Shown here piece after piece: positions 1 through 64,000 of a stretch of DNA of 64,000 bases. The stretch comes from Bacteroidota bacterium. GTDB taxonomy: Bacteria > Bacteroidota > Ignavibacteria > Kapaibacteriales > Kapaibacteriaceae. Each line of letters opens with the position of its first letter. Within the stretch, counting starts at the first letter, position 1. A program made the translations under genes and the position numbers. Under the pieces are notes generated by a model. That model saw only the letters and a list, made by a program, of their open reading frames with translations. It ran no database searches and was not told the origin of the DNA. The stretch spans positions 156,971 through 220,970 of the forward strand of contig JAFDZT010000005.1 in the NCBI GenBank assembly GCA_018266735.1. Direction: 5' to 3'.

Positions 1-244
1 CGCGAGCGTTCGTGATCTTGAACCAACGTCCTTCGGCAAGGTTCGTCGTCACGATCTCACCCGATCCTGTGGTGTTCCACTGCACCGGGAAATCACCGAT
101 GTTCTCGGTACTGAAGTCATCAAAGAAAATCACCTTTTCGCCGGCCACAAAGTCGTACTTCGACGAGATCGTCGGCGTGCCTTGCGCCACGACCATCAAT
201 GGCGCAGCAACGAAGCAGAGCAGGAAAGCAATGTGGCGTCTCAT
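1..244 (-). CDS. Partial CDS (N-terminal part, runs off the window start): secreted hypothetical protein. The minus strand translates from the ATG at 244 as MRRHIAFLLCFVAAPLMVVAQG..., a signal peptide.
   Basis: Manual reverse-complement translation of 1-244. Open to the window edge, so it is absent from the ORF track. Hydrophobic N-terminus with an AQG cleavage-like site. Confidence 0.5.
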   Translation of the reverse strand, partial: MRRHIAFLLCFVAAPLMVVAQGTPTISSKYDFVAGEKVIFFDDFSTENIGDFPVQWNTTGSGEIVTTNLAEGRWFKITNAR

Positions 245-343
245 ACCGACCTCCCTAATGTTCTGAACGAACATAGAAGGCGGCAGGGCGGAAGGCAATG
301 ATGTTTATCAGCGGATCAACGGCGGTGGCAGATGCCGTGCTCT

Positions 344-850
344 TTACGGATGTGGCGTTGGTGGAAAGAGGATGGAACCACACTGTGTGTACGCTCGAGA
401 TGCACGGGCGTTTAGGCGATGTGAGGTCAGGAACGACGCCGTTTCCTTCTCAAAGGCCGCACGCAACGTATCGTTGAATCCTCCTTCGACGTTGTAGAGA
501 AGATGGTCCACAGAACCACTCGAATCGCAACAAAGTTTGAAGAAGAGATCGGTCTCGTTCGTGAACACAACATGGTGGGTCTCGAGGTGGCGTCGTAGTT
601 CTTGAAAGAACGTTGACCACGCTTCGCCTAACCGATCGAGGTCCGATTCTGTCGGGAAGGCAGACCGAGTACTATCGAGCACGACGGCACTGGGGTACTG
701 TACATCGAGTTGCGCAAGGGAAACCGAGTCAAGTCCGTCGAGAACGGCGACGCGTGGGATCGGTACGACTTGTTCACTCCCTTCGCGTCCACAACCACCG
801 GCGAGAACAAGAGCACATAACGACACGAGTACTACGAATGGTGATCGCAT
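344..850 (-). CDS. Hypothetical lipoprotein (internal start MRSPFVVLVSLCALVLAGGC). The longer ORF that extends to 1048 is rejected.
   Basis: Lipobox LAGGC after a hydrophobic stretch. The start at 850 lies 9 nt downstream of the stop of the upstream gene. Confidence 0.5.
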   Translation of the reverse strand: MRSPFVVLVSLCALVLAGGCGREGSEQVVPIPRVAVLDGLDSVSLAQLDVQYPSAVVLDSTRSAFPTESDLDRLGEAWSTFFQELRRHLETHHVVFTNETDLFFKLCCDSSGSVDHLLYNVEGGFNDTLRAAFEKETASFLTSHRLNARASRAYTQCGSILFPPTPHP

Positions 851-858
851 GGTGGGCG

Positions 859-1968
859 CTACTTTCCGTAATGAAGGGAGAGATCCATGGCGTTGAAGAT
901 CGCGATGTCGGTCTCTGTTGGTTCGATCACGGAAATGTGAACGTCGACCCATCGACCAGCGTAGGCGAAAAAGTAGTTCACACTTCGCTGGACATATGAC
1001 CGGTCCTTGTAGGTGCCCTTGGAGTCGTATTGGACACGATGATACCACGGAGTAGCAGTGGTTTGAATGGTCTCATGCTGAATGGCCGGATTACGACGTG
1101 CGCGTGGCCAGTAGTACTCGAAACACTTCGTATGGGACGTGGCATCTCCTTTGGGCTGCTCGACAAAGATCGAGATCGTGAATCGATCGGACGATGCCAT
1201 GTATTGATACCCGTCGTTCTTACTGTCCTCTTTCTTGTTCGTCAATGGCGGGGAGAGGAAACCGATCGACCATTCCTGCGATGGGATCGGAAGTTTGGTG
1301 GTGACGAAAGAGGGGAGTGAACGCTTCCACGATGCATATGAGATCGGGTCGATCGTAAGACCGCGAAGCGCATCGACCACGTCCTTTGCAATGGAATTCC
1401 ACTCCATCGCCGTCAAGATCGTGAACGTGATCATGACGTTGTCGATGAACAACGTTCCTTCCGCAACAGCAGGATACGATGGCTCGCCTTCACGATCGGC
1501 CGACGGATCGAAGGTCTTGTCTGTGGCGGTCACAACGCCGCCTATAAGATTTTCGCCCTCGATCGAACGGATAACCATGTGCGTATCGACAGCCTGTTCA
1601 CGCAGGCTTGCCGCGATCGACCCCATGATCTCGTCAACCAGTTCTGTGCGGTCTTTTTCAGATGTGAACACGGTGCGCACGACGGACATATAGGCCGTTC
1701 CTTCACCCGCCTTCGTTCGATCGAACCGTAGCGATAGTTCGCCCTTGTCGTCGAGCTCAGAGGATGGAGCGCTCCAGCCAGCGGGCATCGGGAGCAGCAC
1801 CGTACCTCGTCCCATCACCTTGATGGAGGTTGGCGTTTGCGCAACGAATGGAGAAGGGACAAGAAAGGTCAGAATCAGGAATAGCGGAAGAAGTCGCACA
1901 ATTGCACCCGGTATATGATCGGAGAGGCTCGCTGTGCAAACATCGTCACGAACCTTGCCCCTGTCCAA
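859..1968 (-). CDS. Secreted hypothetical protein, 369 aa, with an N-terminal signal peptide.
   Basis: ORF track. Hydrophobic leader LLPLFLILTFLVPSPFVAQ. No recognisable catalytic motif. Confidence 0.55.
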   Translation of the reverse strand: MDRGKVRDDVCTASLSDHIPGAIVRLLPLFLILTFLVPSPFVAQTPTSIKVMGRGTVLLPMPAGWSAPSSELDDKGELSLRFDRTKAGEGTAYMSVVRTVFTSEKDRTELVDEIMGSIAASLREQAVDTHMVIRSIEGENLIGGVVTATDKTFDPSADREGEPSYPAVAEGTLFIDNVMITFTILTAMEWNSIAKDVVDALRGLTIDPISYASWKRSLPSFVTTKLPIPSQEWSIGFLSPPLTNKKEDSKNDGYQYMASSDRFTISIFVEQPKGDATSHTKCFEYYWPRARRNPAIQHETIQTTATPWYHRVQYDSKGTYKDRSYVQRSVNYFFAYAGRWVDVHISVIEPTETDIAIFNAMDLSLHYGK

Positions 1969-2010
1969 ACACTCTACAACGCCACGTGATACGAAGACAG
2001 CGACCCGTTT

Positions 2011-2865
2011 CTAGTGAAGGATCGACCCGGGCTGCTTGACGTGGATGTCGAGCTGCGGATAGGGAACACGAATTCCGGCCTCGGCGAAGGCGGGTCGGAT
2101 CCCGAAGTTCACGGCACTCTGCAGTGAATCGGGCATGTGTGCGAATTCGCTGGTCCATACCCAGAGATAGAATCTCAATGCGGACTCACCGAAGGATTCA
2201 AAGATCACAATGGGAGGTGGCTCTTTATGGATACCGTCGATCGAATGCGCAACGGCCAAGAGGACGGTTTCGACAAGACGTGGGTCCGAATCAAAGGCCA
2301 CGTTCACGAACACCTTCATGCGCACGGTCTCATAATCGAGCGAACGGTTGATCACGGTCGACCCGATGAAGTACGAGTTCGGAACGATCACCGACACACC
2401 TTCATTTGTGCGGAGCGTTGAGGCGCGGATGGCAATGTCGACGATGTTTCCTTCGATGTTGTCGACCACGATGCGATCGCCCAGTTTGATGGGGCGCTCA
2501 ATGAGGATCACGATACCGCTGACGAAGTTGTTGACGATGTTCTGCAGACCAAAACCGATACCAACGCTCAATGCTCCAAAGATCACGGCAAGGGCACCGA
2601 GGTGTAGTCCGGACCATTGAATGGCCGTGACCCCTGTGACAATGATGATCACATAGCTCGTCAGCATCATCACGGAGTTGATCGGACCCAGATTGGCATC
2701 CGGACGCTTTGCGATACGCTTCATCACCACACGCCGGAACGTTCGCAATACGAAGACCACGATCACGATCATGATCACCGTGAGGAGGAGCGGTTTGATC
2801 GTGATCCCCTGTTCGCCCGTGTTGAGAATGGGGGTGTCGAGCAGAAAGGTCATCAGTTCATTCAT
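2011..2865 (-). CDS. Small-conductance mechanosensitive channel (MscS family).
   Basis: Three N-terminal TM helices plus a conserved MscS core (GFGLQNIVNNFVSGIVILIERPIKLGDRI ... GSTVINRS). Confidence 0.85.
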   Translation of the reverse strand: MNELMTFLLDTPILNTGEQGITIKPLLLTVIMIVIVVFVLRTFRRVVMKRIAKRPDANLGPINSVMMLTSYVIIIVTGVTAIQWSGLHLGALAVIFGALSVGIGFGLQNIVNNFVSGIVILIERPIKLGDRIVVDNIEGNIVDIAIRASTLRTNEGVSVIVPNSYFIGSTVINRSLDYETVRMKVFVNVAFDSDPRLVETVLLAVAHSIDGIHKEPPPIVIFESFGESALRFYLWVWTSEFAHMPDSLQSAVNFGIRPAFAEAGIRVPYPQLDIHVKQPGSILH

Positions 2866-2971
2866 TGAGGTCCAGCGGAAGTACGTTGAGGGATGGTTCG
2901 GTAGAGAGGCAGACTCGAACAGAGCTCAATAGTTCCATAAATTGACCGGCACAGTTGCATGGGAGGGTTCT

Positions 2972-4906
2972 ATGGCATGGGCTGCCACTCTGATCCTGGT
3001 GTTCCTGTTCGGTATCATGCCGAGCCGGGCGCAACTCACGATCACAACACCCAATGGCGGTGAGGTCTTCGATGTAGGCCAAACAGTCACGCTACGATGG
3101 ACAGGTACAGCATTTCCCGATTCGGTCTCGATCGACTATTCGACCGATGCCGGTTCGTCGTGGACGTCCATCGTTCGCAACTGGCAACAGACGACCTATC
3201 GATGGCTCGTTCCGAACACGCCATCAACCCAGTGTCTCCTGCGTGTCACCGGCCCCAAGCGCACTACAGGCAGTGGCGTCGTGCAATTGCGCGATAATGC
3301 GCGCCCCTCGACCATTCCGCACATGTCCATCGACCTTACCAACGACGCCACACGCGCCGTGGTTGCCGATGACGATGGATACGTGATGCTCTTCGATGCC
3401 GTCACGGGCGCCTTGTTGACCAAGCGACAGATCCAACAACCCACGCCCTCCGGGGCACGTGTGGTCCGTGCCGTTCTGTCCAGCGACGAAACATGGGTTG
3501 CCGCCCTTACGGAGGAAGACACCGTCTTCATCCTTCGCATGCCGGACCTCGCTGTACTCGATCATTGGGCAACACGCATCGCAAAACGGGTTCCCCTCGA
3601 AGACAGATGGATCGCCACACAGCCCGGCGGTTCGCGCGTCGCAGTGTCGAGCTTCACCCACTCACGAACGTACGAACGCAACGGAACGGTCGTCGCCGAG
3701 CTCACACGACTCAGTGCGTCATCGAACACATGTATCGACTGGACGCCGGATGGATCAAAGGTGGTGGTGAGCAGCGGGACGGAAGGACACTATCTTGCCG
3801 ATGCAACCACCGGCTCCATGCTGTCAACATTTGTCACCCCATCGTTCTATGGCTTCGTCTCACCGAACGGACAGTATCTCGCATCACAAGCAAAGAACAC
3901 TCAAGCCGTGCTCATCCGCGATCTTGCATCGGGCGCAACGATAGGATCTGTTCCGAGTGCACCGGGCATCTATCCATTTGGCATTGCATGGTATCCCGAC
4001 AACACCATCGTGCGCAATGCAGGTGCCAGTGGCGGACGTCTTGAGCGATTCAACGTCGACGGAACGATCATCGACACGCTCACATCGCAACCGTTCGGAT
4101 TCGGATCGACCTGCTTCAATAGCACGGGCTCAGTTATCGGCGGCGCATCGGGCGGATTTTCCGTGGTCATTCGCACAACCGCAACACCCACTGCCGAACA
4201 GGATGTATCCAATGCCGTGTGGGAGATCCGCGCCGCCATCGTGTCGGACACAGCCACGCTCTCCATCGATTCAGTACGTACAACAACACTGCGCGATATG
4301 CAGGTGCCGATCCGCCTTGCTCCTTCCAATGCCACGATCCTTGCAGGCCTCACATCTCTGGATGTTGATGTGGCATGGAATGCAACGTTGGCGGAGCCGA
4401 AGGGTGGCACGGCAGCAGGGAGCATTGTCAACGGCGTTCGCATGGTCACGATCACCGTACCTGTGGTGCCGATCAGTGCCGATGTTGTTGCTTACCTCGA
4501 CCTGCGTACTGCTCTTGGGAACGATTCTGCAACGGTGCTTCGTATCGTCGATGTACGCGGATCTGTGGATCCAACACGGATCCGCCGTACGGACGGACGA
4601 CTTCTCCTCACAGATCTCTGTGCAAGTGGTGGACTGCGGTTGATGAATGGAGATGGAACTGCTCTACTGATGGCACAACAGCTTGGTGATGTGCTTCGTG
4701 CGGAATGGACGACGATCGAAGATGGCGCGTGCGACATTGTCGTGATGGACGTGATGGGAAGAACGGTTGCGCGACAATGGAGCGATCAGCCGGCCGGCAA
4801 CCATTCAACGACACTGGACATTCGTCCCCTTGCATCGGGGATGCTGTTCGTGATCTTACGCACACCAACGATGTCCATCGTAACTCCGGTGCAGGTGATG
4901 CAATGA
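2972..4906 (+). CDS. Secreted beta-propeller (WD40/PD40-like) repeat protein with a T9SS C-terminal sorting domain.
   Basis: Signal peptide MAWAATLILVFLFGIMPSRAQ. Repeated beta-strand motifs. The C-terminal ~80 aa (…MDVMGRTVARQW…GMLFVILRTPT…) match the Por/T9SS CTD. Its stop overlaps the start of the next gene (ATGA). Confidence 0.7.
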   Translation: MAWAATLILVFLFGIMPSRAQLTITTPNGGEVFDVGQTVTLRWTGTAFPDSVSIDYSTDAGSSWTSIVRNWQQTTYRWLVPNTPSTQCLLRVTGPKRTTGSGVVQLRDNARPSTIPHMSIDLTNDATRAVVADDDGYVMLFDAVTGALLTKRQIQQPTPSGARVVRAVLSSDETWVAALTEEDTVFILRMPDLAVLDHWATRIAKRVPLEDRWIATQPGGSRVAVSSFTHSRTYERNGTVVAELTRLSASSNTCIDWTPDGSKVVVSSGTEGHYLADATTGSMLSTFVTPSFYGFVSPNGQYLASQAKNTQAVLIRDLASGATIGSVPSAPGIYPFGIAWYPDNTIVRNAGASGGRLERFNVDGTIIDTLTSQPFGFGSTCFNSTGSVIGGASGGFSVVIRTTATPTAEQDVSNAVWEIRAAIVSDTATLSIDSVRTTTLRDMQVPIRLAPSNATILAGLTSLDVDVAWNATLAEPKGGTAAGSIVNGVRMVTITVPVVPISADVVAYLDLRTALGNDSATVLRIVDVRGSVDPTRIRRTDGRLLLTDLCASGGLRLMNGDGTALLMAQQLGDVLRAEWTTIEDGACDIVVMDVMGRTVARQWSDQPAGNHSTTLDIRPLASGMLFVILRTPTMSIVTPVQVMQ

Positions 4907-6906
4907 AGCACATAGCGCTCATCTACTTGTGCTGCGCCACCATGGCCGTTGCGCAAGACGAACTCCGTCCACGGTATGGTCTGTTCGCCGGCGTTGGTAT
5001 CAACATGCATGCATCGTCATTCACACAGCTCCCGAATGTTCCGTCGTGCTGTCCCGGATATGGCTCGGACGTTGCCATCGTTCCCTCCATCATGGCCGTC
5101 GCATACTGGCCAATCACCACCAACGTGTTGCTGGGCGGACGTGTCGGGTATGCACCGCTTTCGGGCACGCTGAGTCGCGATGAGGCAACTCGTGTGATGC
5201 AAGGCGGCACGGTCGTCGACGGGATGTTCCGACATACGATCGAGGCAACGTTGAATGCCATTGCAGCCGAGCCCACCGTGTCGTGGAATGCATTCGATCA
5301 ACTGTTCGTTGATGCAGGACTGCGCGTCTCATACATGTTCGCACCAACGTACGCACAGGCAGAGACCATCGTCAGCCCTGCGAACGGCGGAACGTATGTC
5401 GACGCTTCCGGTACCGACACACGATCGCGCACACGGAATGTCTCTGCGGGAGATCTTGCAACATCAAGCATTCATGTTGCCGTCACGGCATCGCTTCGGT
5501 ACGAACTGCCATTGAATTCCGAGAACTCACTGTTCCTTGCTCCCGACGTTGGTGTGGCATACGGCATGACGTCGATCGCGAACGTCGACTGGAGTGTGCA
5601 TCCGTTCCACGCAGGACTCACGTTGCTGTGGCAGCCACAGGCAACACCCGAACAACATCTCGGAACACCTGGCGCGGCACCCACACCAAGTGTGCCCGTG
5701 TTGCCCTCGACCCTTGCCGCCCTCGTGCCTTCGCCAAAGATGTTGGACGTTGGGTTGGGCTTGTATTCCGTGCGCGACGATGGCGGCCTGGATACGCTCG
5801 AGAAGATCGTTGTTGACGAGACGATCTCCGAGCAGATCACGGCCATGTTGCCGATGGTCTTCTTTGACCAGGGACAGGAGGAGATTCCGATCCGATACCC
5901 TCCGAATTTCGACCTCGATCAGTTCTCCGAGCGACTGCTGTTCGGTAAAAGCGCCCTTGATGTCTACCATCGCATTCTCGACATCGTAGGGAAACGAATG
6001 CAAGAGCATCCCGCAGCAACGCTTACCCTCACCGGCGCGATCATGCCGGACTCTGTGGAGACGGTGGCGTCGGGACTTGCACTTCGTCGCGCAGAATATG
6101 TTCGAGACTATCTTCAGCAGTTTTGGGAGATAGCACCGCAACGAATTCCCATACGGGCACGTGAACTGCCCGAGCAACCAAGTAGTGTGAAACACGAAGA
6201 CGGTCGCGCCGAGAACCGTCGCGTCGATCTTGCTTCCGACGATCCGTTCATCCTCGATCTGTTGCGTCTCGAAGACACTCTGCGTACCGTGACCACTCCC
6301 GATGTGGTCGTGCGACCGACGGTGTTCTCCGATACCACGATCACATCGTGGTCGATCACCTGCATCGCCGACGGCAAGCTGCTCACGACGCAGTACGGCA
6401 TGGGCCAGCCTCCCGCAAGCATCCGTATCCCGGTAACGGGAGGGTTGCAGGGCGGCACGGTAGACGTGGTGATGACCGTCGACAATGCCGGAGGTCGTCA
6501 TCGAGAAGCAGAAGCACATCTCCCGGTGGTACTACAAACACTTGCCTCGAAGGCACAGAAGCGACAAGGACTCAAGCGCATCGACGAGTACGGTTTGATC
6601 CTCTTTGCGTTTGGGAAGGCATCGCTCGAAGGTCCGAACGCACGCATCCTCGACATGATCCGACAACGGATCGAGCCAACGTCGACGGTGATCGTTCGCG
6701 GACATGCAGATCGGACGGGATCCGCCGAGATCAACCTACGCCTCACACAAGAACGTGCCGAGGCAGTGGGGAATGCGTTGGGCGCACCACGTACCGATGT
6801 GCGTGGCATGGGTCAGAAGAACATGCTCTACGACAACGACCTTCCGGAGGGCCGCTACTACAACCGCACCGTCCGAGTACGAGTGGAGACTCCGGTTGCG
6901 AACTAG
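4903..6906 (+). CDS. OmpA-family outer membrane protein with two tandem C-terminal OmpA-like peptidoglycan-binding domains.
   Basis: Signal peptide MKHIALIYLCCATMAVAQ. Two OmpA_C-like modules (…AENRRVDL… and …GHADRTGSAEINLRLTQERAEAV…NRTVRVRVETP). Start overlaps the upstream stop (ATGA). Confidence 0.75.
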   Translation: MKHIALIYLCCATMAVAQDELRPRYGLFAGVGINMHASSFTQLPNVPSCCPGYGSDVAIVPSIMAVAYWPITTNVLLGGRVGYAPLSGTLSRDEATRVMQGGTVVDGMFRHTIEATLNAIAAEPTVSWNAFDQLFVDAGLRVSYMFAPTYAQAETIVSPANGGTYVDASGTDTRSRTRNVSAGDLATSSIHVAVTASLRYELPLNSENSLFLAPDVGVAYGMTSIANVDWSVHPFHAGLTLLWQPQATPEQHLGTPGAAPTPSVPVLPSTLAALVPSPKMLDVGLGLYSVRDDGGLDTLEKIVVDETISEQITAMLPMVFFDQGQEEIPIRYPPNFDLDQFSERLLFGKSALDVYHRILDIVGKRMQEHPAATLTLTGAIMPDSVETVASGLALRRAEYVRDYLQQFWEIAPQRIPIRARELPEQPSSVKHEDGRAENRRVDLASDDPFILDLLRLEDTLRTVTTPDVVVRPTVFSDTTITSWSITCIADGKLLTTQYGMGQPPASIRIPVTGGLQGGTVDVVMTVDNAGGRHREAEAHLPVVLQTLASKAQKRQGLKRIDEYGLILFAFGKASLEGPNARILDMIRQRIEPTSTVIVRGHADRTGSAEINLRLTQERAEAVGNALGAPRTDVRGMGQKNMLYDNDLPEGRYYNRTVRVRVETPVAN

Positions 6907-7826
6907 GTGGCTAGTCGCACATATCCTTGCATCACAAGTTCCTTGTTCACGTGCATTCCTGTGGCCGTACCGGATGCTACGGCATTGGCCACTGTGCGCA
7001 TGGGCGATGTATTGTCGCCGCAGGCATAGACGCCTTCGATGGACGTGTGCTGTCGTGCGTCAACGGAGATATACCCATCGGCATCGTGTTCACAACCAAG
7101 CATGGCGGGGATGATACAGTGTTGTTCAAATGCGCACTTGGCATAGACCACGTCAACGTCGACGTGATCTCCGTCCTCAAGAACAAGGCCGCGTACCTGA
7201 CCGTTCGTGTGTTCGATCGACGTGATCGGCGTCTCCACGATCTCGATCCCACGAGAACGGCATTCGCCCGTTTGTTCGTCCGTGAGCGTTGACGCGCCGT
7301 TCGTGAACAATGTCAATGTTGACGTCCAGTTCGCGATGAGCAACACATACTCAAAACCCGACGTGCCATTGGCGATCACACCGGTGCGGTGCTGGCGGAC
7401 CTCATAGCCGTGACAGTACGGACAGTGCAATACGGACCTCCCCCAACACTCCTTGAAACCCTCGATGTTCATCATGATGTCGGTGATGCCGGTGGCGAAC
7501 ACAAGCTTCGTTGCCGTGAACATGTTCCCGCACATTGTCTCGATCTGAAACCCCGCGGACGTACGCTCTGCATGCACGGCCACGTCCTTCACGGTCTCCA
7601 CCGTTGCATACGCCATGAGCTGCTCGCGAGCGATGCGTGCGATCTCTCCCGGCGTCGCACCATCGTGCGTGAGGAAGTTGTGCGAATGCGGCGTCATTCG
7701 GTTGCTTGGAAGGCCGGCATCGATGATCAGCACACGGCGAAGCGCTCTGCCAAGGGCCATCCCTGCCGCCATGCCGCCATAGCTCCCACCGATGATGATC
7801 ACGTCGTAGTGTTGTGGAGCGTTCAT
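6903..7826 (-). CDS. FAD/NAD(P)-dependent pyridine nucleotide-disulfide oxidoreductase (thioredoxin-reductase-like). The ORF N-terminal extension to 8108 is rejected.
   Basis: Start MNAPQHYDVIIIGGSYGGMAAGMAL (GxGxxG FAD fold). Redox-dicysteine HCPYCHGYE. Second Rossmann motif VIANGTSG. C-terminal GD motif (VYACGD). Confidence 0.7.
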   Translation of the reverse strand: MNAPQHYDVIIIGGSYGGMAAGMALGRALRRVLIIDAGLPSNRMTPHSHNFLTHDGATPGEIARIAREQLMAYATVETVKDVAVHAERTSAGFQIETMCGNMFTATKLVFATGITDIMMNIEGFKECWGRSVLHCPYCHGYEVRQHRTGVIANGTSGFEYVLLIANWTSTLTLFTNGASTLTDEQTGECRSRGIEIVETPITSIEHTNGQVRGLVLEDGDHVDVDVVYAKCAFEQHCIIPAMLGCEHDADGYISVDARQHTSIEGVYACGDNTSPMRTVANAVASGTATGMHVNKELVMQGYVRLAT

Positions 7827-8053
7827 GGGCGCTCCGTGCGGATTGACCGAGCGAAGGCGGCAAGGATCCGGTCGACCATTGGCACACCAATGAACACGAT
7901 CAATGGGACGAGGACGAGCGTCGTGATGAGCGTCCGCACCACGAGGGGTACGTTTGCCAAGAGGTCGTGTGTAAGAGAGAGAAAGAGTGTGAGGGCCGGA
8001 TAGATGACCACCCAGATCTTGGCCGAGGCGATCCAACGTGCTGCGTTCTTCAA
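7823..8053 (-). CDS. Small integral membrane protein (76 aa, two TM helices). Its stop overlaps the oxidoreductase start (ATGA).
   Basis: ORF track. Two hydrophobic helices. Translational coupling to the downstream oxidoreductase. Confidence 0.45.
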   Translation of the reverse strand: MKNAARWIASAKIWVVIYPALTLFLSLTHDLLANVPLVVRTLITTLVLVPLIVFIGVPMVDRILAAFARSIRTERP

Positions 8054-8147
8054 AGGTATGCTCCGTGATAGGTGTACAGAAAGACTGCTGCAAAACTATC
8101 GGAGACACAGACCCTTGTGATAGGACAGCAATGAAGTTGAATGGTAC

Positions 8148-9011
8148 TTATCGGTGGTTGCGACGGAATTCTTCCGGCGACACGCCCGTGTGCTTCTTGA
8201 AATAGCGGTTGAAGTACGACGGATCCTCATACCCCAAATGGTAGGCGATCTCTTTCACTTGCTCCGTGGTGGCTAGGAGATATCGTTTTGCCTCAATGAT
8301 GATCAGGGAGTTGATGAGGTCGGAACACGTGGTGCCAACGAGCGACTTCGTAAGGGCGTTCACCTGATAAAGCGACATGTGCATCATGCGGGCATAGTCC
8401 GATGCCAATTTGTATTCGGCAAGATGTTGCTCAATGAGGTCGACAAGTTCGTCGAATCGCTCAACGGCATAGGCAGAACGTTCACTCCATTCCACTCCCT
8501 CTGCCTCGTCGAACCGTGCGAGCTCAATCAACAACAAGGTGGCATGGGCCTCGATGGCCTCATGGACACCAACGGCCGCATGCGCTTGCTCGTCCATCAT
8601 GGCGCGGATCGAGCCACAGATCTTGTCGAAATGCTCCACATCGGGATGCATCACGCCACGTCGCGCCGCGCGACGGAGCAACTCCTTCGGCAATCCATGG
8701 AGTCGACGGATGAGATCGGTAGAGAACTCCACCAGGTATCCCGTACACGAAGCATCGAGTGAAAGTCGGTGCGCCTGTCCGGGGCGTACGAAGAAGACCG
8801 TGTGATCGACCACACGATGGGGAACGAAGTCGATCTCATGCGTTCCCGAACCTCGCTTCACAACAAGCAGGAAGTAGAAGGCATGTCGGTGCAACGACTC
8901 CTCGCGCTTCTCCCCACGCAGAACGGCACGCAACAACCGTACATGCAATTCCAAGCCCGGTAAGGCTGCAGGGTGGGAGGGCCGGATGGATCGGATCGGA
9001 ATGGGTTGCAT
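8148..9011 (-). CDS. AraC-family transcriptional regulator.
   Basis: C-terminal HTH_AraC signature (…IAYHLGYEDPSYFNRYFKKHTGVSPEEFRR). Internal start MQPIPIRSI chosen. Divergent from the lipoprotein operon at 9135. Confidence 0.8.
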   Translation of the reverse strand: MQPIPIRSIRPSHPAALPGLELHVRLLRAVLRGEKREESLHRHAFYFLLVVKRGSGTHEIDFVPHRVVDHTVFFVRPGQAHRLSLDASCTGYLVEFSTDLIRRLHGLPKELLRRAARRGVMHPDVEHFDKICGSIRAMMDEQAHAAVGVHEAIEAHATLLLIELARFDEAEGVEWSERSAYAVERFDELVDLIEQHLAEYKLASDYARMMHMSLYQVNALTKSLVGTTCSDLINSLIIIEAKRYLLATTEQVKEIAYHLGYEDPSYFNRYFKKHTGVSPEEFRRNHR

Positions 9012-9134
9012 GGAGGGAACGAATGTACATGGAAGGAAGACAAAATTCCTATATTTCCGTCGCGACGTGGGTTGCTCCGTTCCAAGTGATCTGCACGTAT
9101 ACACAGACTTCCTTCATCATGTTTGGACAGACTC

Positions 9135-9962
9135 ATGCGTACACTTTTCCTCTATGCTGGACTTGCACTGACCATTACCGGCTGTGGTAGCGGGCGTATC
9201 AATAAAGACGTGAATGCTCACCAGGCCGCAAAGAATGCTTCGCGTTCCGAGCGTTCGATCATCGTGTCGATGGACACGGTGTTCTCGTCGGGAGAACCCT
9301 ATGCCGTCTTGAAGGTTGGCGGTGTGAGCACCTTCGCAGAGACCTACACGTTCTCCTCTCTCACCGGTGACAAGTGTATCGAGGTGATGCCTGATAAGGG
9401 CGGCGCCGATGGTTCCACGAAACACAAGTACACATTCTTTGGCACTAGTCAGGGCATGAACGCTTGGGACGACTTCTCGATGTCGACCATTTCAGTCGTT
9501 GAGACCGTCGTGAATGAGAACCTGATGAATGCAACGGGCCTTCGCGCCGTGGATGTTGGAAACTTTGTGCGCAAGCATCCACGTCCTGCCCCATTCAATC
9601 CCGGACTGCTAAAGGTCAAACGCGAAATGGCGGGAAAGATCACGGTGCAAGAGAGCATCAACAGTGGCACGATCTCGCAAAGTGATAAGGAGATCGGTAC
9701 ATTCCGCGCAAGTACGGAATCGAATGACAAGGTTCAATTCACCAACTCCGTCTATGTGGTCTCGTTCATGAATGGAACGAAATGTGCGACCATTCGCATT
9801 CCATGGGACAAGCAAGAGCGTCAAAAGAAATTGCTGATGGAAGTGTCGACGGAGTTCGACGGGCAGGTCACCAATGTGAATATCGATCCGGCGAATGTCG
9901 ATTGGACCAACGACAGCTTCAAGCAGGCTCTGTCGTACCTCGTAAGTAAAGGTTATCTGTGA
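9135..9962 (+). CDS. Hypothetical lipoprotein.
   Basis: MRTLFLYAGLALTITGC lipobox. ATG at 9135 preferred over the TTG at 9123. Confidence 0.55.
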   Translation: MRTLFLYAGLALTITGCGSGRINKDVNAHQAAKNASRSERSIIVSMDTVFSSGEPYAVLKVGGVSTFAETYTFSSLTGDKCIEVMPDKGGADGSTKHKYTFFGTSQGMNAWDDFSMSTISVVETVVNENLMNATGLRAVDVGNFVRKHPRPAPFNPGLLKVKREMAGKITVQESINSGTISQSDKEIGTFRASTESNDKVQFTNSVYVVSFMNGTKCATIRIPWDKQERQKKLLMEVSTEFDGQVTNVNIDPANVDWTNDSFKQALSYLVSKGYL

Positions 9963-11314
9963 TCGTTCTGGTCTTCTTCCTTGCCACCCTTGTCCTTCCT
10001 GCACAAGAGTTCGTGCAGGCGGATCGATGGCCATGGGAAGATCGGAGGCCCGATGCATGGCGTCGAGGTGTGTTGATCACTCCAAGTGGTGAGGCCGACG
10101 CCGCTGTTCTTGCATATACAGATGCCGACGGCTTTCGTCTTTCGGTGTACGACACGCTCTTAACTCGTCGATGGTCGCATACGCTGCCAACGCCGCTACA
10201 TGCCGTAACGGCGCACGTCTTCAGCTCCGCCACGGTAACATCCGCCATTGTGGTTGCCGTTGATGGCGATAGCGTGATCGTTCACGGCATCAGTGTTGAC
10301 CGCGGCACGGGTACGATCGTCCGTTCCGGAAGACTCCATGGCATGGAGTTCGATATCGAAGGCCGACCCACCATTGTGCACGCTGCCAGCGGAGCATATG
10401 CTGCTGTGATATGTCGAAACGACGACGATCCTTCGGCCGTGCTTCTCTTCAACGATCGTCTGGAAGCCCCTGCCGTCATCACATCGATGTCGCTTCCCAC
10501 GTTCGACCCGAAAAAGCTCCAACAACCATTGCATCAGTGGGTCGCCGATACGCTCCACATCATTACGATGAGCATGGACGACGGTCCACATCTCATCGAC
10601 GCGCGATTGTGGCCTACGGGCAGTGCCTTGGTGCGGACACCGGTTGTCCTTACGGCCACGTCGGAAGCTGATCTTGAGGACGCAGTCATTGAAATGGTCG
10701 AGGGTGGAAAGGACTCTGCAGCATTGGTCATGCAGGAGCGCAACGGCAATGAATGCATTGGTCTGCAGGTCTATCGATTCTCTGTCCGTACGGGCTCAGG
10801 CTCTGCGCAACGGTACAAGTTCGAGGTCGACCAACGGCCACAGTACGCACGAACACGATCAGTGATGTCGGATGCCAACGTGGTGGTGGGTATCGAACGC
10901 GTGTCCACTTTCTACAAGAGACAAATGACGACGAACGTAGCAACCAGCATCTATACGGTTGGTGACGGATCTGTGATACGTTTCACCGCTAATGGAGCGC
11001 AGTGGCGTGCACCGCTTATGCGGAGTACCACAAAAGGTACGGCTGGCACCTGTGAGATGCAGCAGTTCGGTCTTGTGGCCGCGCCCATCGCGATGGGGAA
11101 CGATCACGTTGTCGTTGTGAACTATCGCGAGGACGCCGATCGGATGATCACGGCACAAGTGTTTGATCGAACCACCGGGACACTCACAACACAAGCGCCA
11201 CTTGCCATGATCCACCAGCCCACGTATGTTTTTCTTGAGCAATGGATCATCATGCCATCACATCGAAAGGTGTGGGCACTTTTCGGAGATGAGATTCGGA
11301 TCCTACGGTATTGA
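9959..11314 (+). CDS. Hypothetical secreted protein (451 aa), in an operon with the upstream lipoprotein.
   Basis: Hydrophobic N-terminus (IVLVFFLATLVLPAQE). GTG start overlaps the upstream stop (GTGA). Confidence 0.5.
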   Translation: MIVLVFFLATLVLPAQEFVQADRWPWEDRRPDAWRRGVLITPSGEADAAVLAYTDADGFRLSVYDTLLTRRWSHTLPTPLHAVTAHVFSSATVTSAIVVAVDGDSVIVHGISVDRGTGTIVRSGRLHGMEFDIEGRPTIVHAASGAYAAVICRNDDDPSAVLLFNDRLEAPAVITSMSLPTFDPKKLQQPLHQWVADTLHIITMSMDDGPHLIDARLWPTGSALVRTPVVLTATSEADLEDAVIEMVEGGKDSAALVMQERNGNECIGLQVYRFSVRTGSGSAQRYKFEVDQRPQYARTRSVMSDANVVVGIERVSTFYKRQMTTNVATSIYTVGDGSVIRFTANGAQWRAPLMRSTTKGTAGTCEMQQFGLVAAPIAMGNDHVVVVNYREDADRMITAQVFDRTTGTLTTQAPLAMIHQPTYVFLEQWIIMPSHRKVWALFGDEIRILRY

Positions 11315-11352
11315 ATTCTGTTTCCACTTCACGTTTCCAAGGGAGTACACAC

Positions 11353-11715
11353 ATGCATGCCTTGATCGCACGGACCATCGATCACTACAAGCATTTGGGA
11401 TGGGCCATTGCCGCCTATACCCTTGCCTGTATGAGCATCAGTCCCGTCATTGCTCGTGGTCTCTACGAGCAGGAGTTCGAGTTCAATGTCTTTGACGTCA
11501 ACATCTGGATCTGTCTTACTCTTTGTATGGCATCGGTCTGGTATCTCCGGCAAAGTCACATGGCCTACGAGAACTCCCGATCAGAACGAAGTGTGATCTA
11601 CGAGGTGCTGTACTATGCCACGCTTGCGTTGCAGATCGTCCTGTTCATTCCCTACATCATGGCGTCGATCGTTGCCCTGCAGGGTGTGCTCACTGGCGGT
11701 CGTTCGTTCGGATAA
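11353..11715 (+). CDS. Hypothetical integral membrane protein (~120 aa).
   Basis: ATG at 11353 with an AAGGGAG-like sequence about 8 nt upstream. Multiple hydrophobic helices. The ORF-track start at 11311 is a TTG overlapping the previous stop. Confidence 0.45.
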   Translation: MHALIARTIDHYKHLGWAIAAYTLACMSISPVIARGLYEQEFEFNVFDVNIWICLTLCMASVWYLRQSHMAYENSRSERSVIYEVLYYATLALQIVLFIPYIMASIVALQGVLTGGRSFG

Positions 11716-11721
11716 CCGCCC

Positions 11722-12417
11722 ATGAGAGCTCTTCATGTTGAATCGCATCGTGCCCACCGTATCGGTTGGTTGCGCGCCTCTGTGCTCGGCGCCAACGACG
11801 GTGTGGTATCGGTATCCAGTCTGGTGGTTGGCGTGGCCGCCGGTGGGGCCACGGCGGATGTGATCCTGCTCACGGGCATGGCGGGTCTGGTGGCAGGGGC
11901 CTTGTCCATGGCGGCGGGGGAGTACATCTCCGTGCAATCGCAGGCCGACACAGAGAACGCCGATCTGGAGCGCGAACGCAAGGAGTTGCACGAAGACCCC
12001 GAGCATGAACTCGAAGAGCTCACCAACATCTATGTGGAGCGTGGACTCGACCTTCCGCTTGCCAAACAGGTCGCGTTGAAGTTGACCGAAAGTGACGCGC
12101 TGACGGCACATGCACGCGACGAGCTCGGCATCACCGAGGTGCTGCGTGCCCGTCCCGTACAGGCAGCCCTTGCCTCGGCTGCGGCCTTCAGTGTTGGTGC
12201 GGCCATTCCTATTCTCGCCACTGTGCTTGCAGCAAAGGACCATGTGGCGCTGATCACCACCGTCATCACGCTGTTGAGTCTGACCGCTCTTGGATCCATC
12301 GCTGCTTGGGCCGGTGGCGCCACCATATGGAAGGGTGCGTTACGCGTCACGTTCTGGGGCGCGATCGCCATGGGCGTGACCGCATTGGTCGGCAAGTTGT
12401 TCGGTGCTAACGTGTAA
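11722..12417 (+). CDS. VIT1/CCC1-family iron/manganese transporter.
   Basis: Characteristic N-terminus WLRASVLGANDGVVSVSSLVVGVAAG. Central acidic helix-rich cytoplasmic segment. C-terminal TM bundle. Confidence 0.85.
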   Translation: MRALHVESHRAHRIGWLRASVLGANDGVVSVSSLVVGVAAGGATADVILLTGMAGLVAGALSMAAGEYISVQSQADTENADLERERKELHEDPEHELEELTNIYVERGLDLPLAKQVALKLTESDALTAHARDELGITEVLRARPVQAALASAAAFSVGAAIPILATVLAAKDHVALITTVITLLSLTALGSIAAWAGGATIWKGALRVTFWGAIAMGVTALVGKLFGANV

Positions 12418-12443
12418 GTACTCGGTTACAGATAGAACAGACG

Positions 12444-13112
12444 ATGACACAGAACCTCACAGATCTTCTCGCACAGTTGGAGTCACTCGGGATCGCATCC
12501 GTACGCGGACACAGCGCACGGTCCACCGACGGCCTCCGTCAATTCGGCGTCAAACTCGGCGATCTCCGCACGATCGCGAAGAAGATCAAGTCGGATCATG
12601 CGCTTGCACTTCAGTTGTGGGACACCGATGTGCTGGACGCGCGGTTGCTGGCCATCCTGATCCTCAAGCCACAGCAGCTTACGGTGCAACAACTCGAGTC
12701 CATGGTCAGGGATGCGCGTGGCGTCCAGCTCGCAGACTGGCTCACCTCGTACGTGGTCAAGCACCATCCCGAGAACGAAGCGTTCCGAGAAGCGTGGATG
12801 AATGATGCCGACCCTTGGATCGCGCGGGTAGGGTGGGCGCTTACGTCGTCGCGGATTGCGAAGGACCCGAGTGGCCTCGACCTTGCCGCCTTGCTCGATC
12901 GCCTCGAAGCCACCATGGCCACGTCGCCTTCGGAAGTACAGTGGACGATGAACTTCTGTCTGGCCAACATCGGCATCCATCACGAACGGCTCCGTGCGCG
13001 CGCCATCGACATTGGCGAGCGACTCGGCATCTATCGCGACTACCCTGTTTCCAAGGGTTGTACCTCACCCTTTGCACCCATCTGGATCCGAGAGATCGTA
13101 GGACGTCAATGA
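12444..13112 (+). CDS. DNA alkylation repair enzyme (AlkD-like HEAT-repeat glycosylase family).
   Basis: All-helical HEAT-like repeats. Sequence resembles PF08713 members (…DWLTSYVVKHHPE…WIARVGWALT…). Confidence 0.65.
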   Translation: MTQNLTDLLAQLESLGIASVRGHSARSTDGLRQFGVKLGDLRTIAKKIKSDHALALQLWDTDVLDARLLAILILKPQQLTVQQLESMVRDARGVQLADWLTSYVVKHHPENEAFREAWMNDADPWIARVGWALTSSRIAKDPSGLDLAALLDRLEATMATSPSEVQWTMNFCLANIGIHHERLRARAIDIGERLGIYRDYPVSKGCTSPFAPIWIREIVGRQ

Positions 13113-13708
13113 TGAAACCAAACGCAGTTCCCCATCCGAAGGTCGACGCCTTCCTTGAAAAGGCAACGAAGTGGCAACGTGAAATGCAGGCGCTCAGGGC
13201 TCTCCTGCTTGCATCGGGACTCACGGAAGAGCTCAAATGGTACCAACCGGTGTACACGCTCAACGGCAAGAACGTTGTGATCATCAGTTGTTTCAAGGAG
13301 CACTGTGTGCTGGGCTTCTTCAAAGGCGTACTGCTTCGCGACGAACATCATATGCTGCAGAAGCCGGGCGAGAACACGCAGTCGTCGCGGTTCTTCAAAT
13401 TCACATCTCTGCAAGAGATCACGAAGCGCAAGCCCATCATCAAGGCCTACATTCAAGAGGCCATCGAGGTGGAGAAGGCAGGCTCGACCGTTGAGTTCAA
13501 GAAGATCACGGAACGGCCGATCCCGGAAGAACTCCAGCAGCGATTCAAGAAGCAACCCTCCCTGAAGAAGGCCTTTGAATCACTCACTCCCGGACGTCAA
13601 CGCGCCTATCTCATGCACTTCACGTCGGCAAAGCAAACCGCAACACGTGTAGCGCGCATCGAGAAATGCGTGCCGCGCATCATGGAGGGGAAGGGTCTGA
13701 CGGATTGA
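13109..13708 (+). CDS. YdeI/OmpD-associated (DUF1801-like) family protein.
   Basis: MMKPNAVPHPKVDAFLEKATKWQ… and the C-terminal …AFESLTPGRQRAYLMHFTSAKQTATRVARIEKCVPRI are typical of this family. ATGATG start overlaps the upstream stop. Confidence 0.6.
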   Translation: MMKPNAVPHPKVDAFLEKATKWQREMQALRALLLASGLTEELKWYQPVYTLNGKNVVIISCFKEHCVLGFFKGVLLRDEHHMLQKPGENTQSSRFFKFTSLQEITKRKPIIKAYIQEAIEVEKAGSTVEFKKITERPIPEELQQRFKKQPSLKKAFESLTPGRQRAYLMHFTSAKQTATRVARIEKCVPRIMEGKGLTD

Positions 13709-13718
13709 GGGGGGGGGG
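13709..13718. repeat. Homopolymeric G10 tract in the intergenic region upstream of the Type III mod gene.
   Basis: Read directly: tgaGGGGGGGGGGatatg immediately after the stop of the YdeI-like gene, about 215 bp upstream of the mod ATG. Confidence 0.9.
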
Positions 13719-13933
13719 ATATGACAAGTGTTGAACATGATGGAAGTTGTATACTCGTGATGGACAACGACAGATACGCTATTTTCGGAAACAAAAAAGG
13801 TCGGATGAGATATGCATACCGACAATTGCTCATTCGGATGAATCATACAGAGTAGTGGCATTGAGAAATGCTCCACTCCGTGAATATCCCAGCTATAAAC
13901 AGTGAACATAGCATGCTTGAAGGGATTCGCTAA

Positions 13934-15529
13934 ATGCCATCTTTGAATTGGATCGGTAAAGACGCAGTTGTGAGGCATCATAAGGACGTGCCGTTTCGAC
14001 TGCTCGAAGCAGTGCCTGAATTGTCGTGTGGCCCATCGGATTCGGGCAACTTGATCGTTCAAGGCGATAACCTTCACGCGCTGAAAGCTCTACTACCTCG
14101 ATACGCCGGACAAGTGAAGTGTATCTATATCGATCCACCGTACAACACGGGCAATGAGGGTTGGGTCTACAACGACAACGTCAACAGCCCGGAAATCCGC
14201 AAATGGTTAGGTGAAGTTGTTGGTAAAGAAGGCGAGACATTGGATCGACACGACCGTTGGCTATCGATGATGTACCCACGACTGGTCTTGTTGAAACAGT
14301 TTCTGAGCGAGGACGGAGCGATCTTCATTTCAATTGATGATAATGAAGTGGCGTCACTACGGCTGCTCATGGATGAGATTTTTGGAAAATCAAATTTTGT
14401 TGCCTGCAATACTTGGCAAAAACGATATTCAAGAGAAAATCGAGTTGCAATCGGTGATGCTCACGAGTACGTCGTCACTTACGCGATAAATCCAGTCAAG
14501 TTCAAGCACTCAGCCAAAAAATTGCCGCTTGGGCCAAAGCAACTTGCCGTTTACAAGAATCCAAACAATGATGTGCGAGGGAGATGGCGAGCGGTATCGT
14601 TATCTGCTCAAGGATATCGGCCAAACCAAATGTATGAAATCACATCCCCACAAACAGGTAAAAAGCACAGGCCACCGGAAGGGTCCTGTTGGAAAGTAAT
14701 TGAGTCGGAATACAAACGCCTATTGGAGGATGGACGAATCTACTTTGGAAAGGATGGGAATGCAGTTCCACAGCGCATACAGTTTCTCTCGAGTATTGAA
14801 GGCATTGCACCATGGACTTGGTGGCCTCATGAAGAAGTAGGCCATACCGATGAATCAAGAAAAGAGATTCAAGAGATATTTGGCACTCAAACAGCATTTG
14901 AAACACCAAAGCCCACACGGTTGATTCAGCGCATTTTGCAAATTGCCACCGATGCAAATTCTGTCATACTTGACAGCTTTTCTGGCTCCGGCACAACAGG
15001 CCATGCTGTATTAAAACAAAACACCGAAGACGGTGGAAACCGTCGCTTCATCCTAGTCGAAATGGATGAGGATATAGCGCGTGATGTTACGGCTGAGCGT
15101 GTGAAGCGGATCGCATCAGGGTACATTAATGCCAAAGGTGAAGCCGTCAATGGTCTAGGAGGAGGATTCCAGTTCTTTCATCTCTCTGATGAGCCACTCT
15201 TCGACGCCACGGGCCAGATTCGAAGTGACGTTAAGTTTGAGCAATTGGCAGAGTTCGTTTGGTTTGCGGAGACCGGCACCGGCTATAGTGGGCCCTCAGA
15301 TTCACCACTTCTTGGTATACACGAAGGTCGAGCAATCTATCTGCTGTACAATGGCATACTTAAGGACAAGTCATTTGGCGGTGGCAATGTACTCACTGCT
15401 GAGGTTTACGATATCCTGCCACCGTTTACAGGTCCGAAAGTGATCTACGCCGCTGCGAATCGCATGGGTGCTCGAGCCTCGCGTGAGGGCATCACCTTCA
15501 AGCAGACTCCCTATGCATTGGAGGTATGA
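13934..15529 (+). CDS. mod: Type III restriction-modification system methyltransferase (Mod, N6-adenine).
   Basis: Motif IV IYIDPPYNTG. Upstream GDNLHALKAL and the downstream WQKRYSREN / catalytic region are typical of Type III Mod. Low-GC codon usage. Followed by res. Confidence 0.9.
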   Translation: MPSLNWIGKDAVVRHHKDVPFRLLEAVPELSCGPSDSGNLIVQGDNLHALKALLPRYAGQVKCIYIDPPYNTGNEGWVYNDNVNSPEIRKWLGEVVGKEGETLDRHDRWLSMMYPRLVLLKQFLSEDGAIFISIDDNEVASLRLLMDEIFGKSNFVACNTWQKRYSRENRVAIGDAHEYVVTYAINPVKFKHSAKKLPLGPKQLAVYKNPNNDVRGRWRAVSLSAQGYRPNQMYEITSPQTGKKHRPPEGSCWKVIESEYKRLLEDGRIYFGKDGNAVPQRIQFLSSIEGIAPWTWWPHEEVGHTDESRKEIQEIFGTQTAFETPKPTRLIQRILQIATDANSVILDSFSGSGTTGHAVLKQNTEDGGNRRFILVEMDEDIARDVTAERVKRIASGYINAKGEAVNGLGGGFQFFHLSDEPLFDATGQIRSDVKFEQLAEFVWFAETGTGYSGPSDSPLLGIHEGRAIYLLYNGILKDKSFGGGNVLTAEVYDILPPFTGPKVIYAAANRMGARASREGITFKQTPYALEV

Positions 15530-16052
15530 GGTGGCAGAAGATTTGAAGATCATCATCATCGCCGGACCCAATGGTGCGGGTAAGACGACATTTGCAAGAG
15601 AGTTTCTGCCTCATGAGGCGAATTGTCCTGTGTTTGTGAATGCAGATCTGATCGCGTCTGGATTGTCTCCCTTTGCTCCGGAACACGTCGTCTTTCAGGC
15701 TGGACGATTGATGCTTGAGGAAATGGAACGTCACGTTCAAGCTCGGCGTAGCTTCGCGTTCGAGACAACATTGTCGGGACGCGCTTACCTTCAACATATT
15801 CGGAAGTGGAAGGCTGCCGGATATCGTGTTGAGTTGATCTTTCTTCAACTGCAGAGTGCCGACGAGGCGGTCGCTCGAGTGGCGCAGCGAGTTGCGCAAG
15901 GTGGGCATGACATCCCTGAGGAAGTTGTTCGACGCCGTTTCGAAGTCGGACTGCATAACTTCAGTCGTTACTACGCACCTGCTGTTGATATGTGGGCCCT
16001 TTACGACAATTCGTATGAGTCACCTCTATTGCTTGATTGGAGTGAACAATGA
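15513..16052 (+). CDS. Zeta-toxin-like P-loop kinase/ATPase (COG4185 / PF06414-like), embedded between mod and res.
   Basis: Walker A IIIIAGPNGAGKTT. C-terminal GGHDIPEEVVRRRFEVGLHNF, which resembles the zeta/PezT-family conserved GGHxVP…RRY motif. Start ambiguous (ATG 15513 or GTG 15531); either overlaps or abuts the mod stop at 15529. Confidence 0.7.
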   Translation: MHWRYEVAEDLKIIIIAGPNGAGKTTFAREFLPHEANCPVFVNADLIASGLSPFAPEHVVFQAGRLMLEEMERHVQARRSFAFETTLSGRAYLQHIRKWKAAGYRVELIFLQLQSADEAVARVAQRVAQGGHDIPEEVVRRRFEVGLHNFSRYYAPAVDMWALYDNSYESPLLLDWSEQ

Positions 16053-16270
16053 GCAAACCAAAGTCTATTGAAACGGCATTGAATAGTGATCTCCGCGGGT
16101 CTTGGATTGCCATACATCGTGCGGCTGCACGCGCTCGACAAATTGCCATGCAGACAGGTACTGCCTTGGTTGTAGTTAGGAACGGAGTGCTGGAACATTT
16201 GTATCCCGTATCTGAACCGAACGTAGATCGTGCTGCCGAGTCTGAGGCACGATACGGAGAGTCGTCATGA
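16049..16270 (+). CDS. Small hypothetical protein (73 aa), translationally coupled on both sides (zeta-like stop and res start).
   Basis: ATGA overlap with the zeta-like stop at 16049-16052, and ATGA overlap with the res start at 16267-16270. Low GC like the neighbours. No recognisable motif. Confidence 0.5.
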   Translation: MSKPKSIETALNSDLRGSWIAIHRAAARARQIAMQTGTALVVVRNGVLEHLYPVSEPNVDRAAESEARYGESS

Positions 16271-18963
16271 GCGCATTTGCCCCTAAAGTTTATCAGCAAC
16301 AAGTACTGGACAGTGTCGAGGCTTATTTCAAAGTATGCCACGAGCAAAAGTCACCATCGATCGCATTTACAATTACGACAGAACAATTGTGGGGACGAGG
16401 CAATCCCTATAATCCGCTGACTGGATTCCCCGCCGACATGCCTTACTTCTGCCTACGAGTACCTACAGGCGGTGGTAAGACGTGGCTCGCTGCAAAGAGT
16501 GTCCAACTGATCAATACACATCTGCTGCGCTGCGAGTACAGCGTGATCTTGTGGTTGGTACCGAGCAAACCTATCCGCGAACAGACAATAAAGGCACTAC
16601 GGGATCGAACGCATCCCTATCACGCTGCATTGCGTGAAGCCGGACCCATCACAGTGCTTGATCTTGAAGAGGCCAAGAGCGTCACTCGCTCCACGCTAGA
16701 CACTTCCACCACGATTATTGTCGCAACACGGCAAGCATTTCAAGTTGAATACGAAGAATGCCGAAAAGTATACCAGTCGAGTGGCGCACTGATGCATCAT
16801 TTCGATAATCTGTCGACGCAACAGCGCGATGTATTGCTCTACGAAGGTAGCGATGCCGAACGAACGGTGCCGTACTCGCTCGTGAACGTCCTTCGTATGC
16901 GACGCCCATTCGTTGTTGTGGACGAAGCGCACAATAGCCGCACGGAGCTTTCCTTTGATATGCTTGCACGGTTTCGACCAAGTGGAGTGATGGAGCTGAC
17001 GGCTACTCCCGACCTTGAACGAACTCCAAGCAATGTGTTGCACAGTGTTTCTGCCGCCGAACTGAAGGCGGAAGAAATGATCAAGCTACCAGTGATATTG
17101 CAGACAGAACCGAATTGGCAACAATGTTTGGCAGATGCCATCGGACGTCGCGAGGCCCTTCATACGCTTGCCGATGCCGAACACCGGGTAGGCAGTCCCT
17201 ATTTGCGACCCCTTGTACTCATCCAGTCGGAACCGCGCCGCACTGGGGTGGAGACATTGGACTTCGAGCGTGTCCGCAATGAGCTGATCACCAATCACAA
17301 TATCCCATCCTATGAGATTGTGGTAGCAACTGGAGAAGAAAAGGGGCTCGAGCAGATCGATGCCCAATACAAGCATGGAATTTCTGATCCAGCCTGCCCA
17401 GTGAAGTATGTCATCACTCAGAAGGCGCTGGCCGAAGGCTGGGATTGCCCCTTCGCCTACATTCTCGTGAGCATGGCTTCACTCTCATCGGCAACAGCAG
17501 TTGAACAAATACTTGGACGTGTGTTACGACAGCCTGGCGCCAGCCATCGGCAGGCCACTGCACTGAATCAGTCATATGCCTTTGTCGTATCGCGGAATTT
17601 TGCCGAGACGGCAAGTGCCTTGCGTGACAAATTAGTGTTAGGAGCAGGGTTTGAACGGCGCGATGTGGCAGGGTTTGTGATAGCCGCAACACCGGAGCAA
17701 GCTAGACTTGACCTCGATGCTCAGATTGCCTTTGAGCCAGTAAAAGTAATGTTGTCCGAAACGCCTGATCTTAAGAGCGTTTCCAAGCAGATACGTGAAA
17801 AGGTAAGCTGGGATGTCAAGCACAACACTCTAACAATCAGTAAACCGCTAACCGAGGATGAAACGGCTGTTCTCAAGGCCGCAGTCACCTCAGAAGAAGT
17901 AGCCTCGAAGATTGCTGTAGCAGCCCAAGAAAGTCGCGCCCAAGTGCCGGACTTCATGCAGTCGCCTGCAGAATTGGGAGAGCGCTTCCGGGTGCCGCAG
18001 TTGGCCTTACGAGTACAGGGTAAATTGGCATTGTTTGATGACGCGGAGATACTGGAGTATCCATGGGATCTCTCGATTTACGATGCTGTACCTTCTCCCG
18101 AAGAACGGCGGACATTAGGTTTAGCGATGAATGCCTCCGAGCTAGGCACCGTCGACGTCGGTTATGAAGGTCATGTGAACGTAAGCTTCCTATCTGGTGT
18201 ACAGCGAGATCTTGGACTGGTGTATCAACCGGAGAATTGGGATGAAGTGCGCATTGCCACTTGGTTGTGCCGCAATCTTCCCGAACCATCTTTAACGCAC
18301 GCGAATAAGCAAGCCTTTGTAATAAAGTGGTTGTCTGAGCTGTTGTCATCCCCTGACTACACGTTGGCTCGAGCAAGTTTGCAGAAGTTCATGCTCCGAA
18401 ACATTTTAGAGTCACGCATTCGTGACATGCGCAAGAAAGCGATACGAAAAGCCTATCAACAGGAGCTGTTTGGTGACGATGCGGCTAAGCACGTTGCAGT
18501 AACCGATACCTACTCCTTTGAGTTTCCCGCGTACACGTATGCGCCAACTCGCGACTACGACCCAAAGAAGTATGGACAGTTCAGTTTCAAAAAGCACTAT
18601 TACAGACGCATCGGAGACTTCGACAGCAAGGAGGAATTCGAATGCGCATGTTGGCTTGATACTCAGGCGCAGAAGGGACGAATCCAATTCTGGGTGAGAA
18701 ACCTTGTGCGGCGTGAAGGCAGTTCATTCTTTCTACAGAAAGCAGATGGTCGCTTCTATCCAGACTTTCTGTGCCAGTTGCCCGGAACGAATGGAGAGCG
18801 CGGCCCTGTCCTTGTGGTTGAGTACAAGGGTGCCGACCGAATGGTAGCTGCTGAAGACGACCAAAAGATAGGTCAACTTTGGGCGAACCTCTCCGGGGGT
18901 AGATGTCGGTTTGTAATGGTCACCGATAAGAAGTGGGAAATGATAGAGGAGCAACTGAGTTGA
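16267..18963 (+). CDS. res: Type III restriction enzyme Res subunit (SF2 helicase plus C-terminal PD-(D/E)xK endonuclease).
   Basis: Walker A VPTGGGKT. Motif II VVVDEAHN. Motif VI EQILGRVLRQ. C-terminal nuclease signature …YPDFLCQ…VVEYKG. Confidence 0.9.
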   Translation: MSAFAPKVYQQQVLDSVEAYFKVCHEQKSPSIAFTITTEQLWGRGNPYNPLTGFPADMPYFCLRVPTGGGKTWLAAKSVQLINTHLLRCEYSVILWLVPSKPIREQTIKALRDRTHPYHAALREAGPITVLDLEEAKSVTRSTLDTSTTIIVATRQAFQVEYEECRKVYQSSGALMHHFDNLSTQQRDVLLYEGSDAERTVPYSLVNVLRMRRPFVVVDEAHNSRTELSFDMLARFRPSGVMELTATPDLERTPSNVLHSVSAAELKAEEMIKLPVILQTEPNWQQCLADAIGRREALHTLADAEHRVGSPYLRPLVLIQSEPRRTGVETLDFERVRNELITNHNIPSYEIVVATGEEKGLEQIDAQYKHGISDPACPVKYVITQKALAEGWDCPFAYILVSMASLSSATAVEQILGRVLRQPGASHRQATALNQSYAFVVSRNFAETASALRDKLVLGAGFERRDVAGFVIAATPEQARLDLDAQIAFEPVKVMLSETPDLKSVSKQIREKVSWDVKHNTLTISKPLTEDETAVLKAAVTSEEVASKIAVAAQESRAQVPDFMQSPAELGERFRVPQLALRVQGKLALFDDAEILEYPWDLSIYDAVPSPEERRTLGLAMNASELGTVDVGYEGHVNVSFLSGVQRDLGLVYQPENWDEVRIATWLCRNLPEPSLTHANKQAFVIKWLSELLSSPDYTLARASLQKFMLRNILESRIRDMRKKAIRKAYQQELFGDDAAKHVAVTDTYSFEFPAYTYAPTRDYDPKKYGQFSFKKHYYRRIGDFDSKEEFECACWLDTQAQKGRIQFWVRNLVRREGSSFFLQKADGRFYPDFLCQLPGTNGERGPVLVVEYKGADRMVAAEDDQKIGQLWANLSGGRCRFVMVTDKKWEMIEEQLS

Positions 18964-19092
18964 GCTCAACGTTGGACAATACCACCCGCCTCTGATCAAC
19001 TGAGCAGTTAGATGGAGTTTACCTAGTTATACCCTCTCAAGATAAACTCGCTAAACTGTGTATAACTCTGCCCCCGACCCCCCCTGAAACAC

Positions 19093-19124
19093 AAAAGCCC
19101 CGTCCGAAGACGAGGCTTTGTTTG
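19093..19124. terminator. Rho-independent terminator-like hairpin between res and tRNA-Glu (imperfect 8-bp GC-rich stem GCCCCGTC/GACGAGGC, followed by TTTGTTTG; usable in both directions).
   Basis: Inverted repeat read from the sequence: 7 of 8 base pairs, a 4-nt loop, flanked by an A-run and a T-run. Confidence 0.55.
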
Positions 19125-19126
19125 TG

Positions 19127-19198
19127 TACACCGTACGGGAATTGAACCCGTGTTACCGCCGTGAAAGGGCGGTGTCCTAACCCCTAGACGAACGGTGC
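19127..19198 (-). tRNA. tRNA-Glu (anticodon TTC), CCA not encoded.
   Basis: Reverse complement GCACCGTTCGTCTAGGGGTTAGGACACCGCCCTTTCACGGCGGTAACACGGGTTCAATTCCCGTACGGTGTA folds as a cloverleaf. Very similar to bacterial tRNA-Glu (D-arm GTCTAGxGG, anticodon loop CTTTCAC, T-arm GGGTTCAATTCCC). Confidence 0.8.
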
Positions 19199-19252
19199 GT
19201 CGATAGAAGACCGTAAATTTAAGGACTTTTTGTCCATCTCTCCAAAAGCAAC

Positions 19253-19876
19253 ATGAAGGTTATTGGCATAACGGGCGGAATCGGGTCGGGAAAATCGACC
19301 GTTGTGGGCATGCTCCGCGCCCTGGGATGGATCGTCTATTCGTCCGACGAGACGGCAAAATTGCTGATGGATACCGACCCGACCCTGCAGGCAGAGCTGC
19401 TGGAGGCCTTCGGGCCCGACGTGATCCGTGACGGACGCGTGGAGCGCGCCGTCCTGGCCGCCCGGGTCTTCGGTCCCGGTGAACAGCAAAAACACGACCT
19501 TGCCACCTTGAATCGTCTTGTACACCCCCGCGTGATCCAGCACCATCTGGACCTACTCGAACAACACGATGCGGAAGGCACCGAGCTGGTGGCCATCGAA
19601 TCCGCCCTGTTGTTCGAGGTCGGACTGGAAGATGGCTTCGATTATGTGATCCTGGTGGACGCAGACCCGGAGATCCGGATCCAGCGGGTGATGGAACGAA
19701 GCGGACTCACACGCGAACACGTCGAAGCGCGGATGCGCGAGCAGATGTCTCCCGAAGAGAAACGGGGCCTTGCCGATTTCGTGATCGAGAACAACGGCAC
19801 CCTCGAACAACTGCAACGCGCAACCGAAGCCATCGCCTCGATCGTTGCTCTCATGCCAGAACTCGACGTTTCATAG
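19253..19876 (+). CDS. coaE: Dephospho-CoA kinase.
   Basis: MKVIGITGGIGSGKST P-loop. Size and overall similarity to CoaE. Confidence 0.9.
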   Translation: MKVIGITGGIGSGKSTVVGMLRALGWIVYSSDETAKLLMDTDPTLQAELLEAFGPDVIRDGRVERAVLAARVFGPGEQQKHDLATLNRLVHPRVIQHHLDLLEQHDAEGTELVAIESALLFEVGLEDGFDYVILVDADPEIRIQRVMERSGLTREHVEARMREQMSPEEKRGLADFVIENNGTLEQLQRATEAIASIVALMPELDVS

Positions 19877-19922
19877 TTTTGTACACGCAAACACACCACA
19901 CATCACACAAGGTTGATCTCGT

Positions 19923-20246
19923 ATGGCTCACCCCATGAATCTGACAGACGAGTCGTTCTCCCCCAAGATCGAAGAAGGCGGCGTGGTCCTCGTTGACTTT
20001 TGGGCCGCATGGTGCGGTCCATGCCGTGCCATCGCTCCGATCATTGAAGAACTGGCCGGCGAATACGCAGGCAAGGCGACGATCGCAAAGGTCGACGTCG
20101 ACAACAATCCCCGCGTTGCCATGCAATTCGGCATTCGTTCCATTCCTGCACTCTTGATCTTCAAGGGCGGCAAGGTAGTGGACACGATCGTTGGCGCCGT
20201 TCCGAAGAACTACATCACCGATCGTCTCAACACACAACTGAACTGA
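19923..20246 (+). CDS. trxA: Thioredoxin.
   Basis: WCGPC active site (FWAAWCGPCRAIAPI). 107 aa. Confidence 0.9.
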   Translation: MAHPMNLTDESFSPKIEEGGVVLVDFWAAWCGPCRAIAPIIEELAGEYAGKATIAKVDVDNNPRVAMQFGIRSIPALLIFKGGKVVDTIVGAVPKNYITDRLNTQLN

Positions 20247-20254
20247 CCAACACC

Positions 20255-21885
<1,631 letters not shown>

Positions 21886-21915
21886 TCACCACACCACTTT
21901 GAATAGCACACTCGT

Positions 21916-23322
21916 ATGAGCACGAAGATCGTATTTGGAACAGACGGATGGCGCGGCGTTATCGCTCGTGATTACACCTTCGAGAATCTGCGACTTGTGG
22001 CACATGCCACGGCACGCTACGTGAAGTCGATGAAGGTGAAGAACGCCTCGGTGGTGATCGGCTACGACACGCGATTCCTCTCGAAGGAGTTCGCGCGCGA
22101 AACAGCCGTGGTGATGGCCTCGCATGGCATCATCGTCCACATCTCCGATGCCGTGTCGAGCACACCACAGGTGTCGTTCCACACAAAGCAAAAGGGCGCG
22201 GCCATTGGCGTGGTGATCACGGCAAGCCATAACCCCGCACAGTACAGCGGTTTCAAGGTGAAGGCCTCGTTCGGTGGACCTGCCATTCCGGAACAGATCG
22301 CACAGATCGAAAAGGAACTCGCAGCCCTGAAGGGCAAAGAGCCGAAGATGAACGAACTGTCGTACGATGATTGTGTGACCGCACGCACGATCCGTCCGTT
22401 CGATGCGCAAGAGTCCTTCATTCGCTATCTGCGGAAGAAGATCGATCTCGACCTGATCATCAAGAGCGGCATCAAGGTGCTGTACGATCCGATGCACGGT
22501 GCCGGGATCAACTTCATGAAGAGAATCCTTCCGGGAGTGACGGAGATCCATGGCGACTACAATCCATCGTTCGGCGAAGTGGACCATCCAGAGCCGATCG
22601 GCGAATGTCTGCAGCCGCTGATGGACATGGTGAAGAAGAAGAAGTTCAATGTTGGTCTGGCCACCGATGGTGATGCCGACCGTATTGGTGCCGTCGATCA
22701 TACGGGAACGTTCGTCGACTCGCATCGCATCTTCGTGCTGCTGATGAAGTACCTGTACGAGGATAAGAAGCGACGCGGCGCGATCGTGAAGACCGTGTCA
22801 CTCACGAGCATGGTGAACGACTACGCAGAGCGCAAGGGCATCAAGCTGATCGAAACACCGGTTGGCTTCAAGTACGTTGCCAAGCTGATGGCCGAGGAGA
22901 AGGTGCTGATCGGTGGCGAAGAGAGTGGCGGTCTTGGGACATCGTTGCACATTCCCGAACGCGATGGCGTGTTCAATGGATTGCTCTTGCTCGAGATGAT
23001 GGCCAAGCGCAAGAAGTCACTGAAGCAACTGTGCGACGAACTCGACGAAGAGTTCGGCGTGCATCGCTACCGTCGTCGTGACGTGTATGTGACCGAAGCA
23101 CAGAAGAAGGCCATCCTCGCTGCCTGCGCCAAGAAGCCGCTGAAGATCGGACGTCACCATGTGCTGAAGGTGGACACGCGCGACGGATTCAAGTTCTTCG
23201 TCGAGAATGGCTGGCTGCTCATCCGCGCGTCGGGTACCGAGCCACTCATTCGCTTCTACGCAGAAGCAGAATCGATGGGCAAGGTGAATGAACTCATCGA
23301 CGAAGCGATCAAGCTGAAGTAA
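21916..23322 (+). CDS. Phosphoglucomutase/phosphomannomutase family protein.
   Basis: GTDGWRG N-terminal motif. Active-site TASHNP. Mg-binding DGDADR. Confidence 0.85.
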   Translation: MSTKIVFGTDGWRGVIARDYTFENLRLVAHATARYVKSMKVKNASVVIGYDTRFLSKEFARETAVVMASHGIIVHISDAVSSTPQVSFHTKQKGAAIGVVITASHNPAQYSGFKVKASFGGPAIPEQIAQIEKELAALKGKEPKMNELSYDDCVTARTIRPFDAQESFIRYLRKKIDLDLIIKSGIKVLYDPMHGAGINFMKRILPGVTEIHGDYNPSFGEVDHPEPIGECLQPLMDMVKKKKFNVGLATDGDADRIGAVDHTGTFVDSHRIFVLLMKYLYEDKKRRGAIVKTVSLTSMVNDYAERKGIKLIETPVGFKYVAKLMAEEKVLIGGEESGGLGTSLHIPERDGVFNGLLLLEMMAKRKKSLKQLCDELDEEFGVHRYRRRDVYVTEAQKKAILAACAKKPLKIGRHHVLKVDTRDGFKFFVENGWLLIRASGTEPLIRFYAEAESMGKVNELIDEAIKLK

Positions 23323-23848
23323 GCTCCGCAAGCGTTGGTGCGAGCCGATCTTTGTCGCTCAGCAACGGAGCGTCGGTCTTCCACCGAATGTGCAAGGCCG
23401 GATCCAGCGGATCCACCGAACGCTCACCTGACGGGTTGTAGATGGCCGTGCACTTGTAATGCACATCTGCCTCGTCCGACACAACACAGAACCCATTCGC
23501 AAAGCCCGGCGGTATCCATACCAGCCGGGCATTTTCGTCTGTGACATCGAGCGTGACGTGCTCGCCATATGTGGCAGAGCCGGTGCGAACGTCGAGCTCG
23601 ACCAATTGAATGGCACCACGGACCACACGTAATAACTTGCCCATGGGCGGGTCGACCTGGAAATGCAGTCCTCGGATCACATTGCGCACACTACGCGAAT
23701 GATTGTCCTGCACGAAGTCGGTGGGCAGACCCATGGCGATGAACTGATCGGCCCGATACGATTCCATGAAGTATCCGCGATGGTCCCGATACCGATCCGG
23801 CACGAGCACGACGATGTCGTTCAACAGTGTTTGTTCAATACGAAACAT
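23309..23848 (-). CDS. rfbC: dTDP-4-dehydrorhamnose 3,5-epimerase.
   Basis: RmlC cupin signatures (…RGLHFQ… WIPPGFANGF…). 179 aa. Confidence 0.9.
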   Translation of the reverse strand: MFRIEQTLLNDIVVLVPDRYRDHRGYFMESYRADQFIAMGLPTDFVQDNHSRSVRNVIRGLHFQVDPPMGKLLRVVRGAIQLVELDVRTGSATYGEHVTLDVTDENARLVWIPPGFANGFCVVSDEADVHYKCTAIYNPSGERSVDPLDPALHIRWKTDAPLLSDKDRLAPTLAELTSA

Positions 23849-23854
23849 GCGGTG

Positions 23855-24880
23855 TTACCTCGGCGTGCGTAAATGTTCAGGGCGAAGAACATAGTTCTTC
23901 CGAAAAGCATCAAAAGCGTGAGCAACATTGCCGTGTGCGATCGTTCGCTTGAACGCGTCACTCTCTTCTGCCACCGGACGGATCTCGTCGGCATACGTCG
24001 ACGCCTCATCCTTCATGGTCATGGCGCGCTCGAATGCCTCACCATCGATCTCCTTCCACCGTAACCATGCCCTTCCGGCCACACGTGCCCCTTCGAGCTT
24101 CGCATGCAGCGAGTACCCTGCGATGTGCGGCGTTGCGATCATGGCGCGCAGTGCCAACTCCCGATCGACGTCGGGTTCGTTCTTCCATACATCGAGCGCA
24201 ACAGCAAAGCGCTCGCCCGCACCCTGCGTGTGCAAGGCCGCCTCGTCGATCACATCGCCACGTGATGCATTGATCAGCAGGCCATCGGTTGGGAAGGTGG
24301 CAAGGAGCGAGGCATTGAGCAGGTGATGTGTGGCGTGCGGACCAACAAAGGTGAGCGGTACATGCAAGGAGAGAACGTTACTGTTGGCCACCACGGTGTC
24401 GAGCGATGCGACCGTGACGTAGGGCGGGAACTCATGTCCGGCATTCTGCTTCGGAGGATCGCTCACAAGGATCGTCATGCCCATGCTGTGCGCATGTGCG
24501 GCCAAGGCCGTGCCAACATGACCAAGACCAACGATGCCGAGCGTTGCACCATGAAGTGCGTCCGACCATGTGCGCATCACTGCCACACAGTACTCGGCCA
24601 CTGCATTGGCATTCGATCCGGGTGCGTTGGTGTAGTACACGCCATGCTCTTGCAAGGCGGGAAGGTCCATGTGATCCGTACCGGCTGTAGCGCTGGCAAC
24701 GAAGCGGACCATCGTGTCGTGCAACAGCGCACGGTCCACCGTTGTGGTGCTTCGCACGATGAGCGCATCCACGCGGTCGCGCACCAGATCTTTCCGACGG
24801 AGTGTTCGGCCGGTGAAGGTGCGGACGTTGTCGTACTCTGCGAGGACGTCCAATGGGATCTGCTCGTCGATGTAGAGCAT
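23855..24880 (-). CDS. D-isomer-specific 2-hydroxyacid dehydrogenase (erythronate-4-phosphate dehydrogenase PdxB-like).
   Basis: NAD-binding GIVGLGHVG. Catalytic R/E/H arrangement of the D-2-hydroxyacid dehydrogenase family. Internal start MLYIDEQ chosen. Confidence 0.7.
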   Translation of the reverse strand: MLYIDEQIPLDVLAEYDNVRTFTGRTLRRKDLVRDRVDALIVRSTTTVDRALLHDTMVRFVASATAGTDHMDLPALQEHGVYYTNAPGSNANAVAEYCVAVMRTWSDALHGATLGIVGLGHVGTALAAHAHSMGMTILVSDPPKQNAGHEFPPYVTVASLDTVVANSNVLSLHVPLTFVGPHATHHLLNASLLATFPTDGLLINASRGDVIDEAALHTQGAGERFAVALDVWKNEPDVDRELALRAMIATPHIAGYSLHAKLEGARVAGRAWLRWKEIDGEAFERAMTMKDEASTYADEIRPVAEESDAFKRTIAHGNVAHAFDAFRKNYVLRPEHLRTPR

Positions 24881-24882
24881 AC

Positions 24883-26895
24883 CTACTGCTTGATGAATGG
24901 AAGTGAAACGTGGTTGCCATGCATGGTGGTGTGAACCACGTACATACCTGATGCGAGTGCGCTGACGTCGACGGACGATGTTGATGATGTCAATGCCACG
25001 GACGCTACCACACAACCCATGACCGTGCGGATCTCGAACGATCCTGGTACAACCGACGGGAAGTGGATGGTGAGAGTCTCGTGCACGGGATTCGGTGCGA
25101 GTTGCAGCAATGGCTTCTCTGCGACGTCGGTACTGGACACGCTTGTTGTCGTCGACGTGATGCGAACCACAACGCGCGGCTGCTTGTAGCCGGAGGAAGT
25201 GACGGTGACCGTTGCCGTGAGCATGGGTACATCGATGGGAGTGGTCTTCACTTCAACCGTGCGTTGCTCTTGTGGGGCAATGGTACTGTCGCCTTCGAAC
25301 GATGCCGACACGAACTGCTTTCCGGCACCGGAGATCGTGAATCCATTCATGTGCACCGGCACGGTGCCGACGTTGGTGATCGTGAACGATGCTTCGTCCT
25401 CTTCCATTTCACTACCATCGAGATCGATGGTATCGGCAGATGCCTTCAAGACGCCGGCAATGGTGGATCCCACCACAGGAAACTCGTGGATCGTCTCGGT
25501 TCCGGAGCGCATCATGTGCAACACGATGGCGTCGCGGATGGGACCGTCGGTGGTTGGTGCGAACGTGCAGCGAACGGGATAGGTGCGACCGGGATCGATG
25601 GAGAACGGACCGAAGACATGCGACGCATAGAACTGACCCTGCGCACCGTACATGTAGACGTTCGTGATGAGCAATGGAGCTGAACCAACGTTGGTCACGT
25701 TCACGAAGAACGAGGCCGTATCGCCAACCAAACAGTATGCACGCGTCGTGTCCGGGACAACAGCTAGGATCGGAACAGCCGTATCGGCAATGGGCACGAG
25801 CTCGAGGATCTTGTCGTCGTCCTCGCGCGGGAACGGTGCCTTGGCAACACCATCACGATTGCTCGTGCAGATGAAGATCCGCCCATCGGGACTCACGCAG
25901 GCGTCGCGAAGTCGACCGAAGCGATAGGGGAACCAATCGTGCACCGATGCAACATGCGTGAGTGTGGAGTCGAGTTCGATCTGAACGATCTTGGACGACT
26001 TCAAACACGTCTCCAGCAATGAGTGCTTGAGTGCAGGGAACCGATCGTGATCGTACCATGTGAGTCCGGCCGTTGCAAACGTGGACGGACCTGATGACCA
26101 CAACGGCTCGCGCACATTGTTCTCTGCACAGAAGATCTTCTCGAAGTCAAGATCACAGGGCCCTTCCACCTTGGGCCATCCATAGTTCCTTCCCGCCTCC
26201 AGGATGTTCACTTCGTCGTCGATATCGTTTCCGTGCTCGGATTCCACAAGCACACCGTTCGGCAGCATGCACAGACCTTGCGGATTGCGATGGCCCTTTG
26301 TGTAGAGCGGGTTGCCGGGGATGGGATTGTCGGAGGGGATCGAACCATCGATGTTCAAGCGCAACACCTTGCCTTGCAACGATGCATCGTTCTGCACGGT
26401 CGATGCATCGAAAGAATCGCCTTGCGTGATGAACAAGTGCCGGCTGCTATCGATGAGCAATCGACATCCTTGGTGGAAGACGGCGGCCGGTTCGAAGAGA
26501 AAGATCTCGACAGGGTCCGACAGTGTGTCGTTGTGATACGTGTAGCGCTGGACCGTCTTATAGAAGTCGCCATTGCGCCAACTCACGTAGGCGATGAAGA
26601 CGTGCGGACTGTCTGCGAAGTTCGGATGCAAGACCATTCCAAGCAGACCACCTTCGAGTTGTTCGGAAACGACCGTGCGCAGGTCGAGCAACTGTCGCTT
26701 TGCACCGGTCTCAGGATCGACCGTGCTAACAAGGCCAACGCGTTCGGTCATCCAGATCTTGTTGTCGGGACCCCACAAGATCTCCCACGGCACACGAAGG
26801 CCGGAGATGACCGTTCGGGTCGTGAGATCTTGCTGAGCACTCGCATGCGTCGAACACAATACGATACAACTACATACAAAAAGGAGAAACTTCAT
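24883..26895 (-). CDS. PQQ-dependent soluble sugar (glucose/sorbosone) dehydrogenase-like beta-propeller with a T9SS C-terminal sorting domain.
   Basis: Signal peptide. GSDH-family N-terminal propeller (…GPDNKIWMTERVG… KGHRNPQGL…). The C-terminal ~90 aa match the T9SS CTD (…SGMYVVHTTMHGNHVSLPFIKQ). Confidence 0.7.
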   Translation of the reverse strand: MKFLLFVCSCIVLCSTHASAQQDLTTRTVISGLRVPWEILWGPDNKIWMTERVGLVSTVDPETGAKRQLLDLRTVVSEQLEGGLLGMVLHPNFADSPHVFIAYVSWRNGDFYKTVQRYTYHNDTLSDPVEIFLFEPAAVFHQGCRLLIDSSRHLFITQGDSFDASTVQNDASLQGKVLRLNIDGSIPSDNPIPGNPLYTKGHRNPQGLCMLPNGVLVESEHGNDIDDEVNILEAGRNYGWPKVEGPCDLDFEKIFCAENNVREPLWSSGPSTFATAGLTWYDHDRFPALKHSLLETCLKSSKIVQIELDSTLTHVASVHDWFPYRFGRLRDACVSPDGRIFICTSNRDGVAKAPFPREDDDKILELVPIADTAVPILAVVPDTTRAYCLVGDTASFFVNVTNVGSAPLLITNVYMYGAQGQFYASHVFGPFSIDPGRTYPVRCTFAPTTDGPIRDAIVLHMMRSGTETIHEFPVVGSTIAGVLKASADTIDLDGSEMEEDEASFTITNVGTVPVHMNGFTISGAGKQFVSASFEGDSTIAPQEQRTVEVKTTPIDVPMLTATVTVTSSGYKQPRVVVRITSTTTSVSSTDVAEKPLLQLAPNPVHETLTIHFPSVVPGSFEIRTVMGCVVASVALTSSTSSVDVSALASGMYVVHTTMHGNHVSLPFIKQ

Positions 26896-26901
26896 GTCCG
26901 T

Positions 26902-28518
26902 TCATTCTTGCTTGAGGAGAATAGCTACACCATCAACGGTCCACCGCGCGCGAACGCGCAACGGCGTGGTGACCGTCCACACATACTCGGATGGGAGATA
27001 CGGAAGGAGCCGACCGTGATCATAGCGTCCGTTCTTGTTCGCATCCAGGACAACGTCCATCGTATACGTTCCTTCGGGAACGTTCTCGATGGTCCACTCC
27101 CCGCCACCTTGCAAGACCTTCGTGGCCACGATGCTGTCTTTGCCGAGAAGGATGCGAAGGAGGTAGGGGCCTCCGGTATTGAGCGAGTCGGTGAGGGTAC
27201 CGGCGACGGTTCCCGGATCGGAGCGTTCGCTGGTAAGGAAGCGGCGGACGAGAACGGTGTCACGCATCGACGATCCGAGCACAGATCGAAGTCCGCGTAG
27301 TGGAACAGAGAGCGAATCCCATGTTCCCGACTTCGCCGTGGACCGATGTTGATAGCGATAGATGGACGGTGTGATCCAGTCTGCAGATGACTGATCGACG
27401 GCATCGGAGAATCGAATATCGAAGGTGACCGGCGACGAGATCTTGCGTGCACTATCGGCCATGGAGGTGGACACGATGCGCAACCGCGTGGTATCGGCTG
27501 CGGTGGATGCGATGCATCGGATCGGTTTGCCGGTATCAGCGAGCATGTTCCCTGCGGAATCGCGTACGGTGGCGGAATCGCCGCGAACGAGGTAGGTGCC
27601 GGGTGTGAGCTCAGTGGTCGTATGCAAGACAACACGATCTCTTCCTTCGGGTGAGATCGACACGCTGCGAAGCGGCACGATGGCGCCGCTCACACTGTCG
27701 CGTACCATGAACGATGTGAGCGTAAAGGCGGACGAGTCGACGTTCTCGCTCATCGTGGCAATGATCGTGCGTGTGGAGGTGCTCCGTGCACGCGACAGAT
27801 AGGGACGGAAGACGTCGCGTGCCGGGCCAACATGCAGATGGACGGGATGGGCTGTACCATTGACGATGCGCGTATCCGACGTGGGCATGCCGAAGTCTTC
27901 GTTGGGGTCTAGCAGTGCGTTCCTGTTCACGTCCACCACGGCCATCACACGATAGAGTCCGTCATGCAATCCATTGATGGTGAACGTTCCCGAAGTACCC
28001 ACCGGCATTCGATTGCGCGGTGATGTATGCGATGGCAACAGTGTATCGGCATTCATCCCGTCGAGCGAATAGCAGAAGATGATCAGGTTCTCAGTGGTTG
28101 CAGAACGCACCGTGCCGGAGATGGTGCCGGTATCGATCTGTGCACCGGTGGAGAAGACCACCGTAGCGCTTTGTTCGGGACGATTGTTGTGCGTGTCCGT
28201 ATAGTTCGTGCCGATGGTGACGCTATACGTGGTGTTCGAGTCGAGCTCGCGTTGGAAGTCAACGGAGATCTCATTCCCCGCATACGAAACGCGATATGGC
28301 ACCTCGGGCTGGACGATCACCACGCTGCGAACGCCGGGATCGACATACTTGTTGAACAGCACCGTCACCGACGTGGGATGTACGTTCGTCGATCCGTTCG
28401 CCGGAAGGAATGTTCGTACGGCTGGCGGCACTTTGTCGCCCGCGCCACCGGAAGGGGCCACCTTCACGGCGCAGGAGCTGAGAAGGATGGCCAAGAGCAG
28501 ATAGATCGAACGTTGCAT
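26902..28518 (-). CDS. Lipoprotein with bacterial Ig-like (SbsA-type) domains.
   Basis: Start MQRSIYLLLAILLSSC lipobox. Ig-like, beta-rich, Thr/Ser/Val-rich repeats. The ORF extension to 28620 is rejected. Confidence 0.5.
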   Translation of the reverse strand: MQRSIYLLLAILLSSCAVKVAPSGGAGDKVPPAVRTFLPANGSTNVHPTSVTVLFNKYVDPGVRSVVIVQPEVPYRVSYAGNEISVDFQRELDSNTTYSVTIGTNYTDTHNNRPEQSATVVFSTGAQIDTGTISGTVRSATTENLIIFCYSLDGMNADTLLPSHTSPRNRMPVGTSGTFTINGLHDGLYRVMAVVDVNRNALLDPNEDFGMPTSDTRIVNGTAHPVHLHVGPARDVFRPYLSRARSTSTRTIIATMSENVDSSAFTLTSFMVRDSVSGAIVPLRSVSISPEGRDRVVLHTTTELTPGTYLVRGDSATVRDSAGNMLADTGKPIRCIASTAADTTRLRIVSTSMADSARKISSPVTFDIRFSDAVDQSSADWITPSIYRYQHRSTAKSGTWDSLSVPLRGLRSVLGSSMRDTVLVRRFLTSERSDPGTVAGTLTDSLNTGGPYLLRILLGKDSIVATKVLQGGGEWTIENVPEGTYTMDVVLDANKNGRYDHGRLLPYLPSEYVWTVTTPLRVRARWTVDGVAILLKQE

Positions 28519-28558
28519 TGTACAAATGTACGATTCAGGATGCACCCTATCTTTGCAT

Positions 28559-29431
28559 ATGCAGGTTCCCCCTTGGATCAAGACGACGTGGACGATCGTG
28601 AACGACTTCGTGGACATCACGGATCGTCGGCATATCTATCTCCTTGCGAGCGGTATCGCCTTCAACCAGTTGCTGTGTCTGATCCCCTTCGTGCTGATGA
28701 CGATCTCGATCATTTCCACGTTCCTGGACCCAAGCGATGTGAAGCAGACGGTTGCCGTCACACTTTCGCAGGTGCTCCCCACGGGCATCAGTGCAACATC
28801 CATCATCACCGACGTGATCATGGAGCTCAGCAATGTGTTCAATTACAGCACGGTGGCTGGGTGGATCGCCGGTTTCATCCTTGTGTGGACGGCTTCGGCG
28901 CTCTTTAGCTCGATGCGGAGCGGACTGAATGCCATCTTCCATATTCCGACACCGAAGATCTTCCTGTGGTATCGGCTCAAGGACATAGGGCTGACGATGT
29001 TGCTTGTGACCTTGCTCAGTGCGAGCATCATCTTGAGTCCGCTGATGTCGTTCTTTCAGACAGCCGGCCAAGACATCATACCGCTCGACTGGCAGCCGTG
29101 GGTGTTCGGTTGGACATTGCGTGTGACCACCATTGTGGTGACGGCACTTACGTTCCTTGCCATCTATCGTATCGTACCGAACCGACGGGTGCCGTGGCCC
29201 ATTGTGCTCATGAGCACAGGGATCGCCGTGATCTTCTGGGAATCAGCACGCCTGCTCTTCGCATGGTACGTTCTGCACTCGCAGAATCTGGGTCGATTCT
29301 ATGGCGGCTATGTGGTCCTCGCCAGCTTGGCGCTCTGGCTCTACTACTCGGCGCTTGTTTTCTTGTTGGCCGCAGAGATCGCCCAGTTCATCCATGCACG
29401 ACTGAAGACCCACGCCAATCCGCCGGTGTGA
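28559..29431 (+). CDS. YihY/BrkB-family inner membrane protein.
   Basis: Six TM helices. Family-typical …LLASGIAFNQLLCLIPF… region. Confidence 0.7.
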   Translation: MQVPPWIKTTWTIVNDFVDITDRRHIYLLASGIAFNQLLCLIPFVLMTISIISTFLDPSDVKQTVAVTLSQVLPTGISATSIITDVIMELSNVFNYSTVAGWIAGFILVWTASALFSSMRSGLNAIFHIPTPKIFLWYRLKDIGLTMLLVTLLSASIILSPLMSFFQTAGQDIIPLDWQPWVFGWTLRVTTIVVTALTFLAIYRIVPNRRVPWPIVLMSTGIAVIFWESARLLFAWYVLHSQNLGRFYGGYVVLASLALWLYYSALVFLLAAEIAQFIHARLKTHANPPV

Positions 29432-29435
29432 CGTG

Positions 29436-30170
29436 TTAGAACTTGAGCAGCGACCGCCACTTCAGGTAGAGTTCCCACGTGGCGCGAACATCGCGCAAAC
29501 AGTACTCCGAGATCGCCGTCATGTCACCCGCCTCGAACAGTGCCTGCACCTTTGACCCATCAACACCACCGGCCTTTGGAGAGACAACGCCAAAGGCCTT
29601 GGCGAACATGTCGAAGTTGAAACGGCGCGTTGCGCCACTGGCAGAGCCACTGTAGTAGGTGAGCTCGTCGAGCAGGTCGGTATGACCTTGATAGTTGAAC
29701 TTCGTGCCCGTCATGAGGTTGCGGGACGGACGGATGCCCAACACAGCAGAACGCAACATCAGCCACGGTGCATCGAAGCCACGTCCGTTGAAGGAGACCA
29801 AGTGCGGTCTGCGTGATTCGATCAGACGCCAGAAATTCACGAGCATCCACTTCTCACTGGCCATGTAGAGTGTGGCCCCGCTGGGGAGTTCGGATCGCGT
29901 TGATGATGTGTCGTCATCACGATCCACATCAAGCGAGTACGCCACATCGCCATCAAGCGTCCATCCCTCCTCGCCGCCTCGCATCACTCTCATGCCGATG
30001 CAGACGATGCGACCCGTGATGGGAGAGAGCGCGAACTCCGAGATCTTCTTCTCACGTTCCGCATCGTTCGCAGTGTTGCGCAGGAGGTATTCCTGTTGAG
30101 CGTCGTCAAACGTGTCGAGCGGTAGGCCTACCGTCTCGAGATCGAACGTCAGAAAAAGTTCGTCGCTCAT
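29436..30170 (-). CDS. Predicted 3'-5' exonuclease (RNase H-like fold, PolB-exonuclease-related, COG3298-like).
   Basis: Exo I-like FDLET at the N-terminus. C-terminal YCLRDVRATWELY resembles Exo III of family-B polymerase exonuclease domains. Confidence 0.55.
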   Translation of the reverse strand: MSDELFLTFDLETVGLPLDTFDDAQQEYLLRNTANDAEREKKISEFALSPITGRIVCIGMRVMRGGEEGWTLDGDVAYSLDVDRDDDTSSTRSELPSGATLYMASEKWMLVNFWRLIESRRPHLVSFNGRGFDAPWLMLRSAVLGIRPSRNLMTGTKFNYQGHTDLLDELTYYSGSASGATRRFNFDMFAKAFGVVSPKAGGVDGSKVQALFEAGDMTAISEYCLRDVRATWELYLKWRSLLKF

Positions 30171-30179
30171 ACAATGCTC

Positions 30180-31556
30180 CTACCGAGAGATGACGATGAA
30201 TTCTGTGCGGCGGTTCTGAGCCTTGCCTTCGTCGGTGGTGTTGGGGGCCACGGGCTGTGTGTCTCCATAGCCCTTCGACGTGATACGCTTGGGATCGATC
30301 CCGGCCTTCACCAATGCATCACGTACCGCATCTGCACGCTTCTGTGACAACGTGGTGTTGTAGTTCACGTCCGACGTCTTGTTCGAATTGTCCGTATGGC
30401 CGCGCACTTCAATGGTCATCGCAGGGTACACCTTCATCAGCGTGACCACATTGTTCAGTGCGCGTTTGGATTCTGCCTGCAGAGTGGACTTGTTGTTGTC
30501 GAAGAACACGTTCAGCAAGGCGATCGATCCAACGTCGGGAGTGTTGTCATACATGAACGACGTCTGCACGGTATCCTTCGGGAAGCAGAGCTTGACGTTG
30601 ACAGTATGCACACCATACTCGTCCGGCGTGTATTCGACCACATAGTAGTTCTTGATGCGACGGTACACGTCTTCGAACATCAGCGGAAATTCAGACGTGC
30701 GATAGATATGCGCATAGGAACCACCGGTGGGCTTGGAGATCGACTCCATGTAGCCTTCGTTGATACCGTTTCCGAAGTCGACAGCGCAGACCGTGATGCC
30801 GTACTTCTGTGCCATGAGAATGGCGGAATCCTTGGTGATCTTCGACGAGTTCTCCTGTCCGTCCGTGAACACCACAACGGCCTTCCGATTGAACGCTCCA
30901 CCTGCAGCATTCAAGTGATCGATGGCAGCGCCGATACCGGAGTGAATGGCCGTGCCGCCTCCGAACCCTTCCAAGCCATTCTTCTGCAAGTGGGCGAGAA
31001 GCGTGTCGACGTTGGTGGTGAGCGGCGACTCGACCACAGCGTGCTCATCATAACGCACAAAGGCCATGGCATCTTCGGGTGCCTTCTTCTTTGCGAACAT
31101 CTCTGCCGCATCCTGTACGGCACGCGCACGCGGATCTCCCATCGAACCGCTATTGTCCATCACAAGCGCAACGGCCGTTGGTTCACGGTCGCGTTCGGTC
31201 ACCTCTTTCAGGGTGTATTTCTTCACGTCGCTCCGTTCGGATCCCACCTGCTCCACAATGGAGCACCACATGGGCTTGAATGCTCCTTGCGATGCACCGT
31301 AGTAGTAGGTGCCGGTGCTATCGACCAGGTGCAAGTAGACGCGAATGGTCTTGCCATTCGTGCGTTCGATGCGCGTGGCATTCATGCTCAGCGAGGCCGG
31401 CTTTTGTGCAGGCATTGGTGCGATCGAACGAACGAACACCGGTGCATAGCCCGGAGGCGGATCGGCGTCGACCGTTGACGGTGGTTCTTTGAATCCGGCA
31501 CAGCCAAGAACAACGATGCCTGCTCCCAAGCAGGCAACTAGTGAACGCAACCCCAT
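30180..31556 (-). CDS. von Willebrand factor A domain protein with a C-terminal OmpA-like peptidoglycan-binding domain (lipoprotein).
   Basis: Start MGLRSLVACLGAGIVVLGCAG (lipobox). VWA MIDAS motif ALVMDNSGSM. OmpA_C …GHTDNSN…LSQKRADAV…NRRTEF. Confidence 0.75.
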   Translation of the reverse strand: MGLRSLVACLGAGIVVLGCAGFKEPPSTVDADPPPGYAPVFVRSIAPMPAQKPASLSMNATRIERTNGKTIRVYLHLVDSTGTYYYGASQGAFKPMWCSIVEQVGSERSDVKKYTLKEVTERDREPTAVALVMDNSGSMGDPRARAVQDAAEMFAKKKAPEDAMAFVRYDEHAVVESPLTTNVDTLLAHLQKNGLEGFGGGTAIHSGIGAAIDHLNAAGGAFNRKAVVVFTDGQENSSKITKDSAILMAQKYGITVCAVDFGNGINEGYMESISKPTGGSYAHIYRTSEFPLMFEDVYRRIKNYYVVEYTPDEYGVHTVNVKLCFPKDTVQTSFMYDNTPDVGSIALLNVFFDNNKSTLQAESKRALNNVVTLMKVYPAMTIEVRGHTDNSNKTSDVNYNTTLSQKRADAVRDALVKAGIDPKRITSKGYGDTQPVAPNTTDEGKAQNRRTEFIVISR

Positions 31557-31566
31557 GAACCTTCTC

Positions 31567-33402
31567 CTACGGTGTGTCGATGTGTACTTCGTCGAGCTGT
31601 CGGATGGCAATACTACGCGGATCCATCGTACGAACCGCTTCGCGAATGCGTTTGAAGGCGGAAACGTTGTGTTCTACCTGCCACGCATAGCGTGCTGCTT
31701 GCGCAAGCGAGACGATAACGACCTCGCGAAGTCCCTTGTCGAGTCGCTGATCATGTCCCTTCAGACCTGCGGCAATATCTGTCACACGCGAGAGGTTGAA
31801 GGGCGGCATGGCCACGGAATCGCGCACGAGTTTGATGAGCGGTCCTGCCGGCACCATGCGGTGCTCTGTAGCAAAGCCTTGTTCTTCGTTCACCATTTCG
31901 CCGGTGATGTAGACCGGTCGTTTTCCGTCGTTCGACAGAAGAATGGCATTCAACAGCGCAACGAAGCGTTGCTGAATGGCCGTGACCGACGTGCGGTCCT
32001 TCATGAACTCGTCGCTGTTGTCCTCAAAAAGCTGCAGATAGGGAGCATAGGCCTCTGCGGCGGAACGCGTGCCGGCCATTGCTGTCGGATAGCGATACGT
32101 AAGGTAGGGAACGTACCATGTGCGACGGAGGAGTTCCTTGTCGATGATGGTCACATCCGGACGAACGCCCTCAACGTTCTGGAGATACCAGAAGGCGCTG
32201 CAGAAGTAGTCCCACTGATGCGTGATGATCACGGCATTCGGTTCTGCATTGTCGAGGATCATTCGCGTATAGGCCTCGACGGCACGATCGTGCGAGCGAT
32301 CCTGCACCTTCCATACCGATGCGGCGCTCACGATCGGCAACAGCAACAGCGCCATGGCGAAGCGCTCTGCCTTCACACGTTGCAGCAACGACGCAAACCC
32401 GACAGCAGAGAGGATGATCACCACCATCACTGACGGAAGGAAGTAGTTCTCGATGTCGGGGATCGAGTAGCCCAACGAGATGCCAAGGTTGCCAGCGAGG
32501 ATGAGCGTCAGCGCCATTGCGGTTCGCCGCTCGCGGCGGACAAGTGTCACCCCGCCAATGGCCACGGCCACAAGTCCGATCCAGGCAACGGCCTGCGGGA
32601 GCATTGCGAGAAAGACCTTGAGATTCTTCCCTGCCACCTTGTCGTCGCTGAACAACCACACGCCGAACTGCGTGCCCTTCACATGATACAGGAAGGCGTC
32701 GAGCGACCGATGCACCATGCCCCAGTTGATGGGCGGGTTCTGTGCGCTGCGGAGCGGAAGCGCGACGTAGAGGGCAAGGGGGATCAGACCAAGGCAGGCG
32801 ATCAAGGCCAGTCGCTTGGTCTGAGCGCGCGTGGTTCCCGGCGGGAGTGCCAAGAGCACGATACCGGGCAGAAGGAAGGCCGACGAAAGGTGATTCGTGA
32901 GCATCAGGCCGAACAAGAGGGCCGTGATGGCGAACCAACGCACGTCGTTCTTCGACGCATTGCGAGAGCGCACCGCAGCATAGAGCGTGGTGGTGAGCAG
33001 TAATGCATGCAGGGAATACACCTCGATGGACTGCGCCTGAGTCCACACGATCGACGTCCACCCGTACAACAATGCCCCGGTGGCCGAGACAATGCGAGAC
33101 AGGCGCATCTCCTGCAAGAGGAGGAACATCATTGATGCCGAGGCGGCAACGAAGACGGCGGCCAACACATTCAACCCGCCGATCACGGACGGCCACGGAA
33201 GCAACGTCCACGTATGCCCCAGCAACGTGAACAGCGGATAACCGGTCGGATGCGCTACACCAAAGGTGGCGCAGGCCGCAGCGAGCTCACCACTGTCCGT
33301 ATACGCCAGTCCCGGATTCTGCGTGAGCAGATACGAGACCAAGGTCGCAAGGCCAATGGTAGCGGCTATGGCGGCAGGGTGGAAAGGACGACGTCGATCC
33401 AT
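31567..33402 (-). CDS. DUF2723 family membrane protein (glycosyltransferase family 117-like, putative protein O-mannosyltransferase-like).
   Basis: N-terminal multi-TM domain with …AYTDSGELAAACATFGVAHPTGYPLFTLLG…, typical of DUF2723/TMEM260-like proteins. Confidence 0.65.
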   Translation of the reverse strand: MDRRRPFHPAAIAATIGLATLVSYLLTQNPGLAYTDSGELAAACATFGVAHPTGYPLFTLLGHTWTLLPWPSVIGGLNVLAAVFVAASASMMFLLLQEMRLSRIVSATGALLYGWTSIVWTQAQSIEVYSLHALLLTTTLYAAVRSRNASKNDVRWFAITALLFGLMLTNHLSSAFLLPGIVLLALPPGTTRAQTKRLALIACLGLIPLALYVALPLRSAQNPPINWGMVHRSLDAFLYHVKGTQFGVWLFSDDKVAGKNLKVFLAMLPQAVAWIGLVAVAIGGVTLVRRERRTAMALTLILAGNLGISLGYSIPDIENYFLPSVMVVIILSAVGFASLLQRVKAERFAMALLLLPIVSAASVWKVQDRSHDRAVEAYTRMILDNAEPNAVIITHQWDYFCSAFWYLQNVEGVRPDVTIIDKELLRRTWYVPYLTYRYPTAMAGTRSAAEAYAPYLQLFEDNSDEFMKDRTSVTAIQQRFVALLNAILLSNDGKRPVYITGEMVNEEQGFATEHRMVPAGPLIKLVRDSVAMPPFNLSRVTDIAAGLKGHDQRLDKGLREVVIVSLAQAARYAWQVEHNVSAFKRIREAVRTMDPRSIAIRQLDEVHIDTP

Positions 33403-33415
33403 GAACGTCGCTCGG

Positions 33416-34120
33416 TTAACGAACGACGGAGATCGTTGCCCGATAGGCGTCGTTGTTCTTGGTGGACAGCATCACCTGATACATGCCGGAGGCCATGCCT
33501 TCGAACGGTACGGTGATCGTCGTGGAACCGTTGGTACCCACAACACGGCGAAGCGTGCCGTCCATCGAATAGATGTTCACGCCAACGATCGACGACAGAA
33601 GATCTCCCTTGAAGGTGACAACGTCCGTGGTCGGGTTGGGGCCCATGGTGACGGAGGCAACGGTGTTGATATCGGTCACGGATGCCGTGGACGAGATGTT
33701 GAAGACCACGCCAAACCGCAGTGAATCGCCCGGATTCTTTCCGTCGAACACGGTGAAGAACGGTCTAGATACGGCCTCGGCAAGGTGGGTCACGATCTGC
33801 ATTTTGAGGTCTTCGGTGGACTTACCGGCCATCAGATACGGGTCGCGCTCATACGGATCGTCGCCATCGCGATAGATGTTGAAGCACAGGTTGCCGAAGC
33901 AGATGGCCACATCGTGATCGAGTGTGACGTCGAACAGGTCGCCACGCACGCGAACTTCCTTTTGCGCGTCTGACAGGTTCCGGAGAAGACCGTGTGAATA
34001 CACGACGGACTCTGGAAGCGAATTCACCGTTTGCTGAATGGAGTCGAGGACGAATGATTGAGCGCTTGCGAAGGTTGAACAGGCAAGGGCCACGACGGCA
34101 ATGAGTAGCGACTTTTTCAT
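33416..34120 (-). CDS. Small secreted protein with a T9SS C-terminal sorting domain.
   Basis: Signal peptide MKKSLLIAVVALACSTFASAQ. C-terminal …ITVPFEGMASGMYQVMLSTKNNDAYRATISVVR matches the T9SS CTD. Confidence 0.6.
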   Translation of the reverse strand: MKKSLLIAVVALACSTFASAQSFVLDSIQQTVNSLPESVVYSHGLLRNLSDAQKEVRVRGDLFDVTLDHDVAICFGNLCFNIYRDGDDPYERDPYLMAGKSTEDLKMQIVTHLAEAVSRPFFTVFDGKNPGDSLRFGVVFNISSTASVTDINTVASVTMGPNPTTDVVTFKGDLLSSIVGVNIYSMDGTLRRVVGTNGSTTITVPFEGMASGMYQVMLSTKNNDAYRATISVVR

Positions 34121-34170
34121 ATTTTCCCGAGTCTTTCCCAAATGAGTAACTGACGAAACTACAAAGGTTT

Positions 34171-34698
34171 GTGCAAATGCTCCGACGCCCGTTCGCCGTT
34201 TTGGTTACCGCCTTCCTGCTCGCAGGAGCCCATGTATGGGCTCAGGATGCGAAGCACGACGCTCTCCCGTCTGTTCAACTGCGGAACGTCGAGGGCGACA
34301 TGGTCAATACGGCCACACTTTCCACGGACAGTACGCCCGTGGTGATCAGTTTTTGGGCCACGTGGTGCAAGCCATGTATCATGGAGCTCACCACCTATGC
34401 CCCGTTGTACGAAGAGTGGCAAAAGGCCACCGGCGTGAAGATCGTGGCCGTCTCGATCGACGATAGCCGGAATGCATTGAAGGTCCCACCACTCGTGAAG
34501 GCGCGGAACTGGCAGTTCGACGTGCTTCTCGACGAGAATCAGAACTTCAAGCGTGCGATGAATGTGAACAATGTGCCGCATACATTCCTGGTCCAGAACG
34601 GGAAGATCGTATGGTCCCATGCAGCCTTCGCTGCGGGCGATGAAGACGATCTCTATGATCAGATCAAGAAGCTCGTTGGTACAAAGGCCGCAGAGTGA
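34171..34698 (+). CDS. TlpA/ResA-like periplasmic thiol-disulfide oxidoreductase (thioredoxin fold).
   Basis: Signal peptide plus FWATWCKPC active site. Confidence 0.85.
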   Translation: MQMLRRPFAVLVTAFLLAGAHVWAQDAKHDALPSVQLRNVEGDMVNTATLSTDSTPVVISFWATWCKPCIMELTTYAPLYEEWQKATGVKIVAVSIDDSRNALKVPPLVKARNWQFDVLLDENQNFKRAMNVNNVPHTFLVQNGKIVWSHAAFAAGDEDDLYDQIKKLVGTKAAE

Positions 34699-34701
34699 TC
34701 T

Positions 34702-36381
34702 ATGCGTAACTCGACGGTCCTTGCCGCCATTGTCCTTCTCATCGCCGCCTCGTCCCTCCGTGCTCAAACAGAGCTCGAGGGCATCGGGACCATCTCGGGT
34801 TCGCTTCAAACGGACATGCAGACGTATAAGCGCGACTCGATCATCGGGGCACCCGATGTGCCTGAGCGAATGCTCTCCAACACGTTCTTCAATCTGCTCT
34901 TTCAACGCGGCAAGTTCACGGCGGGGATCCGATTCGAGTCGTATCAGGGTCCACTGCTCGGTATCGATCCACGGTATCAGACGTCGGGCGACGGCACGGG
35001 TCTGGGCATTCCGTATCGATTCGCAACGTATGCCGACACGTACTTTGAGGTCACGGCCGGGAATTTCTATGAGCAGTTCGGGTCGGGGATGATCCTGCGC
35101 ACCTATGAGGAGCGCAACCTTGGATTCGACAACTCGCTCGATGGACTCCGACTGCGGTTCATGCCGGTGGACGGTCTGAAGATCACGGGACTGATCGGAC
35201 GGCAACGTTCGTTCTGGGAAAAGAGCGAAGGGATCGTCCGTGGTGGAGATGTCTCGGTGGACATTGGTGCACTCGGCGACTCGCTGTTGCCGAAGTCCAT
35301 GGTGTTGTTGGTGGGCTCGTCCGTGATGAGCCGATATCAAGCCGACCAGAACGACTTCCTGAAGTTGCCCGAGAACGTGCTGGCCTGGTCGTCTCGGTTG
35401 ACGTTCGGCTACAAGGACTTCAACATGGTAGCTGAGTACGCCTACAAGTACAACGACCCCTCTGCGGCCAACGTCTTCAACTACAATCCCGGCGATGCAT
35501 TGTATGTGAACGCTTCGTATGCGACAGCAGGGTTTGGTGTGAACGTGGCAGCAAAGCGAATCGATAACATGGACTTTCGGTCGGACCGGACCGCTACCGG
35601 CAACGTGCAGACGATCAACTATCTCCCAGCGCTCACACGACAGCACACGTGGCGATTGATCACACTCTATCCGTATGCCACGCAACAGACGGGGGAGTTC
35701 GGTGCCCAGGCCGACGTGACGTGGACCATTCCAAAGGGTGTGTTGGGTGACGATGAAACGGTGATCAGCGGTAACTATTCGTCGATCTACGGACTCGATA
35801 CCACGCACATCGATGCGTTCACCTACACAGCGAAGTTCATGCCGTCGAACCGACAGTACTTCCGTGATGCGAACCTCGAGATCCAGCGGAAATGGGGCAA
35901 GGACTTCAAGACGACGCTTGCCTACATCGACATTCTCTATGACCAGGACATCATTGAGCGTCGCGCAGCGCCAACCGAAACGAAGTTCGGCGTCACGCAT
36001 GCACAGTTGATCGTGCTTGAACTTCAGGCAAAGGTCGCCAAGGGAAAACAGCTCCGCATGGAATTGCAGCACATGTGGTCGAAGCCGGCGGACAATGCAA
36101 CGCAAGTGGCATTGTTGAACGGGAATTGGGCAATGGTGCTGGTGGAGTATTCCGTTTCACCGTTGTGGTATTTCACGGTGTTCAACGAATACAACTATGG
36201 CAACCAGGACGAGAATCTGAAGTTGAACTACCCCAATGCATCGGTGGCCTATTCGCACGATGCTCTTCGGGTCCAGCTCGGATACGGTCGCGTACGCGGT
36301 GGTATCCTCTGTGTTGGTGGTATCTGCCGTCCGGTGCCTGCATCGAACGGCTTTAATCTTGGCGTCACGTATACGTTCTAG
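34702..36381 (+). CDS. Putative outer membrane beta-barrel protein (porin-like), co-transcribed with the TlpA-like gene.
   Basis: Signal peptide. Alternating amphipathic beta-strands, aromatic-rich. Terminal …GVTYTF with a C-terminal Phe. 3-nt gap after the tlpA stop. Confidence 0.5.
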   Translation: MRNSTVLAAIVLLIAASSLRAQTELEGIGTISGSLQTDMQTYKRDSIIGAPDVPERMLSNTFFNLLFQRGKFTAGIRFESYQGPLLGIDPRYQTSGDGTGLGIPYRFATYADTYFEVTAGNFYEQFGSGMILRTYEERNLGFDNSLDGLRLRFMPVDGLKITGLIGRQRSFWEKSEGIVRGGDVSVDIGALGDSLLPKSMVLLVGSSVMSRYQADQNDFLKLPENVLAWSSRLTFGYKDFNMVAEYAYKYNDPSAANVFNYNPGDALYVNASYATAGFGVNVAAKRIDNMDFRSDRTATGNVQTINYLPALTRQHTWRLITLYPYATQQTGEFGAQADVTWTIPKGVLGDDETVISGNYSSIYGLDTTHIDAFTYTAKFMPSNRQYFRDANLEIQRKWGKDFKTTLAYIDILYDQDIIERRAAPTETKFGVTHAQLIVLELQAKVAKGKQLRMELQHMWSKPADNATQVALLNGNWAMVLVEYSVSPLWYFTVFNEYNYGNQDENLKLNYPNASVAYSHDALRVQLGYGRVRGGILCVGGICRPVPASNGFNLGVTYTF

Positions 36382-36391
36382 GATCGCGATC

Positions 36392-37249
36392 ATGAACCGT
36401 TCTCCATTCCGTTCCGCCCTTCTTGGCCTTGCCTCCCTCGCACTCATCTCTGCATGTGATGTTGTTGACGCACCGTATACTGAAACTCCGATCGGACCAG
36501 TAGACACGGCGAGTGTCAAGCAAAATGTGATGATCGAAGATTACACGGGTCACACATGCGGCAACTGTCCGGCCGCGGCCGACATTGCAAAGCAGATCCA
36601 GACGGCCTATGGACCCGAACGCGTGATCGTCGTGGCCGTGCATGCAGGTCCGTTCGCCGATCCGCAACCGCCGGACTATCCGACGGATATGCGGACGCCC
36701 GATGGCGACGCCCTCGATAAGACATTCCGGGTGAGTCGGGTGGGCAATCCGAACGGCATGGTGAATCGTGTGACGCGCAATGGCAAGCTGATCATCGGGA
36801 AGGATGATTGGTCCACGGTAACAAGCGATCTGCTCAAACAGAAACCGCTGGTCGATCTGAGCATGACACACACCTACGATAAGACAACACGCACGATCAC
36901 GGCAACGATCACGGTGAAGTATCTACAGGCCGGAACAACAGACTACAATCTCGTGACGTTGCTCACTGAGAGCGAGATCGAAGGCGATCAAACGGATTAC
37001 CGAAAAGACCCCTCACACATACACGACTATGTGTTCGAGCACGTGCTGCGTGTTGCGATGAATGGTGTATGGGGAGAGCCTCTTTCCACTGCAGAGGTCG
37101 CAGCCGGCACAACGATCAAGAAGACGGTCACGTATACCATTCCGTCGGATCGCACCTGGGATCCGAAGCATTGCCACCTTGTGGCCTACGTGCATCGCTA
37201 CAACACCACGAAGGACGTTCTTCAAGTGGTGTCGAAGGATCTTCAATAA
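36392..37249 (+). CDS. Lipoprotein with a CxxC motif (Omp28-related, thioredoxin-like).
   Basis: Start MNRSPFRSALLGLASLALISAC lipobox. HTCGNC motif. Family assignment made from memory only. Confidence 0.45.
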   Translation: MNRSPFRSALLGLASLALISACDVVDAPYTETPIGPVDTASVKQNVMIEDYTGHTCGNCPAAADIAKQIQTAYGPERVIVVAVHAGPFADPQPPDYPTDMRTPDGDALDKTFRVSRVGNPNGMVNRVTRNGKLIIGKDDWSTVTSDLLKQKPLVDLSMTHTYDKTTRTITATITVKYLQAGTTDYNLVTLLTESEIEGDQTDYRKDPSHIHDYVFEHVLRVAMNGVWGEPLSTAEVAAGTTIKKTVTYTIPSDRTWDPKHCHLVAYVHRYNTTKDVLQVVSKDLQ

Positions 37250-38898
37250 CCGATCCGTACTTCGAGCGATCCAAACAGGAACGATCCCGGCGTATTCCCG
37301 CCGCTCGTGTTACTATAGCCAATGCGGAGGTCGGTGAAGAGATTCTTGATCCACTCGGCTGAGAACCACACGTTGATGCGGCGCGTGGTCGAGAAGTTGC
37401 CCTTCAAGAACGAGTTGCCGTAGAGGAAGTCTCCGTCCCCACGAAGAATATCGCCGCCCACATTTCCAACAGGCGTCATTGCACCGGAGCCCGGAAAACG
37501 CGGGTCTTCTCCCATGACGATGTTACCGGTACTGTCAAGGAAATTGTCACCATGGCGCGTATAGTCCATGTCCACCTTTACGAACGTTCGTGGTGTGAAC
37601 CAATGGCGGACCTGGAACGCGATGCGATCGCTATTGGGCTGCATGTTGTAGCCGGCGAATGCACCAAGGTGGGTGTATGATGCGTTGATGCTGCGATGTG
37701 AGAATGTGAATGGCGAGATGTAGGCATACTCGACGGTGAACTGCGTTGGTGCACCGTGTGCGTCGACCAGTTGCGACACACCGATCTGCAGTGCGTTCTT
37801 GTTGTTGTTGCCAACCTGCGACGTATCACCAATGGTCTCCCACGCAAGGTCGTCGATCATGAGCGATCCATAGATCAACGTTCCCGGCATCGGACGGACG
37901 GCGATATCAAAGCCAAGAATGGAGTTGTCGTTCTGACTGCGTTCCTGCGTCCCAAGTCCGGCGGACACGAAGAAGGCCAACGGATTCAAGTATGAGAAGT
38001 CGAGGCTCCGTCCCCAATACACGATCATGTCGCTCACAGCCACGCTCAGCCACGGCACAGGGTCGATGGCAAGACGGTGGGTCGCAATGAATTTGCCCTT
38101 GATCGCATTCCCGGCCGTGTCGAGTCCATCTACTTGCGAGTGCGTGCTCGTGAATCGCACGGACTTATACGGAACGTCGATGAGGAGTCCGTCCATCGGT
38201 GGTGCATTCAACGAATGCACGAAGTTGTCGATAGGACTGAAGCCGAACTGCACCGCTTCACGACCGAAGCGCACGCGGAAGTACTTGCTCTGATACTGCA
38301 CATAGCCGATGTATCGATCGAAGAACTTCTGTTCTTCCTGGACGAATTTCAATGTGCGCGACAGCGTTGGATCCGTGCGAGCGATCATCATTGGATCGCC
38401 CGTAAGGCGCATGCCGTTGGAAAGGTCAAGGAAGTAGGCAAGGCCGATATCGAAGTTACCCATGAGTCGAACCGATGGACGTACCAGTGCAAACGGTCCG
38501 TTCGCCGTTCCATCGTCGGTGTACCCGCCACGCACCATCAAGGCCGCATCGCCCATCAACGAGGCTGTGCCATCGTTGTAGCGCAGCATGCGAAACCGAT
38601 CGTTCGATGTGCGCGCGAAGTCGGCGCCCGATGTACTGTCGGCCCCCGTGAGCACCGGAGCGTAATAGGCATGGAGATATCGACCAAAGGCATCAGAAGA
38701 GTCGGCCGCCAACGTCTGCACGTCGACCATGGATTGAGGCCATACGGACATGGAACCAAGCATGGCATCACCACGCATGGCTCGAAGCATTTGCATATCC
38801 ATGGAAACGCGTTCCGCGTTCACGTCGGCATTCTGTGCGGAAAGTCGCACAACGCTCATCACTACCACCAACACAACGACCGTGCGTTGGAAGGTCAT
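37243..38898 (-). CDS. Putative outer membrane beta-barrel protein (large, about 550 aa).
   Basis: Signal peptide MTFQRTVVVLVVVMSVVRLSAQ. Beta-strand-rich with aromatic girdle residues. C-terminal …LEVRIGY. Confidence 0.5.
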   Translation of the reverse strand: MTFQRTVVVLVVVMSVVRLSAQNADVNAERVSMDMQMLRAMRGDAMLGSMSVWPQSMVDVQTLAADSSDAFGRYLHAYYAPVLTGADSTSGADFARTSNDRFRMLRYNDGTASLMGDAALMVRGGYTDDGTANGPFALVRPSVRLMGNFDIGLAYFLDLSNGMRLTGDPMMIARTDPTLSRTLKFVQEEQKFFDRYIGYVQYQSKYFRVRFGREAVQFGFSPIDNFVHSLNAPPMDGLLIDVPYKSVRFTSTHSQVDGLDTAGNAIKGKFIATHRLAIDPVPWLSVAVSDMIVYWGRSLDFSYLNPLAFFVSAGLGTQERSQNDNSILGFDIAVRPMPGTLIYGSLMIDDLAWETIGDTSQVGNNNKNALQIGVSQLVDAHGAPTQFTVEYAYISPFTFSHRSINASYTHLGAFAGYNMQPNSDRIAFQVRHWFTPRTFVKVDMDYTRHGDNFLDSTGNIVMGEDPRFPGSGAMTPVGNVGGDILRGDGDFLYGNSFLKGNFSTTRRINVWFSAEWIKNLFTDLRIGYSNTSGGNTPGSFLFGSLEVRIGY

Positions 38899-39644
38899 CT
38901 TTTCACCACGAAGGCCTTGCAACGACAGATCGACTTCACGGCATTCACGTCGGCCTTTGCTTCATCGATCGTCGTATAGTCTCCCACATTGATCGTGAAC
39001 GACTTCCAGTTGCCTCTTGCCACTTCTACCACCGTTGCCTTCATGCGCTTTGCCTTGAAGGAATCCAACGTCGACTGAGCTTGCTCCTTCGACGTATACG
39101 ATCCCACCTGGATCGTGAATGGCTTCGACGGATCAGCAGCGGTGGGAGCTGCTGCTGCAGCGGCAGCCGGTGTGACGGTGGTGGCCGGTGCCGGAGAGGC
39201 GGCGACCTTTTTCTCTTGTGCCGGTGGCAGTCCAACCGTCATCCGAACGAGATCGTTGGCCGCGGCCAGATACTCTGATTGCAGATACTGTTCGCGCATC
39301 GTGAGCAGGGCCTTACGGGCCTTCTCGACGTTGTTCTTCACGCAGGAATAGGCAATGATGCGGAACAGTGCATCGTCGGCCCACTCGCTCTTGGGATATG
39401 CATTCACAACACGTTCGAACATGGTGAGCGAGCGTGTAGGGTCTTCGACCAGCGACGCATGCATGAACATCACACCCGGATCTTCGGGATAGTCCACCAA
39501 CATGTCCGGCAAGGCTCGCTTCGCCTCGGTTGTCCAACCATTGGCGATCTGCGTGATATACTGTTTGATGTTCGGTGCTTGTGCATTCGCCGTGAACGGA
39601 AGCAACACAACAACGAGGGCGAGGGGTAGAGCGATTCTCTTCAT
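38895..39644 (-). CDS. TPR-like protein with a C-terminal SPOR (peptidoglycan-binding) domain.
   Basis: Signal peptide MKRIALPLALVVVLLPFTANAQ. Ala/Pro-rich linker. C-terminal FTIQVGSYTSKEQAQ…WKSFTINVGDYTTIDEAKA has SPOR-like beta-alpha-beta repeats. Confidence 0.6.
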   Translation of the reverse strand: MKRIALPLALVVVLLPFTANAQAPNIKQYITQIANGWTTEAKRALPDMLVDYPEDPGVMFMHASLVEDPTRSLTMFERVVNAYPKSEWADDALFRIIAYSCVKNNVEKARKALLTMREQYLQSEYLAAANDLVRMTVGLPPAQEKKVAASPAPATTVTPAAAAAAAPTAADPSKPFTIQVGSYTSKEQAQSTLDSFKAKRMKATVVEVARGNWKSFTINVGDYTTIDEAKADVNAVKSICRCKAFVVKR

Positions 39645-39689
39645 CCTACAAGTTACGGAATGAGGGCCTGTTTCGGTAAATTCTGGCTC

Positions 39690-40811
39690 ATGCAGAACAG
39701 CCAACACGATCGTCTACGCCTAGTGGTGGCCGCTGGAGGGACGGGTGGCCACATCTTTCCCGCCGTGGCCGTTGTAGAGCAGCTTCGCCTCCAAACGCAC
39801 GACGCTTGCGACGTGACGTTCCTGGGGAGTGTGGACCGGATGGAGACACGTCTGATCCCGGCCCTCGGCTACGACTACGTGGGCATGCCCATCGTAGGGT
39901 TCAAGGGCGTCCGTCACCCGTCAACACTCACCTTGCCATGGAAGATCCTGCAGAGCACACGCATCGCTCGCGCCACGATCCGTCGGGTGAAGCCCCATGC
40001 CGTTGTCTGCACGGGCGCCTACATCAGCTATCCGGCCGGATTGGCCGCTGCCAAGGAGGGCGTTCCGCTCTTCCTCCTCGAATCCAACGTCAACCCAGGC
40101 AAGACCAATGCTCGCCTTGCCCCCTTGGCCACGGCCATCTTCCTTTCCTTTGAGGAGAGTGTTCGCTACTACGCATCATCGCTCGCATCAAAACTTGTGG
40201 TGACGGGAAATCCCGTCCGCTCCCAGATCCCGTCAACAAAGGATGCACGGGAGGCGAGGGCGGCATGGGGCCTGAAGCCCGATGTGGCCACCGTGCTCGT
40301 CTTCGGGGGCAGTCTGGGCGCACGTGCGATCAATGCGGCCATGGAAGCGGCGCTCCCGCGCTTTGCCGACGCACCGTTCCAGGTGATCTGGCAGACCGGA
40401 TCTTCTTACACCTTCCACGCCACTCCGCCACCGAACGTGGTGATCAGGCCGTTCATCGACGACATGGGACTGGCCTATGCCGCTGCCGATCTGGTCGTGA
40501 GTCGCAGTGGAGCCACCACCATTGCCGAGTTGGGCATCGTTGGAAAACCGGCCGTCTTCATTCCGCTTCCCTCCGCCTCGACTGGTGAGCAGCAACACAA
40601 TGCACAAGTGATCGAGCAGGCAGGTGGTGCGGTCGTAGTGAAGGATGCCGATGTTTTGACGATACTTGCATCGACGATCGAAGAACTGATGCGCAATGAA
40701 GAGCAGCGCACCACCATGGCCACCGTGATGCGGTCGTTCGGCAAACCCCGTGCGGCTGCCGACGCGGCCGCAGCGATCATTGCCATGTGCACGAAGAGAG
40801 GACCACGATGA
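39690..40811 (+). CDS. murG: UDP-N-acetylglucosamine--N-acetylmuramyl-(pentapeptide) pyrophosphoryl-undecaprenol N-acetylglucosamine transferase.
   Basis: GGTGGHIFPAVAV G-loop and full-length MurG similarity. Confidence 0.9.
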   Translation: MQNSQHDRLRLVVAAGGTGGHIFPAVAVVEQLRLQTHDACDVTFLGSVDRMETRLIPALGYDYVGMPIVGFKGVRHPSTLTLPWKILQSTRIARATIRRVKPHAVVCTGAYISYPAGLAAAKEGVPLFLLESNVNPGKTNARLAPLATAIFLSFEESVRYYASSLASKLVVTGNPVRSQIPSTKDAREARAAWGLKPDVATVLVFGGSLGARAINAAMEAALPRFADAPFQVIWQTGSSYTFHATPPPNVVIRPFIDDMGLAYAAADLVVSRSGATTIAELGIVGKPAVFIPLPSASTGEQQHNAQVIEQAGGAVVVKDADVLTILASTIEELMRNEEQRTTMATVMRSFGKPRAAADAAAAIIAMCTKRGPR

Positions 40812-41308
40812 CCGATACTTTGCAGCCCGTTCATCTGCCCGCAGAATTCTATCACCGATACGATTTCTACTGGCAGTCGATCGCCTTCTATGCCGTGACG
40901 CTCATCATCTATGTTGTTGCGAAAGCGTTATGGGAGAACACCTTGCAAACAGGTGCCGTGAGCGTTGTGCTCACCGATCCAGTGGTCGTGCTCCTTGGCG
41001 TGTTCGTATTGGGCTCCACCATTGCACTGGTTGTGAATCGGATCGCACGTCGCACCATCATCGTGTCGGAAGATGCCATCTCGTTCACCAGTCGATTTCA
41101 TGAGCGCACATTCAACGTGAGCGAGATCGAGCGTATCGCACTTGGTCGCGATCAACGGATCCGCGTGCGCGGTATGTTCTCGGTGGTGAAGATCCGCATT
41201 GCGAACCGACGCCGCATGTTGCGTGTCCGTCCGGCACTCTACACCAATGAGCATGCCCTTGTGTCGGCACTTCTCAGCTTACGCAAACTCACGAAGCACC
41301 ACGCGTGA
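40808..41308 (+). CDS. Hypothetical membrane protein, translationally coupled to murG (ATGA).
   Basis: Start MTDTLQPV overlaps the murG stop. Three or four hydrophobic helices. Confidence 0.45.
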   Translation: MTDTLQPVHLPAEFYHRYDFYWQSIAFYAVTLIIYVVAKALWENTLQTGAVSVVLTDPVVVLLGVFVLGSTIALVVNRIARRTIIVSEDAISFTSRFHERTFNVSEIERIALGRDQRIRVRGMFSVVKIRIANRRRMLRVRPALYTNEHALVSALLSLRKLTKHHA

Positions 41309-41904
41309 TCAAGTGTGCGGCACTGTTGGTGTTCGTTGTGTTCACGTGCGTGTGGGCAAGGGCCGGGGCCGATAGTGCAGCACGTGGCACGGTGGCCATC
41401 ATCGATGAACACCTTCGACACTGCATGAGCGAGGTCACCACCGGCATTCGCACTGGTGACCCTGTGCGTCTTGTTGTTGCGGCGCATCCGGATTCGCAGT
41501 GGATCCGTGCATCGGCCGAACAGGCCGTGCAAGAGCGCGGCGGAATATTGGAGGCAGAGGGTGGCACGGCAGCATCGGTGCTCACCATCATCCCCGTTGA
41601 CGTGTCGACGTCATATGCGAACACAGAGTCGGCCGACACGGTCGTTCGCACCATCACCACCTCCATACGAGGAACGCTCGACACACCGCAGCGCGGCATG
41701 TCGAGCGTTCCATGTAGATCGACCATCGAAGAGAAACTCACGCGAGAACAGGCAGAGCGTTTACAGTCGGAGCAACATCATGCAACGCGTGCTGTGCTGC
41801 CACCCCGACCGACCACGATGTGGCAGGACATTCTTGAGCCCGCCATCTTCGTTGGTGCTGCCGTCATCACCGCCGTTCTTCTCTTCACAGTACGTTCGCA
41901 GTGA
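41305..41904 (+). CDS. Hypothetical protein with a signal peptide and a C-terminal TM anchor.
   Basis: GTGA overlap with the upstream gene. N-terminal AALLVFVVFTCVWARA and C-terminal AIFVGAAVITAVLLFTV. Confidence 0.4.
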   Translation: MIKCAALLVFVVFTCVWARAGADSAARGTVAIIDEHLRHCMSEVTTGIRTGDPVRLVVAAHPDSQWIRASAEQAVQERGGILEAEGGTAASVLTIIPVDVSTSYANTESADTVVRTITTSIRGTLDTPQRGMSSVPCRSTIEEKLTREQAERLQSEQHHATRAVLPPRPTTMWQDILEPAIFVGAAVITAVLLFTVRSQ

Positions 41905-41915
41905 TCAGCGACGTA

Positions 41916-42896
41916 TCACCACAAGTGCTGAACTGCATTGCGCTCTTCGAGCAACTCTTGATATGTGGCATCCATGCGTGCGCGTGAGAAGTCCGATACA
42001 TCCAGTCCCTGCACGATCGAATAGGTACCATTTGAGCAGGTAACAGGATATCCATAGAGCACGCCTTCCGGAATGCCGTACGAGCCATCACTCGGAATGC
42101 CCATGGTGGTCCAATCGCCGGCCGGTGTGCCAAGCACCCAATCGCGCATGTGCTCGATCGCAGCATTGGCGGCCGATGCAGCGCTCGAGAAGCCACGTGC
42201 TTCGATGATGGCGGCACCACGCTTTTGAACCGTGGGAATGAAGTTCTCGGTAAGCCACGCTTCGTCGTTGATCATCGACCATGCCTTCGAACCGTTGGCC
42301 TCGACCGAGAAGATGTCGGGATACTGCGTTGCCGAGTGATTGCCCCAAACCGTCATATGCGTCAGGTCAGTGGTGTGCTTCCCGATCTTCTGCGCGATCT
42401 GCGATAATGCGCGGTTGTGGTCGAGGCGCATCAACGCCGTGATGTTGGCAGGGTTCAGGTCCGGTGCGCTCTTCTGCGTGATCAAGGCATTCGTGTTGGC
42501 AGGGTTACCGACAACGACCACCTTGACGTTGTGATTGGCAACGGCATTCAGTGCGCGTCCTTGCACCGTGAAGATCTGCGCATTGGCTTCGAGCAGGTCT
42601 TTGCGCTCCATGCCCTTTGAACGGGGACGAGCACCGACGAGCAATGCGTAGTCCGCATCCTTGAACGCCACCATGGGATCGTCCGACTGAACGATGCCGG
42701 CAAGCGTCGGGAAGGCGCAATCATCGAGCTCCATGGCCACACCCTTCAGGGCGTTCAACGCCGGTGTGAGCTCAAGTAATTGCAAGATCACAGGTTGATC
42801 CTTGCCGAGCATTTCGCCGCTGGCAATGCGGAACAACAAACTATATCCGATCTGGCCGGCAGCGCCGGTCACAGCAACACGAACGGGGGTCTTCAT
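41916..42896 (-). CDS. mdh: Malate dehydrogenase (NAD-dependent, LDH/MDH family, cytosolic/Thermus type).
   Basis: [43 protein letters not shown]-terminus. Full-length MDH similarity. Confidence 0.9.
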
Positions 42897-42967
42897 GGGA
42901 GTTGGAATTGGTTGAAATAAAAAACGCCTCTGCAAAGAGGCGTCCTATGATGCGATGATCACGATCA

Positions 42968-43228
<261 letters not shown>

Positions 43229-43240
43229 GACGGTGTTCCT

Positions 43241-43549
43241 TTAGATTGAAATGTCTTTGATCTTGAGCGTCGTGAAGTTCTGGCGGTGACCATTGAGCTT
43301 TTGATAGCCCTTGCGGCGCTTCTTCTTGAAGACGAGAACCTTCTCGCTTCTGCCGTGGTTCATCACTTCGGCCTTGACGCTACCCTTGATGTAAGGGGCG
43401 CCAACCGAAACCTTGCCATTGTCACTTGCTACAAGGATGTTGGTAAATTCTACCGTGTCGCCGACTTGTTGGTCCAAGAGCGGAACGGAGACCGTCTGTT
43501 TTGGCGAGACGGCGAATTGCTGTCCTGCGATCTCAACGACTGCGTACAT
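43241..43549 (-). CDS. rplU: 50S ribosomal protein L21.
   Basis: MYAVVEIAGQQF… L21 signature. Immediately upstream of rpmA. Confidence 0.95.
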   Translation of the reverse strand: MYAVVEIAGQQFAVSPKQTVSVPLLDQQVGDTVEFTNILVASDNGKVSVGAPYIKGSVKAEVMNHGRSEKVLVFKKKRRKGYQKLNGHRQNFTTLKIKDISI

Positions 43550-43682
43550 AACGTCCGTTGGGGGTCTGTGTTCAAAAAATGGACTCGCAACCTACCCAAT
43601 TGAGTCGTTATAACCAAACGAGTTGCGAGATTTTCCACATTCACATGCAACCCCACCCCTCCGCCTGCGTACCCCAAGCCCT

Positions 43683-44033
43683 ATGAACGGCATCCACCAC
43701 AAGCTGCGAACCTCCCTTCTGCACGTCCCGCTCGAAGCGTGGACGTGGACGGCTGCCTTGGTCGGTCTGGGGATCTGGGGTCCGGCACTCGAGGGTCATG
43801 CGACCTTCTGCATCCCTACGCTCCTCGGTTTTGAGGGCTGCTGGGGCTGTGGATTGGGAAGATCCATCGGACATGCGCTTCGTGGCGACCTTGCCGGGTC
43901 GCTCGAGGCTCACTGGCTCGGGATCCCCGCCATCGTGCTGTTCATAAGTCGTATCGTGACATTGACCATTCGTTCAACTACTTTCGCTGGAGGGTCCCAT
44001 GGCCAACATCTACCAATTCCTGCCCGACATTGA
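43683..44033 (+). CDS. DUF2752 domain membrane protein.
   Basis: Paired-cysteine motif CIPTLLGFEGCWGCGLGRS (CPxx…CPGCG-like), followed by TM segments. Confidence 0.55.
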   Translation: MNGIHHKLRTSLLHVPLEAWTWTAALVGLGIWGPALEGHATFCIPTLLGFEGCWGCGLGRSIGHALRGDLAGSLEAHWLGIPAIVLFISRIVTLTIRSTTFAGGSHGQHLPIPARH

Positions 44034-44409
44034 TGGCGCCGAGTTCGCCTACGTCTCAATGCTCATCAATCCGTTGACGGATGAACAGGCCCAACAATTC
44101 GCGGTGATGTATCGAGCTCGCCGGAAGGATCCCCAAATGATCCTGATCCTTACGCTCCTTGGATTTTTCTCGATCGCAGGGATCCAACGCTTCGTAACAG
44201 GTCAGATCGGCTTCGGATTACTGTACCTGCTCACTGGTGGCCTATGCTTCATTGGAACGATCATCGACCTTGTCAACTACCGCAAGATCGCGGCAGACCA
44301 CAACATGCAGCAAGCATTCGAAGTGGCGACGATCATGCGTACGATGGGTGTGGTGACCGCTCCTCCAACGCCGTCCACGCCTCCAACACCCGCACAAGCA
44401 CAAGAATAA
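43999..44409 (+). CDS. TM2 domain-containing protein.
   Basis: NPLTDEQ…RKDP…ILTLLGFFSIAGIQRFVTGQIGFGLLYLLTGGLCFIGTIIDLV (two TM helices with a conserved DxxN). Confidence 0.7.
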   Translation: MANIYQFLPDIDGAEFAYVSMLINPLTDEQAQQFAVMYRARRKDPQMILILTLLGFFSIAGIQRFVTGQIGFGLLYLLTGGLCFIGTIIDLVNYRKIAADHNMQQAFEVATIMRTMGVVTAPPTPSTPPTPAQAQE

Positions 44410-46043
44410 TGGCAGCATGGCGGCGGGGACGTTCCTTCCTCGCCGCCCTCTTCCTTTTCGCGTCCCTCCTGCAGGCGGCTCCTCCGAAACTGGTCGTCGT
44501 CCTCTCCTTCGACCAACTGCGCGGCGACTACTTCGAAGCCAATCGCCGCTACCTCCGGCGCGACGGATTCCGTCGGTTCGAGGCCCAAGGGGTGATCTTC
44601 GAGAACAGCGCCTACAAACACGCCAACAACATCACCGGTCCGGGCCATGCCGCCCTCCTCACCGGATGCTATCCGCACAGGAGCGGCATCACCGGGAACG
44701 AGTTCTGCGACCTGCGACTGGACTCCTGCATGTACTGTGTTCAGGACGATGCCGCGGGGCTTTCGCCGCGTAATCTGTTGGTGCCGACCGTGGGTGATGT
44801 GCTTCGCACTCGCGACCCGAAGTGCAAGGTGTTCGGCATCTCCATGAAGGACCGTGCGGCCATCTTGATGGCCGGAAAGAAGCCTACCGGTGCGATCTGG
44901 TTCGATGCCACGTCGCTGAGCTACACGACCTCTGCCTACTACAAGCGTCCCGCCTGGCTCACGCCGTTCAACACCGCGCATCCGGCTACGGACTATTCCG
45001 GGAAGACGTGGACCACGTCGATCTCCGATTCCCTGTATCCGCGCGTCGACGATCAAGTGGGTGAGGGCACGTTCTCGTCCGGACGTCGGACCTTTCCGTA
45101 CACCATGCCTCCGCTTGCACGGAAGGATGCCTTTGCTGCCGACTTCGTGCGCTCGCCCTTCTCCGTACAGCACCTGTTCGCACTCGCGTCCACGTGCGTG
45201 GACCGGGAAAAGCTCGGCGCGGATGCGCATCCCGACCTGTTGTGTGTTGGCATCTCATCCACGGATGCGCTTGGTCATAGCTTCGGTCCCGACAGTCGAG
45301 AAGTGCAAGAGATGTACGTCGCCTGCGACTCCCTCGTTGCCGTCTTCCTCCACCATCTCGACTCCACCGTCGGTCCATCGAACTATGCCGTGTTCATCAC
45401 CTCGGACCATGGCGTGGCACCGATCCCCGAGATCATCCGCAACCAGGGTGGAGGGCAGGGAGTGGCCGTTGACGCTGGACGTATTCGCGAGGCTCAACTG
45501 AAGAACGAACTGAATGCCATGCTCAACGCCAAGTATGCGCAGGGTGGCAAGGAGGAATGGGTCCGCGACATCTTCGAACCATCGATCTACCTGCACTACG
45601 AACCGATCCAGCGCAGATCGTTGTCCTATGATTCGGTGGTGGCCGCTTGTGTGCAGTATCTACGTCAGCGCGAAGGTATCGGCATCGCACTCTCCAAACA
45701 TGATCTCATGCGTGGTGCATGTCCCGCAGACTGTTCACCCGAACTCTGCGAATGGCTGCAGAACTCGTGCTATCCGAATCGGTACGGTGATGTGGTGGTC
45801 TATCCGAAGATGTATTGGATCATCGGCGCAGCACAGGCCACGCATGGGACGCCGTATGTGTACGACCGGATGGTGCCCATGATGGTGCTCATTCCGTCTG
45901 CGCCCAATGGAGGACTCACGAACAAACGCGACATCTTCAGAGATGTGTCGCCCGTGGATATTGCACCAACGATCGCCGCATGGTGGTCGTTGTCGCTGAA
46001 GAACGTCGACGGGACGCCGCTTCCGTTAGACTGCGGAAAATAG
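44409..46043 (+). CDS. Alkaline-phosphatase-superfamily enzyme (type I phosphodiesterase / nucleotide pyrophosphatase-like).
   Basis: Signal peptide MAAWRRGRSFLAALFLFASLLQA. Metal-ligand motifs of the AP superfamily (…LSFDQLRGDY… ITSDHG…). Confidence 0.65.
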   Translation: MAAWRRGRSFLAALFLFASLLQAAPPKLVVVLSFDQLRGDYFEANRRYLRRDGFRRFEAQGVIFENSAYKHANNITGPGHAALLTGCYPHRSGITGNEFCDLRLDSCMYCVQDDAAGLSPRNLLVPTVGDVLRTRDPKCKVFGISMKDRAAILMAGKKPTGAIWFDATSLSYTTSAYYKRPAWLTPFNTAHPATDYSGKTWTTSISDSLYPRVDDQVGEGTFSSGRRTFPYTMPPLARKDAFAADFVRSPFSVQHLFALASTCVDREKLGADAHPDLLCVGISSTDALGHSFGPDSREVQEMYVACDSLVAVFLHHLDSTVGPSNYAVFITSDHGVAPIPEIIRNQGGGQGVAVDAGRIREAQLKNELNAMLNAKYAQGGKEEWVRDIFEPSIYLHYEPIQRRSLSYDSVVAACVQYLRQREGIGIALSKHDLMRGACPADCSPELCEWLQNSCYPNRYGDVVVYPKMYWIIGAAQATHGTPYVYDRMVPMMVLIPSAPNGGLTNKRDIFRDVSPVDIAPTIAAWWSLSLKNVDGTPLPLDCGK

Positions 46044-47192
46044 TGCGCGAGAGATCACCAGCTTCTGGATCTCCGATGTGCCTTCACCGATGGTGAGAAG
46101 CTTCGAATCGCGCCAGAACTTCTCGACGGGATACTCCTTGATGTAGCCGTATCCGCCGTGGATCTGAATGGCATCTTCGGCGATGCGTACACTTGCCTCG
46201 CTGGCATAGAGCTTGGCCATGGAGGCCGCCACGGTGAAGTTCTGTTTCGTGTCGCGCATCCATGCGGCGCGATACGTGAGTGTGCGACCTGCATCGATGT
46301 CGACCGACATCTTCGCAAGCTTGAACTGAATGGCCTGCATATCTGCCAACCGCTTGCCGAACTGACGGCGTTCCGTGGCATACTTCACGGCCGCTTCATA
46401 GGCACCTTGTGCAAGACCAACGCTCAGAGCTGCGATCGAGATCCGTCCGCCATCCAGGATCTGCAATGCTTGCAGGAATCCTTCTCCTTCGCCGCCGATC
46501 AGGTGGGAACCGGGTACGCGAACGTTGTCGAACGTCAAGCTCGCCGTGTCCGAACAGCGCATGCCCACCTTGTTCTCCTTCTTGGATGCATAGAAGCCCG
46601 GCATCGACTTGTCGATGGCAAAGGCACTGATACCATGCTTGCCCTTCGAGGCATCGGTCACGGCCATCACCACGCAGATATCACCCACGTTGCCATGGGT
46701 GATGAAGTTCTTCGAGCCATTCAAGATCCAGTCGTCCCCATCGCGCACGGCCGTGGTCTGCGTTCCACCGGCATCCGAACCTGCGTTCGGTTCGGTAAGT
46801 CCCCATGCACCCATCGTCTGTCCGCTTGCCAACCGCGGGATGTAGAGCTTCTTCAGCTCTTCGCTTCCAAAGCGGAAGATGTGACTCGTGCACAGACCGT
46901 TGTGGGCGGCCACGCCCAAGGCCATGGCCGGACATGCGCGCGCCACTTCTTCGACGACGATGGCATACTCCAGATAGCCCATACCGGACCCGCCGTATTC
47001 GGGAGGGATCACGATGCCCAGATAGCCGAGGTCGCCGAGCTTGCGAAAGATCTCCGTCGGGAATTCCTGCGACTCGTCATACTGCAACACGACCGGCTTG
47101 ATCTCTTCTTCGACGAAGGCCCGAATATGTTGGCGGATGACCTCTTGATCATCGCTGACGTCGAACGAGATGGAGCTTGTGGATTCAGACAT
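46026..47192 (-). CDS. Acyl-CoA dehydrogenase.
   Basis: Three-domain ACAD architecture. Catalytic Glu region …QIHGGYGYIKEYPVEKFWRDSKLLTIGEGTSEIQ. Confidence 0.9.
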   Translation of the reverse strand: MSESTSSISFDVSDDQEVIRQHIRAFVEEEIKPVVLQYDESQEFPTEIFRKLGDLGYLGIVIPPEYGGSGMGYLEYAIVVEEVARACPAMALGVAAHNGLCTSHIFRFGSEELKKLYIPRLASGQTMGAWGLTEPNAGSDAGGTQTTAVRDGDDWILNGSKNFITHGNVGDICVVMAVTDASKGKHGISAFAIDKSMPGFYASKKENKVGMRCSDTASLTFDNVRVPGSHLIGGEGEGFLQALQILDGGRISIAALSVGLAQGAYEAAVKYATERRQFGKRLADMQAIQFKLAKMSVDIDAGRTLTYRAAWMRDTKQNFTVAASMAKLYASEASVRIAEDAIQIHGGYGYIKEYPVEKFWRDSKLLTIGEGTSEIQKLVISRALFSAV

Positions 47193-47294
47193 AGGGCTTC
47201 CTTGGAAGGACGGTTTCACGACATAAGTGGCGAATTTAGAGAACGCTTGGCGTTCTGCACCACACAACTCTTCGATTCTTCGAAACGTTCAACC

Positions 47295-48038
47295 ATGGAC
47301 CTTTCCGTTCTTCGAGATCTACGCACCGACCCGGAACGTCCCTTCCACCTTGGCATGGCCGTGGCAGAGGGCGCAAAGGCCGTTGCCATGATGCTTCGCG
47401 CCATCACGCCGTCGTTCGTGGTGGGAACGGAAGACGAGCTTGCCGCGCTGGCCCTACCACCCTCCCTACCTTCCCGGACCCTTCCGAAGGAAGCGATGTC
47501 GGAGCTCATCGGCTTCAAGCCGCACTCGGCCGTGATGGCCGTCAGTGCTATCCCTGCGCGGACGGAGGCACGAGCGGATGTGCGCGGACCTCGCCTGTTC
47601 CTGAATTCCATCGTCGATAATGCCAACGTAGGCGCCATCGTACGAACGGCCGTTGCCCTGGGTGTTCGCGACATCATCGTGGATGGGGCCACCTCGTCAC
47701 CCTTCATGCGCCGCGCCGTGCGCACCAGCATGGGCATGGTCTTCCACGCCACGATCTCGTATGCATCGAATGCGGAAGGGTTCATGGAGGGATGCAGGGC
47801 GGCAGGGCGCACCGTGTGCATGATCGAACAAACGCAACAGGCCATTCCGCTTGAGCAGTTGCGCGTCGTGCCCGACGTGATCGTGGTTGGAACGGAAGGT
47901 CGAGGGATAGCGCCGCAGGTGCTGCGCCACTCTTCCTTACATTGTGCGATACCGATGGAGATGGACGGTTGCTCCTTGAATGTGGCCGCTGCGACCGCCA
48001 TCGTCCTGGCACATGTTCGATCGCTTCGTTCGCTCTAA
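47295..48038 (+). CDS. SpoU/TrmH-family RNA 2'-O-methyltransferase.
   Basis: SPOUT motifs …NVGAIVRTAVALG… and …IPMEMDGCSLNVAAATAIVL. The 626-aa ORF that extends upstream, antisense to the ACAD gene, is rejected. Confidence 0.75.
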   Translation: MDLSVLRDLRTDPERPFHLGMAVAEGAKAVAMMLRAITPSFVVGTEDELAALALPPSLPSRTLPKEAMSELIGFKPHSAVMAVSAIPARTEARADVRGPRLFLNSIVDNANVGAIVRTAVALGVRDIIVDGATSSPFMRRAVRTSMGMVFHATISYASNAEGFMEGCRAAGRTVCMIEQTQQAIPLEQLRVVPDVIVVGTEGRGIAPQVLRHSSLHCAIPMEMDGCSLNVAAATAIVLAHVRSLRSL

Positions 48039-48042
48039 GACA

Positions 48043-49176
48043 ATGCTGAAGATCTCTTCCTTCACGATATCCAGTATCATCTGCCTCGGGGTCGTCACCA
48101 CCCTGCATGCCCAGGTGCGCGTGATGCCTCGCGTGGACGCGCGCGACCCGAGCGTTCGCGCCGTGGTGCAGATCTGGATCGACAGTCTTGAATCGTGGAG
48201 ATCATCTGCAGCGCCGGTTCCCGTCGTGGACCGAGGCGCCGATGTAGTCCCGGGCGGGATGAGCGGCATCGTGAAGAACTGGTTCGCGCAAGATGAAGAA
48301 GTGCGACAGACCTTTCCGCCTACCATCCTGAGCGCCGAACCGAAGGGCGATGCATGGATCGTGCGGACCATGTTCAGTCACATCAACACGGCAACGGGCG
48401 ACATCTATCCGTTGGGCATTCTGCGTACGCGCCTCGAACGTCGGCAAGGCGGCACGGTGATCGTGGATCCACTGCTCACGTCAACGGCACAATGGTCACG
48501 CTCTCGCATCGGGTCGATCATCTATGTGCATGAGTCGGATCGGACGATCGATCAAGCGCGAGCGCGCGAGGCCAACTCGTTCCTTGCAATGGTGGCGCAC
48601 GAATTCGACGTGGACGTGCCCGATTCTGTGGTCTACTATGTGGTCCCGGACAGAGATGCACTGTGCAGCATACTTGGTGTGGAGTTCTATGCCGCGCCAC
48701 CCTCGGCCATCTCGTATCCGGCGTCGGCCATCATCGTCTCCGGTACGAACAGCGAGTGGAATCCGCATGAGCTCGTGCATGTGGTCTTGGCGCGCTACGA
48801 GAGTGCCGTCCCGGTGATCCGCGAGGGCATTGCGACCTACATGGGCGGAAGTCTTGGAAAGCCCTTCGAAGTGCTTCTCGAGGAGTATCTGGCAACCCAC
48901 ACCGCCGAGAAGATGCCATCACTACGACAGCTCTTCGAACGCGCCACGCAAGAAGAACAGTATGTGCTCGGTGCAGCGCTTTGCAAGGCCGTGTTCGAAC
49001 GGCAGGGAAGGGACGGCCTTGTAACTCTTTTGACCGCCAGCACGCCTTTGCGCGCGATGGATCATATCGCACGGATCCTGGGCATCGGCAAAGAGGCTCG
49101 GGACGCGTCGCTCCATCCGATCATTTCCGACGTGAATGCAACCCAAAAGAACGCCGTGCGTAGCGGCCTACGCTGA
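48043..49176 (+). CDS. Secreted hypothetical protein with an HExxH motif (putative zinc metallopeptidase).
   Basis: Signal peptide MLKISSFTISSIICLGVVTTLHAQ. NPHELVHVV (HExxH). Confidence 0.45.
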   Translation: MLKISSFTISSIICLGVVTTLHAQVRVMPRVDARDPSVRAVVQIWIDSLESWRSSAAPVPVVDRGADVVPGGMSGIVKNWFAQDEEVRQTFPPTILSAEPKGDAWIVRTMFSHINTATGDIYPLGILRTRLERRQGGTVIVDPLLTSTAQWSRSRIGSIIYVHESDRTIDQARAREANSFLAMVAHEFDVDVPDSVVYYVVPDRDALCSILGVEFYAAPPSAISYPASAIIVSGTNSEWNPHELVHVVLARYESAVPVIREGIATYMGGSLGKPFEVLLEEYLATHTAEKMPSLRQLFERATQEEQYVLGAALCKAVFERQGRDGLVTLLTASTPLRAMDHIARILGIGKEARDASLHPIISDVNATQKNAVRSGLR

Positions 49177-49233
49177 TCGGCTCCGTATCTTCGCAACCCA
49201 TATTCTGGCGCAACACAACTAGGAGATCACTGT

Positions 49234-52059
49234 ATGAAGCGAGTCCTCTCGCCAATGATGGTCGTTGTCGCATGTTTGGCCGTGCTGCTTGTTGGCACAC
49301 CGACCATGAGCACGGCTCAAGTAGACCTTAGCAAGGTCGTTCAGCCGCACGGCGACATCACGATCGGTACACTGCCCAATGGTCTCAAGTACTACGTGAA
49401 GAAGAACGGGCAACCCAAGAACCGTTTGGAACTCATGCTCGTGGTCAATGCCGGCGCTGTACTGGAAGACGACGATCAGAACGGTCTTGCCCACTTCTGC
49501 GAGCACATGGCCTTTAACGGTACGCGGTTCTTTCCGAAACAGGAACTCGTGAATTTCCTTGAGTCGACGGGGATCCGCTTTGGTGCCGACCTCAATGCCT
49601 ACACCAATCAAGAGGAAACGGTCTACATGCTCACCGTGCCGCTTGCAGGCGGTGGGACCTTCTCGAAGGGCTTTGAAGTGCTGCGTGACTGGGCTCGCTT
49701 CGTGACGTATGATGATAAGGACATCGACGAAGAGCGAGGCGTGGTCACAGAAGAATGGCGTTTGCGTCGTGGTGCGGAAGAACGTGTCCGCAAGATGCAC
49801 AATACAGCGTTGTTCGGTGATTCGAAGTATGTACGCCGCGACGTGATCGGTGATACGGCCGTGTTGGCACACACGCCGGCCGATCGCCTGCGTGCATTCT
49901 ACAAGACGTGGTACCGGCCCGAGAACATGGCCGTGATCGTGGTGGGTGATGTGGACGTCAAGGATGTGATGCCACTGATCGAGAAGCACTTCTCCTTCTC
50001 GGCTGATGTGAGCGGAGCACAACCGGCTCGCCCTTCGGCCGTGTTGCCAAGTCACAAGGAGACCATCGTCTCGATCGCATCGGACCCCGAGTTGCAAACA
50101 GCGCGCGTGTCCATCTACAACAAGCGTCCTGGGCGGAAGACCGCGACGATGGGCGATTTCCGTCGCGACATCGTGACCCAGCTCATGTCGTCGATGCTCT
50201 CCAACCGTCTGCAGGAACTCACGCGCAAGGCAACACCTGCCTTTGCCGCTGCCTTTGCAGGTCAGACCAGTCTTACACGCGAGACCATGGCCTATATCGT
50301 GAGTGCAACTGCCGCAGACAAGAACATCATGAAGAGCATGAATGCTGTGCTCACAGAGATTGCACGCGCGCAACGTCATGGCTTCACACAATCGGAGTTG
50401 GACCGTGCGAAGAGCGAAATGATGTCGCGCATGGAAGCCTACTACAACGAGCGCGACAAAACGGAATCTTCCTCGCTTGCCCGTGAATACATGCGCAACT
50501 ACCTCGAGGGCGAGGCCATTCCGGGGATCGCCATGGAGTACGATATCTACAAGCGTCTCACACCGGACGTCACTCTTGCCGATGTGAAGGCATCGATCGT
50601 TGAGTTTACGCCCAATGAAGATCGCGTGATCACCGTATCGGTACCGGAAGGTAACGGATACACGAAGCCAACGGAGCAGGACGTGAATGCCTTGGTCGCA
50701 GCTGTGGCCGCCAAGACCATCGAGCCATGGGTAGACGCCGCGCCGGTGAAGCCACTCATGGAGAAAGAACCGGTCGCCGGATCCATCAAGGACCGGAAGG
50801 AACTACCGGAAGTGGGCGCAACGATGCTCACGCTGTCCAATGGTGCCAAGGTCATCCTCAAGAAGACGGACTTCAAGAACGACGAGATCCTGTTGAACGC
50901 ATGGAAGTCCGGTGGCACATCGTTGGCACCCGAGGCTGACATTGTCACAGCAGACCTCGCGGCCGCGATCGTGGACGAAGGCGGGATCGCATCATTCGAT
51001 GCCAACGCGCTGTCCAAGGTGCTGCAAGGGAAGAACATTGCGCTCTCGCCCTTCATCAATGAAGATCGCGAGGGCTTCACAGGTCAGACCTCACCGAAGG
51101 ACATGAAGACCTTCATGGAATTGCTTCACCTGTACTTCACGGCACCACGGAAAGACTCGGCCGGGTTCGAATCGTTGAAGGCCAAGATCCGCACGCAGTT
51201 GGAGAACAAGGCGAAGAGTCCGGAAGCAACGCTCTTCGACACGATCACTGTTGCATGGTCGAACAATCATCCGCGGAAGCGTCCGCTGACCATTGATGCT
51301 CTCGAGAAGGTAAGCCTTGAGAAGGCCTTTGCCTTCTACAAGGACCGCTTCAAGAGCGCGGCCGACTTCACCTTCTGCTTCGTGGGCAATTTCGACGAGG
51401 CCACCATCGAGAAAGATCTCGCCACCTACGTTGCGAGCATTCCCGGTGGACCAACGAAGGAAACATGGAAGGACAACAAGATCCGCATGCCGAAGGGTGC
51501 GATCCACAAGACCGTGTACAAGGGAAAAGACGCGAAGGCCACAGTGGTCGCTGCATTCCACGGACCAATGAAGTACTCTCCCGCAACTCGTTATGACATG
51601 ATCGCACTTACCGAAGTGATGAACATCAGACTTCGTGAAGAGATGCGCGAAAAGCTCAGCGGCGTGTATTTCGTGCAGGTGCAACCACAACCGTCGAAGA
51701 TCCCTGTAGAAGAGTATGCGCTCTCGATCTTCTTTGGATGTGCCCCGGATCGTGTGGACGAAATGCTTGCCGTTGTGAAGAAAGAGGCAGAGTACCTGCG
51801 CAACAACAAGGTCGATGATTCCTACATCCAGAAGGTGAAGGAGATCCAGACCAAGGAGCGCGAGGTGAACCTGAAGAAGAACCAATTCTGGACGTCGGCC
51901 ATGCCGAAGATCCTCTTCGAAGGAGAACCGCTTTCTGTGATCAAGGAACGCGATACCTTTATCAAGAACCTGACGGCAGCACAAGTACAAGCTGCTGCGA
52001 AGGCCTACCTCGACCTCGGCACATTCAGCACCGTGATCCTGAAGCCCGAAACGAAGTAG
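49234..52059 (+). CDS. M16-family (pitrilysin/insulinase-like) zinc peptidase, two-module 941-aa form.
   Basis: Signal peptide. Inverted zinc motif HFCEHMAFNGT (HxxEH). Second inactive M16 half. Confidence 0.85.
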   Translation: MKRVLSPMMVVVACLAVLLVGTPTMSTAQVDLSKVVQPHGDITIGTLPNGLKYYVKKNGQPKNRLELMLVVNAGAVLEDDDQNGLAHFCEHMAFNGTRFFPKQELVNFLESTGIRFGADLNAYTNQEETVYMLTVPLAGGGTFSKGFEVLRDWARFVTYDDKDIDEERGVVTEEWRLRRGAEERVRKMHNTALFGDSKYVRRDVIGDTAVLAHTPADRLRAFYKTWYRPENMAVIVVGDVDVKDVMPLIEKHFSFSADVSGAQPARPSAVLPSHKETIVSIASDPELQTARVSIYNKRPGRKTATMGDFRRDIVTQLMSSMLSNRLQELTRKATPAFAAAFAGQTSLTRETMAYIVSATAADKNIMKSMNAVLTEIARAQRHGFTQSELDRAKSEMMSRMEAYYNERDKTESSSLAREYMRNYLEGEAIPGIAMEYDIYKRLTPDVTLADVKASIVEFTPNEDRVITVSVPEGNGYTKPTEQDVNALVAAVAAKTIEPWVDAAPVKPLMEKEPVAGSIKDRKELPEVGATMLTLSNGAKVILKKTDFKNDEILLNAWKSGGTSLAPEADIVTADLAAAIVDEGGIASFDANALSKVLQGKNIALSPFINEDREGFTGQTSPKDMKTFMELLHLYFTAPRKDSAGFESLKAKIRTQLENKAKSPEATLFDTITVAWSNNHPRKRPLTIDALEKVSLEKAFAFYKDRFKSAADFTFCFVGNFDEATIEKDLATYVASIPGGPTKETWKDNKIRMPKGAIHKTVYKGKDAKATVVAAFHGPMKYSPATRYDMIALTEVMNIRLREEMREKLSGVYFVQVQPQPSKIPVEEYALSIFFGCAPDRVDEMLAVVKKEAEYLRNNKVDDSYIQKVKEIQTKEREVNLKKNQFWTSAMPKILFEGEPLSVIKERDTFIKNLTAAQVQAAAKAYLDLGTFSTVILKPETK

Positions 52060-52098
52060 AAGATCAATAGCTCCGCTCGCTCCTGAAGGGCGCGAACG

Positions 52099-53571
52099 TT
52101 ACTTGCCCAGAGTTTCAATGCTCAGCATGTTCGTTCGCGCCCTTCCTACGAGTGGCCGACCGATCGTGAACACAACAATGGATCCCGGACCAAAATGCTT
52201 GTTCGCAAGGAGTTCTTCCTTGATGAACTCGATCGTCTCGTCCGTGGTGGTGACGGTATCGACCACCCAACCGGTAACACCCCATAGGAGTCCCATTCTG
52301 CGAGCCACGGAACGCATCGTCGTGATGGCCAGGATGGGGGCGCGCGGACGTCGGTTCGAGATCAATCGCGCGGTCTGTCCGCTATAGCTCAGCGACGCGA
52401 TCCCACTCACGCGAGTCTCTTCTGCAATGCGAGCCGCCGCGATCGCGATCGAATCGGTGTTCCGTTCGCTGGGAGAATAGGTGAGTGATTCATCATGATG
52501 GAGATAGCCATCAGCTGTGAGCTCATTCTCTGCTTGAGTGCAGATCTTCCGCATATAGTGCACTGCCTCGATAGGATAGGCACCGACCGATGTCTCCGCA
52601 CTTAGCATCACGGCATCGGTTCCGTCGAGAACGGCATTGGCAACATCGCTCGCCTCTGCACGCGTTGGACGCGGATTGTAGATCATCGACTCCAGCATCT
52701 GCGTGGCCGTGATCACAGGCTTTGCCTTCAGGTTGCACATCGAGATGATCTTCTTCTGAACGATCGGTACGAGCTCTGCGGCGATCTCCACACCAAGGTC
52801 GCCCCGCGCCACCATCACGGCGTCGGACGCGTCGATGATCTTCTCCATGTTCTCGAGTGCTTCGGGTTTTTCGATCTTGGCGATCACCCATTGTGTGCCG
52901 CCATACTTCGCGATGTACTTGCGCACATTCTCCACGTCGGCGGCTGTGCGCACGAACGAGATAGCGATGTAATCGCACTCATGCTCGATGGCAAAGCGAA
53001 TGTCGGCACGATCCTTCGTCGTGATGGACGCCTGTGAAACAGCCGTGTGCGGAAGATTGATGCCCTTTCGTGGCTTCAGAATGCCGCCGTTCACCACGAG
53101 CGCTTTCACGATGCCGTTCGTTGTGCTCTTCACCTGTAGCTTCAACAGTCCATCATCCAACAGCAAGTGATCACCTTTGGACACATCCGTCCCGATGGTC
53201 GGATAGTTCACGGGGATCAGGTCGTCCGCGGGCTTGAGTTTCTGTGCACGAATGGTACTCACATCGGCGAGATAGACATCACGGCCCGGACTCAATACCA
53301 TCGACTCTCGATCGGAGAAATCCGCAACGCGGATCTTCGGTCCTTGTAGGTCTGCGACGATCGGAATGTTCAATCCAAGTTTCTCTTCGGCCTTGCGGAT
53401 CACGTCGATGTAGGTCTCATGACTCGAATACGAGCCGTGCGACATGTTCAGGCGAAAGGCATTGGCCCCTGCCTTCACCATGCTCACGATCTTTTCAACG
53501 CTGGCCACGGCAGGACCCATCGTGCAGAGGATCTTCGCCTTTTGATGCAGGAATGCATGCGCATGTGTCAT
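52099..53571 (-). CDS. pyk: Pyruvate kinase.
   Basis: KILCTMGPA…, full PK barrel plus C-terminal domain. Confidence 0.9.
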   Translation of the reverse strand: MTHAHAFLHQKAKILCTMGPAVASVEKIVSMVKAGANAFRLNMSHGSYSSHETYIDVIRKAEEKLGLNIPIVADLQGPKIRVADFSDRESMVLSPGRDVYLADVSTIRAQKLKPADDLIPVNYPTIGTDVSKGDHLLLDDGLLKLQVKSTTNGIVKALVVNGGILKPRKGINLPHTAVSQASITTKDRADIRFAIEHECDYIAISFVRTAADVENVRKYIAKYGGTQWVIAKIEKPEALENMEKIIDASDAVMVARGDLGVEIAAELVPIVQKKIISMCNLKAKPVITATQMLESMIYNPRPTRAEASDVANAVLDGTDAVMLSAETSVGAYPIEAVHYMRKICTQAENELTADGYLHHDESLTYSPSERNTDSIAIAAARIAEETRVSGIASLSYSGQTARLISNRRPRAPILAITTMRSVARRMGLLWGVTGWVVDTVTTTDETIEFIKEELLANKHFGPGSIVVFTIGRPLVGRARTNMLSIETLGK

Positions 53572-54374
53572 ATCGACCTTCTTGGCTGTGGACTCATGAA
53601 CGGTTCGATCGAACGTGCTGTGCCGCTCGCTTCATCGATCAGCACGTGCACGCCACACACGCGTACGTCGCGCTCGGCCACCTCGTACTTGTGTGCTGTT
53701 TGCAAGAGAAATCGCTTGATGGCCACATCCTTCTTCATGCCCAGAACGCTATCGTAGGGACCCGACATTCCCGTATCCGAGATATAGGCCGTGCCCTGCG
53801 GAAGGATGGTCGCATCGGCGGTCTGCACGTGTGTGTGGGTACCGAGCACGGCGCTTACCGATCCATCGAGATACCATCCCATGGCGATCTTCTCGGCTGT
53901 GGCGTCGGCATGGAAGTCCACCACGACCATCTTCGTCTGCGCCTTGATCTTGGCCAATGCGGCCGTCGCGCTCTTGAACGGACAGTCGATGGCCTGCATG
54001 TAGACACGTCCCTGGATCTGTAACACACCGATCGTGCGCTGGTCGGGAAGCGTTATCACATACCACCCACGTCCGGGATTCTCTTGCGGATAGTTGTGAG
54101 GGCGAAGGACATTCGGCGTGGAGGCAAGGAGGGGACGTGCCTTCCAGTTCTCCCAAATGTGATTGCCCGTGGTGATGCAGTGCACCCCTGCGTCGAAAAG
54201 CTGTTTCGCCTCGACTTCGGAGAGACCTTTTCCATCGACGATGTTCTCACCATTCACGATGACGCATTCGGCGGAGAATCGCTCGATAAGTGCCGGAAGT
54301 TGACGTAGGACCTCTCGAAGACCAACGTGGCCAACAACGTCGCCAATGAACAGCACGGAAAGGTCTTGTGCCAC
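53568..54374 (-). CDS. YmdB-like metallophosphoesterase (TIGR00282 family).
   Basis: LFIGDVVG…GENIVDGKG…GNH metallophosphatase motifs. Stop/start overlap with pyk. Confidence 0.8.
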   Translation of the reverse strand: MAQDLSVLFIGDVVGHVGLREVLRQLPALIERFSAECVIVNGENIVDGKGLSEVEAKQLFDAGVHCITTGNHIWENWKARPLLASTPNVLRPHNYPQENPGRGWYVITLPDQRTIGVLQIQGRVYMQAIDCPFKSATAALAKIKAQTKMVVVDFHADATAEKIAMGWYLDGSVSAVLGTHTHVQTADATILPQGTAYISDTGMSGPYDSVLGMKKDVAIKRFLLQTAHKYEVAERDVRVCGVHVLIDEASGTARSIEPFMSPQPRRSI

Positions 54375-54455
54375 GGATGGACTCGCAAGGAATGAACAAA
54401 GCGAACAAAGATACGAGGGTGTGTGGCTAAATTCGTGGATACACGAAAGGAAGTC

Positions 54456-55013
54456 ATGTCAACTCGCATTTACACGAAAACCGGCGACGACGGGACCACG
54501 GGTCTGTTCGGCGGCAGTCGTGTCTCGAAAGATCACCTCCGCATTCATGCCTATGGAACGGTGGACGAGTTGAACTCGATCATCGGCATTGCACTCACAT
54601 ACGACATGCCGCACGACGTACGTGAACAGCTTCTCGCCATTTCCTCGGAGTTGTTCACGGTGGGAGCAGACCTCGCCACACCGCTTGATCCACCGCCCAT
54701 CTATGATATTCCACGTGTGGCCGAGGAACATATCCTCGATCTTGAACGTCGTATCGACGCCTTCGATGCAGAACTCTCGCCGCTCAAGAATTTCATTCTA
54801 CCCGGAGGTGCTCCGGCGGCGGCTCAATTGCATTTGGCGAGAACGGTCTGTCGGCGTGCAGAGCGACTTACCGTCTCCTTGGCCGTACACGAAGATCTTG
54901 GCGGATTCGTAGTTCGCTACTTGAACAGACTGTCCGACTACCTGTTCACGACAGCGCGCATTGTCAACCATCGTGCCGGCATCGAAGACACGCCATGGCG
55001 TCCCCGGGCCTAG
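54456..55013 (+). CDS. PduO-type ATP:cob(I)alamin adenosyltransferase.
   Basis: MSTRIYTKTGDDGTTGL… N-terminal signature. Confidence 0.85.
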   Translation: MSTRIYTKTGDDGTTGLFGGSRVSKDHLRIHAYGTVDELNSIIGIALTYDMPHDVREQLLAISSELFTVGADLATPLDPPPIYDIPRVAEEHILDLERRIDAFDAELSPLKNFILPGGAPAAAQLHLARTVCRRAERLTVSLAVHEDLGGFVVRYLNRLSDYLFTTARIVNHRAGIEDTPWRPRA

Positions 55014-55090
55014 GCGAATCGAGGCAAGCACCCAGTCCACGTATATTTGTCGTTCTGATTCACCAGTTGTTCACTCAAGGAGTATCTGCT

Positions 55091-56050
55091 ATGAAGCATC
55101 TGTTAAAGCTCAACATTGTTGTGCTGGCATTGACCGCACTGGTCATGGTCGGCTGTAACACGAATGATGTCGTCGATCCGGGACCGAAGGTTGCACCTGC
55201 CGCACCAACGAATCTCATGGCAAAGTCCGTCAGCGAAACGAAGATCGGTCTGAAGTGGACAGCATCCACTGGCACGGTGATCCCAACGGGATACAAGATC
55301 GTCGTACGCGAAAAGGGCGCCGCATCGTCACAAACCCTTGATGCCGGTACGTCGACAGCTGCCGAGATCTCTGCCCTTACCGAAGGCAAGATCTATGAAT
55401 TCTCCGTCTACGCTGTGAACGATACGGCAAAGAGCGCCGCGACATCCGTTGTCGAGTGGGCACCTGCTCGCCGTGCCACCGGTACGTTCAAGCTCTATTC
55501 GTCGAACAATACGACCAACGGCTCCGGTCTTGCCATCGTTGGCATGACATCGCCAGCCGTCTTGAAGATCTCTCAGGGCGATCTGTGGGACATTTGCTTT
55601 GATGACAAGACAGCGGGCGATCCTCGCATCGGCTCCCCGGGTCAAAGCCGTTATGTCGACAACAACTACAAGTTCCCGAACGGCAAGGATGCTAAGGTCG
55701 TCTACCTTGCAACCCTTCAGTATCCGGGTGTGAACTCCATCGACGAGATCTACGAGACATCGGCACTTGCCATCCCATCGACCAATGGCGAGAAGATGCT
55801 CCAGCTCAACACGGTCACCGGCACAACAGGCTTCGGCTTTGTGATCGGCACGAAGAACGCAGACAACTCTGTGAACTTCGCCAAGATCGTTGTGAAGCGC
55901 GTTGGTGGAAACCTCGTCCAAGGCACGGGTGCTGATTCCTTCGTAGAATGCGAAGTATCGTATCAGTACATCAAGGACGTTCCATACGCACTGCGTGCAG
56001 CCTTTGAGCGCTACAACTCCAGTGTTCACGCACCACGCGGCAAGTTCTAA
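55091..56050 (+). CDS. Lipoprotein with a fibronectin type III domain.
   Basis: AAGGAG 8 nt upstream of ATG 55091. MKHLLKLNIVVLALTALVMVGC lipobox. FN3 segment (…LKWTAS…YEFSVYAVN…). Confidence 0.6.
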   Translation: MKHLLKLNIVVLALTALVMVGCNTNDVVDPGPKVAPAAPTNLMAKSVSETKIGLKWTASTGTVIPTGYKIVVREKGAASSQTLDAGTSTAAEISALTEGKIYEFSVYAVNDTAKSAATSVVEWAPARRATGTFKLYSSNNTTNGSGLAIVGMTSPAVLKISQGDLWDICFDDKTAGDPRIGSPGQSRYVDNNYKFPNGKDAKVVYLATLQYPGVNSIDEIYETSALAIPSTNGEKMLQLNTVTGTTGFGFVIGTKNADNSVNFAKIVVKRVGGNLVQGTGADSFVECEVSYQYIKDVPYALRAAFERYNSSVHAPRGKF

Positions 56051-56076
56051 GCGTTCCGCAACGAACCATCGATAAC

Positions 56077-56112
56077 GAAAAAAGGGCATCCGAGATCTCG
56101 GATGCCCTTTTT
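56077..56112. terminator. Bidirectional rho-independent terminator: perfect 24-bp palindrome GGGCATCCGAGA/TCTCGGATGCCC flanked by an A-run and a T-run, between convergent genes.
   Basis: Read directly from the sequence. Confidence 0.75.
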
Positions 56113-56135
56113 CATTTCAGAGTCGTTCGTTGGTC

Positions 56136-56459
56136 TTAGCGGCTCTTGCGGATCTGTACTTCCGTGGCCGTACCTTCTGGCTTTGGTGCCGGCGCGGCTA
56201 CCTTGGCTGCCTTCTTGGCAGACTTGGCCTTCTTCGCTTCAGCGGCTGCCTCTGCTTCTTTGGCAGCGGCTTCGGCCTTTGCGATCGAATCCTTGATGGC
56301 AGCGCTATCTACGGCCGGTGCGGGCGGAGGAGGCGGAGGTGTGGTCGGTGCCTCTTCGACAGGTGCTGGCTTCGGCTCTTCGGCCTTTTGGCATCCGACA
56401 GAAAGAAACGCCACAGCAGCAACGATCCCCGCTGCCTTCAAGAACATAGAACCCTTCAT
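56136..56459 (-). CDS. Small lipoprotein with a low-complexity Ala/Lys/Pro/Glu-rich (histone-H1-like) tail.
   Basis: MKGSMFLKAAGIVAAVAFLSVGC lipobox. The same low-complexity region yields overlapping ORFs in three other frames and strands, which are rejected. Confidence 0.5.
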   Translation of the reverse strand: MKGSMFLKAAGIVAAVAFLSVGCQKAEEPKPAPVEEAPTTPPPPPPAPAVDSAAIKDSIAKAEAAAKEAEAAAEAKKAKSAKKAAKVAAPAPKPEGTATEVQIRKSR

Positions 56460-56504
56460 GTGATCTCCTCGAACAATTGGTGATAGAGTGGTCTGGACGT
56501 TGAA

Positions 56505-57884
56505 TCACTGTTTTTTACGAAGTCGTGCCCCGAATGCACCATCCATTTTATGAATGTGCGGGAATGTTTGCAAGTAACCATCCTTACAGACGGGCTCAAG
56601 CAAGAAATACTCGGCTGGTTCGAGCTCGAAGTCGGGGTGTGACGCAAGGAATCGTTCGACGGTTCCCATGTTCTCCTCCGGCTCGATCGTGCAGGTGCTG
56701 TACACCAATGTCCCGCCGGGTTTGACAAGAGAGGCGGCATGGTCCAGCATCGTGTATTGGATCTTGCTCATCGAACGTACATCGTCGAGGTCGCGACGCC
56801 ATTTGATATCGGGCTTCTTTTGCAGTGTGCCAAGGCCGCTGCAAGGAGCGTCCACCAAGACCAGGTCTGCCTGTTCCTTTGGCTTGAACTCTCGTGCATC
56901 ACCGTGCACCGTCTCGACGATGGTCACGCCGGCGCGGGCTGCATTGTCACTGATGAGCCTCAGTTTGCTCTCGTACTTGTCGAGCGCCACAACGCGACCT
57001 TTGTTCTGCATCAGTTCACCGCAGTAGACGGACTTTCCTCCGGGGGCGGCACAAAGGTCGTAGACCAGCATTCCGGGCTTGGGATCGGCCAACTGCACCA
57101 CAAGCGATGCACTCGCATCTTGAATGCTCACCTGTCCTTCTTCGAAGAGCGGCGTGTTCCGGATATCGCGCAGCGACGTGATCAGCACGCTCGACGTATG
57201 CATCGTACCTACTTCGTGCTTGATCTCTTGAGCGGTGAGATAGTCGCGCACGGCCTGCACGGACGTCTTCAGCAAGTTCACCCGCATGGTGAGCATCGGG
57301 CGTTGGTTGTTCGCATTCAGCAGGGCCTCGGCGGCCTCCGAACCAAAGCGCTCAAGGTAACGCCGCACCATCCACTGCGGATGCGCATAGACGATGCTCA
57401 GGTAGAGCACTTCGTTCTCTTCACGTGCCGGATAGCGGATGTTCGTCAGGTTGCGCAACACGTTGCGGAGCACGCCATTCACGATACCGGCATGACGTTC
57501 GCCCTTGAAGCCCTTGACGATCTCCACCGATTCATTGATGGCGGCAGGGGCCGGGATCTTCGAAAGGAAGAGCATCTGGTAGAGAGCGATCCGGAGGGAG
57601 TTCTTCACCAGCGGAAGGCACTTGGTGAATTCGCCGTGATAGAAGCCGGTGAGCACCCAATCGATCCTGGATTGCCACCGCACGCAGCCATTGACGAGTT
57701 CCGTGCAAAGGGCGCGATCTGCAGGTGAAAGTTCGGTGCGACGAAGTTCTCCGTCGAGCAGCTTGTCGACGTACGAGTCGCTGCTCTCATAGCGGCTCAG
57801 CAGCTTGACAGCGATACCTCGGGCAGTTTCAAAAATGGGCGCCGTGGACGTTGGCTGCGACGAGGATGGGGTATCTGGTGTCAT
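56505..57884 (-). CDS. rsmB: 16S rRNA (cytosine-C5)-methyltransferase RsmB/Sun family.
   Basis: NusB-like N-terminal domain. SAM motif DLCAAPGGKS. Catalytic DAPCSGLG and TCT. Confidence 0.85.
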   Translation of the reverse strand: MTPDTPSSSQPTSTAPIFETARGIAVKLLSRYESSDSYVDKLLDGELRRTELSPADRALCTELVNGCVRWQSRIDWVLTGFYHGEFTKCLPLVKNSLRIALYQMLFLSKIPAPAAINESVEIVKGFKGERHAGIVNGVLRNVLRNLTNIRYPAREENEVLYLSIVYAHPQWMVRRYLERFGSEAAEALLNANNQRPMLTMRVNLLKTSVQAVRDYLTAQEIKHEVGTMHTSSVLITSLRDIRNTPLFEEGQVSIQDASASLVVQLADPKPGMLVYDLCAAPGGKSVYCGELMQNKGRVVALDKYESKLRLISDNAARAGVTIVETVHGDAREFKPKEQADLVLVDAPCSGLGTLQKKPDIKWRRDLDDVRSMSKIQYTMLDHAASLVKPGGTLVYSTCTIEPEENMGTVERFLASHPDFELEPAEYFLLEPVCKDGYLQTFPHIHKMDGAFGARLRKKQ

Positions 57885-58055
57885 GGAACGTAACGAAATC
57901 GGCGTTCATGCATCGTACGAAACAGAACGGCCGAAGAAGGTGCTTGAATAGTTTCCCGAACGGCAATATTACTCAATTAATTCCCTTGCGTTGAAGGATC
58001 GGTCATGGTAGATTTCGCCCCCGACACATCCCTTCCCACCTGCCCGCCCTTCCCT

Positions 58056-58865
58056 ATGTCCCGTCCTTTCGTGACCATGATCCTGCTCGCGACATTCGTT
58101 TGCGGAGCGTTTCGGGGCAATGCGCAGGAAAACGTGATGGATTCGGACCCATTGATGGCGCGCAAGAGGCTTGTGTACTCCATGGTGGGACCGTACGGCG
58201 GGTTCTCGTTCAGCAACCAGGGTGGGACCTTCACCACGGCGTGCAACTGCGAATTCACGGGTGGAGCGGGCACCAACTTCGTTGGTGGCATCGTGTTCGA
58301 GCGCCTGACGCGGTCGAGGATCACCTGGGGAGCCACGCTGGGGTACGACGATCGGAGCATCACGGCAGCCTTTCAAGAAGTGGAAGGCGTTGTCCAGCGC
58401 TCTCCGAGCACCGGCAGGGAGTATACCGTCCCGATCACGTTCCGGAACGAGGCGGTCACGGGGATCCAGATGATCACGGCCATGCCCTTCGTGAAGTACC
58501 ACCTCATGGACTGGCTGTTCGTCCGGGGAGGGCCATCGGTGTCGTACATTTTCAACAGCACGGTGAAACACACAAAAGAATTGCTCACCGAGACGGTGTC
58601 GTTCCCAACCGGGGAGATCGCAACGGTTTCGTTGCCGGGAACGGATGCAAGGAGCGTGGTCTTGGAGGATGGGCCCATGCCACAGATCAATCCACTGCAA
58701 GTGGGGCTGACAGGGGCCATGGGACTGGAATTCCGCATTGGGAAGAAGTTCCTTTTGGCGCCGATCGCCCAGTACACGTTCCCGTTCACGACGATCTCCG
58801 GACGGGGTGACGGGTTCACGATCCGGTCGTTTCAGGTCCTTCTCGAAGGCCGCTGGATCTTGTGA
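58056..58865 (+). CDS. Outer membrane beta-barrel protein (small porin/OmpW-like).
   Basis: Start MSRPFVTMILLATFVCGAFRGNAQ. Beta-strand periodicity. Terminal aromatic residue. Confidence 0.5.
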   Translation: MSRPFVTMILLATFVCGAFRGNAQENVMDSDPLMARKRLVYSMVGPYGGFSFSNQGGTFTTACNCEFTGGAGTNFVGGIVFERLTRSRITWGATLGYDDRSITAAFQEVEGVVQRSPSTGREYTVPITFRNEAVTGIQMITAMPFVKYHLMDWLFVRGGPSVSYIFNSTVKHTKELLTETVSFPTGEIATVSLPGTDARSVVLEDGPMPQINPLQVGLTGAMGLEFRIGKKFLLAPIAQYTFPFTTISGRGDGFTIRSFQVLLEGRWIL

Positions 58866-58999
58866 TCGTGGTCAAATGTGACATTTGTTTTTGCGAGTAG
58901 CGGGCAATTCTCTATTTTTTCCGTTCGACGCGGGAATGGAGTGTGGAAAACACTCCTCAGCATGGGCGACTACCTTTTTCATGTATCGGGATGTGTGTT

Positions 59000-61627
59000 A
59001 TGCAGCGTTTTTTCTTTGTCGTGTGGTGTCTGGTCCTGTGCACAGGAATCGGACGGGCTGCTGCTCCAACGACCAACGAACCCACGTTGTACGGTGTGGT
59101 GATCGAATCGTCGACGGCACCCCAGGACGGCAATGCACGCGGCGATATTCTTGACGATCCAAAGAAGATCCGCATTCTGAACCTCGGCAAGGTGATCAAC
59201 CACGCCGGCTTGGACTACGGTCCGACCATCAGTGCTGATGGCAAGACCTTGTATTTCGTGTCGAACCGAAAGGGAGGCCGCATCACCCGTGATGGCGACT
59301 TCTCGCACGACTTCTGGGCGGCAAAGAAGCTGAACAACCTGGACACGGTGTTCTTCTCGCCCTACAACATCGACACCGTGGATGCAGGCGTGAACAGTGT
59401 GTTCAACGAAGGCGTGGCGACCATCGCTGCCGACCGTCAGACACTCTACTTCACGGGTTGTAACCGCCCGGATGGCTTGGGCGACTGCGACATCTACGTT
59501 TCCGAAGTGCAAGGCGATCGCTGGGGCAAGCCGGTCAACCTCGGTCCGAACGTCAACTCCGAGTTCTGGGATTCCCAGCCGACGATCTCTCCCGACAAGA
59601 CACGACTGTATTTCGTCTCGAACCGCCCTTCGCCAACGAATCCCGATGGTGAAGGCGAAACGGATACCGATATCTGGTATAGCGAGTACGACGACGACAT
59701 GAATGAATGGAAGAAGGCCAAGAACCTTGGACCGGACGTGAACACGGCAAAGCGCGAAGCTTCGCCATTCATCGGTGCCGACGGAAACACACTCTTCTTC
59801 GCATCGGACGGACACGTACCGAACATGGGCGGCCTGGACTTCTATCGTACGAAGCGCACAGGCGAAAAGGACCGCGAAGGCCGTGACCGCTTTGCCAAGC
59901 CAACTCAACTCCCGGCACCGATCAACACGAAGGAAGACGAGCAGTTCATCTCCTTGCCGGCATCCGGCGACGTGCTGTACTTCTCGTCCCGTCGCAAGGA
60001 CCTCCCAGGATTCCAAGGCGACCTCGACATCTTCATGGCCTTCATCCCGACGTACTTCCGCGCTGTGAACCTTATCGTGAACGTGATCGACGAATGTACC
60101 GGTCAGGCCATCCCCGCCACGGTCACGTTCAAGAACATGAAGACGGGTCGCTCCGTCAAGGACAGCGTGAACACGGCAAGCCATGTCGAATCGAACACGA
60201 TCGTCACGAACGACGACTACGGTACGGGCGCAGCAAAAGAGCCGATGGTGCAATTCGCCATCACGGCCTTCTCTCCAGCCTACGGCGAGCGTAGCATCAA
60301 CGTCGACGTTGAAGATCCGGGCGAGACCACAGATGCAAATGCTCTGAACGGCGGCGAGATCCGCAAGACGATCATGCTTGGACAACGTCCGGTGATCGGA
60401 TCCGAAATGGCCTTCTCGGCCTGGTCGAAGCAAAAGAACAACGCGTTCCGCGGTCTCGTGATGGAAGAGAAAGCAACGATCATTCTCTATCCGCTCCTGA
60501 ACTACATCTTCTTCGATCTGAACAGCGCCGACTTCCCATCGCGCTACACGCTCTTCAAGAACGCCTCGCAAACGGCGAACTTCAACGACGAGAAGATCCC
60601 CGGCGGTACGTTCGACAAGTACTACACGGTTCTCAACATCTACGGCTATCGCCTGAAGAAGTATCCAAACGTGAAGCTCGAGCTGGTCGGATGTTTGGAT
60701 GAGACGAACGAAGACAAGAACTCCGATCTTTCGAAGCGCCGTGCCGAAGTGGTCTTCAACTACTTGAAGAACATCTGGGGCATCGACGAAAGCCGCATGA
60801 AGATCACATCACGCGGTTGGCCGGCACTGAAGTCCAACATCAAGGATTCCTTCGGGATCGTTGAGAATCGCCGCACTGAGATCCTCTTCAGCGGTGATCC
60901 GGAAGAAGTATGGCAGTGTATGCGTCCGATCCTCGACAACGATCCAACGCTCACACCCGATCCCGACAAGATGAACTTCACGATGAAGAACGGTATCGAT
61001 AACGAGATCGTAGCTTCACGTCGCATCGAAGTGATGCGCAACGGTCAGCTCTGGAAGACGCTCAAGGAAGTTGGAACAGTCGATCCTACGAAGGAATGGG
61101 ACTGGGCCAATGAGTTGGGCGATTATCCGAAGGACGAAGTGCCGTATGAGTGTACACTGATCGTGACGTCGAAGAATGGTACTGAATGCCGTTCCGAAGT
61201 TCACAAGATCCCTGTCAAGCAGATCAGCACCAAGGAGATCGCCACAACACGTGGTGAGCAAAAGACACTGGAAAAGTACAACCTCATCCTCTTCCCGTTC
61301 GACAAGTACGAAGCAGGTCCGTTCAACGAGCGCATCTTGCAAGAGTACGTGTACCCACGCGTGAAGGCGAACTCCGAGATCCATGTTGAAGGTCACACGG
61401 ACGTTGTTGGTATGTACGAGCACAACAAGAAGCTCTCTGAGAATCGCGCAGGAACGGTCAAGAAGGGCGTCGATGCCAAGACCGGTGGCAAGTATCTGAG
61501 CCTCGAAAGCATCGGTACCGGTGAGGATCAAGAGCTGTACACGAACAATCTGCCGGAAGGTCGATTCTTCAACCGTACCGTGCAGGTTCGCATCGAAACA
61601 CCAATCGATATGTCCGGCCAACCCTAA
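59000..61627 (+). CDS. OmpA-family outer membrane/periplasmic protein with TolB-like PD40 beta-propeller repeats, a carboxypeptidase-regulatory-like domain and two tandem C-terminal OmpA domains (PorE-like architecture).
   Basis: Signal peptide MQRFFFVVWCLVLCTGIGRAAA. PD40 repeats (YFVSNRKGG, YFTGCNRPDG, LYFVSNRPSP, LFFASDGH). CRD-like segment (LIVNVIDECTGQAIPATVTF). Two OmpA_C modules ending …LPEGRFFNRTVQVRIETP. Paralogous to the C-terminus of the 4903-6906 protein. Confidence 0.7.
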   Translation: MQRFFFVVWCLVLCTGIGRAAAPTTNEPTLYGVVIESSTAPQDGNARGDILDDPKKIRILNLGKVINHAGLDYGPTISADGKTLYFVSNRKGGRITRDGDFSHDFWAAKKLNNLDTVFFSPYNIDTVDAGVNSVFNEGVATIAADRQTLYFTGCNRPDGLGDCDIYVSEVQGDRWGKPVNLGPNVNSEFWDSQPTISPDKTRLYFVSNRPSPTNPDGEGETDTDIWYSEYDDDMNEWKKAKNLGPDVNTAKREASPFIGADGNTLFFASDGHVPNMGGLDFYRTKRTGEKDREGRDRFAKPTQLPAPINTKEDEQFISLPASGDVLYFSSRRKDLPGFQGDLDIFMAFIPTYFRAVNLIVNVIDECTGQAIPATVTFKNMKTGRSVKDSVNTASHVESNTIVTNDDYGTGAAKEPMVQFAITAFSPAYGERSINVDVEDPGETTDANALNGGEIRKTIMLGQRPVIGSEMAFSAWSKQKNNAFRGLVMEEKATIILYPLLNYIFFDLNSADFPSRYTLFKNASQTANFNDEKIPGGTFDKYYTVLNIYGYRLKKYPNVKLELVGCLDETNEDKNSDLSKRRAEVVFNYLKNIWGIDESRMKITSRGWPALKSNIKDSFGIVENRRTEILFSGDPEEVWQCMRPILDNDPTLTPDPDKMNFTMKNGIDNEIVASRRIEVMRNGQLWKTLKEVGTVDPTKEWDWANELGDYPKDEVPYECTLIVTSKNGTECRSEVHKIPVKQISTKEIATTRGEQKTLEKYNLILFPFDKYEAGPFNERILQEYVYPRVKANSEIHVEGHTDVVGMYEHNKKLSENRAGTVKKGVDAKTGGKYLSLESIGTGEDQELYTNNLPEGRFFNRTVQVRIETPIDMSGQP

Positions 61628-61655
61628 GTAGACATTCGTTCAATGTTTGAACTCA

Positions 61656-61686
61656 AAGGAGGATGGAAACATCCTCCTTTTTTTTA
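61656..61686 (+). terminator. Rho-independent terminator downstream of the OmpA-family gene (10-bp stem AAGGAGGATG/CATCCTCCTT, GAAA loop, T9 run).
   Basis: Read directly. The ORF-track start of the following gene at 61663 lies inside this hairpin and is rejected. Confidence 0.75.
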
Positions 61687-61692
61687 CCGCGT

Positions 61693-62463
61693 ATGATCCA
61701 CTGGAATGTAAGCCCGATCGCCTTTGACCTTGGATTCATTGCTCCACGGTGGTATGGCGTGCTGTTCGCTACAGCGTTCTTCCTCAGCTATGTTGTGATG
61801 CGGAAGATCTATGAGCGCGAAAAGCGCACGCAGGTGGATCTCGATGCACTTACGATCACCGTGATCGTTTCGACGATCGTTGGGGCGCGTCTCGGGCACG
61901 TCTTCTTCTACGAGCCGAGCATCATGCTCAACGATCCGTTGGAGACATTCGCCGTATGGCACGGTGGCCTTGCAAGTCACGGCGGCGCCTTGGGCATCAT
62001 CACCGGACTATGGATCTATCACAAGCGTCGTCCATCATTCTCCTTCATCTGGTTGCTCGATCGTCTTGCCATCGTTGCCGCCCTAAGCGGCATGTGCATT
62101 CGCATCGGTAATCTCTTCAACTCCGAGATCATCGGACACGAGACAACGGTGCCATGGGCATTCGTGTTCGAGCGCGTCGACATGCTTCCTCGCCACCCTA
62201 CGCAGATCTATGAGGCCCTTGTCTGCCTTGCTTTGTTCGTGTTGCTGTGGCGCATGTACAACGCCGGCGTGGCCATGCGAGCGCCGGGCAGATTGATCGG
62301 AACGTTCCTTGTGCTGCTCTTCACAGCACGGTTCTTCATCGAGTTCCTAAAGGAACGTCAGGTGGAATTCGAGAATGCCCTTCCCATCGACATGGGACAG
62401 ATCCTGAGCATACCGTTCGTGGTCGTCGGTGTGTGGCTTCTACTTCGAGATCGGACTAAATGA
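61693..62463 (+). CDS. lgt: Prolipoprotein diacylglyceryl transferase.
   Basis: …SPIAFDLGFIAPRWYG… and the Lgt signature WHGGLASHGGALG. Confidence 0.85.
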   Translation: MIHWNVSPIAFDLGFIAPRWYGVLFATAFFLSYVVMRKIYEREKRTQVDLDALTITVIVSTIVGARLGHVFFYEPSIMLNDPLETFAVWHGGLASHGGALGIITGLWIYHKRRPSFSFIWLLDRLAIVAALSGMCIRIGNLFNSEIIGHETTVPWAFVFERVDMLPRHPTQIYEALVCLALFVLLWRMYNAGVAMRAPGRLIGTFLVLLFTARFFIEFLKERQVEFENALPIDMGQILSIPFVVVGVWLLLRDRTK

Positions 62464-63216
62464 GGCGACCATACTGATGAGGTCGTTCTTGGTGTTGGCG
62501 TCGGTCGCGTGCACGTTGTAGTTGGCAGCAGCTACATAGGCAAGGCCATTGCTGATGACGACCTTCATGTAGGACTGTCCGCCATTCTCCGCATTGGTGA
62601 ACGTGAGAAACGCGGTCTGATTGGCCTCGTCGTATCGGACGGTAGGGTTCTGGTCGATCAATCCGACCTGCTTCATGCTTTCTACAGTGAGTTCCACACA
62701 GCTACGCACGTCGGAACACCCTTGCATCGGACCTCGTGTCACGTTCAAGAACTCACCTCCGGCACCACGGATCTGTGTAACGGGCACAAGAGGGTTCTGG
62801 AATCCCTCGTCGTCGTTCTGAATGGACCATGCCGAGGGGTTACTGGCAGAGATCACAAATCCCGCTTTGCGGTTGATCAAATTCTTTCCGACGAACTTGC
62901 CGGCATCGATCACCTGTCCGCTGGCTTCCACACGTTGCACGACACTATCGCTGATCGTTCCCGTGCTGAACTGCACATCGCCATTTGACGTCTGCAGCGA
63001 GGACGAGGGTTGTTGGATCTGTTCTCCAATGGGCTTGTCCAAACTCACCTTGAACTTACCCGACGTGATGTCGATGTCCAGATCGCCCTTGCGATCGCCA
63101 ACGGTATTGAAGAACAGGATCATCGCCAATACGCCAAGCACCCCACCGGCCCCTACGGTGATCATCAGTCGCTTGGTCTTTTCGCGTTCGACGGCAATGT
63201 TGGTTTCGTCGGACAT
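62440..63216 (-). CDS. Hypothetical membrane-anchored (N-terminal TM) periplasmic protein, 258 aa. The 253-aa ORF extension antisense to hbd is rejected.
   Basis: Internal start MSDETNIAVEREKTKRLMITVGAGGVLGVLAMILFF, with GGAGGGG located 7 nt upstream. Stop overlaps the lgt 3' end. Confidence 0.45.
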   Translation of the reverse strand: MSDETNIAVEREKTKRLMITVGAGGVLGVLAMILFFNTVGDRKGDLDIDITSGKFKVSLDKPIGEQIQQPSSSLQTSNGDVQFSTGTISDSVVQRVEASGQVIDAGKFVGKNLINRKAGFVISASNPSAWSIQNDDEGFQNPLVPVTQIRGAGGEFLNVTRGPMQGCSDVRSCVELTVESMKQVGLIDQNPTVRYDEANQTAFLTFTNAENGGQSYMKVVISNGLAYVAAANYNVHATDANTKNDLISMVASFSPISK

Positions 63217-63300
63217 GGCCCCTCCACAGTGAAGGCTCAAACATACGCCTGCAAGCGGTAATTTCGTGCAACAACGACCATCACGAACATAGAGGCGTAC

Positions 63301-64000
63301 ATGTCGATCCAAACGATCACGGTCATCGGTGCCGGCACCATGGGAAATGGTATCGCGCACGTATCCGCACAACACGGCTTCACGGTCACTTTGTGCGACG
63401 TGAGCCAGGCCGCACTTGACAAGGCCATGAAGACCATCACAGGTAATCTCGACCGTCAGGTGAAGAAGGAAGCGATCACCGAGGACGAGAAGAATGCCAC
63501 CCTTGCACGCATCACCACGCAAACATCCCTTGAGGAAGCTGCACGTGCCGCAGATCTTGTGATCGAGGCTGCCAGCGAGCGCCTCGAGATCAAGCAACAG
63601 ATCTTCGCCACACTGGATGCCGTCTGCAAGCCCGACGCCATCCTTGCCTCGAACACATCGTCCATCTCCATCACACTCCTTGCCGGCGGTACGAAGCGTG
63701 CCGACAAGTTCATCGGCATGCACTTCTTCAATCCGGTACCGGTGATGAAGTTGTGTGAGATCATTCGCGGTCTTGCCACGAGTGACGAAACGTATACAAC
63801 CGTGAAGGACATGGCAGAGAAGCTCAGCAAGGTCCCTGTGGAGGTGCAGGACTATCCCGGCTTCATCAGCAATCGCATTCTCATGCCCATGATCAACGAG
63901 GCGGTGTATTGCGTGATGGAAGGGATCGCATCGATCGAGGACATCGACACGGTGATGAAACTTGGAATGGCGCATCCGATGGGTCCGCTCACGCTTGCCG
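63301..64000 (+). CDS. 3-hydroxybutyryl-CoA / 3-hydroxyacyl-CoA dehydrogenase (partial, runs off the window end).
   Basis: ITVIGAGTMGNGIA Rossmann motif. …ASNTSSISIT… catalytic region. Open to the window edge, so it is absent from the ORF track. Confidence 0.85.
   Translation, partial: MSIQTITVIGAGTMGNGIAHVSAQHGFTVTLCDVSQAALDKAMKTITGNLDRQVKKEAITEDEKNATLARITTQTSLEEAARAADLVIEAASERLEIKQQIFATLDAVCKPDAILASNTSSISITLLAGGTKRADKFIGMHFFNPVPVMKLCEIIRGLATSDETYTTVKDMAEKLSKVPVEVQDYPGFISNRILMPMINEAVYCVMEGIASIEDIDTVMKLGMAHPMGPLTLA

Follow-up and report, generated by a model that had tools for sequence, protein, structure and literature searches.

[quoted passage not shown] It lies in a 64,000-nt stretch of contig JAFDZT010000005.1 from a Bacteroidota bacterium (GenBank assembly GCA_018266735.1), hereafter called the window. 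As the original prediction proposed, two genes are inserted into a Type III system, and all four ORFs are confirmed; they are co-directional and follow the order mod, P-loop kinase, 73-aa ORF, and res. The mod gene is not directly followed by res, and the 737 nt that separate the two hold the other two ORFs. The locus is composed of the following features.

13709-13718, + strand: G10 homopolymer at the left island boundary, read in the sequence, 215 nt upstream of the mod ATG.
13715-19068, no strand: variable island, comprising the whole Type III R-M operon and the embedded cassette, delimited by empty-site comparison and GC content.
13934-15529, + strand: mod, Type III DNA methyltransferase (PF01555, 7e-36; PADLOC MTase_III PDLC03644, 684 bits, full length).
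14384-15190, + strand: central part of mod with the target-recognition region, exchanged in comparison with the close relative L001, to which it has no nucleotide match.
15531-16052, + strand: putative toxin of 173 aa, a P-loop kinase in the zeta/PNK-like superfamily.
16049-16270, + strand: 73-aa partner protein, putative antitoxin or inhibitor, unannotated in the source record.
16267-18963, + strand: res, Type III restriction subunit (PF04851, 5e-13; PADLOC REase_III PDLC03650, 365 bits).
19094-19119, - strand: terminator-like hairpin directly downstream of tRNA-Glu, in the conserved flank outside the island.
19126-19198, - strand: tRNA-Glu (UUC), found by ARAGORN (Rfam tRNA, 62 bits), with its 3' end towards the island.

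Both enzyme subunits have the hallmarks of their families. In the translation of mod, motif IV (DPPY) precedes the target-recognition domain, which is followed by motif I (FSGSG), the organization of a Type III Mod subunit. The DNA flanking the replaced central region is 93% identical to L001 up to 14383 and 97% identical from 15191, and the two Mod proteins share 48% identity overall. An exact look-up of the Mod sequence of the window gave no match. Res combines an SF2 helicase (PTGGGKT, DEAH, and QxxGRxxR) with a C-terminal PD-(D/E)xK nuclease motif (PD...EYK), as is typical of Type III Res, and the residues of GGGKT, DEAH, QxxGRxxR, and PD...EYK are invariant in eight homologues.

The junctions of the operon consist of one 1-nt gap and two ATGA overlaps. 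The overlaps, at 16049 and 16267, are read straight from the sequence and are kept in relatives. The kinase has two candidate starts. ATG 15513 gives a protein of 179 aa, as in NCBI MBS1562038.1. GTG 15531 is more likely to be used; it lies 1 nt past the mod stop codon (TGA, 15527-15529), is preceded by GGAGG 6 nt upstream, and yields an N terminus of the form MxxxLK and a length of 173 aa, in agreement with most homologues. Because the start is probably GTG 15531, the mod/kinase junction is abutting and not necessarily overlapping. The proposal that every junction is an overlap thus holds for 16049 and 16267 but probably not for the mod/kinase boundary. Every downstream gene starts on or beside the stop codon of the gene before it and is preceded by a GGAG of its own, and promoter- or terminator-like signals inside the operon are no more frequent than expected from shuffled sequence. 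The four genes would be carried on a single transcript, and since the starts sit on or beside the upstream stops, the pair would be made whenever Mod and Res are made.

The first inserted gene encodes a zeta-type P-loop kinase, as predicted. It matches Pfam Zeta_toxin (PF06414) with 39.6 bits against a cut-off of 22.3 bits, and AAA_33 with 39.7 bits. The Walker A sequence GPNGAGKT and an N-A-D35 segment are invariant in 40 homologues. The kinase contains both the Walker A lysine and the catalytic aspartate after strand 2 that define zeta and PezT, and equally the P-loop fold with a general-base aspartate that defines polynucleotide kinases. D35 aligns with the aspartate of Pnkp1, and we infer that it is equivalent to Asp67 of zeta. 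The top Foldseek matches are PezT and zeta, with TM scores of 0.72-0.80, and the fold may be closest to theirs. By sequence, a weak match to Pnkp1 is the only one in the PDB when P-loop-only matches are set aside. Against PADLOC, the kinase aligns solely with the P-loop portions of models for unrelated ATPases (E above 6e-4), and all NCBIfam matches are below threshold. The GTxR motif, which we take to be the UDP-GlcNAc-binding motif of zeta/PezT toxins (about 250-290 aa in total), and the C-terminal extension are absent from the 173-aa kinase, in which the segment reads ETTLSGR. Judged by analogy, the kinase may act on a nucleotide-like metabolite, like zeta toxin and AvrRxo1, or on an RNA or DNA 5'-OH end, like polynucleotide kinases.

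The second inserted gene has no gene call in the source genome, where the accessions of the genes on either side are consecutive. Its 73-aa product is predicted to contain a helix (residues 19-36), a β-hairpin (residues 40-51), and a disordered tail with the sequence ESEARYG. It matches no Pfam, NCBIfam, or PADLOC family and nothing significant in the PDB by sequence, and its exact sequence is not found in the protein collection. The structure prediction called for by the original prediction was carried out with AlphaFold2 (pLDDT 74), and all matches in a fold search with this model have E values of 0.29 or above. No helix-turn-helix, RHH, AbrB, or other DNA-binding signature and no recognisable antitoxin fold were detected in the protein. 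The lack of a known antitoxin fold or PDB match counts against a toxin-antitoxin (TA) function. The family has at least 2112 members, forming 1601 clusters at 50% identity, and all are named 'hypothetical' save one evident misannotation. The small protein, with 27-71% identity in a 40-sequence alignment, evolves faster than the kinase, with 62-83%. In 17 of 25 class-A Type III loci, the C terminus of the small protein carries a short motif, [VQ][QN]E[PS]xxx[YH]G; one class-B subclade has this motif at the N terminus, and none of the 10 copies embedded in Type I operons has it.

The operon and its cassette form an island of 5.35 kb that adjoins the 3' end of tRNA-Glu. That the block lies on the 3' side of the tRNA gene had been predicted, and ARAGORN places the tRNA 3' end facing the island. 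Two near-identical relatives, L168 and L169, are devoid of the operon. Their homology to the window ends at 13714/13715 and restarts at 19069, with flanks of 81-98% identity, and at the site of the island they hold about 0.6-0.9 kb of unrelated DNA. The same tRNA-Glu gene is found at the same position in these empty-site relatives, and the hairpin at 19094-19119 lies within the stretch that they share with the window. The G tract at the left boundary is G8 in L001 and L002, relatives of 93-97% identity. The GC content is 50.1% in the island and 56.2% in the window, and GC3 is 42-52% in the island versus 69-74% in neighbouring housekeeping genes; the predicted drop in GC is real, but the predicted values of 45-50% against about 60% are not those measured. 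These observations support a horizontally acquired island beside tRNA-Glu. As signs of integration, an integrase, att-like repeats, and directly repeated copies of the tRNA 3' end were sought, and only short repeats at chance level emerged. The tRNA is the sole non-coding RNA match in Rfam, and a search for a phage origin gave just four weak matches among 50,697 phage records.

The kinase and the small protein travel together. A kinase-anchored sample was composed of the 80 species-level loci with the closest kinases, and in this sample, which consists of the closest relatives of the query and is skewed towards its architecture, at least 44 of the 80 loci lie within R-M operons of three unrelated lineages. 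The pair is flanked by Type III mod/res in 36 loci, in 35 of them between mod and res, and the Type III hosts fall into two divergent lineages. In at least eight loci the pair is inside a Type I operon, arranged as hsdM-kinase-small-hsdS-hsdR. About 36 loci show no R-M gene inside the available flanks, and a pair without nearby R-M genes is found, for example, in Aromatoleum aromaticum EbN1. Copies on plasmids and beside Tn3 come from separate searches: the pair adjoins a Tn3 transposase on a Legionella plasmid, and 544 plasmid records contain a kinase homologue. On the Synechocystis plasmid pSYSG, the pair lies beside DarTG and PIN modules; the pSYSG genes have been listed as 'related to TA modules' and were not tested in that study (Kopfmann et al. 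2016, PMC4963859).

The small ORF is located 3' of the kinase in every locus where the contig permits, usually with an ATGA or 18-nt overlap, and the junction geometry is kept across species. The resulting toxin-first order is a minority arrangement among type II TA systems and counts against a TA reading. Five species encode the kinase and the small protein as a single ORF of 235-258 aa, and such fusions imply that the two interact physically. A covalently fused antitoxin cannot act through differential stability, and this too counts against a TA reading. The two genes decay asymmetrically. At seven loci (L027, L118, L122, L154, L120, L093, and L106) the kinase is deleted, frameshifted, or truncated and the small gene or its remnant is kept, and extra orphan copies of the small gene are found at L011, L031, and L065; in the loci examined, every intact kinase gene is accompanied by the small gene wherever the contig permits. 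The kinase tree follows the type of R-M system: Type I kinases form one clade, IIIA kinases another, and IIIB kinases further clades. This pattern points to a long shared inheritance of kinase and R-M genes and perhaps to a functional link that goes further than hitch-hiking. The match between clades and R-M type was counted against a plain TA cassette.

A random one-off insertion is rejected, as the arrangement recurs in dozens of species with conserved junction geometry. The original prediction was not aware of any described Type III architecture of this sort. The neighbourhood survey that it called for shows the arrangement to be common in databases, also in Type I operons, and to occur in two Type III lineages. 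As a system it nevertheless appears to be undescribed: a description of the pair was not found in the literature on zeta toxin or COG4185 in connection with Type III restriction, hsdM, embedding, Tn3, pSYSG, or abortive infection.

A Res-anchored sample was composed of 64 informative metagenome loci of the same Res family. In 37 of these (58%) mod is directly followed by res at the canonical 3-nt spacing, and four contain a short gap of 130-175 nt with no cassette. The kinase and small genes occupy the mod|res junction in 12 loci. Other TA pairs occupy it in 11, namely Unstab_antitox with ParE (eight), DUF2281 with PIN (two), and DUF4160 with DUF2442 (one). The last gene of every inserted pair overlaps the res ATG in a like manner. 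With 37 of the 64 informative relatives devoid of it, the pair is rejected as an invariable component of this Type III family. The original prediction also inferred obligate co-expression. Tight coupling of the four genes stands, but an obligate integration with restriction is unlikely, because 58% of the informative operons in this Res family are insert-free and other TA pairs are found at the junction.

These data are probably best explained by a functional-looking Type III R-M operon that has taken up, at its mod|res junction, a mobile cassette of two genes of the TA type. The active-looking 173-aa zeta/polynucleotide-kinase-like protein would be the toxin, and the 73-aa helix-plus-hairpin protein would bind and silence it. 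The pair has several features of type II TA modules, including small, adjacent, co-directional genes that travel together, a patchy and mobile distribution, and retention of the candidate antitoxin upon decay of the candidate toxin (seven loci) and never the reverse; no signature of a DNA-binding domain for autoregulation was detected in the candidate antitoxin. Of the three roles offered by the original prediction, an addiction module fits best. The cassette would be an optional, exchangeable accessory and not a subunit of the enzyme. Its likeliest effect would be addiction, penalising cells in which the operon is lost or switched off, and it may in addition arrest growth once host expression is blocked by a phage. 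What was observed directly comprises the gene anatomy, the family assignments, the distribution, the fusions, and the asymmetry of decay; that the kinase is toxic, that the small protein neutralises it by binding, and that the operon benefits are inferences.

A tie to restriction itself is possible but unlikely. In such an arrangement, the small protein, the Mod-Res complex, or both would hold the kinase inactive until a phage inhibited or circumvented the Type III enzyme; the freed kinase would then arrest the cell as a PrrC-like second layer of abortive infection. This role overlaps with that of a TA cassette, and the two are not mutually exclusive. The residence of at least 44 of the 80 closest kinases in R-M operons of three unrelated lineages, kinase clades that follow R-M type, and conserved junction geometry are consistent with it, as are the presence of the [VQ][QN]E[PS]xxx[YH]G motif in Type III copies and its absence from Type I copies. 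Moreover, embedded defence genes are an established pattern (PMC12707154; PMC12255303; bioRxiv 10.1101/2024.01.29.577857). However, PrrC is embedded almost exclusively in R-M loci, whereas the kinase pair persists without R-M genes, on plasmids, and beside a Tn3 transposase. Generic ParE and PIN modules interchange with it at the same junction, an insert is lacking in 58% of the informative operons from this Res family, and PADLOC models match the P-loop and nothing further. It is rather doubtful that the pair represents a dedicated and undescribed R-M-associated immune module, in which the EPxxxYG-type tail would dock onto Mod or Res and phosphorylation would provide an abortive back-up by analogy with PrrC-EcoprrI.

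Two further readings are less likely still. An end kinase that works alongside restriction, phosphorylating DNA or RNA 5'-OH ends in repair or processing with the small protein as its specificity or regulatory subunit, is improbable. No phosphatase, ligase, or Hen1 partner is present in the window or in related loci, the Zeta_toxin Pfam score is as high as that of AAA_33, and transposon and plasmid spread, decay asymmetry, and exchange with TA pairs suit a toxin better. Alternatively, the pair may tune Res relative to Mod, for instance by delaying or lowering translation of res after transfer to a new host, a regulatory role that C proteins fill in Type II systems. The position of the pair exactly between mod and res, the coupling of res to the small ORF through the ATGA overlap, and the recurrent location right after the methyltransferase gene in Type I operons agree with such tuning. 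Even so, it is highly improbable: no signature of a helix-turn-helix or of any other DNA-binding element is seen in the small protein, most operons in this family work without the insert, a regulator specific to R-M is not expected alone or on transposons, and a fully conserved kinase catalytic site is needless in a spacer.

If the pair is a TA cassette, it defines a large TA family so far missed by annotation. Over 8000 sequences of the kinase bear only the names 'zeta toxin family' or 'AAA ATPase', and the partner family of about 1600 clusters at 50% identity has no Pfam entry. In one Type III family, the boundary between mod and res would be a hotspot at which differing TA cassettes replace each other, extending to Type III the 'embedded defence gene' pattern hitherto described for Type I, BREX, DISARM, and Hma. 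Natural variants, comprising the four-gene operon, empty junctions, and other cassettes, provide a clean system for asking whether TA pairs stabilise or back up R-M, and what a minimal zeta/PNK-like kinase phosphorylates.

The pair resembles several known systems in part. Like the epsilon/zeta and PezAT systems, whose toxins are UDP-GlcNAc 3'-kinases, it comprises a P-loop kinase with a Zeta_toxin match, Walker A, and an aspartate after strand 2, paired with a small protein and mobile. However, the epsilon or PezA antitoxin is encoded upstream of the toxin, whereas the partner here is downstream and consists of a helix and a hairpin with no PDB or Pfam match. AvrRxo1-ORF1/ORF2 (Arc1) pairs a zeta-like NAD 3'-kinase with a neutralising protein encoded downstream, but AvrRxo1 exceeds 400 aa, is secreted as an effector, and has no link to R-M operons, and no similarity was found between its partner and the 73-aa protein. 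EzeT, a zeta-type toxin of E. coli, contains its antitoxin domain in cis, like the kinase-small fusions of five species, suggesting that a covalently linked inhibitor is viable. The EzeT antitoxin domain is N-terminal and epsilon-like, whereas the small domain of the fusions is C-terminal and unrelated, and the window contains two separate genes. In comparison with polynucleotide kinases, including the kinase domain of C. thermocellum Pnkp, Pnkp1, and T4 PNK, the window kinase stands alone without a phosphatase or ligase module, has a dedicated small partner, and resembles a TA pair in its genetics.

The operon context finds its closest parallels in PrrC, embedded in the Type Ic EcoprrI locus (PMC12707154), and DarTG2, embedded in a Type I system (PMC12255303). 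In each case an accessory toxic module, putative in the present locus, is nested in an R-M operon and co-expressed with it, and the same kinase cassette is found in Type I operons and, on pSYSG, next to DarTG. The locus differs in that a large share of kinase-pair copies is not embedded, unlike PrrC, and in that the effector is a kinase instead of an anticodon nuclease or an ADP-ribosyltransferase. The host is a Type III system, which lies outside the published guilt-by-embedding survey of embedded defence genes (bioRxiv 10.1101/2024.01.29.577857).

The operon at 13934–18963 consists of four ORFs in the same direction, with two extra genes between mod and res, as the original prediction had read it. 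The features of the region are as follows (window positions).

13934–15529, mod, 531 aa; PF01555 (7e-36); full-length match to the PADLOC Type III methyltransferase model (684 bits)
15531–16052, kinase ORF between mod and res; Pfam Zeta_toxin (39.6 bits) and AAA_33 (39.7 bits)
16049–16270, 73-aa ORF (small protein); no family match in Pfam, NCBIfam or PADLOC
16267–18963, res, 898 aa; PF04851; PADLOC Type III restriction model (365 bits)
19126–19198, minus strand, tRNA-Glu(UUC), 3' end adjoining the variable segment that holds the operon

Mod contains DPPY followed by FSGSG, the order usual for Type III Mods, and Res contains PTGGGKT, DEAH and QxxGRxxR together with a C-terminal PD...EYK; the Res motifs are unchanged across eight homologues. 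The profile search proposed for the kinase product, against PF06414 and AAA_33, retrieved both families. Both predicted ATGA overlaps are present, one at 16049, where the kinase ends and the small ORF begins, and one at 16267, where the small ORF ends and res begins, with GGAG upstream of each start. The mod–kinase junction is likewise tightly coupled under either choice of start, but the overlap proposed there (17 nt) needs the NCBI-annotated ATG at 15513. GTG 15531 is the best candidate start, because it lies 1 nt past the mod TGA, has GGAGG 6 nt upstream, and gives an MxxxLK N terminus and a length of 173 aa as in most homologues. Promoter- or terminator-like matches within the operon do not exceed shuffle expectation. 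In the NCBI record, the accession of the kinase (MBS1562038.1) is followed directly by that of Res (MBS1562039.1), and a collection of 15 billion proteins lacks the exact 73-aa sequence; thus, the small ORF was never annotated in the source genome.

The kinase is confidently modeled by AlphaFold2 (pLDDT 90.8). A Foldseek search with the model ranks PezT and zeta at the top (TM 0.72–0.80), followed by the Clostridium thermocellum polynucleotide kinase and AvrRxo1. The sequence-profile search against the PDB orders its matches differently, the Pnkp1 kinase domain being the strongest beyond P-loop-only matches (E 0.003). Conservation is complete at Walker A, Asp35, E74-T75-T76, two arginines and a QGGH motif, so the kinase looks enzymatically active. 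However, it is about 100 residues shorter than zeta and PezT, has ETTLSGR at the place of the GTxR segment by which zeta binds UDP-GlcNAc, and is followed by a downstream partner unrelated to epsilon. For these reasons it is not filed as a UDP-GlcNAc kinase. The zeta/PezT likeness first proposed is supported by the Zeta_toxin match, and the proposed poisoning of the cell wall through UDP-GlcNAc is not assigned to it.

The small protein belongs to a family of at least 2112 members (1601 clusters at 50% identity, in 1.84 billion), all named hypothetical save one evident misannotation. The family shares the core motif D-x-DLR-x-S-x-x-AL-x-RAA-x-x-AR-x-x-A-x-QTGT-x-(I/L)V. The AlphaFold2 model (pLDDT 74) predicts a helix (19–36), a β-hairpin (40–51) and a disordered tail, and matches no PDB entry by structure; nor does the sequence. 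The tail includes ESEARYG (residues 64–70, 16238–16258). A [VQ][QN]E[PS]xxx[YH]G motif occurs in the C-terminal tail at 17 of 25 class-A Type III loci, at the N terminus in one Type III subclade of class B, and within the kinase–small fusions as part of their linker, and is found in none of ten Type I-embedded small proteins. Possible functions are a docking site or a degron.

More than 8000 kinase relatives are found in databases, named 'zeta toxin family protein', 'AAA family ATPase' or 'predicted ABC-type ATPase'; the best are 72–83% identical and chiefly from Betaproteobacteria. The 80 closest species-level genomic loci were compared (L-numbers denote comparison loci from other genomes or records). 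A small-protein homologue directly follows the kinase wherever the contig permits, usually with an overlap of 4 or 18 nt at the kinase stop, and it diverges faster (27–71% identity versus 62–83% for the kinase). Kinase and small protein are fused into a single ORF of 235–258 aa in five species (L040, L058, L061, L068, L078), which argues for direct contact between the two proteins. The fusion loci are in Comamonadaceae/Ramlibacter-type genomes, all five outside R-M operons. The kinase is lost, frameshifted or truncated at L027, L118, L122, L154, L120, L093 and L106, where the small gene or a remnant is kept, and additional orphan small genes occur at L011, L031 and L065. None of the loci examined has an intact kinase but no small gene. 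Such asymmetric decay is what a kinase that does harm unless its partner is present would produce.

At 36 of the 80 loci the pair is flanked by Type III mod and/or res, a proportion skewed toward the window's architecture, as the loci are the query's nearest relatives. In 35 of the 36 it is inserted between mod and res, and in L064 it is just 5' of mod. About 25 represent the window's Mod/Res family and 11 a divergent Type III lineage (Mod 29–41%, Res 23–39% identical to the window's); three further loci of the 80 hold remnants. At least eight kinase loci lie within Type I operons, with the order hsdM–kinase–small–hsdS–hsdR in L067 and L073. RhuM-family genes or fragments recur beside the pair, particularly in Type I contexts (L017, L025, L045, L070, L071, L077, L082). 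On the Synechocystis PCC 6803 plasmid pSYSG (L086), a kinase of 61% identity and a small homologue of 59 aa lie between hsdS and DarT/DarG. The gene order there (record positions 1920–6601) is Type I hsdS, nucleotidyltransferase, zeta-like kinase, small homologue, DarT (DUF4433) and DarG (macro domain), with a DUF433/PIN pair upstream, so that toxin-antitoxin modules are stacked in a single R-M locus. Kopfmann et al. 2016 described the pSYSG pair genes as 'related to TA modules'; they failed the criteria and were untested there (PMC4963859).

The pair also occurs without nearby R-M genes, e.g., in Aromatoleum aromaticum EbN1, and on a Legionella plasmid it adjoins a Tn3 transposase. A kinase homologue is present in 544 plasmid records; phage records yield four weak matches only. 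In a neighbor-joining tree, the kinases cluster by context, with solo copies dispersed within every clade.

An independent sample was anchored on Res by scanning metagenome contigs with a Res alignment, giving 64 loci with enough upstream sequence (Res 55–86% identical to the window's).

Content of the mod–res junction at 64 Res-anchored loci
Canonical, mod directly 5' of res with a 3-nt spacer: 37
Kinase + small: 12
Unstab_antitox + ParE_toxin: 8
DUF2281 + PIN: 2
DUF4160 + DUF2442: 1
Short non-coding gap: 4

Junctions with ParE/Unstab_antitox, PIN/DUF2281 or DUF4160/DUF2442 cassettes are seen at L093, L106, L114, L120, L128, L129, L132, L160–L162 and L164; L127 encodes the small protein joined to an Unstab_antitox-like C terminus.

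The kinase pair is the commonest cassette, and in every inserted pair the second gene overlaps the ATG of res in like manner. This marks the mod–res junction as a hotspot where one toxin-antitoxin cassette can take the place of another. Cassette replacement leaves scars, namely small-gene remnants beside PIN and DUF4160 cassettes (L093, L106, L120) and orphan Unstab_antitox genes beside the kinase pair (L007, L014).

The window derives from a Bacteroidota metagenome-assembled genome (region proteins MBS1562035–44, on a contig of 226 kb). Two close relatives, L168 and L169, have flanks 81–98% identical to the window and the order DUF1801, about 0.6–0.9 kb of other DNA, tRNA-Glu and CoaE, with the R-M genes absent. 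Similarity ends at 13714/13715 and resumes at 19069, so the operon is a 5.35-kb variable segment. The DNA at this site in the relatives (L168 7272–8144, L169 7587–8147) is unrelated and encodes a 131-aa minus-strand ORF with no Pfam match; given this, the tRNA-Glu-adjoining locus appears to hold alternative cargo. The original description of a low-GC island on the 3' side of tRNA-Glu stands in its location and lower GC, but the values are 50.1% for the island versus 56.2% for the window, not 45–50% versus 60%. GC3 is 42–52% in the island and 69–74% in neighboring housekeeping genes. Neither an integrase nor flanking repeats were found around the island. A second insertion/deletion difference is the DNA-alkylation-repair gene at 12444–13112 (segment 12433–13129); in L168 and L169, VIT1 is followed directly by DUF1801.

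The operon is present at the same site in L001 (flank 93%, kinase-to-res stretch 97% identical). Nucleotide similarity to L001 is missing from the middle of mod (14384–15190), though the rest of the operon is 93–97% identical, which indicates a swap of the target-recognition domain and implies a recent change of specificity inside one lineage. A G10 homopolymer (13709–13718) lies on the left boundary of the island, right after the upstream DUF1801 stop and 215 nt 5' of mod; L001 and L002 (93–97% identical) have G8 at this position. The tract may be prone to slippage within the promoter region of mod, or the length difference may have arisen in sequencing or assembly.

The best-supported account, which we consider probable, is that the pair is a mobile toxin-antitoxin-type cassette settled in a Type III exchange hotspot and co-expressed with the operon. 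A PrrC-like guardian role, an abortive-infection reading, would fit the strong, old association with R-M operons, the occurrence in three R-M lineages, and the short tail motif common to many Type III-linked small proteins and missing from Type I-linked ones. However, solo, plasmid-borne and transposon-associated copies exist and the pair interchanges with generic toxin-antitoxin modules, and we regard this role as unlikely. Of the three roles first proposed, addiction module, abortive-infection layer and regulator, the addiction (toxin-antitoxin) module fits best. The cassette may be a hitch-hiker, an operon stabilizer or an abortive-infection back-up, all three being candidates.

Toxic accessory modules are embedded in Type I R-M operons, including PrrC (PMC12707154) and DarTG2 (PMC12255303). 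A systematic 'guilt-by-embedding' survey covered Hma, BREX, DISARM and Type I systems; Type III systems were outside its scope and zeta-like kinases are not mentioned (bioRxiv 10.1101/2024.01.29.577857). PADLOC has no model for the kinase or the small protein, and in a literature search of incomplete coverage no paper turned up that describes the pair, or toxin-antitoxin cassettes between mod and res. The architecture, predicted to be without described counterpart, is so in the literature searched, but is recurrent in databases (35 of the 80 closest kinase loci). The finding is real, recurrent and undescribed, and its concept is in line with the known modules embedded in Type I systems.

Follow-up and report, generated by a model that had tools for sequence, protein, structure and literature searches.

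In a Bacteroidota bacterium (Ignavibacteria, Kapaibacteriaceae; assembly GCA_018266735.1), a reading frame for a protein of only 73 amino acids is wedged between a zeta-like kinase gene and the restriction gene of a type III restriction-modification (R-M) operon. Is it a real gene, and if so, which of its two neighbours does its product serve? The operon lies in a stretch of 64,000 nucleotides (contig JAFDZT010000005.1, positions 156,971 to 220,970), hereafter the window, and all coordinates count from its first letter. A sequence-only reading of the window had proposed that the product is an antitoxin or immunity partner of the kinase, with the gene order reversed, or else a specificity or regulatory subunit of Res.

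The operon and the 73-aa reading frame

The operon consists of four genes, all on the + strand. The first is mod (13934-15529), encoding a type III DNA methyltransferase (PADLOC MTase_III 4.8e-206; Pfam N6_N4_Mtase 7.4e-36), and the last is res (16267-18963), encoding the type III restriction helicase-nuclease (PADLOC REase_III 2.6e-109; Pfam ResIII 4.7e-13). Between them stand a gene (15531-16052) for a 173-aa short zeta/PNK-like P-loop kinase, the putative toxin, and the 73-aa ORF (16049-16270), encoding the kinase partner protein and putative antitoxin. The kinase starts with GTG at 15531, 6 nt downstream of a GGAGG Shine-Dalgarno sequence (15520-15524) located within the 3' end of mod; an ATG at 15513 is a possible alternative start, giving 179 aa. 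The 73-aa ORF starts with ATG, and the ORF listing and the sequence agree with the earlier reading as to its position and translation. The two 4-bp ATGA overlaps described in that reading are indeed present: the ATG of the ORF (16049-16051) overlaps the kinase stop codon TGA (16050-16052) within 16049-16052, and its own TGA (16268-16270) overlaps the ATG of res (16267-16269) within 16267-16270. A GGAG Shine-Dalgarno sequence of the 73-aa ORF (16039-16042; + strand) is found 6 nt 5' of its ATG within Trp-Ser codons of the kinase (TGG AGT), and TGGAG 5' of ATGA is present in most homologous loci. The Shine-Dalgarno sequence of res, GGAGAG (16256-16261; + strand), lies 5 nt 5' of its ATG and is made by Gly-Glu codons of a motif in the tail of the 73-aa protein.

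A profile search with the 73-aa protein retrieved 725 representative clusters (50% identity) at E<=1e-3, all named 'hypothetical', and a second search retrieved 919 proteins. The whole protein has a dN/dS of 0.23 and residues 7-53 one of 0.12, with synonymous sites saturated; the core is under purifying selection. The ORF is therefore a real conserved gene of a large unnamed family without a Pfam entry. The sequence-only reading had judged the frame to be almost certainly translated and had made its proposal depend on conservation in homologous islands, where the ORF is indeed conserved. The label 'orphan', taken in a lineage-restricted sense, was wrong because the family is large and widespread. 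The ORF is short and its annotation says nothing beyond 'hypothetical', as would be expected if it were a frame left open by chance between two genuine genes, but that explanation is already refuted by the hundreds of homologues, the low dN/dS of the core, the conserved length and overlaps and the confident predicted fold. The remark that the protein has no recognisable motif holds, as neither the protein nor a 108-sequence profile gave a meaningful match in Pfam, NCBIfam, PADLOC or PDB; sequence and profile searches of PDB returned only designed repeat proteins at E<=10. A literature search for COG4185 returned no papers. The small protein gave no tblastn match in plasmid and phage collections, and the plasmid and phage members of its family were located via the kinase instead.

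Association of the small gene with the kinase

The kinase-small gene pair is a constant, R-M-independent unit that is often nested inside R-M operons. Among the 98 related loci with enough upstream DNA, a full-length kinase gene lies directly upstream of the small gene in 82, kinase remnants in seven and no kinase in nine, and wherever there is a kinase the small gene lies downstream of it. The 4-bp overlap of the kinase stop with the start of the small gene, which further argues for a genuine coding ORF, recurs in 27 of the 31 called pairs; for the other four (L007-L010) an alternative overlapping ATG exists, used by the gene caller. Forty loci have wide flanks: in 20 of these mod and res flank the pair, 14 are devoid of R-M genes and six retain R-M remnants only. 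At one locus (L015) an intact pair is flanked by stubs of mod (33 aa) and res (38 aa), and type I R-M genes (hsdM, hsdR or hsdS) adjoin the pair in L037, L040 and the Synechocystis plasmid pSYSG.

This distribution bears directly on the suggestion that the 73-aa protein is a C-protein-like controller, or a regulatory or specificity subunit, timing or tuning Res. The overlap of the ORF with the res start, the res Shine-Dalgarno sequence supplied by its last codons and a family member (L036) located 3' of a different Res-like helicase, with the kinase absent, would all fit such a role. However, it is the kinase rather than res that the small gene accompanies, so that a Res subunit as the primary role is unsupported: 14 of the 40 well-flanked loci have the small gene and kinase without res, six more have R-M remnants only, and in L001-L006 an extra gene stands between the small gene and res. 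The protein also has no helix-turn-helix, its predicted fold being one helix and a hairpin, and it resembles no Pfam family or PDB chain. A Res-directed role is largely refuted by the distribution and we consider it very unlikely; a secondary link to Res via the C-terminal motif is conceivable.

The same architecture extends to more distant members. Kinases at 48-61% identity are found in Synechocystis pSYSG, Crocosphaera, Nostoc, Parabacteroides and Legionella plasmids and on four IMG/VR contigs, and all these loci, ascertained through the kinase, have an overlapping small ORF downstream. HHalign comparison of the core with the small partners of distant kinases places them in the same superfamily (probability 97.3%, E 2e-11). 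Kinase and small domain occur as a single chain in P0130/L043, L130 and L132, and the small domain is fused to HTH_17 in P0065 and to DUF433 in P0083, such relatives being rare. In seven loci an intact small gene adjoins a truncated kinase; L114 has kept the small gene and res but lost the kinase. Kinases at 30-35% identity (E. coli and Agrobacterium plasmids) are instead accompanied by an unrelated small gene upstream, a mix-and-match pattern typical of toxin-antitoxin (TA) systems. An apparent combination of a kinase with a Phd/YefM antitoxin (L134) was dropped as evidence because the partner of the antitoxin is a YoeB-like toxin encoded downstream. No conserved operator palindrome was found upstream of nine standalone pairs, which lends no support to autoregulation.

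Because of the near-obligate adjacency, the R-M-free pairs, the fusions and the truncated-kinase loci, the 73-aa protein is very likely the cognate partner of the upstream short zeta-like kinase, and probably its antitoxin. The earlier proposal of a kinase partner in reversed order thus stands as to partnership and order, while neutralisation of the kinase is the part that we infer.

The kinase, the small protein and a possible toxin-antitoxin function

The kinase scores above the gathering threshold of the Pfam family Zeta_toxin (PF06414; 4.9e-10, 39.6 bits against a cutoff of 22.3), with the Walker A, catalytic Asp, Glu and Arg of that family, and also matches AAA_33 (7.8e-10). Its homologues, 173-174 aa long, go by the names 'zeta toxin family protein', 'AAA family ATPase' or 'predicted ABC-type ATPase'. 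Among the invariant residues are G12-T20 (Walker A), N37/D39, E78-T80, R116, R120 and G124-H126. A Foldseek search with the kinase model returned zeta (1gvn) at the top with 6.5e-7, followed by PezT, AvrRxo1 and CthPnk. The kinase belongs to a toxin clade by its Zeta_toxin match, its Foldseek matches to zeta, PezT and AvrRxo1 and its collinearity, by published residue numbers, with Rv0366c of Mycobacterium tuberculosis. Sequence searches against PDB gave Pnkp1 as the best match (3.6e-4) and no zeta match. Zeta and PezT carry E-G-T-x-R at the UNAG-binding position (PMC6362051); by inspection, the window kinase reads E78-T-T-L-S-G-R there and lacks the GTXR UNAG-binding motif, so that toxicity is not a given.

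The conserved folded core of the 73-aa protein (residues 7-53; 16067-16207, + strand) is supported by alignments, AlphaFold2 pLDDT, dN/dS and HHalign. It is predicted to consist of a helix (residues 18-36) and a beta-hairpin (40-44/47-51) with pLDDT of 88-95, and family alignments give it the signature DLRGSW..RAA.RAR..A.QTGTALVVVRNGV.EH.YP. Foldseek on the predicted monomer structure, a check that the sequence-only reading had called for, gave a best E of 0.95 and no significant match. Helix-plus-hairpin topology is common to this model and the MADS box; the Foldseek score of that likeness is insignificant and it was set aside. Neither family searches nor the predicted fold revealed a recognisable DNA-binding domain.

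The tail (residues 54-73; 16208-16267, + strand) is predicted to be disordered (pLDDT 52-71); in it, a variable linker leads into the C-terminal motif AESEARYGESS, which reads VQEPxxPYGDKP in relatives. In a related subfamily pN/pS is 0.88 (neutral) for the linker and 0.34 for the last 12 codons. The idea that the YG(D/E/K) motif is a mere ribosome-binding site of res is insufficient, because its residues are kept while synonymous positions vary. In a fused AlphaFold2 model of kinase and small protein, built with only three kinase-bearing alignment rows, the tail has a pLDDT of ~50 with no sign of docking and that of the core goes down from ~94 to ~80.

Several of these features are those generally expected of a type II antitoxin. 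The small gene is adjacent to the kinase gene and linked to it by the conserved ATGA overlap, the pair is conserved as a unit, the tail is predicted to be disordered, and the small protein evolves ~2.6x faster than the kinase (dN of 0.39 vs 0.15). The retention of an intact small gene beside a truncated kinase in seven loci may be read as a TA-like asymmetry and would fit toxin loss. It is on balance probable that the 73-aa protein is a proteic (type II) antitoxin of a short zeta/PezT(Mtb)-like kinase whose toxin gene comes first, although the nine loci with the small gene but no kinase, and the equal closeness of the kinase to polynucleotide kinases and to zeta, speak against an antitoxin role.

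The latter point leads to a non-toxic system, in which a housekeeping-type or defence-effector kinase (e.g. a polynucleotide 5'-kinase) would be served by the small protein as activator, specificity factor or substrate. The nearest sequence profile is the Pnkp1 kinase domain, CthPnk is among the top structural matches, the zeta UNAG-binding motif is absent and the fusions could just as well represent a stable two-domain enzyme; speculatively, the conserved Tyr of the tail motif could be a phospho-acceptor. We nevertheless regard this explanation as improbable: the module resembles a selfish two-gene element, patchy in its distribution and located on plasmids and in defence islands among TA genes, it outlasts R-M decay, its loci with truncated kinase and intact partner fit toxin loss, and the short kinase Rv0366c, collinear by published residue numbers, is toxic.

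The tail motif raises another alternative, that the small protein is a guard or adaptor whose core holds the kinase while the C-terminal motif contacts Res or Mod, anchoring the kinase on the type III R-M enzyme. A phage anti-restriction protein that disables the enzyme would then release the kinase and abort the infection, in parallel with PrrC held latent by EcoprrI. The repeated nesting of the pair in R-M operons (20 of 40 between type III mod and res; type I neighbours in L037, L040 and pSYSG) is consistent with this, as are the purifying selection on the motif at the protein level next to a neutral linker, its presence in 23 of 38 loci with res directly next but only 12 of 51 without res (raw counts, uncorrected for phylogeny), the often shortened or degenerate tails of standalone pairs, and the retention of small gene and res in L114 despite kinase loss. 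Yet the motif is also present without any R-M genes (L043, L062 and L067) and in L072, which has kept mod and lost res, the Synechocystis member is entirely without a tail, and the Gly-Asp/Glu/Lys codons of the motif double as the res ribosome-binding site. Such a tethering role is unlikely in our view. In its stronger form, the pair would be a guard wired into the type III R-M system and not a passive addiction cassette: the C-terminal peptide would bind Res or Mod, and inactivation or sequestration of the R-M enzyme would destabilise the small protein and turn the kinase into an abortive-infection effector. This form is a little less plausible still; if true, it would be a protein-antitoxin analogue of PrrC/EcoprrI, conserved in many Betaproteobacteria and Gammaproteobacteria in the form of a four-gene cassette.

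Returning to the antitoxin reading, we propose that the kinase gene and the small gene are an autonomous module in which the toxin precedes its antitoxin. Through the ATGA overlap and translational coupling, synthesis of the kinase would always entail synthesis of the small protein. Its helix-plus-hairpin core, probably dimeric, would bind the kinase and block the ATP or substrate site, and the disordered linker and tail may account for lability of the small protein or provide a second contact. When the small protein is lost or its synthesis halted, the freed kinase would phosphorylate an essential metabolite or a nucleic-acid end and thereby arrest growth. In the window, the module lies within a horizontally acquired type III R-M island, flanked by mod and res and transcribed with them, and there it would contribute either to stabilisation of the island or to a second, abortive line of defence. 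Kinase toxicity, physical binding and inhibition by the 73-aa protein are all inferred in this scheme.

Comparison with known systems

The proposed pair resembles epsilon/zeta of pSM19035 and PezA/PezT in combining a Zeta_toxin-family kinase with a small proteic antitoxin, zeta and PezT being top Foldseek matches. The difference in architecture between epsilon and PezA is paralleled by the standalone small domain and its DNA-binding fusions (P0065 and P0083). However, the gene order is reversed, the antitoxin being upstream in those systems; the window kinase is ~100 residues shorter than zeta and PezT and without the UNAG motif; and the three-helix bundle of epsilon and PezA contrasts with the helix and beta-hairpin predicted for the 73-aa protein, with no sequence or structure match between them.

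Another parallel for the kinase is PezAT(Mtb), Rv0367c-Rv0366c, whose toxin is likewise a short (<200 aa) zeta-like P-loop kinase (PMC6362051). Rv0366c is bacteriostatic and neutralised by its cognate antitoxin, and its landmarks are GPNGAGKS at residues 9-16, D36, E75, R116 and H122 (PMC6362051). It shares with the window kinase the spacing GPNGAGK[ST], Asp +27, Glu +39 and Arg...His in a GGH-type motif, as taken from published residue numbers and not from an alignment, and both are without the GTXR UNAG-binding motif. Unlike the present pair, PezAT(Mtb) has its antitoxin upstream, with a predicted RHH and PezA-like domain unrelated to the 73-aa protein, and the system is reported to be largely confined to Corynebacteriales (PMC6362051) and is not embedded in R-M operons.

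The gene order itself has a precedent in AvrRxo1-ORF1/AvrRxo1-ORF2 (Arc1) of Xanthomonas, in which a zeta/PNK-like kinase comes first and its small cognate inhibitor directly downstream (PMC4938570; PDB 4z8q). In the Foldseek search with the window kinase AvrRxo1 ranks near the top; it differs in being a type III-secreted effector that phosphorylates NAD (PMC4938570). The fold search with the 73-aa model returned neither ORF2 nor any other chain at E<0.9, and PDB sequence searches were also without a match.

The placement of the module recalls PrrC/EcoprrI and other R-M-nested toxins, as well as PezAT joined to Hachiman (PMC13064477), in which a toxic effector gene is located in, or attached to, a co-transcribed defence operon. 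PrrC differs in that it is an anticodon nuclease silenced by the R-M enzyme itself, without a separate antitoxin. As a recurrent passenger in type III and type I R-M operons, the pair is relevant to the questions of how defence islands are kept stable and whether R-M systems come with abortive back-ups of their own.

The large family of the 73-aa protein would supply the cognate partners for a widespread clade of kinases annotated as 'zeta toxin family', to which it would give a TA architecture with the toxin gene first, a new predicted antitoxin fold and natural single-chain fusions. The pair Sll8004/Ssl8003 of Synechocystis sp. PCC 6803 pSYSG is a true member. Kopfmann et al. described it only as 'related to TA modules', as it failed their criteria (PMC4963859). 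It differs from the window pair in the absence of the C-terminal tail and in a type I rather than type III context. The kinase is 61% identical to that of the window, and Ssl8003 (59 aa) matches the family profile with an E of 5e-16 and has a 4-bp overlap with the kinase gene. Located in a defence island beside type I R-M and DarT/DarG-like genes, sll8004/ssl8003 offers a tractable example of the module in a model organism.

The four-gene block and its surroundings

The 73-aa ORF runs from ATG 16049 to TGA 16270 (+) with the sequence first quoted for it, and is the third of four genes packed head to tail. It is preceded by mod (13934-15529, +; PADLOC MTase_III, 4.8e-206) and by the gene of a zeta-like kinase, which starts at GTG 15531, one base past the mod stop with GGAGG before it, or at ATG 15513, and ends at 16052 (+); it is followed by res (16267-18963, +; PADLOC REase_III, 2.6e-109). 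The 4-bp ATGA overlaps reported for both of its ends are present, at 16049-16052 with the kinase stop and at 16267-16270 with the res ATG. GGAG lies 6 nt 5' of the ORF start and GGAGAG 5 nt 5' of the res start, and in a consensus scan the internal promoter-like and terminator-like sites of the block did not exceed the number in shuffled sequence.

The G+C content of the block (window 13500-19000) is 47-53% against 56-60% in the flanks. Translated ORFs, judged by eye, give a YdeI/DUF1801-like gene on one side and coaE, thioredoxin and enolase housekeeping genes on the other, and a strong hairpin lies 3' of res (minus strand, 19119-19094). The lower G+C, together with these flanking genes and the hairpin after res, suggests that the block is a horizontally acquired island.

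A widespread small-protein family that follows the kinase

Comparative sequence evidence shows that the 73-aa ORF is a real gene. A first search returned 13 close homologues (58-99% identity) with an invariant core, I7-P53; a profile run against 1.84 billion representative proteins gave 725 clusters at E<=1e-3, and a second, word-indexed search gave 919 proteins, none with a Pfam domain and all the named ones called 'hypothetical protein'. The sequence-only reading had called the protein an orphan, which does not hold in the sense of lineage restriction, the family being merely unannotated; its remark that no motif is recognisable agrees with single Pfam scans of 108 members, which yielded noise only. 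Over 18 loci, whose synonymous sites are nearly saturated, dN/dS is 0.23 for the complete ORF, 0.12 for residues 7-53 and 0.09 for the kinase; together with the hundreds of homologues, the core value leaves no sign of the missing conservation that had been named as counting against the sequence-only reading. The family thus described would be a new antitoxin family, with neither a Pfam entry nor a solved structure and with one passing mention in the literature.

We gathered 119 loci via the small protein, by exact-protein look-ups, a GTDB genome scan and a metagenome scan (with a second-subfamily seed), scoring each by tblastn searches with the four window proteins. Upstream sequence of 540 nt or more was available before the small gene at 98 loci: in 82 of them a full-length kinase ends at the small-gene start, in seven there is only a kinase remnant, and in nine there is none. 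Start and stop overlap (ATGA or GTGA) in 27 of 31 called kinase-small pairs; for the other four (loci L007-L010) the gene caller took an alternative overlapping ATG. The R-M genes are less constant: where the flanks reach 2.3 kb or more upstream and 1.5 kb or more downstream (40 loci), mod and res surround the pair in 20, neither is present in 14, and R-M remnants only occur in six. In locus L015 mod and res are reduced to stubs of 33 and 38 aa around an intact pair, and the flanks of standalone pairs are unrelated housekeeping genes, e.g. ruvB, an ABC permease and inositol monophosphatase. In a distant member (L037) the array is helicase-RhuM-kinase-small-hsdM, and in L040 the small gene precedes an HsdR-like N-terminus.

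Since kinase adjacency persists with and without R-M genes, we conclude that kinase and small protein are the constant unit, and that the R-M context is frequent yet optional and not of type III alone. The tight and widespread tie of the small family to this kinase clade is new; so is the conserved cassette of mod, kinase, small gene and res. The small protein had alternatively been proposed as a specificity or regulatory subunit of Res; this reading, or that of a controller, is not supported, because the small gene travels with the kinase rather than with res and its product has no HTH.

Several individual loci depart from the usual layouts. In L026 the small-gene stop of a standalone pair overlaps (ATGA, 6222-6225) a 354-aa ORF, ruvB-like by its translated sequence, and the module appears precisely inserted upstream of this core gene. 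In the closest four-gene relatives (L001-L006) the small ORF and res are separated by an additional PF09720 (Unstab_antitox) gene (e.g. L001 8252-8458; L002 2577-2816, then a 26-aa ORF at 2816-2896), which looks like the remnant of a second toxin-antitoxin (TA) system, its toxin lost, inserted in the same operon. Family members without the kinase occur in L031 (1086-2935), L033 (3033-4875) and L036 (567-4057); by eye, from translated products, two of them adjoin AbiEi/AbiEii-like genes and one has a Res-like helicase of 843 aa on one side and a Fic-like protein on the other. Such members may be relics, or cases of the small domain reused with other partners.

Distant partners, fusions and decay

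Starting from the kinase, 212 PLSDB plasmid records match by tblastn. The closest is the kinase of Synechocystis sp. PCC 6803 plasmid pSYSG (61% identity), a 'zeta toxin family protein' whose gene overlaps by 4 bp that of a downstream 59-aa hypothetical protein; the family HMM recognises the latter (E 5e-16), and by gene order the pair is sll8004 and ssl8003. In PMC4963859 this pair figures solely as 'related to TA modules', having fallen short of that study's criteria. The dense pSYSG island (L120, record 1920-6601) comprises a DUF433/PIN pair, hsdS, an MNT-like nucleotidyltransferase, the zeta-family kinase, the small protein, a DUF4433 (DarT-like) protein and a macro-domain (DarG-like) protein. 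Crocosphaera, Nostoc, Parabacteroides and Legionella plasmid kinases (45-51% identity) all have an overlapping downstream ORF of 55-66 aa with a shared layout, an amphipathic helix and then G/T-x-h-h-h-x-[RK]-[DN]-G-x-h-h. Six IMG/VR kinases (50-58% identity) have either a separate small ORF (L127, L128, L129 and L131) or the small domain fused in frame at the kinase C-terminus (L130 and L132). In a profile-profile comparison the window family matches these distant partners over a 47-residue core (probability 97.3%, E 2e-11), and the two belong to a single superfamily.

Where kinase identity drops to 30-35%, on E. coli IncP-like and Agrobacterium Ti plasmids, an unrelated small gene lies upstream instead; we read this as the partner swapping typical of TA systems. 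In L135 (1247-2082; E. coli plasmid pRHB15-C18_3) and L136 (1245-2079; Agrobacterium pTi) a hypothetical gene of ~80 aa abuts or overlaps the kinase start and probably represents another uncharacterised antitoxin family; L135-type kinases lie in the kle/kor region of conjugative E. coli/Salmonella plasmids. A Phaeobacter plasmid (L126, 1153-2259) encodes a 368-aa 'zeta toxin family protein' whose N-terminal extension of ~120 residues before the P-loop recalls single-chain EzeT-type toxin-antitoxin fusions.

Fusions also occur within the window family. Protein P0130, from an NCBI genome (L043) with no R-M genes nearby, is a single 244-aa chain of kinase and small domain, while P0065 joins the small domain to HTH_17 (6.7e-13) and P0083 joins it to DUF433 (2.9e-24). 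Epsilon has no DNA-binding domain and PezA combines an HTH with an epsilon-like domain, a difference mirrored by the lone small domain and the P0065 and P0083 fusions.

In seven loci of the sample ascertained via the small gene, that gene is intact and the adjoining kinase is fragmentary or broken by deletion or frameshift. Just the last 30-45 kinase residues are left in L068, L091 and L114, and kinase residues 24-94 are deleted in L084. Decay in this direction would be expected of a pair in which the kinase does the harm.

The cassette itself is seen at different stages of decay: L114 (5526-8991) keeps the small gene and res, with mod and kinase cut down to 123 and 30 aa, and L015 (642-1630) and L017 (5140-6222) keep an intact pair with mod or res as stubs only. 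In L016 (6001-6493) the small gene is present twice in tandem. The second copy (6335-6493) has no kinase, and 24 aa of the mod C-terminus remain before it (6258-6329), as though duplication of a mod-kinase-small junction had been followed by deletion of the kinase.

Predicted structures and comparison with known systems

AlphaFold2, run with a 108-sequence alignment, models the 73-aa protein (mean pLDDT 81) as a helix (18-36) and a beta-hairpin (40-44/47-51) with core pLDDT 88-95, the tail being of low confidence from about residue 55. Foldseek against the PDB returned no significant match for this model (best E 0.95), the top ones being MADS-box domains, which share its helix-hairpin topology. 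The tail sequence is non-random: in the subfamily seeded with A7 a variable linker (pN/pS 0.88) leads to a conserved C-terminal peptide, VQEPxxPYGDKP, whose pN/pS of 0.34 is close to that of the core (0.27); in the window protein it takes a weaker form, AESEARYGESS. The peptide's Gly-Asp/Glu/Lys codons double as the purine-rich res ribosome-binding site; synonymous variation shows that selection on the protein accounts for at least part of the constraint. The motif is commoner with res directly after (23 of 38 loci) than without (12 of 51); it is also found in R-M-free L043, L062 and L067 and in L072 (mod kept, res lost), and the Synechocystis member has no tail.

The kinase passes the Pfam Zeta_toxin threshold (39.6 bits) and matches AAA_33 equally well. 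Its close relatives number more than 8000 and bear the names 'zeta toxin family protein', 'AAA family ATPase' or 'predicted ABC-type ATPase'. A sequence search with it found no zeta or PezT structure, and its best profile match is the Pnkp1 kinase domain (3.6e-4); the top structural matches of its model, all at about 1e-6, are zeta (1gvn, 6.5e-7), PezT, AvrRxo1 and Clostridium thermocellum Pnk. Invariant residues are Walker A (G12-T20), N37/D39, E78-T79-T80, R116, R120 and G124-G125-H126; the kinase lacks GTXR, the motif with which zeta and PezT bind UNAG. M. tuberculosis Rv0366c, a short zeta-like kinase also without GTXR (GPNGAGKS 9-16, D36, E75, R116, H122), is bacteriostatic on overexpression; its toxicity needs K15, D36 and R116 and is relieved by the upstream antitoxin Rv0367c (PMC6362051). 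Compared by published residue positions only, its landmarks are collinear with those of the window kinase. In a concatenated kinase-small AlphaFold2 model, from an alignment mostly of small-protein homologues, kinase pLDDT is mostly 80-95 with dips to 56-74 around residues 21-50, and the small domain falls to ~80 while the tail stays at ~50.

The best-supported account takes the pair as a toxin-first module resembling type II toxin-antitoxin systems: a short kinase of the zeta/PezT(Mtb)-like kind would be the toxin, and the small protein an antitoxin of a new family, with a helix and hairpin by prediction, then a flexible tail and the C-terminal peptide. On this account the 4-bp overlap couples translation of the small protein to that of the kinase, which the small protein would bind physically and inhibit. 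In this window the pair rides inside a type III R-M operon. The candidate kinase partner of the sequence-only reading is upheld as to a pairing that is conserved, independent of R-M genes and at times fused; toxicity, binding and inhibition are what we infer.

A more adventurous reading, by analogy with the link of PrrC to EcoprrI, is that the tail peptide would tie the module to Res or Mod as a guard; the pair's repeated nesting within R-M operons is consistent with this, and so is the tail motif's partial association with res. Zeta-type kinase TA systems are already known, as is the toxin-first order (AvrRxo1/Arc1), and the attachment of a TA system to a defence system has a precedent in PrrC. 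PezAT-Hachiman provides a further precedent for such an attachment (PMC13064477).
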